15,329 bases of DNA, taken from contig JAWBAI010000006.1 in the NCBI GenBank assembly GCA_038816475.1, positions 59,730-75,058 of the forward strand, given 5' to 3'. Every line of letters starts with the position of its first letter. Within the stretch, counting starts at the first letter, position 1. The stretch is from Desulfurococcaceae archaeon. Its GTDB lineage: Archaea > Thermoproteota > Thermoprotei_A > Sulfolobales > Desulfurococcaceae. The position numbers were made by a program, and so were the translations under genes. This document shows positions 1 through 15,329 of the stretch, in pieces. Under the pieces are notes generated by a model. The model was not told the origin of the DNA, did not search any database, and saw nothing but the letters and a program-made list of their open reading frames with translations.

Positions 1-147
1 CTACTCTACAGGTTTATACACGCGGAGAAGCTCAGAGGAGTTCTCGGCTACGAGATAAGCGAGGTTCTCCACTCGTTGAAAAACTACAAGCGAACTTACT
101 CGGCTAACGCCTTCACAAGTCTTCTCAGTGCTTTGAGGCTACTGTAG
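1..147 (+). CDS. 3' end of an unidentified protein-coding gene (partial, runs off the window edge)
   Basis: Frame 1 is open from base 1 to TAG at 145-147 (LLYRFIHAEKLRGVLGYEISEVLHSLKNYKRTYSANAFTSLLSALRLL*), with codon usage like the other genes. It overlaps the convergent 125..382 ORF by 23 nt. Confidence 0.6.
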   Translation, partial: LLYRFIHAEKLRGVLGYEISEVLHSLKNYKRTYSANAFTSLLSALRLL

Positions 148-382
148 CCTGTTGAACAACGGTATGGTGAAGTAGAGTAAACTGGGGCACTCTAACTCTG
201 ATCTGAATGTGACTCCTGAAGTTAGCTGTGCTCGGCACGTTCAACTGGGATTTACACACTGGGCACACGTAACCGTGCAGTTTTGCAACCTCCATTGGAG
301 ATAGTAAACCAACGCTGCTTCCCACCTTCTTGAACTCGTAGATAACGTGTCCACAGTTTCCGCAGATGTACTTAATCCCCAT
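125..382 (-). CDS. Small zinc-ribbon protein (CxxC...CxxC), function unknown
   Basis: CGNC and CPVC pairs; Shine-Dalgarno GAGGTG 5 nt upstream of the ATG (minus strand gaggtgtttcaATG). Confidence 0.8.
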   Translation of the reverse strand: MGIKYICGNCGHVIYEFKKVGSSVGLLSPMEVAKLHGYVCPVCKSQLNVPSTANFRSHIQIRVRVPQFTLLHHTVVQQATVASKH

Positions 383-587
383 TGAAACACCTCTAAAGCG
401 TCACGAATGTAAATACTCACCTAGACTAGATAGGGAAGTGTACAAGTATCTCATTCAATGATTCATTAAAAATGCTGAATGAAGAGATGAATCAGGATTA
501 TATGTTTTTTGACACGTCCTTGTAAACGATCGTCTCCGATGTGGTTAAAATAGGGAGAGAGGTAAGCGAAAGTATTGAGTACTACCG

Positions 588-602
588 GGAAACCTTTATA
601 TT
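588..602 (+). promoter_or_regulatory. BRE/TATA promoter of tRNA-Pro
   Basis: GGAAACC-TTTATATT, with the TATA box ending about 33 nt upstream of the mature tRNA 5' end. Confidence 0.6.
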
Positions 603-634
603 GGCTCCTAGGCTTTATCCATGAAAGGGTGAAG

Positions 635-741
635 GGGGCCGTCGTCTAGCCTGGCTAGGATGCCGGCCTGGGGGGATAACCCCCGTAACCCCATACATCC
701 CGGAGCGCCGGTGGTCCCGGGTTCAAATCCCGGCGGCCCCA
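635..741 (+). tRNA. tRNA-Pro(GGG) with a 32-nt intron at canonical position 37/38 (intron 674-705); CCA not encoded
   Basis: Acceptor GGGGCCG(635-641)/CGGCCCC(734-740) plus discriminator A741; D arm with TAGC-CTGG; anticodon stem CCGGC(663-667)/GCCGG(707-711); anticodon GGG at 670-672; T arm CCGGG-TTCAAAT-CCCGG. BHB motif: central helix CUGG(668-671)/CCGG(700-703), 3-nt bulges GGG(672-674) and AGC(704-706), intron helix GAT(675-677)/ATC(697-699). Confidence 0.96.
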
Positions 742-817
742 TTCAAACACTTCGTTAAAGCATAAAAGTACCTGGGTACATTACTGAGGATTACGTGGAG
801 CCGCATGGTGCTTAAGC

Positions 818-1093
818 ATGAGTAGTAATGAAGGAAACGTATTGTTTGTTGTAAAAGTTGGAGAAAAGGAAATAGTAGTAGATGAAAACGTTCTCAAGAT
901 CGTTCACGAGTACATTAAAACACCCATGAGCCTCGAGGAGCTCGCTGGAAAACTTGGACTAGAAAGCTGGGAGGAAGCCTACGAGTTCATCAAAGCTCTA
1001 CCAGCATGGATCATGTGGACACCTCCATCGATGTGGAAGCACAGAGTTAAATGGACCTCCAAGAAGCTTACTAAGCAGAGTAAACCAAGTTAG
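818..1093 (+). CDS. Small hypothetical protein with an HTH-like segment (SLEELAGKLGLESWEEAYEFIK), possibly DNA-binding
   Basis: 91-aa ORF with protein-like composition, GGTG upstream of the ATG, and T-tract CTTTTTGT (1123-1130) downstream. Confidence 0.75.
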   Translation: MSSNEGNVLFVVKVGEKEIVVDENVLKIVHEYIKTPMSLEELAGKLGLESWEEAYEFIKALPAWIMWTPPSMWKHRVKWTSKKLTKQSKPS

Positions 1094-1167
1094 GAGTACA
1101 CGTGGGTTCACCGAAGTCAAGGCTTTTTGTTAAACCGCGTGGAACACTTTGTTCTCGCTGTACTCTA

Positions 1168-3279
1168 CTACTTAACCTTGGATATTCTACCGGGCCTCGG
1201 GTAGTACACTTCACCGCTTCTGTAGAGCTCGTGAACAGTTTCTTGAACAAAGTCCTTTTCGAAGCCCTCGTCGGCAGCTCTTTTGATCAGCTCGTTGAAC
1301 TCTATTTCACCACCAACACTGTCAAGCAGCTTCATAAGCCACTCTCTGAACTTCTTCTTCTTCAGCCTCGTTGACGATGATATACCTGTTTCAAGGAGGT
1401 CTATGTCTAGCCTACCACTCTCAACGTCCAACCCCGCTCTCGAAAGGCTAACCATGACTAGTCTTATGGCTTCCTCAACGTCCTCAATGGTAGCTTTGGT
1501 CTTCAAAGCCATCTTAGCGTGAGCTTCTGCAAGCCTAATTATAGCTTCCAGCTGCCTCGGCGTGATAGCAATTGCTGATACACCCCCCTCGGCTGTGAGT
1601 GACGCTTTCCTTAAACTCGTGTAGAACTCCTCAACGAGCTTTGAAGCCTCAGGTGTTAACTGTGGTCTAATGTACCTTCTAGCGTAGCTAATGTACTTCT
1701 TGAGTAGCTGTGGATCTATGAATCCTCTAGCTTTCTCAGCATCCGTGTGAATCCCGAGAATGTGCCTGGCCAGTCTTCTGTCCTGCTCTTCGCTGGGTAT
1801 GTCCTGAACTATGAATATCAGGTCGAACCTTGAAAGGATGGTTACGGGTAGATCAATGTTCTTTGACACGGGTTGAGTAGAATCGTAGCGTCCGTACTTG
1901 GGGTTACCAGCAGCTATAACGGTTGTTCTAGCGTTCAACCTTGCAACAATACCGGCTTTCGCTATGCTAACAGTCTGCTGCTCGAGAGCCTCGTGAATAG
2001 CTGTTCTATCCTCGTCTCTCATCTTGTCTATCTCGTCTATGGATGCTACACCACCATCAGCAAGCACCAGTGCACCAGCCTCCAGGTAGTACTCACCTGT
2101 CATCTTGTCTCTTAGAACAGTTGCTGTTAAACCAGCTGCTGTTGAACCCTTACCACTAGTGTAGAGTCCTCTAGGTGCAACTCTGGCTGCAAACTGGAGT
2201 AACTGAGACTTCGCAGTACCAGGGTCACCTATGATCAACACGTGTATATCACCTCTGATCCTTGTTCCATCAGCAAGAATCTTCGGAGTTCCACCGAACA
2301 TCGCTAAAGCAATTGCTTCCTTGATGTCCCAGTGACCGTAGATACCCGGTGCAATGCTAGCTATGATCTTCTCCCTTATCCATGGATCCCTCGCAAGCTC
2401 CCTGATCTTCTCCTCGTCCTCCCTTGTTATCACGATCTCCTCTAGAACCTTCTCTTGAACCTCAACGTGGTTAACGTCGATGTAGAAGGAGAACACCGTT
2501 TTTGCTCCACGCTTATCAGGCTGAGAAGTCAGCGGAGTAACCCTTAGTACACCTGTTACAACAACCCTGTCTCCGGGTCTAACGATGTCAACGATATCGC
2601 TCGTGAGAACAGCCTCAGTGGATCGGGGTATTTGACCACCAGGAACCTCCTCGGGTTTCTCCTGGATAACTATCTTCTGCCAGTCAACGAACTCGCTTCC
2701 TTCAACTACGAGGTCGAACTTGGCAGGCTTATGGCACTCTAGGCAGTATGGTGGTTTATCGATTCTATCGGTAAACTCTAATCCAGACTCCTTTGGTGGG
2801 TACATGAAGTAGTGTACTTCACCGTACTCTGTTACATGCCTGTACATTGCTCTAACAAGCTTAGCGTCCACTCTGGTGATCCTTGTTACTATCCCCTCAA
2901 CGGCAACGAACTTACCGATGTAATCGCTGGACAGCTCTCTGATCCTGTGAGCCTTTGGAGGATTTCTCACTCTCACGTAGAACTTTCTAACCGTCTTAGC
3001 GTACTCCGGGTTATCCCTCTCCACGATGTACTTGAGCGCGTTGTTGAAGGCTTCGAGAACCTTCGTTGGCTCATCCAGAAGCTTGTTCGCGAGGTCTCTG
3101 TTGTACAGTATGAGGTCTTCAAAGTCAACAACAAGGCTTCTCTGCCCCATCTTGATCATTTGCCAAACTCTATCGTGGTACTTTAAGTAGCCATCGGGTG
3201 TTCTGAAGTTCTCCACGAAGTTGACGAACATCATTGAGTAGTCCATGTGAACCTCTGAAGTAGTCCTCGCTTCACTCAT
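1168..3279 (-). CDS. mcm: Replicative DNA helicase MCM (about 703 aa, no intein)
   Basis: Walker A GDPGTAKS, Walker B IDEIDKM, arginine finger SRFD, AAGLTA motif, N-terminal Zn site, C-terminal winged helix. Start moved to ATG 3279 (MSEART), which overlaps the gins stop (ATGAGTGA) and has SD GAGGTTG; ATG 3246 is an alternative. Confidence 0.98.
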   Translation of the reverse strand: MSEARTTSEVHMDYSMMFVNFVENFRTPDGYLKYHDRVWQMIKMGQRSLVVDFEDLILYNRDLANKLLDEPTKVLEAFNNALKYIVERDNPEYAKTVRKFYVRVRNPPKAHRIRELSSDYIGKFVAVEGIVTRITRVDAKLVRAMYRHVTEYGEVHYFMYPPKESGLEFTDRIDKPPYCLECHKPAKFDLVVEGSEFVDWQKIVIQEKPEEVPGGQIPRSTEAVLTSDIVDIVRPGDRVVVTGVLRVTPLTSQPDKRGAKTVFSFYIDVNHVEVQEKVLEEIVITREDEEKIRELARDPWIREKIIASIAPGIYGHWDIKEAIALAMFGGTPKILADGTRIRGDIHVLIIGDPGTAKSQLLQFAARVAPRGLYTSGKGSTAAGLTATVLRDKMTGEYYLEAGALVLADGGVASIDEIDKMRDEDRTAIHEALEQQTVSIAKAGIVARLNARTTVIAAGNPKYGRYDSTQPVSKNIDLPVTILSRFDLIFIVQDIPSEEQDRRLARHILGIHTDAEKARGFIDPQLLKKYISYARRYIRPQLTPEASKLVEEFYTSLRKASLTAEGGVSAIAITPRQLEAIIRLAEAHAKMALKTKATIEDVEEAIRLVMVSLSRAGLDVESGRLDIDLLETGISSSTRLKKKKFREWLMKLLDSVGGEIEFNELIKRAADEGFEKDFVQETVHELYRSGEVYYPRPGRISKVK

Positions 3280-3865
3280 GCTTTTCAACCTCGAAAACCC
3301 TTGAGTTGAAGATGTCAAGAATCGTTTTCAGAACAGTGTAGAGGTGCTTCTCCTCCTCGCTCAAGTTGACCAGCATCTCCGGTGTAACCTGCTGAACGCT
3401 GAGCAGGGTGAGTATCTTCGAAAGCCTAGTTCTGTGGAGTACCTTGGTGTTAGTAACAAGCTTGTCGATCCTATCGGCGAGGTCGCGAGCCTTTGAAAGA
3501 CTATCAACGCTCTTGTACTTTCTGAACAGTGAGCTGATCTCCTGCTTGATCATCAGGTAGAAGTAGCCGGGCAGCTTCTCGAACTTCGGAGAGCTCCTTG
3601 AGCGTGTTTCGTTGAAAGCAAGTGTAGCTATCTTGGGTAAGTCAACGCCCTCCTCAACAGGCCGAGCCATGTTGTTCTCTATAAATTGCAGTGCGAGCCA
3701 GCGTGGAACAGTGTACTCTGCACCTCGAACAAGCTCCACGTAGTCGTCCTCGATGAAGACCTTCTGCGAAGAACCAAGGTATGCTATCTTCACATGCTCC
3801 TCCTCGAACTCCCGCTCTACTAAATCAAGCAGAAGTGTACTCAGAACCTCGATTAAGCCATTCAA
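3272..3865 (-). CDS. gins23: GINS complex subunit, Gins23 (Psf2/Psf3-like) type
   Basis: N-terminal beta B-domain (VELVRGAEYTVPRWLA) followed by a helical A-domain (KLPGYFYL); directly upstream of and overlapping mcm; TTG start with SD GGAGG. Confidence 0.85.
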   Translation of the reverse strand: MNGLIEVLSTLLLDLVEREFEEEHVKIAYLGSSQKVFIEDDYVELVRGAEYTVPRWLALQFIENNMARPVEEGVDLPKIATLAFNETRSRSSPKFEKLPGYFYLMIKQEISSLFRKYKSVDSLSKARDLADRIDKLVTNTKVLHRTRLSKILTLLSVQQVTPEMLVNLSEEEKHLYTVLKTILDIFNSRVFEVEKHE

Positions 3866-3957
3866 GCCTTATCCTCCGGTGTATATCTGGTCTACCCCCT
3901 TTATTACCCTTGAATAGTGGATATGTTTAAAGGGATTGCACACAAGGTGTACTAGCT
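3866..3957. promoter_or_regulatory. Divergent promoter region, gins23-mcm / rfcS-rfcL
   Basis: Plus-strand TATA-like TTTAAAG at 3926-3932, about 26 nt before the rfcS TTG; minus-strand TAATAAAG at 3906-3899. Confidence 0.55.
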
Positions 3958-4926
3958 TTGAGCGAGCTTCTCTGGGCTGAGAAGTACAGGCCGAGATCAC
4001 TCGTTGAGGTTGTTAACCAGAAGGAGGTCGTGGAGAGACTCAAGAAGTTCGTAGCCGAGAAGAACGTTCCACACATGCTCTTTGCTGGTCCACCCGGCAC
4101 GGGTAAAACAACGGTTGCTCACGCTTTTGCACACGATCTGTACGGTGAGAACTACAGGCAGTACATGCTTGAACTCAACGCTTCCGACGAGAGAAGCATA
4201 ACGGTTATAAGGTCCAAGGTCAAGGAGTTCGCTCGTTCAAAGGTCACAGGTGAAATACCCTTCAAGATAGTTCTGCTGGACGAAGCAGACAACATGACCG
4301 CGGATGCTCAGCAAGCTCTCAGAAGACTAATGGAGCTCTACTCCGCGAACACAAGGTTCATACTCACAGCGAACTACCCGAGCAAGATAATTGAGCCCAT
4401 ACAGAGCAGGTGCGCAGTCTTCAGGTTTACACCACTCAAGAAAGAGGATGTTGTTGGTAGACTAATGTACATATGTCAAAACGAGAACATAAAGTGCTAC
4501 GATAAAGCACTAGAGCTCATATACGAGCTATCCGAGGGTGATATGAGGAAAGCTATAAACATACTTCAGTCAGCAGCTGCTATCAGCGATGTAACAGAGG
4601 AAGCTGTCTTCAAGGTTGTTGGTTTAGCTCACCCGAGGGAAGTAAGAGAAATGCTTCAGTTAGCACTCGCAGGGAACTTCTTCGAGGCTCGAAAGAAGCT
4701 GAGAGACCTGATGATAACCTACGGTTTAAGCGGACTGGACATAATTAAGCAGATACACAGAGAAGTGTTCAGCACTGAGCTGAAGATACCCGAGGACCTC
4801 AAAATACTCATTGCAGACTACGCTGGTGAAATACAGTTCAGGCTCACAGAGGGTGCTGACGACGAAGTACAGCTGAACGCTTTCCTAGCAAGGTTAGCCT
4901 TGATCGGCAGAAAGCTAAAGGTGTAG
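3958..4926 (+). CDS. rfcS: Replication factor C small subunit
   Basis: WAEKYRP, Walker A GPPGTGKT, ELNASDER, Walker B LLDEAD, IQSRC motif, GDMRKAIN; TTG start; no intein. Confidence 0.98.
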   Translation: MSELLWAEKYRPRSLVEVVNQKEVVERLKKFVAEKNVPHMLFAGPPGTGKTTVAHAFAHDLYGENYRQYMLELNASDERSITVIRSKVKEFARSKVTGEIPFKIVLLDEADNMTADAQQALRRLMELYSANTRFILTANYPSKIIEPIQSRCAVFRFTPLKKEDVVGRLMYICQNENIKCYDKALELIYELSEGDMRKAINILQSAAAISDVTEEAVFKVVGLAHPREVREMLQLALAGNFFEARKKLRDLMITYGLSGLDIIKQIHREVFSTELKIPEDLKILIADYAGEIQFRLTEGADDEVQLNAFLARLALIGRKLKV

Positions 4927-4933
4927 AAGCTTC

Positions 4934-6208
4934 TTGAGCGAGTACTTACCCTGGGTAGTAAAGTACAGACCGAAAACGCTGGACGAGTACGTAGACCAGG
5001 AGGAAGCCAAGCAGAAGCTCGTAGCGTGGCTGAAGAGCTGGCTCAGTGGTAAACCACCAGAGAAGAAAGCACTACTACTACATGGTCCAGCTGGCTGTGG
5101 TAAAACAAGCTTGGTGGAGGCTGCAGCTAGATCACTCGGATTCGAGATCTTCGAGATGAACGCTAGTGACAACCGGAGGAAAGTCGACATAGAGAGAATG
5201 GCCAAGATGGCTTCTCAAACAACAAGCCTCAGAGGTAAAAAGAAGATAATACTACTCGACGAGATAGACGGGTTAGACCCCCACTCTGATGCTGGCGGAG
5301 TAGAATCACTTGTCATGGTGATAAAGGAGACAAAAAACCCAATAGTAATGACTGCTAACAACCCCTACCGAGAGCACTTGAAACCCCTGAGAGACCTGGA
5401 CATAGTCGAAGTTGTAGCAATGAAAAGACTTAAGGAACAGGACATAGCTACTGTTTTAGATAGGATATGCAAAGCAGAGAAGATCTACTGTGAACAGCAA
5501 GCACTGAAGGAGATAGCAAGGAGATGCGAGGGCGATCTAAGAAGCGCCATAAACGACCTAGAAGCAGCAGCTGCTCTAAACAAGAGGGTAACACTGGAGT
5601 CGGTTAAAGCTGTTGCAGCATACAGAGATAGAACCTATGCACCGTGGGAAGCTCTCAGCAAGCTCTTCAACGCCAAGTACATATTCCAAGCAAAGGAAGC
5701 AGCTACGTCTACCGATTTGACGCCGGATGAGTTAATGACGTGGATAAATGAGCACATACCAACATACTACGAAAAACCGGACGATGTGTGGAGAGCCTAC
5801 GAAGCACTGAGCAGAGCGGACGTTTACATGGGTAGAATCATCAGGACCCAGAACTGGGATCTCCTTAGCTACGCACTGGACATGATGGGACCTGGAGTAG
5901 CCTTTGCAAGGCATGAGTACAAGTTCAAGTGGAAAGCGTTCAAAATGCCCGAGAGAATAAAGCTGTTGTCTGAAACCAAGAGGTCAAGGGAGTACAGAGA
6001 AGCACTCGCAGAGCACCTCGCTAAGAGGCTTCTGACGAGCAAAGCCGTTGTTAAATCCGATGTAATACCCTACCTGAGGATCATATTTGAGAACAACCCG
6101 AAGCTTGCAGCTGCTATATCGAGAGAGTACGGTATACCCGAGGAGATAATCAAGTGGCTTGCAGGAAACAGAGCTAGAGAAGTACTGAGCTACATGAGGA
6201 AGAAGTAG
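4934..6208 (+). CDS. rfcL: Replication factor C large subunit
   Basis: PWVVKYRP, GPAGCGKT, EMNASD, LLDEID, GDLRSAINDL, LSRADVY; 7 nt downstream of rfcS; TTG start. Confidence 0.97.
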   Translation: MSEYLPWVVKYRPKTLDEYVDQEEAKQKLVAWLKSWLSGKPPEKKALLLHGPAGCGKTSLVEAAARSLGFEIFEMNASDNRRKVDIERMAKMASQTTSLRGKKKIILLDEIDGLDPHSDAGGVESLVMVIKETKNPIVMTANNPYREHLKPLRDLDIVEVVAMKRLKEQDIATVLDRICKAEKIYCEQQALKEIARRCEGDLRSAINDLEAAAALNKRVTLESVKAVAAYRDRTYAPWEALSKLFNAKYIFQAKEAATSTDLTPDELMTWINEHIPTYYEKPDDVWRAYEALSRADVYMGRIIRTQNWDLLSYALDMMGPGVAFARHEYKFKWKAFKMPERIKLLSETKRSREYREALAEHLAKRLLTSKAVVKSDVIPYLRIIFENNPKLAAAISREYGIPEEIIKWLAGNRAREVLSYMRKK

Positions 6209-6211
6209 AGC

Positions 6212-7645
6212 TCAAAGCATCCTACAGCCTCTAATACCACCTCTCAAACTGTACGCTTTGAAACCCTTTTCCCTCAGCTCCCTTGCCAGTAGAAGGCTTA
6301 TGCTACCGGTTTCGCACACCAGTACGATGACTCTGTCCCTAGGGAGCTTAGAGTAGTCTAGCTCGGAGAGTGGTATAGATCCCGGTATAGGCTTCTCGGA
6401 CTCTTTCCTCGAGCTTCTAGCATCAACTACAAGAGCGTTCTCAGGTATGAAGTCCACCTCGAGCTCATCCCCGAGCACAGCATCCTCGGGTGATGTGCTG
6501 AGCACGTCAACAACCCTCATTGAGGAAACAGCTCTGTCGATCAGGGATGAATCAACTCTGCTCAACTGCTCACTGATCTCCTCTGGTGATGCACGCGTTG
6601 TAACCCTTGTTGGAGCTACTGCGCACATTTCAGCAACCTTAGAGGAGAAGTCGTAGAGCCCTATGCGCCTCGAAAACTCAACTATTTCCTCCTTGTCATA
6701 TCCGAGGAGAGGTCTCAGTATTGGTTTGCTCGGTTCAACGACAGCCTCGATCGAGGCTATGTTCACCAGAGTCTGACTTGAAGCTTGACCAATGGACTCC
6801 CCGGTGACGAGAGCACTGTAACCACGGTTCTCAGCTATCTTTAAGCCAGCAGTGTACATGAGTGCTCTGAGAACAACCTGCCTGTAGGTTCTATCAACTT
6901 TTTTGACAACCTCGGATACCACGTCCCGGAAGTCCACGAGGATGAACAATGGTCTGTATCCGTGCAACCACCTCCAGGATAACTCCCTTGCTACAAGGTA
7001 AGCGTAGTAGGATGATTGAGTAGAACCCATGATGAAGTGGAGAAAGTCCACGTAAACACCTCTCTTAGCCGTTAACCATGCAGCTACGGGTGAATCGAAG
7101 CCACCTGAAAAAAGCACGAGAGCTGAACCTTCAACACCCGTTGGTAACCCTCCGGGTCCTCTCGTACTCTCCATGTACAAGTAGGCTCTGCTTCCTCTAA
7201 CTTCGACTTCAACAACCACGTCCGGGTTCTCCAGGTCTACTCCAGCTGAGTACGGCTTTAGGAGTGAACCTGCTTCTCTAGCTACATCAACAGATGTAAA
7301 GGAGTGCACACCGCTTCTCTTCACTCTCACAGCGAATTTTCTACCAGCAACCATGTCTCTAGCGTTCTCGGCTATCCAACGGGTAAGGTCAACGAGGTCT
7401 CTGAACTCGTAGCTTAGAACCCTACCAACTCTGTATACACCGAATACTCGTGCTAGAGTGTCCAGAGCATTCTTTTCCGTTGACAGCACGATCTTCGCGT
7501 TCTCGATCTCCACGTTTAGAACCTGTATTCCGCTGCGCGCTAGAGCGTCTCTGATGTTCTCAACGAGCTTCCTGTAGAACCTTGGCCTAGTTCTACTCGA
7601 CTTCAGAGGTAGTTCTCCTGAGACTGTTACCATGTAAACGTACAA
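6212..7645 (-). CDS. thiI: tRNA 4-thiouridine (s4U8) synthase ThiI with C-terminal rhodanese domain
   Basis: THUMP domain (FAVRVKRSG...VDLENPD), PP-loop SGGFDS, TGESIGQASSQTL, RPLLG, EMC cysteine, rhodanese VVDAR...VCETGSIS...LRGG. Probable TTG start at 7645 (MYVYMVTVSGE) after SD-like GAAGTGA. Confidence 0.95.
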   Translation of the reverse strand: MYVYMVTVSGELPLKSSRTRPRFYRKLVENIRDALARSGIQVLNVEIENAKIVLSTEKNALDTLARVFGVYRVGRVLSYEFRDLVDLTRWIAENARDMVAGRKFAVRVKRSGVHSFTSVDVAREAGSLLKPYSAGVDLENPDVVVEVEVRGSRAYLYMESTRGPGGLPTGVEGSALVLFSGGFDSPVAAWLTAKRGVYVDFLHFIMGSTQSSYYAYLVARELSWRWLHGYRPLFILVDFRDVVSEVVKKVDRTYRQVVLRALMYTAGLKIAENRGYSALVTGESIGQASSQTLVNIASIEAVVEPSKPILRPLLGYDKEEIVEFSRRIGLYDFSSKVAEMCAVAPTRVTTRASPEEISEQLSRVDSSLIDRAVSSMRVVDVLSTSPEDAVLGDELEVDFIPENALVVDARSSRKESEKPIPGSIPLSELDYSKLPRDRVIVLVCETGSISLLLARELREKGFKAYSLRGGIRGCRML

Positions 7646-7796
7646 AGCGATCACTTCGATCGAACTCCACGATGTGAGTAGACTAGACAGCTTAATAATA
7701 GTAATAAGCACGAGTTGCTAGCATCGGTGAGAAACCCCTTCTTTAATCCCTTTTAACAAACAACAATAGTCATGGGTTTAACCCCGGTGTAGTGCT
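7646..7796. promoter_or_regulatory. Divergent promoter region, thiI / purA operon
   Basis: Minus-strand TATTATTAAG around 7692-7702; plus-strand CTTTAAT and TTTTAAC around 7741-7757; GGTG before the purA TTG. Confidence 0.45.
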
Positions 7797-8810
7797 TTGC
7801 TAACGCTTGTTGTAGGAGGATTCTTCGGGGACGAGGGCAAGGGTAAAGTAGCAGCTTACTTAGCTCTCGCTGGAGACTACAACTACGCTGTGAGAACAGG
7901 CGCAATAAACGCGGGTCACACGGTGGTGTTCAACGGAGTAGTCTACAAGCTGAGGACAGTATCAGCGGGCTTCGTGAACACTAGAACAAGACTACTGATA
8001 CCACCTGGTGCACTGATAAAACTGGACGTGTTCCACAGGGAGGTTGAAGCACTCAGAGTTAAGGATAGAGTTTGCGTAGACTACCAAACAGGGGTTATCG
8101 AGGACGCCCACGTTGAAGCCGAGAAGAGAGACCCTGTGCTTGCGAGGATCGGTTCTACGTTCCAGGGTGTTGGTGCAGCAACAGCGGATAGAGCTCTGAG
8201 AAGACTTAAGCTAGCAGGGGATTTCGAAGAGCTCAGAAGCTACCTCTGCGACGTTCCGGGAACGGTGAACAGTGCATTAGACAGAGGTGAAAAGGTCTTG
8301 ATAGAAGGTACTCAGGGAACTTTCCTATCTCTTTACCACGGTACATACCCCTATGTTACAAGCAGAGATACAACTGCATCAGCACTGCTGTCTGAAACCG
8401 GTGTTGGACCGAGGAGAGTGGACAAGGTTGTTGTAGTGTTCAAATCCTATGTTACGAGAGTTGGTGAAGGACCATTGGAGAACGAGCTATCACCGGAGGA
8501 AGCTTCGAGGAGAGGCTGGGTCGAAATCGCGACGGTAACTTCCAGGCGAAGAAGAGTAGCCCCATTCAACTTTGAGCTTGCCAAAAGAGCCGTGATGCTG
8601 AACTCGGCAACGCACATCGCGATCACGAAGCTCGACGCACTGTTCCCGGAGATACGAGGAGTGAGAGAGTGGAGTAAACTACCGGCTGAGGTCAAACGCT
8701 GGATCGAGGACGTGGAGTCAGTGCTCAAAACTCCTGTTTTGATAATTGGTACAGGTGAAGAGGTTCTAGATACCATTGATAGATCACGTGACCTCGGCGT
8801 TGAGCTATGA
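7797..8810 (+). CDS. purA: Adenylosuccinate synthetase (short archaeal form)
   Basis: GDEGKGK, NAGHTV, EGTQG, GTYPYVTS, YVTRVGEGP, TVTSRRRR, ITKLD. Confidence 0.98.
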   Translation: MLTLVVGGFFGDEGKGKVAAYLALAGDYNYAVRTGAINAGHTVVFNGVVYKLRTVSAGFVNTRTRLLIPPGALIKLDVFHREVEALRVKDRVCVDYQTGVIEDAHVEAEKRDPVLARIGSTFQGVGAATADRALRRLKLAGDFEELRSYLCDVPGTVNSALDRGEKVLIEGTQGTFLSLYHGTYPYVTSRDTTASALLSETGVGPRRVDKVVVVFKSYVTRVGEGPLENELSPEEASRRGWVEIATVTSRRRRVAPFNFELAKRAVMLNSATHIAITKLDALFPEIRGVREWSKLPAEVKRWIEDVESVLKTPVLIIGTGEEVLDTIDRSRDLGVEL

Positions 8811-10219
8811 AGGAGTTCGACGTAGCTATCGTAGGTGCAGGTGCAGCCGGTCTCTTCGCAGCTGTTGAGCTCGTTAAGCAGGGTGTTCAGGGGAGGAGGA
8901 TAGCGATATTCGAGAAGGGAGCACACATTGAAGCAAGAAGATGCCCTATGGCTAACAGGTACACCAATAGAGCATACGGTCAAGAGTGCAGAAACTGCAG
9001 TCCATGCCACGTAGTCTACGGCGTGGGAGGAGCTGGAACATTCAGCAGCGGTATAGTGAACCTCAGACCAGATGTCGGTGGAGAACTAGACAAGCTTCTG
9101 GGAAGCTGGGAGGATGCCGAGGACGTTATCTCGTACCTTGATAAGCTCCTTGTTGAGTTCGGTGCACCCGAGAACACGCTTATTGTACCAGACCCTAAGA
9201 AAACCAAGAGCATTGAAAAACTCGCCGCGAAGGCTGGAGCCAAGTACATACCTGTACCACAGAGGGTCCTCGGAACCGAAAACGTGATCAAGGTGGTTGA
9301 GAACATCACCAAGTTCCTCGAGAACGCTGGTGTATCCATCTTCACTCTTACACCGGTTGAACGCGTTGAGAAGAGTCAGGAAGGACTCTTCAAGCTTACA
9401 ACAACACGGGGAGACTACTACGCTAGGAGAGTACTACTGGCTCCCGGAAGAGGTGGAGCCCACTGGTTCAGGCAAGTAGCGGAGACACTGGGCATAGAGG
9501 TTGAACCAACACCACTAGACATCGGTGTCAGAGTTGAAGTACCCTACTACGTAGCAGAGCACGTTACCAGTGTTAACTTCGACCCCAAGATAATCCTTTA
9601 CACCAAGTCCTACGACGACATGGTGAGAACTTTCTGCACTAACCCCCAGGGCTACGTTCTCAAGGAGCAGTACGAGGATGGAACAGTGGGTGTCAACGGT
9701 GCAACCTTCAACACAGCTAAGAGCAAGAACACGAACTTCGCACTTCTGGTAACCCTCAAACTCACTGTTCCATACCAGGATGTGCTCGAGCTGGGGAAGT
9801 CTATTGCAAGGATAGCAACAAAGGTTGGCATGGGTAAACCACTAATTCAGAGGCTTGGAGACCTGGAGAAAGGTAGAAGAAGCACTTGGGAGAGGATCTC
9901 GAGAAGCATCATAACTCCAACACTGAGAGATGTTACACCCGGTGACATAAGCCTCGTACTCCCCCACAGAGTTGTAGCGAACATTGTAGAAGCCATAGAG
10001 AGGCTGGACACCGTGTACCCTGGTCTCGCGTCTCCTCAAACACTGATCTACGCGCCGGAGATCAAGTACTACAGCGTGAGAGCAAAAGTCAACATAGACT
10101 TCGAAACAAGTGTTCCAGGAGTCTACGCAGCTGGTGATGGAGCCGGATTATCGAGGGGGATCAACGGAGCAGCCGCCACTGGAATACTGGCTGCTCGTGG
10201 CATCGCGAAATCGCTCTAG
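8807..10219 (+). CDS. Uncharacterised FAD/NAD(P)-dependent oxidoreductase (COG2509-like) with an N-terminal four-cysteine cluster (probable Fe-S)
   Basis: Rossmann GAGAAG...FEKG, C-x14-C-x2-C-x2-C, GVGGAGTFS, RTFCTNP, GVNG, NTNFALL, EIKYYS, C-terminal GDGAG FAD motif; ATGA overlap with the purA stop. Confidence 0.9.
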   Translation: MKEFDVAIVGAGAAGLFAAVELVKQGVQGRRIAIFEKGAHIEARRCPMANRYTNRAYGQECRNCSPCHVVYGVGGAGTFSSGIVNLRPDVGGELDKLLGSWEDAEDVISYLDKLLVEFGAPENTLIVPDPKKTKSIEKLAAKAGAKYIPVPQRVLGTENVIKVVENITKFLENAGVSIFTLTPVERVEKSQEGLFKLTTTRGDYYARRVLLAPGRGGAHWFRQVAETLGIEVEPTPLDIGVRVEVPYYVAEHVTSVNFDPKIILYTKSYDDMVRTFCTNPQGYVLKEQYEDGTVGVNGATFNTAKSKNTNFALLVTLKLTVPYQDVLELGKSIARIATKVGMGKPLIQRLGDLEKGRRSTWERISRSIITPTLRDVTPGDISLVLPHRVVANIVEAIERLDTVYPGLASPQTLIYAPEIKYYSVRAKVNIDFETSVPGVYAAGDGAGLSRGINGAAATGILAARGIAKSL

Positions 10220-10229
10220 GTGACCTCTC

Positions 10230-11588
10230 ATGAGCACTAGCACCTGCGTGTTCGAGTGGAGGTACGGCTCTAGGGAGATGAGAGAGCTCTTCTCCGTTAG
10301 TAGCATTGTGAAGAAGTACATTGAGGTTGAAAAAGCCCTCGTTAAAGCTCTCGTCAGGGTGGGCATTGCGCCATCGTACTGCATTGAAGAGGTGGAGAAG
10401 TGCAGTAGTAGCGTCGATCCGATGGAGGTGTACAGAAGAGAAGCAGTTACCGGGCACGATATAGCATCACTTGTATTCATTCTCAGCGAGAAGTGCGGTG
10501 AGTGCAGCAGGTTTATTCACTACGGAGCAACAAGCTACGATGTTGTTGACACAGCGTGGTCACTGATACTCAGGGAGGCTCTGGGCTTGATCGAGAGCAA
10601 GCTTAAAAGGGTGATACTCAGGCTATCAGAGCTCGCGGTTGAGTACGCGGACGCTGTGGTTGTTGGTAGAACGCATGGTCAGCACGCACTACCGATCACC
10701 TTCGGCTTCAAGTTCGCAAACTACGCTTACGAGTTAGCCAGAAGCTACGAGAGGCTTCGCGAGCTCTCCAGGAGGCTCATAAGGTTGAAGATGAGCGGAT
10801 CCGTTGGTACAATGGCTTCGTGGGGTCGAATAGCCCTTGAGATCGAGAGAGCTGTATCAGAGGAGCTCGGGCTCGAACCACACGCTGTTACAACACAGGT
10901 TGCACCCAGGGATGGGTTCGCAGAGCTCGTGTCAGATCTCGCAATACTAGCATCACAGCTTGACAGGTTAGCACTCGAGGTTAGAGAACTTTCGAGAACA
11001 GAGATAAGCGAGGTCTACGAGGCTGCTGAGCGAGTTGGTAGCAGTGCTATGCCACACAAGAGAAACCCCGTGGTAGCCGAGAGAATATCGGGTCTTGCAA
11101 AGGTTGTAAGAAGCCTTGTTACGATAGCCCTGGAGAACATTCCACTAATGCACGAGAGAGATCTAACGAACAGCTCATCCGAGAGGATCCTGTTACCTCA
11201 CGCTGTTCTAGCAGTTGACCAGATGCTGGAGGACACGATCAAGCTCCTGGAGACCATGGTCGTAGACTGCGATGCAGCAAGAAGAAACCTTGAGTTAACC
11301 CGAGGAGCCGTGTACAGCGAGCTGCTCGTCACAAGGCTGGTGGACAAGGGCCTCCCGAGGCACAAAGCCTACTACCTGGTCATGGAAACCGTTAAGTCCA
11401 TGAAACCCGGTGAAACACTCGTTGAAGCTGTACTCGGGAACACCGAGTTATCCAGGTACTTTACCCGCGAGGAGCTGCAGATCCTGGTTAAACCTGAATC
11501 CGCATTGGTCAACGTGAAAAAGCTGATCGAGAGAGCACTGGATTACGTTTCCAGCGTTTTGCTCAGCGATGGAGTCCGAGAGCATTGA
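10230..11588 (+). CDS. purB: Adenylosuccinate lyase
   Basis: HYGATS, GRTHGQHA, GSVGT, GSSAMPHKRNP signature, HERDLTNSSSER; SD GGTGA overlapping the upstream stop. Confidence 0.97.
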   Translation: MSTSTCVFEWRYGSREMRELFSVSSIVKKYIEVEKALVKALVRVGIAPSYCIEEVEKCSSSVDPMEVYRREAVTGHDIASLVFILSEKCGECSRFIHYGATSYDVVDTAWSLILREALGLIESKLKRVILRLSELAVEYADAVVVGRTHGQHALPITFGFKFANYAYELARSYERLRELSRRLIRLKMSGSVGTMASWGRIALEIERAVSEELGLEPHAVTTQVAPRDGFAELVSDLAILASQLDRLALEVRELSRTEISEVYEAAERVGSSAMPHKRNPVVAERISGLAKVVRSLVTIALENIPLMHERDLTNSSSERILLPHAVLAVDQMLEDTIKLLETMVVDCDAARRNLELTRGAVYSELLVTRLVDKGLPRHKAYYLVMETVKSMKPGETLVEAVLGNTELSRYFTREELQILVKPESALVNVKKLIERALDYVSSVLLSDGVREH

Positions 11589-11595
11589 TCCGGGT

Positions 11596-12468
11596 TCAAC
11601 CCAGGGCAACGTCCAAGCACAGCATCAATATGAACCCCAGGAAGAAACCCATCGTAGCCAGTTTTTCCCTCCCGGCTCTATGGCTCTCGGGTAGAGCCTC
11701 GTGACTAACAACGTAGATCATTGCTCCCGAAGCAAAGGATAAACCCAGGTATAGAACCTCCGACGCCTCTGTGAAAACGGTCGCAGTTGGAACAGCTACT
11801 AGTAGTTCGCTAAGTCCGCTCAGAAAAGCTACCAGCAGTGCCATCTTCTTGCTTCCCGTTATAGCCAGCACAGGTAGTGCAACAGCCAATCCTTCAGGTA
11901 CATCCTGTAGACTGATCGCTAACCCCACCTTGAACCCGTCGAGAACCTGGTACGCTGAAGCTACACCAATGGAGAAGCCCTCGGGTATGTTGTGAAGAAT
12001 GATGGCGAAAGCAACAAGCCATGAAGCCTTAGCTTTGCTTCTCAACCAGGCAGGGCCCTCGAAACCCTTGAGGAAGTGCTCATGGGGAACAAGCTCGTTC
12101 ACCACTGCTACGAGTAGTGCTCCAAGAAGTAGACCAGTAAGTGCTACCAGTAACCCACCACCTTCAACCGAGGGTAAAAGCAAACCAGTAAAGCTCGTTA
12201 CAAGCATAACTCCACTACTAAAGCCTAATCCAGCATTAATGAGTTTTTCAAGACTACGTGGTTCATCCCTTTTGTACTTAACCACGAGAGCGGGTAAAGC
12301 ACCGAGAGTTGTTGAAGCAGCAGCTATACTGCTCATTAAAGCAGCCAGTAGTACTCTGTTACCCCCCGTTAGCTCAACGAGAGCATCAACAATGGATTCG
12401 ACCGCAGGAATAAACCACCACCTTTCAGTTGACCACAGAAGTACACTAGAAACCCACGGAGAGATCAC
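11596..12468 (-). CDS. ZIP (GufA/ZupT-type) divalent metal transporter
   Basis: Multiple transmembrane helices; GVML, PHEH, TM4 HNIPEG, TM5 QDVPEG, HEALPESH. Start codon uncertain. Confidence 0.93.
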   Translation of the reverse strand: MISPWVSSVLLWSTERWWFIPAVESIVDALVELTGGNRVLLAALMSSIAAASTTLGALPALVVKYKRDEPRSLEKLINAGLGFSSGVMLVTSFTGLLLPSVEGGGLLVALTGLLLGALLVAVVNELVPHEHFLKGFEGPAWLRSKAKASWLVAFAIILHNIPEGFSIGVASAYQVLDGFKVGLAISLQDVPEGLAVALPVLAITGSKKMALLVAFLSGLSELLVAVPTATVFTEASEVLYLGLSFASGAMIYVVSHEALPESHRAGREKLATMGFFLGFILMLCLDVALG

Positions 12469-12501
12469 AGGGACACGGGTGGTTCAAAAAGGAGTTGGAG
12501 A

Positions 12502-13425
12502 CTAGAGTCCAAGTATGGTTTTTATGAGAGCCATTCTAATGTACAAACCGTTCTTAGCCTGCTCGAAGTACATTGCCTGAGGTAGTACATCTACATCTGG
12601 TGTTAACTCCCACACCCGTGGTAACGGATGCAGGATCACGGGGATTCTTTTGAGCTTCCTCAGGTACTCGTACGTTATCATGTAACTACCCTTGAGCCTT
12701 TCGTAGTCCTCGGGCTTCATTCTCTCCTTCTGAAGCCTGGTCACGTAGAGAACATCGAGCTTCTCAACAACATCGTCGAGCTTCTCGTAGAGCTCGTAGT
12801 GAACTCTTCTCTGGTCTAGAACCTTGAGTACTTCATCCCTTGGCTGAAGCTCTCGTGGTGAAACGAAGTACAGTTCTATGTCTCTATAGTTGGAGAGAAC
12901 GTACGAGAGGCTGGATATAGTTCTCCCGTACTTTAGATCACCCATCATGCCAACGCGAAGACCATCTATTCTACCGAAGACTCTCCACATGGTGTAAACA
13001 TCGAGTAGTGCTTGCGTAGGATGCTCGTTGTAGCCATCACCTGCGTTGATAACGGGTGCTCTGCAGATCTGAGCAGCCTTTGCTGCGAATCCAGGCTCTC
13101 TGTGTCTTACAACGATGAGGTCTGGTCCATAGCTGTCCACTGTTCTCAGAGTGTCCTCGGGGCTTTCCCCCTTAGCCATGCTTGTAACTTCCTCTGGTCC
13201 AAGGTCCACAACACTACCACCAAGCTTCACCATTGCGAACTGGAAGCTGAGCCTAGTCCTAGTGCTCGGCTCGAAGAAAGCTGTGAACATCACTCTGCCC
13301 TGAGCTGTGTTCATTCTACCTCCATGCTCGTAGACTCTCCTGATCTCCTCGGCTACCTCTATCAAGGTTTCTACATCGCTTCGCGTGAACTGAAGAGCAG
13401 AAACTACGTCCATACCCTTGTGCAT
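12502..13425 (-). CDS. pyrB: Aspartate carbamoyltransferase catalytic subunit
   Basis: FFEPSTRTRLSF, KGES, HPTQALLD, GDLKYGRT, TRLQKER (aspartate-binding), HPLPR; SD GGTG; TATATTTA about 30 nt upstream. Confidence 0.97.
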   Translation of the reverse strand: MHKGMDVVSALQFTRSDVETLIEVAEEIRRVYEHGGRMNTAQGRVMFTAFFEPSTRTRLSFQFAMVKLGGSVVDLGPEEVTSMAKGESPEDTLRTVDSYGPDLIVVRHREPGFAAKAAQICRAPVINAGDGYNEHPTQALLDVYTMWRVFGRIDGLRVGMMGDLKYGRTISSLSYVLSNYRDIELYFVSPRELQPRDEVLKVLDQRRVHYELYEKLDDVVEKLDVLYVTRLQKERMKPEDYERLKGSYMITYEYLRKLKRIPVILHPLPRVWELTPDVDVLPQAMYFEQAKNGLYIRMALIKTILGL

Positions 13426-13450
13426 TCGATAACACCGCGAACAAGCCTAG

Positions 13451-13461
13451 GATAAATATAG
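13451..13461 (-). promoter_or_regulatory. TATA box of pyrB
   Basis: Minus strand TATATTTATC, 26-35 nt upstream of the pyrB ATG. Confidence 0.5.
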
Positions 13462-13479
13462 CACAGTGATGTAATATAG

Positions 13480-13553
13480 CTTCAGATGTACGAGGTCCCC
13501 TAGGGGTGGAGTATCCGCATCTACTCGGCATTGGAGTCTTCGGTCATCCCACA
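13480..13553 (-). ncRNA. Candidate box C/D-like (K-turn/K-loop) small RNA
   Basis: Minus strand GGGATGA (C-like, 13550-13544)...CCGA (D'-like)...GAGTA-GA-TGCG-GA-TACTC (K-loop-like hairpin)...CTGA (D, 13485-13482); BRE/TATA GTAGAAA-TAATAAG at 13588-13575 is spaced to start transcription at about 13552. Confidence 0.5.
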
Positions 13554-13629
13554 GGTATCTATTGAAAAACTCAGCTTATTATTTCTACCATAAGCGCTGA
13601 CTAGGTGGAGTTGTAGTAGTGTAAAGGGA

Positions 13630-13650
13630 TACCAGTGTAAAACACTGATA
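13630..13650 (-). terminator. Hairpin/palindrome downstream of the ssb-pqqD-like pair
   Basis: Minus strand TATCAGTGT-TTT-ACACTGGTA (9-bp stem with one G-U) followed by TCCCTTT; 16 nt after the stop codon. Confidence 0.4.
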
Positions 13651-13666
13651 CGGGGGTTGACTGTGC

Positions 13667-14011
13667 TCAGCTGTGTTCGCGCGTAGGCTGATAGGATACC
13701 AGGTTTGCCTTCTTCATCTCCTCGAGTACTATTAGCACTGGTTCTACAACCTGGTAGAGTGGTACAAGGGCGTTCTCGGAGATGTCCCTTGTGATGTCTT
13801 CAACGCTGTGCTCTCCATCGCAGAGAGCCCATATGTAGTATGCTAGTGGTGATAGCTCGTAGACCTCCTCTTCGCTGAGCTGAACGTAGAACTTGTCTTT
13901 TTCAACACCAATGAACTCTCCGCTGCGAACGGGCTTCAGGTTCTTCATCTCCATGTACTTATCGTACACATCCTTGACAAGGTGCTTCTTGAGCTCCTCC
14001 TCACTACTCAT
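13667..14011 (-). CDS. Stand-alone PqqD-family (RRE/winged-helix) protein, 114 aa
   Basis: VYELSPLAYYIWALCDGEHSVEDITRDIS...VLEEMKKANLV matches the PqqD pattern (Y-x-L-N...IW-x2-(C/I)DG-x2-(S/T)V-x-(D/E)I). True start is ATG 14011 with SD GAGGTGA, overlapping the ssb stop (ATGAGTAG). Confidence 0.8.
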   Translation of the reverse strand: MSSEEELKKHLVKDVYDKYMEMKNLKPVRSGEFIGVEKDKFYVQLSEEEVYELSPLAYYIWALCDGEHSVEDITRDISENALVPLYQVVEPVLIVLEEMKKANLVSYQPTREHS

Positions 14012-14465
14012 CTTCCTCACCTCTGCTTCTCCTAGGTCTCCCGGTGTAGAAGGGTTTACGCCTAGGTCTAGTTCCAACTTCTCTGGTTCCAGGTTTAGAC
14101 TCGGGTACTTCGCTTGGTACTGAGTCCTGTGGTAGCTGCTTGATCTCTGTGTTCTTGCCAATGTTCAGCTGTATTCTGCCTTTGAACTCTGTAACCCATG
14201 CGTGGGAGATCTCCACGACATCCCCCTGCTTTAGAGAGGTTGCCTTGAATCCCCAGAGTACAGCATCAACGCGGCCTGTTGAATCTCCAACAACAGCATT
14301 TGCTATTGTTCTCGAGCCTTTCTTGGTCTCTATTCTCCTTGGCTTACTCACTTCGAGTACTCTTACTCGAACTGTTACATCCTCCATTCCGGGTTTCAAT
14401 CGCTCTACGCTTACAAGAGAGGGAGGAGATCCCTCCTTTTCTTCTCTACTCGACTCCGAACTCAT
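14004..14465 (-). CDS. ssb: Crenarchaeal single-stranded DNA-binding protein (one OB fold plus an Arg/Gly-rich, acidic tail)
   Basis: VTVRVRVLE, VGDSTGRV, aromatic stacking residues LWG and AWVTEFKG, QLNIG; tail RPRRSRGEEDE. Confidence 0.93.
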   Translation of the reverse strand: MSSESSREEKEGSPPSLVSVERLKPGMEDVTVRVRVLEVSKPRRIETKKGSRTIANAVVGDSTGRVDAVLWGFKATSLKQGDVVEISHAWVTEFKGRIQLNIGKNTEIKQLPQDSVPSEVPESKPGTREVGTRPRRKPFYTGRPRRSRGEEDE

Positions 14466-14524
14466 TTACGACTCAACTCACATCGATACGACAATTCGTA
14501 GAGCGTTAGGGGTTAATAAATACA

Positions 14525-14647
14525 GTGATCCCGCTGAAACCCCTTGGTCTGAGATGAGCGCAGGTGCAGGGGTCTCAGCTTGCACCGTTGCTTGTTCACC
14601 GAGTTCTACACCCACGAGTTCAACGTGCATCATCATGCCTGGATCTG
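14525..14647 (-). ncRNA. Candidate structured RNA (two hairpins closed by a terminal stem) carrying C and D boxes
   Basis: Stems 14533-14544/14568-14579 (12 bp; the A-C mismatch on plus is G-U on minus), 14581-14590/14621-14629, and GATCC/GGATC 14527-14531/14641-14645; minus-strand ATGATGA (14636-14630) and CTGA (14578-14575). Confidence 0.45.
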
Positions 14648-14722
14648 TGAGCCGTGTGGGGTCTACGCGTTGGATTTCCTTTATTATCCTCACACCATTT
14701 TTAATTGATACTGGTGGTGTAG

Positions 14723-15208
14723 TTGAACCCTGAGCTTCTATCTGCATTGAACAAGCAGTTGAATCAGGAGCTTCGAAACGCCTACTTGTACCTTTCAATG
14801 GCAGCGTACTTCGATGGTTTATCTCTCGGAGGTTTTGCACACTACTTTAAGGTTCAAGCCAGAGAAGAGGTTGAACACGCGCTGAGAATTTACCAGTTCA
14901 TCGTTGACAGAGGTCAAAGAGTTGAGTTAGACGATGTTGTTCTGGAAAAGAAGAACTGGAGTAGTGTTCTAGAAGCTGTGAGAGACTTCTATGAGGCTGA
15001 AAAAAGCAATACTCAGAGAATCTGGAATCTCGTTGATTTAGCAAGGAGAACAGGTGATAAAGCAGCTGAAGCATTTCTTCAGTGGTTTGTGAACGAGCAG
15101 GTTGAAGAAGAGAAGTCTGCAATGGATCTTCTCGCTAAGGTTGAAATGCTAAAGGACAACGTAGTTGGAATACTGAACCTGGATAGAATACTAGCTGAGA
15201 GAAAGTAA
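14723..15208 (+). CDS. ftnA: Non-heme ferritin
   Basis: Ferroxidase residues in NQELRNAYLY, REEVEHA, EAEK and FLQWFVNEQVEEE; TTG start, SD GGTGGTG, TATA-like TTTATTAT at 14680-14687. Confidence 0.96.
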   Translation: MNPELLSALNKQLNQELRNAYLYLSMAAYFDGLSLGGFAHYFKVQAREEVEHALRIYQFIVDRGQRVELDDVVLEKKNWSSVLEAVRDFYEAEKSNTQRIWNLVDLARRTGDKAAEAFLQWFVNEQVEEEKSAMDLLAKVEMLKDNVVGILNLDRILAERK

Positions 15209-15246
15209 ACGTGTAGCCTCTTGTGGGAACAACCCGTACTTGTTTT

Positions 15247-15329
15247 TCAACTATCAACCTCAGCGTAAACAGCGTTGAACCCGGCTTCCTCGAGAAGACT
15301 GTACAGTTCCTCCGCGCACATGACCGCAT
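15247..15329 (-). CDS. 3' end of an unidentified gene (partial)
   Basis: Minus frame from 15327 reads AVMCAEELYSLLEEAGFNAVYAEVDS* with TGA at 15249-15247; protein-like composition; convergent on ferritin. Confidence 0.55.
   Translation of the reverse strand, partial: AVMCAEELYSLLEEAGFNAVYAEVDS

Follow-up and report, generated by a model that had tools for sequence, protein, structure and literature searches.

IMP dehydrogenase is generally viewed as near-universal and as rate-limiting in guanine nucleotide synthesis. Together with GMP reductase it makes up the PF00478 family (IMPDH/GMPR; GuaB and GuaC), which has a TIM barrel and uses NAD(P). The flavoprotein described here has no match to PF00478 and is thus not a member of that family; it has a Rossmann-type FAD fold, and we propose a likeness in action only, with a cysteine at purine C2, a hydride transfer in which the flavin would be the carrier, and a place at the IMP-XMP-GMP node.

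The closest described relative of the flavoprotein is VP0956 of Vibrio parahaemolyticus (PDB 3NLC), annotated as an “uncharacterized FAD-dependent dehydrogenase” (PF21688/COG2509). The two have family, fold and FAD domain in common, and the cysteine motif SFCMCPGG of 3NLC aligns with RTFCTNPQG of the flavoprotein. They differ in that 3NLC carries some 100 additional residues at its N-terminus, and in a four-cysteine insert that is found in the flavoprotein but absent from 3NLC. Our literature searches found no function for 3NLC/VP0956 and no functional report on the family. The next-nearest folds, HI0933-like proteins and L-aminoacetone oxidase (PDB 4CNJ, 3V76) and the urocanate/fumarate reductases (Z 20–22.5), are 14–20% identical to the flavoprotein and act on other substrates; HI0933 models match it in the Rossmann segment only, and under their cut-off. 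The nearest characterised folds, such as the urocanate/fumarate reductases, ketosteroid dehydrogenases and aminoacetone oxidase, move a hydride to or from a carbon beside a carbonyl or imine.

The window is a stretch of 15,329 nucleotides from a Desulfurococcaceae archaeon, in which purA, the flavoprotein gene and purB lie close-packed on the + strand. The first of these (7797..8810, TTG start, 337 aa) encodes an adenylosuccinate synthetase of the short archaeal type, which scores 499 bits against NF003295 (cut-off 368) and 232 bits against PF00709. The flavoprotein gene (8807..10219, ATG start, 470 aa, stop codon TAG at 10217–10219) is followed by purB (10230..11588, ATG start, 452 aa), whose product is an adenylosuccinate lyase by its 409 bits against TIGR00928 (cut-off 326). 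The initial annotation had described the three genes as looking translationally coupled, and the details on which it relied are indeed present: the flavoprotein start ATG overlaps the purA stop TGA in the tetranucleotide ATGA at 8807–8810, and a Shine-Dalgarno-like GGTGA for purB (10219..10223, + strand) has its first G, at 10219, in common with the flavoprotein stop. A GGTG is also located 7–10 nt upstream of the purA start. The 85 nt that separate purA from the divergently oriented ThiI gene (7712..7796, read on the + strand) are the presumed promoter region of the unit. The remaining genes of the window encode MCM, a GINS-like protein, two RFC subunits, ThiI, a ZIP transporter, PyrB, a PqqD-like ORF, an SSB-like OB-fold protein and a ferritin. 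The earlier remark that the window holds no de novo purine genes stands once purB is set aside.

The flavoprotein belongs to PF21688 (FAD-depend_C), scoring 45.2 bits (cut-off 27) and, in the genome search, 47.4 bits. Its predicted structure (pLDDT 93.3) is a two-domain FAD oxidoreductase that superimposes on 3NLC with a TM score of 0.79 and a Z of 40.9 over 413 residues (sequence E 1e-20). The features that had been noted at first reading, namely FAD motifs, the C-x14-C-x2-C-x2-C spacing and the conserved-looking RTFCTNP cysteine, are all present, and their conservation was examined in 45 diverse family members. The dinucleotide-binding motif GAGAAG (GxGxxG, residues 10–15, 8834..8851, + strand) has G10 and G12 invariant in 45/45. 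Only five cysteines are present in the protein. Four of them, C46, C61, C64 and C67, form a Cys-rich insert, CP-x12-C-x2-C-x2-C (8942..9007, + strand), and all four are kept in 31/45 family members and in 14/14 closer ones; about 11/45 are like 3NLC in having no insert at all. The fifth, Cys277, lies in the RTFCTNP motif (residues 274–280, 9626..9646, + strand), is invariant in 45/45, and is a candidate catalytic nucleophile. By its motif the insert is a candidate [4Fe-4S] site, although Fer4-type Pfam models do not match it; a zinc site is a possible alternative.

Since the flavoprotein gene lies between purA and purB, and since its distant fold neighbours include fumarate reductase flavoproteins and L-aspartate oxidase (Z 18–20), the protein could be thought to reduce or recycle the fumarate that PurB releases, or to supply or oxidise the aspartate that PurA uses. 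The fumarate version had been offered at first as an alternative, and nothing in our data favours it. Scores against TIGR01816 (18 bits, cut-off 727), NF005866 (18 bits, 819) and NF005636 (23 bits, 723) place the protein far outside the fumarate reductases, succinate dehydrogenases and L-aspartate oxidases, and purB is located beside the flavoprotein gene solely in some Desulfurococcaceae. Neither role gives a reason for the distribution relative to IMPDH described below, and we consider both very improbable.

The source genome (1.15 Mb, 92% complete) encodes no PurP, PurC or PurE that we could find, and its owner relies on purine salvage only. It has ten phosphoribosyltransferase (PRTase) matches and shows no PF00478 homologue, i.e. 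neither a canonical guaC nor a guaB. A GuaA-like ATP-pyrophosphatase is encoded next to the orthologue of a PRTase that related organisms carry in the flavoprotein operon.

The purA-flavoprotein-purB grouping is a tight co-directional unit in the window, and the arrangement recurs in many genomes. Among 251 Thermoproteota genomes, purA is located beside the flavoprotein gene in at least 17, as judged by eye from gene coordinates: nine pairs are co-directional and less than about 180 nt apart, two less than about 0.8 kb, five are divergent and one is separated by 2.5 kb. The same neighbour was found at 10 of 80 loci drawn from across prokaryotes, five of them bacterial, with the long type of PurA and a reversed gene order. 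Whereas purA adjoins the gene in Thermoprotei and these five bacteria, purP does so in Sulfolobaceae and in three Methanoperedens loci, and in a Bathyarchaeon the flavoprotein start is overlapped by purE. Among relatives, one genome (G046) has the operon guaA-PRTase-purA-flavoprotein-purB, another from the genus of the source genome (G184) has guaA-purA-flavoprotein-PRTase with a full guaA between thiI and purA, and a third (G054) has purA-flavoprotein-purC-purF with guaA divergent. The recurring neighbours are therefore purA, guaA, a PRTase, purP and purE. Beside guaA and purA, the flavoprotein gene occupies the spot in the operon where guaB might be expected.

Conserved gene order may of course be inherited without functional meaning, and a function of the flavoprotein unrelated to purines has to be considered. 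In bacteria the gene is part of a conserved block, rplI-lon-dnaB-flavoprotein-purA, in which dnaB and purA are neighbours that have no function in common. A PPIase gene lies downstream in 18 Lachnospiraceae loci and a PCMT gene in four Nitrospirota loci, and at most archaeal loci outside Thermoprotei the neighbours are unrelated. However, linkage to five purine genes has arisen independently, in distant lineages, in varied orders and with two types of PurA, and chance is unlikely to yield this together with complementarity to IMPDH in two phyla. We therefore regard inherited synteny as an unlikely explanation. The linkage, which the initial annotation had proposed to check, extends well past the source genome and its genus into archaea and bacteria alike, and supports a tie of the flavoprotein to purine-nucleotide interconversion.

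The flavoprotein and the PF00478 family are largely complementary in two archaeal phyla. In Thermoproteota, 120 of 251 genomes have only the flavoprotein, 84 only PF00478, 36 both and 11 neither; in a second archaeal phylum the corresponding numbers are 79, 49, 20 and 13 of 161, so that the flavoprotein family is present in 156/251 and 99/161 genomes. These tallies were transcribed by hand, and related genomes in them are not independent. Of 30 Thermoproteota families tallied by name, 16 have the flavoprotein without PF00478, five show the reverse and nine are mixed. Four of five flavoprotein-bearing archaea from other phyla also have no PF00478, and among the four archaeal controls Sulfolobus acidocaldarius and Methanosarcina acetivorans have PF21688 and no PF00478, whereas Methanocaldococcus jannaschii and Haloferax volcanii have PF00478 and no PF21688. 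Most archaeal PF00478 members that could be typed resemble IMP dehydrogenases, and some of the genomes with both genes encode a canonical IMPDH (508–521 bits against TIGR01302). GuaA was found in 238/251 Thermoproteota genomes; of the 13 that have none, five are Desulfurococcaceae with complete genomes in which the flavoprotein and PF00478 are missing as well. In a third archaeal phylum both families are absent from 106/151 genomes, and another archaeal route to XMP or GMP must therefore exist. These third-phylum genomes, like the archaeal genomes with both genes, speak against a flavoprotein that simply takes the place of a missing IMPDH.

Bacteria show a different pattern. In an anaerobe-rich sample the flavoprotein is present in 95/121 genomes, and GuaB accompanies it in 93 of these 95 and in 10/10 bacterial genomes tested separately, so that it is not an IMPDH replacement there. 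The proteins themselves differ little between the two situations. A comparison of nine flavoproteins from GuaB-containing bacteria with 13 from archaea that have, or are presumed to have, no IMPDH identified 89 near-invariant positions, among which are the five cysteines together with conserved Arg, Lys, Asp and Glu residues; only ten positions are group-specific, mostly by conservative substitution. Judged from the alignment, the active site is alike with or without GuaB in the genome.

The initial annotation had proposed that salvaged guanine or xanthine nucleotides are reduced to IMP for PurA and PurB, and had predicted that the flavoprotein would anti-correlate with guaC. A strict analogue of GMP reductase (GMP + 2e- to IMP + NH3), feeding PurA and PurB from salvaged guanine and xanthine nucleotides, would agree with purA itself being the commonest neighbour in both archaea and bacteria, and with the presence of the bacterial protein alongside GuaB. 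It would also agree with the finding that 17 of the 20 PurA-negative genomes among those listed have no flavoprotein, from which we conclude that loss of the flavoprotein follows loss of PurA, a point that counts against the reading preferred below; a low-potential Fe-S/flavin pair would moreover be suited to reduction. The predicted anti-correlation was seen only in the small bacterial sample, where three genomes encode a short GuaC-like protein and none of them has an orthologous flavoprotein, compared with 95/121 in the whole sample; these three genomes are large and possibly related. It is weak among 14 named controls, where Lactococcus lactis has both PF21688 and GuaC. Furthermore, a strict GMP reductase leaves the complementarity with the IMPDH family in two archaeal phyla unexplained, and about 199 sampled archaeal genomes, including autotroph lineages, would be left with GuaA and without a known source of XMP. 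We consider this reading rather unlikely.

Transposon sequencing data are available for Sulfolobus islandicus grown on rich DY medium, where we took M164_1902 (COG2509), located directly downstream of purA, as the orthologue. M164_1902 is non-essential (EI 14, log2FC +0.56), as is purA (EI 13), whereas the GuaA-A gene is essential; no COG0516/0517 gene is listed in the table. In S. islandicus, then, XMP does not come from the flavoprotein alone unless xanthine is salvaged. The weight of this result is limited because purF, purD, purL, purM and purC are also non-essential on DY, where purine PRTases matter. A pattern in which the flavoprotein behaves like PurA and unlike GuaA is compatible with a role in the AMP branch, and it also counts in favour of the strict GMP reductase.

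Dispensability would likewise suit an accessory enzyme that serves purine metabolism outside the IMP/XMP/GMP step, either by hypoxanthine/xanthine redox chemistry on the free base before a PRTase acts, or by repair or detoxification of aberrant nucleotides. In support of this, a purine PRTase gene is part of the flavoprotein operon in three genomes or loci (G046, G184 and L007), and in one group of genomes (f15) about 5 kb, with an ABC transporter in it, separate the flavoprotein gene from a short IMPDH-like gene. However, redox chemistry on free bases would be wasteful where purines are made de novo, a phosphorylated substrate would go well with the large number of conserved Arg and Lys residues, and complementarity with IMPDH is predicted less directly by either version. 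We hold such roles to be quite improbable.

Our preferred, tentative reading is that the flavoprotein is a flavin/Fe-S enzyme, non-homologous to IMPDH/GMPR, which interconverts IMP and XMP. The scheme is inferred as to its substrate, its cluster, its electron partner, its direction and what Cys277 does. An oxidoreductase with FAD and a probable [4Fe-4S] cluster would act at the IMP branch point, with the C2 of purine nucleotides as its target; Cys277 would attack the C2 of the ring, like the catalytic cysteine of IMPDH/GMPR, a hydride would be exchanged between C2 and N5 of the FAD, and the four-cysteine cluster would pass electrons in or out, with ferredoxin or a similar low-potential carrier as partner. 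By the redox potentials, the reaction would be near equilibrium and hence usable both ways. In the source archaeon, phosphoribosyltransferases would turn bases into IMP, XMP or GMP, PurA and PurB would convert IMP to AMP, the GuaA-like enzyme would convert XMP to GMP, and the flavoprotein alone would connect the pool of IMP with that of XMP and GMP.

Of the originally proposed route from GMP or XMP through IMP to AMP, the purine link and the lack of guaC and guaB in the genome have stood, and the reductive direction is still alive, although it is not singled out. The complementarity with IMPDH and the presence of guaA in the operons, neither of which the initial annotation had foreseen, agree with oxidation of IMP to XMP no less well than with reduction, and both directions are therefore candidates. 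A more specific version, possible but on the doubtful side, is that COG2509 is the ferredoxin-linked IMPDH of archaea that have a GMP synthase and no GuaB, and could work in reverse, from XMP to IMP, in anaerobic bacteria where GuaB has been retained. The COG2509 protein would then serve as IMPDH in Sulfolobus, Thermoproteales, Methanosarcina, Methanoperedens and the source Desulfurococcaceae lineage, where a flavin/Fe-S enzyme would have displaced the NAD-dependent TIM-barrel enzyme, and in the GuaB-keeping anaerobes it could stand in for GMP reductase. ThyX and ThyA, the flavin-dependent and the classical thymidylate synthase, may be a parallel: there, a flavoenzyme replaces a non-flavin nucleotide enzyme in a patchy, largely complementary distribution with some genomes having both. 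ThyX is biochemically established, whereas the flavoprotein is likened to it by distribution, and the analogy serves as a lead only.

The location between the genes for IMP to AMP, together with an archaeal occurrence that falls mostly where IMPDH is absent, makes the flavoprotein a testable candidate for a new type of purine interconversion enzyme. Much of the archaeal sample has kept GMP synthase and has no IMPDH/GMPR homologue, and a very widespread uncharacterised flavoprotein family is located among the IMP-branch genes. The third-phylum genomes without either gene hint at a further missing player for the same step. Even with another substrate the flavoprotein would be a conserved purine-linked gene with orthologues in tractable model organisms (Saci_0710, SSO0244, M164_1902 and Msed_0014 according to the transposon table). 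If it does carry out the C2 redox step, a gap in archaeal nucleotide metabolism would be filled, a textbook pathway would gain a new enzyme class with other cofactors and another electron partner, and thousands of genes labelled “NAD(P)/FAD-dependent oxidoreductase” would be re-annotated.

FP, the 470-aa FAD protein of the COG2509/PF21688 family encoded at 8807–10219 on the forward strand, is located between purA (7797–8810; short archaeal type, NF003295 499 bits, cut-off 368) and purB (10230–11588; TIGR00928 409 bits, cut-off 326). Its start overlaps the purA stop in an ATGA (8807–8810), and a GGTGA follows on from its own stop codon TAG (10217–10219), ahead of the purB ATG at 10230. The initial annotation had described these genes and junctions as one coupled unit, and every detail checked was correct. 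The window, 15,329 nt of a Desulfurococcaceae-like archaeon, lies on contig C6 of a genome of 1.15 Mb in 18 contigs (92% complete), and its genes are, in order, MCM, GINS-like, RFC small and large subunits, ThiI, purA-FP-purB, a ZIP transporter, PyrB, a PqqD-like protein, an SSB-like OB-fold protein and ferritin. The gap between thiI and purA is only 85 nt (7712–7796), whereas a genome of the same genus, G184, carries a full-length guaA (NF000848, 557 bits) between divergent thiI and purA (locus L113, G184:C21 714–4815), which indicates that the window once had guaA here and lost it.

Two other features of the window were observed. In the replication cluster (1168–6208) the MCM gene and the GINS-like (Sld5-domain) gene on the reverse strand point away from the genes for the two RFC subunits, small and large, on the forward strand. 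The PqqD-like (13667–14161, PF05402 36 bits) and SSB-like (14004–14465, PF21473/PF01336) open reading frames, both on the reverse strand, overlap by about 158 nt, and the start codon of one of them has probably been called too far upstream.

FP matches PF21688 above cut-off; its other profile matches are generic Rossmann-type FAD models only, and none of the NCBIfam models came near its cut-off. Database relatives at 98% identity are named as from Desulfurococcaceae MAGs, and a protein atlas look-up gave generic names or nothing. A limited literature search found no function assigned to COG2509, VP0956 or PF21688, and neither a flavin-dependent IMP dehydrogenase nor an archaeal guaB gap. Nine long database representatives, possible fused forms, have extensions that lack annotation or match parts of IstB, LeuRS or sigma-70; they are probably chimeric and give no information.

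The AlphaFold model (pLDDT 93.3, pTM 0.92) is weak solely at residues 54–58, within a cysteine insert. The only close solved relative is 3NLC, the structure of the uncharacterised VP0956 of Vibrio parahaemolyticus (E 1e-20, TM 0.79, Z 40.9). At greater distance the fold resembles ketosteroid dehydrogenases, aminoacetone oxidase/HI0933-like proteins, reductases of urocanate and fumarate, and thioredoxin reductases in their FAD domain. The initial annotation had offered reduction or recycling of the fumarate released by PurB as an alternative role, and fumarate reductases are among these more distant matches; we nevertheless regard action on fumarate or aspartate as very improbable. FP has exactly five cysteines. 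C277, within the motif RTFCTNP, is found in all 45 of the diverse family members compared. Of these 45, 31 have the full CP...C-x2-C-x2-C insert and about 11 lack it as a block; from its sequence pattern this four-cysteine insert is a reasonable candidate for a [4Fe-4S] site.

Searches of the window's genome did not find PurP, PurC, PurE or a member of PF00478, the IMPDH/GMPR family that includes GuaB and GuaC. The sole GuaA-like gene, on contig C11, encodes a divergent 401-aa ATP-pyrophosphatase (TIGR00884 231 bits, below the cut-off of 338.75) that lacks the amidotransferase domain. It adjoins an orthologue (51% identity) of the phosphoribosyltransferase (PRTase) found in a purine operon of genome G046. 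Together with ten PRTase hits, the absence of these biosynthetic genes indicates that the organism salvages purines while keeping the IMP-to-AMP branch and FP.

Two further roles were considered for FP and rejected. That it is the missing crenarchaeal IMP cyclohydrolase disagrees with its presence in this genome without PurP, PurC and PurE; a full-length PurH in Methanosarcinales (PMC3261824) also speaks against it. A de novo pathway that reaches XMP first, in which FP would be an obligatory XMP reductase, was set aside given the conversion of AICAR to IMP in S. solfataricus extracts (PMC3261824).

Linkage of FP to purine genes extends beyond the window's genome and genus, with purA, purP, purE, guaA and PRTase neighbours in archaea and purA in bacteria. 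Among 251 sampled genomes of the window's phylum FP was found in 156 (E ≤ 1e-20) and PurA (PF00709) in 221. Read by eye, the displayed coordinates put purA beside FP in at least 17 genomes, all in the window's order or families f17 and f25: co-directional and within about 180 nt in nine (G000, G184, G054, G094, G022, G046, G110, G163, G167), within about 0.8 kb in two (G011, G181), divergent in five (G051, G146, G043, G250, G019) and 2.5 kb apart in one (G067). About twenty genomes from other classes have purA and FP widely separated. The most telling linkage is in the operons of close relatives: guaA-PRTase-purA-FP-purB on a single strand in G046, guaA-purA-FP-PRTase-pyrF-pyrE beside thiI in G184, and purA-FP-purC-purF next to a divergent guaA in G054.

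Of 20 PurA-negative genomes listed, 17 also lack FP; G229 and G072 keep it, and G126 has a truncated copy. This copy, in a complete Desulfurococcaceae genome (G126:C1:688848-689897), matches FP only from residue 114 on in a 388-aa open frame and may be a decaying remnant after loss of a purA-FP unit.

A prokaryote-wide sample of 80 FP loci, one genome per species, was collected with a 14-sequence alignment, used because a broader one was too diverse. PurA adjoins FP in 10 of the 80, five from Sulfolobales or Vulcanisaeta and five from bacteria (Veillonellaceae, Peptococcaceae, a Bacillota MAG, Desulfotruncus and Desulfovibrionaceae). The bacterial loci carry the long PurA type in the order FP-purA, within a block rplI-lon-dnaB-FP-purA. 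PurP adjoins FP in Sulfolobaceae, and in three Methanoperedens loci it ends a short way upstream of FP; in a Bathyarchaeon the start of FP is overlapped by purE. Most other archaeal FP loci have assorted neighbours, and unrelated-looking ones recur in bacteria (PPIase in 18 Lachnospiraceae loci, PCMT in 4 Nitrospirota loci). Some other purine-linked role, or a function unrelated to purines, takes the share of probability left by the readings weighed here. In family f15 (locus L114, G009:C14:11000-22000, and six more genomes) a CBS-less IMPDH-like gene of about 370 aa lies on the same strand as FP, about 5 kb away, and between them are three ABC transporter genes and one gene for a 436-aa protein without family match; the group may serve to take up and convert nucleosides or purines.

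In two archaeal phyla the distributions of FP and PF00478 largely complement each other. In the window's phylum PF00478 (E ≤ 1e-10) was found in 120 of the 251 genomes; 36 encode both, 120 FP only, 84 PF00478 only and 11 neither. The sampled genomes are mutually related, so that Fisher tests overstate the significance and family-level counts are the fairer summary: of the 30 families counted by name, FP without PF00478 is seen in 16, the reverse in five and a mixture in nine. FP is universal and PF00478 absent in f4 (9/9 and 0/9), f17 (19/19, 0/19), f18 (11/11, 0/11) and f22 (6/6, 0/6), and the opposite holds in f8 (0/34 and 34/34), f16 (0/10, 10/10), f21 (0/12, 12/12), f28 (0/5, 5/5) and f2 (0/6, 6/6). 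Many of the genomes behind these counts are incomplete MAGs, the presence/absence lists were transcribed by hand, thresholds varied between searches (1e-20, 1e-10, 1e-40), and GuaA and PurA were profiled in one phylum only.

PF00478 itself does not separate IMPDH from GMP reductase; 20 of its proteins were typed with NCBIfam models. Those of the FP-less families f8, f16, f21 and f31 are canonical IMPDH (520–562 bits, cut-off 481.5). Genomes with both genes have either canonical or near-canonical IMPDH (G069 508, G172 521, f12 and f19 about 473, G024 457 bits) or divergent, short CBS-less forms (f15 361–371, G022 314, G211 371, G059 346). None of the 20 reached a GMP-reductase cut-off.

The same pattern was seen in a second phylum of 161 genomes around Methanoperedens (FP in 99, PF00478 in 69; both 20, FP only 79, PF00478 only 49, neither 13). 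Four of five FP-bearing archaea of other phyla lack a real PF00478 match. Among control archaea, S. acidocaldarius and M. acetivorans have PF21688 without PF00478, and M. jannaschii and H. volcanii the reverse. A 3.6-Mb bin labelled Undinarchaeota (G255, locus L039) encodes FP together with an IMPDH of canonical type (475 bits); its size seems large for that group, and the bin may be mixed or mislabelled.

GuaA (PF00958) was found in 238 of the 251 genomes of the window's phylum, and among the 13 genomes where it is missing are five Desulfurococcaceae, 99% complete, in which FP, PF00478 and PurA are missing too. Thermoprotei lacking both PurA and FP were seen to carry a divergent IMPDH-like protein (G014, G062 and G078 of f2; G083, G091, G153, G214 and G238 of f28; G170; G188 and G232), scoring 324–373 bits against TIGR01302 (cut-off 481.5) and in some cases 349–356 aa long without the CBS insert. 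The gene adjoins guaA in f2, f28 and G170, and is usually beside it where both coordinates were displayed. Taken alone, the archaeal data suggest that FP is the source of XMP in genomes without GuaB.

This reading is complicated by the shared loss of FP and PurA noted above and by bacteria, where canonical GuaB was present in all ten FP-bearing genomes tested (539–567 bits); in a 121-genome bacterial sample FP was found in 95 and PF00478 in 118. The initial annotation had proposed that FP is a GMP or XMP reductase feeding IMP, and predicted an anti-correlation with guaC. Such an anti-correlation was seen in this sample, but it depends on the only three genomes, large and possibly related, that have a short 328-aa GuaC-like protein. 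Two of them gave no FP hit, and in the third the sole hit is a paralogue of 30% identity. A check for GuaC in 14 control genomes, a small set, gave a weak pattern. We consider a strict GMP reductase unlikely. Thirteen archaeal FPs whose genomes have no IMPDH, or presumably none, and nine from GuaB-containing bacteria share 89 near-invariant positions, including all five cysteines, and only 10 positions are group-specific, mostly conservative substitutions. FP therefore probably has the same chemistry with or without GuaB.

A third archaeal phylum, of 151 genomes around Thermoplasmata, was searched at E ≤ 1e-40 for each family and has FP in 29, PF00478 in 19, both in three (with weak, non-canonical PF00478 proteins) and neither in 106. 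Archaea must therefore have some other way to obtain XMP or GMP, and the want of other candidates does not by itself make FP the missing IMPDH. The 106 genomes could depend on salvage, a third analogue or distant paralogues.

Transposon sequencing of Sulfolobus islandicus M.16.4 in rich dextrin-tryptone medium also bears on the role of FP, as far as the supplementary tables go (PMC6249222). M164_1902 (COG2509/arCOG02231), directly downstream of purA and by annotation, length and position the likely FP orthologue, is non-essential there (log2FC +0.56, EI 14), as is PurA (M164_1903, EI 13). The GuaA subunits have EI 1 (subunit A, M164_0258, essential; subunit B, M164_2138), and PurB (M164_1906, EI 1) is essential; no COG0516/0517 gene is among the table entries (PMC6249222). 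PurF (two copies), PurD, PurL, PurM and PurC are also listed as non-essential, and of the COG2236 purine PRTases one is essential and another borderline, which indicates that the rich medium supplies purines and limits the weight of FP dispensability. In the same tables PurE, PurB and both PurP paralogues (M164_1905, EI 0, essential; M164_1904, EI 1, unassigned) are essential or nearly so, and PurF, PurD, PurL, PurM, PurC and PurA are not (PMC6249222); this split may reflect toxic intermediates or AICAR recycling from histidine synthesis, not purine need.

We tentatively favour FP as a reversible IMP/XMP oxidoreductase, linked via the cysteine cluster to a low-potential carrier. This is favoured by the archaeal complementarity with IMPDH, the operons with guaA, purA and PRTase genes, the conserved single cysteine, presumably close to the flavin, and the presence of FP together with GuaB in anaerobic bacteria; mainly the Tn-seq result and the genomes with neither gene hold it short of an even chance. 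With a potential of about -0.37 V, the hypoxanthine/xanthine couple falls between those of NAD and ferredoxin, so FP could run either way. Where GuaB is absent it could act as IMP dehydrogenase, and where GuaB makes the oxidative direction irreversible it could act as XMP-to-IMP reductase. The two net directions are about equally probable in the window's organism. That FP serves purine nucleotide metabolism where the pathway branches at IMP is the robust part of these conclusions.
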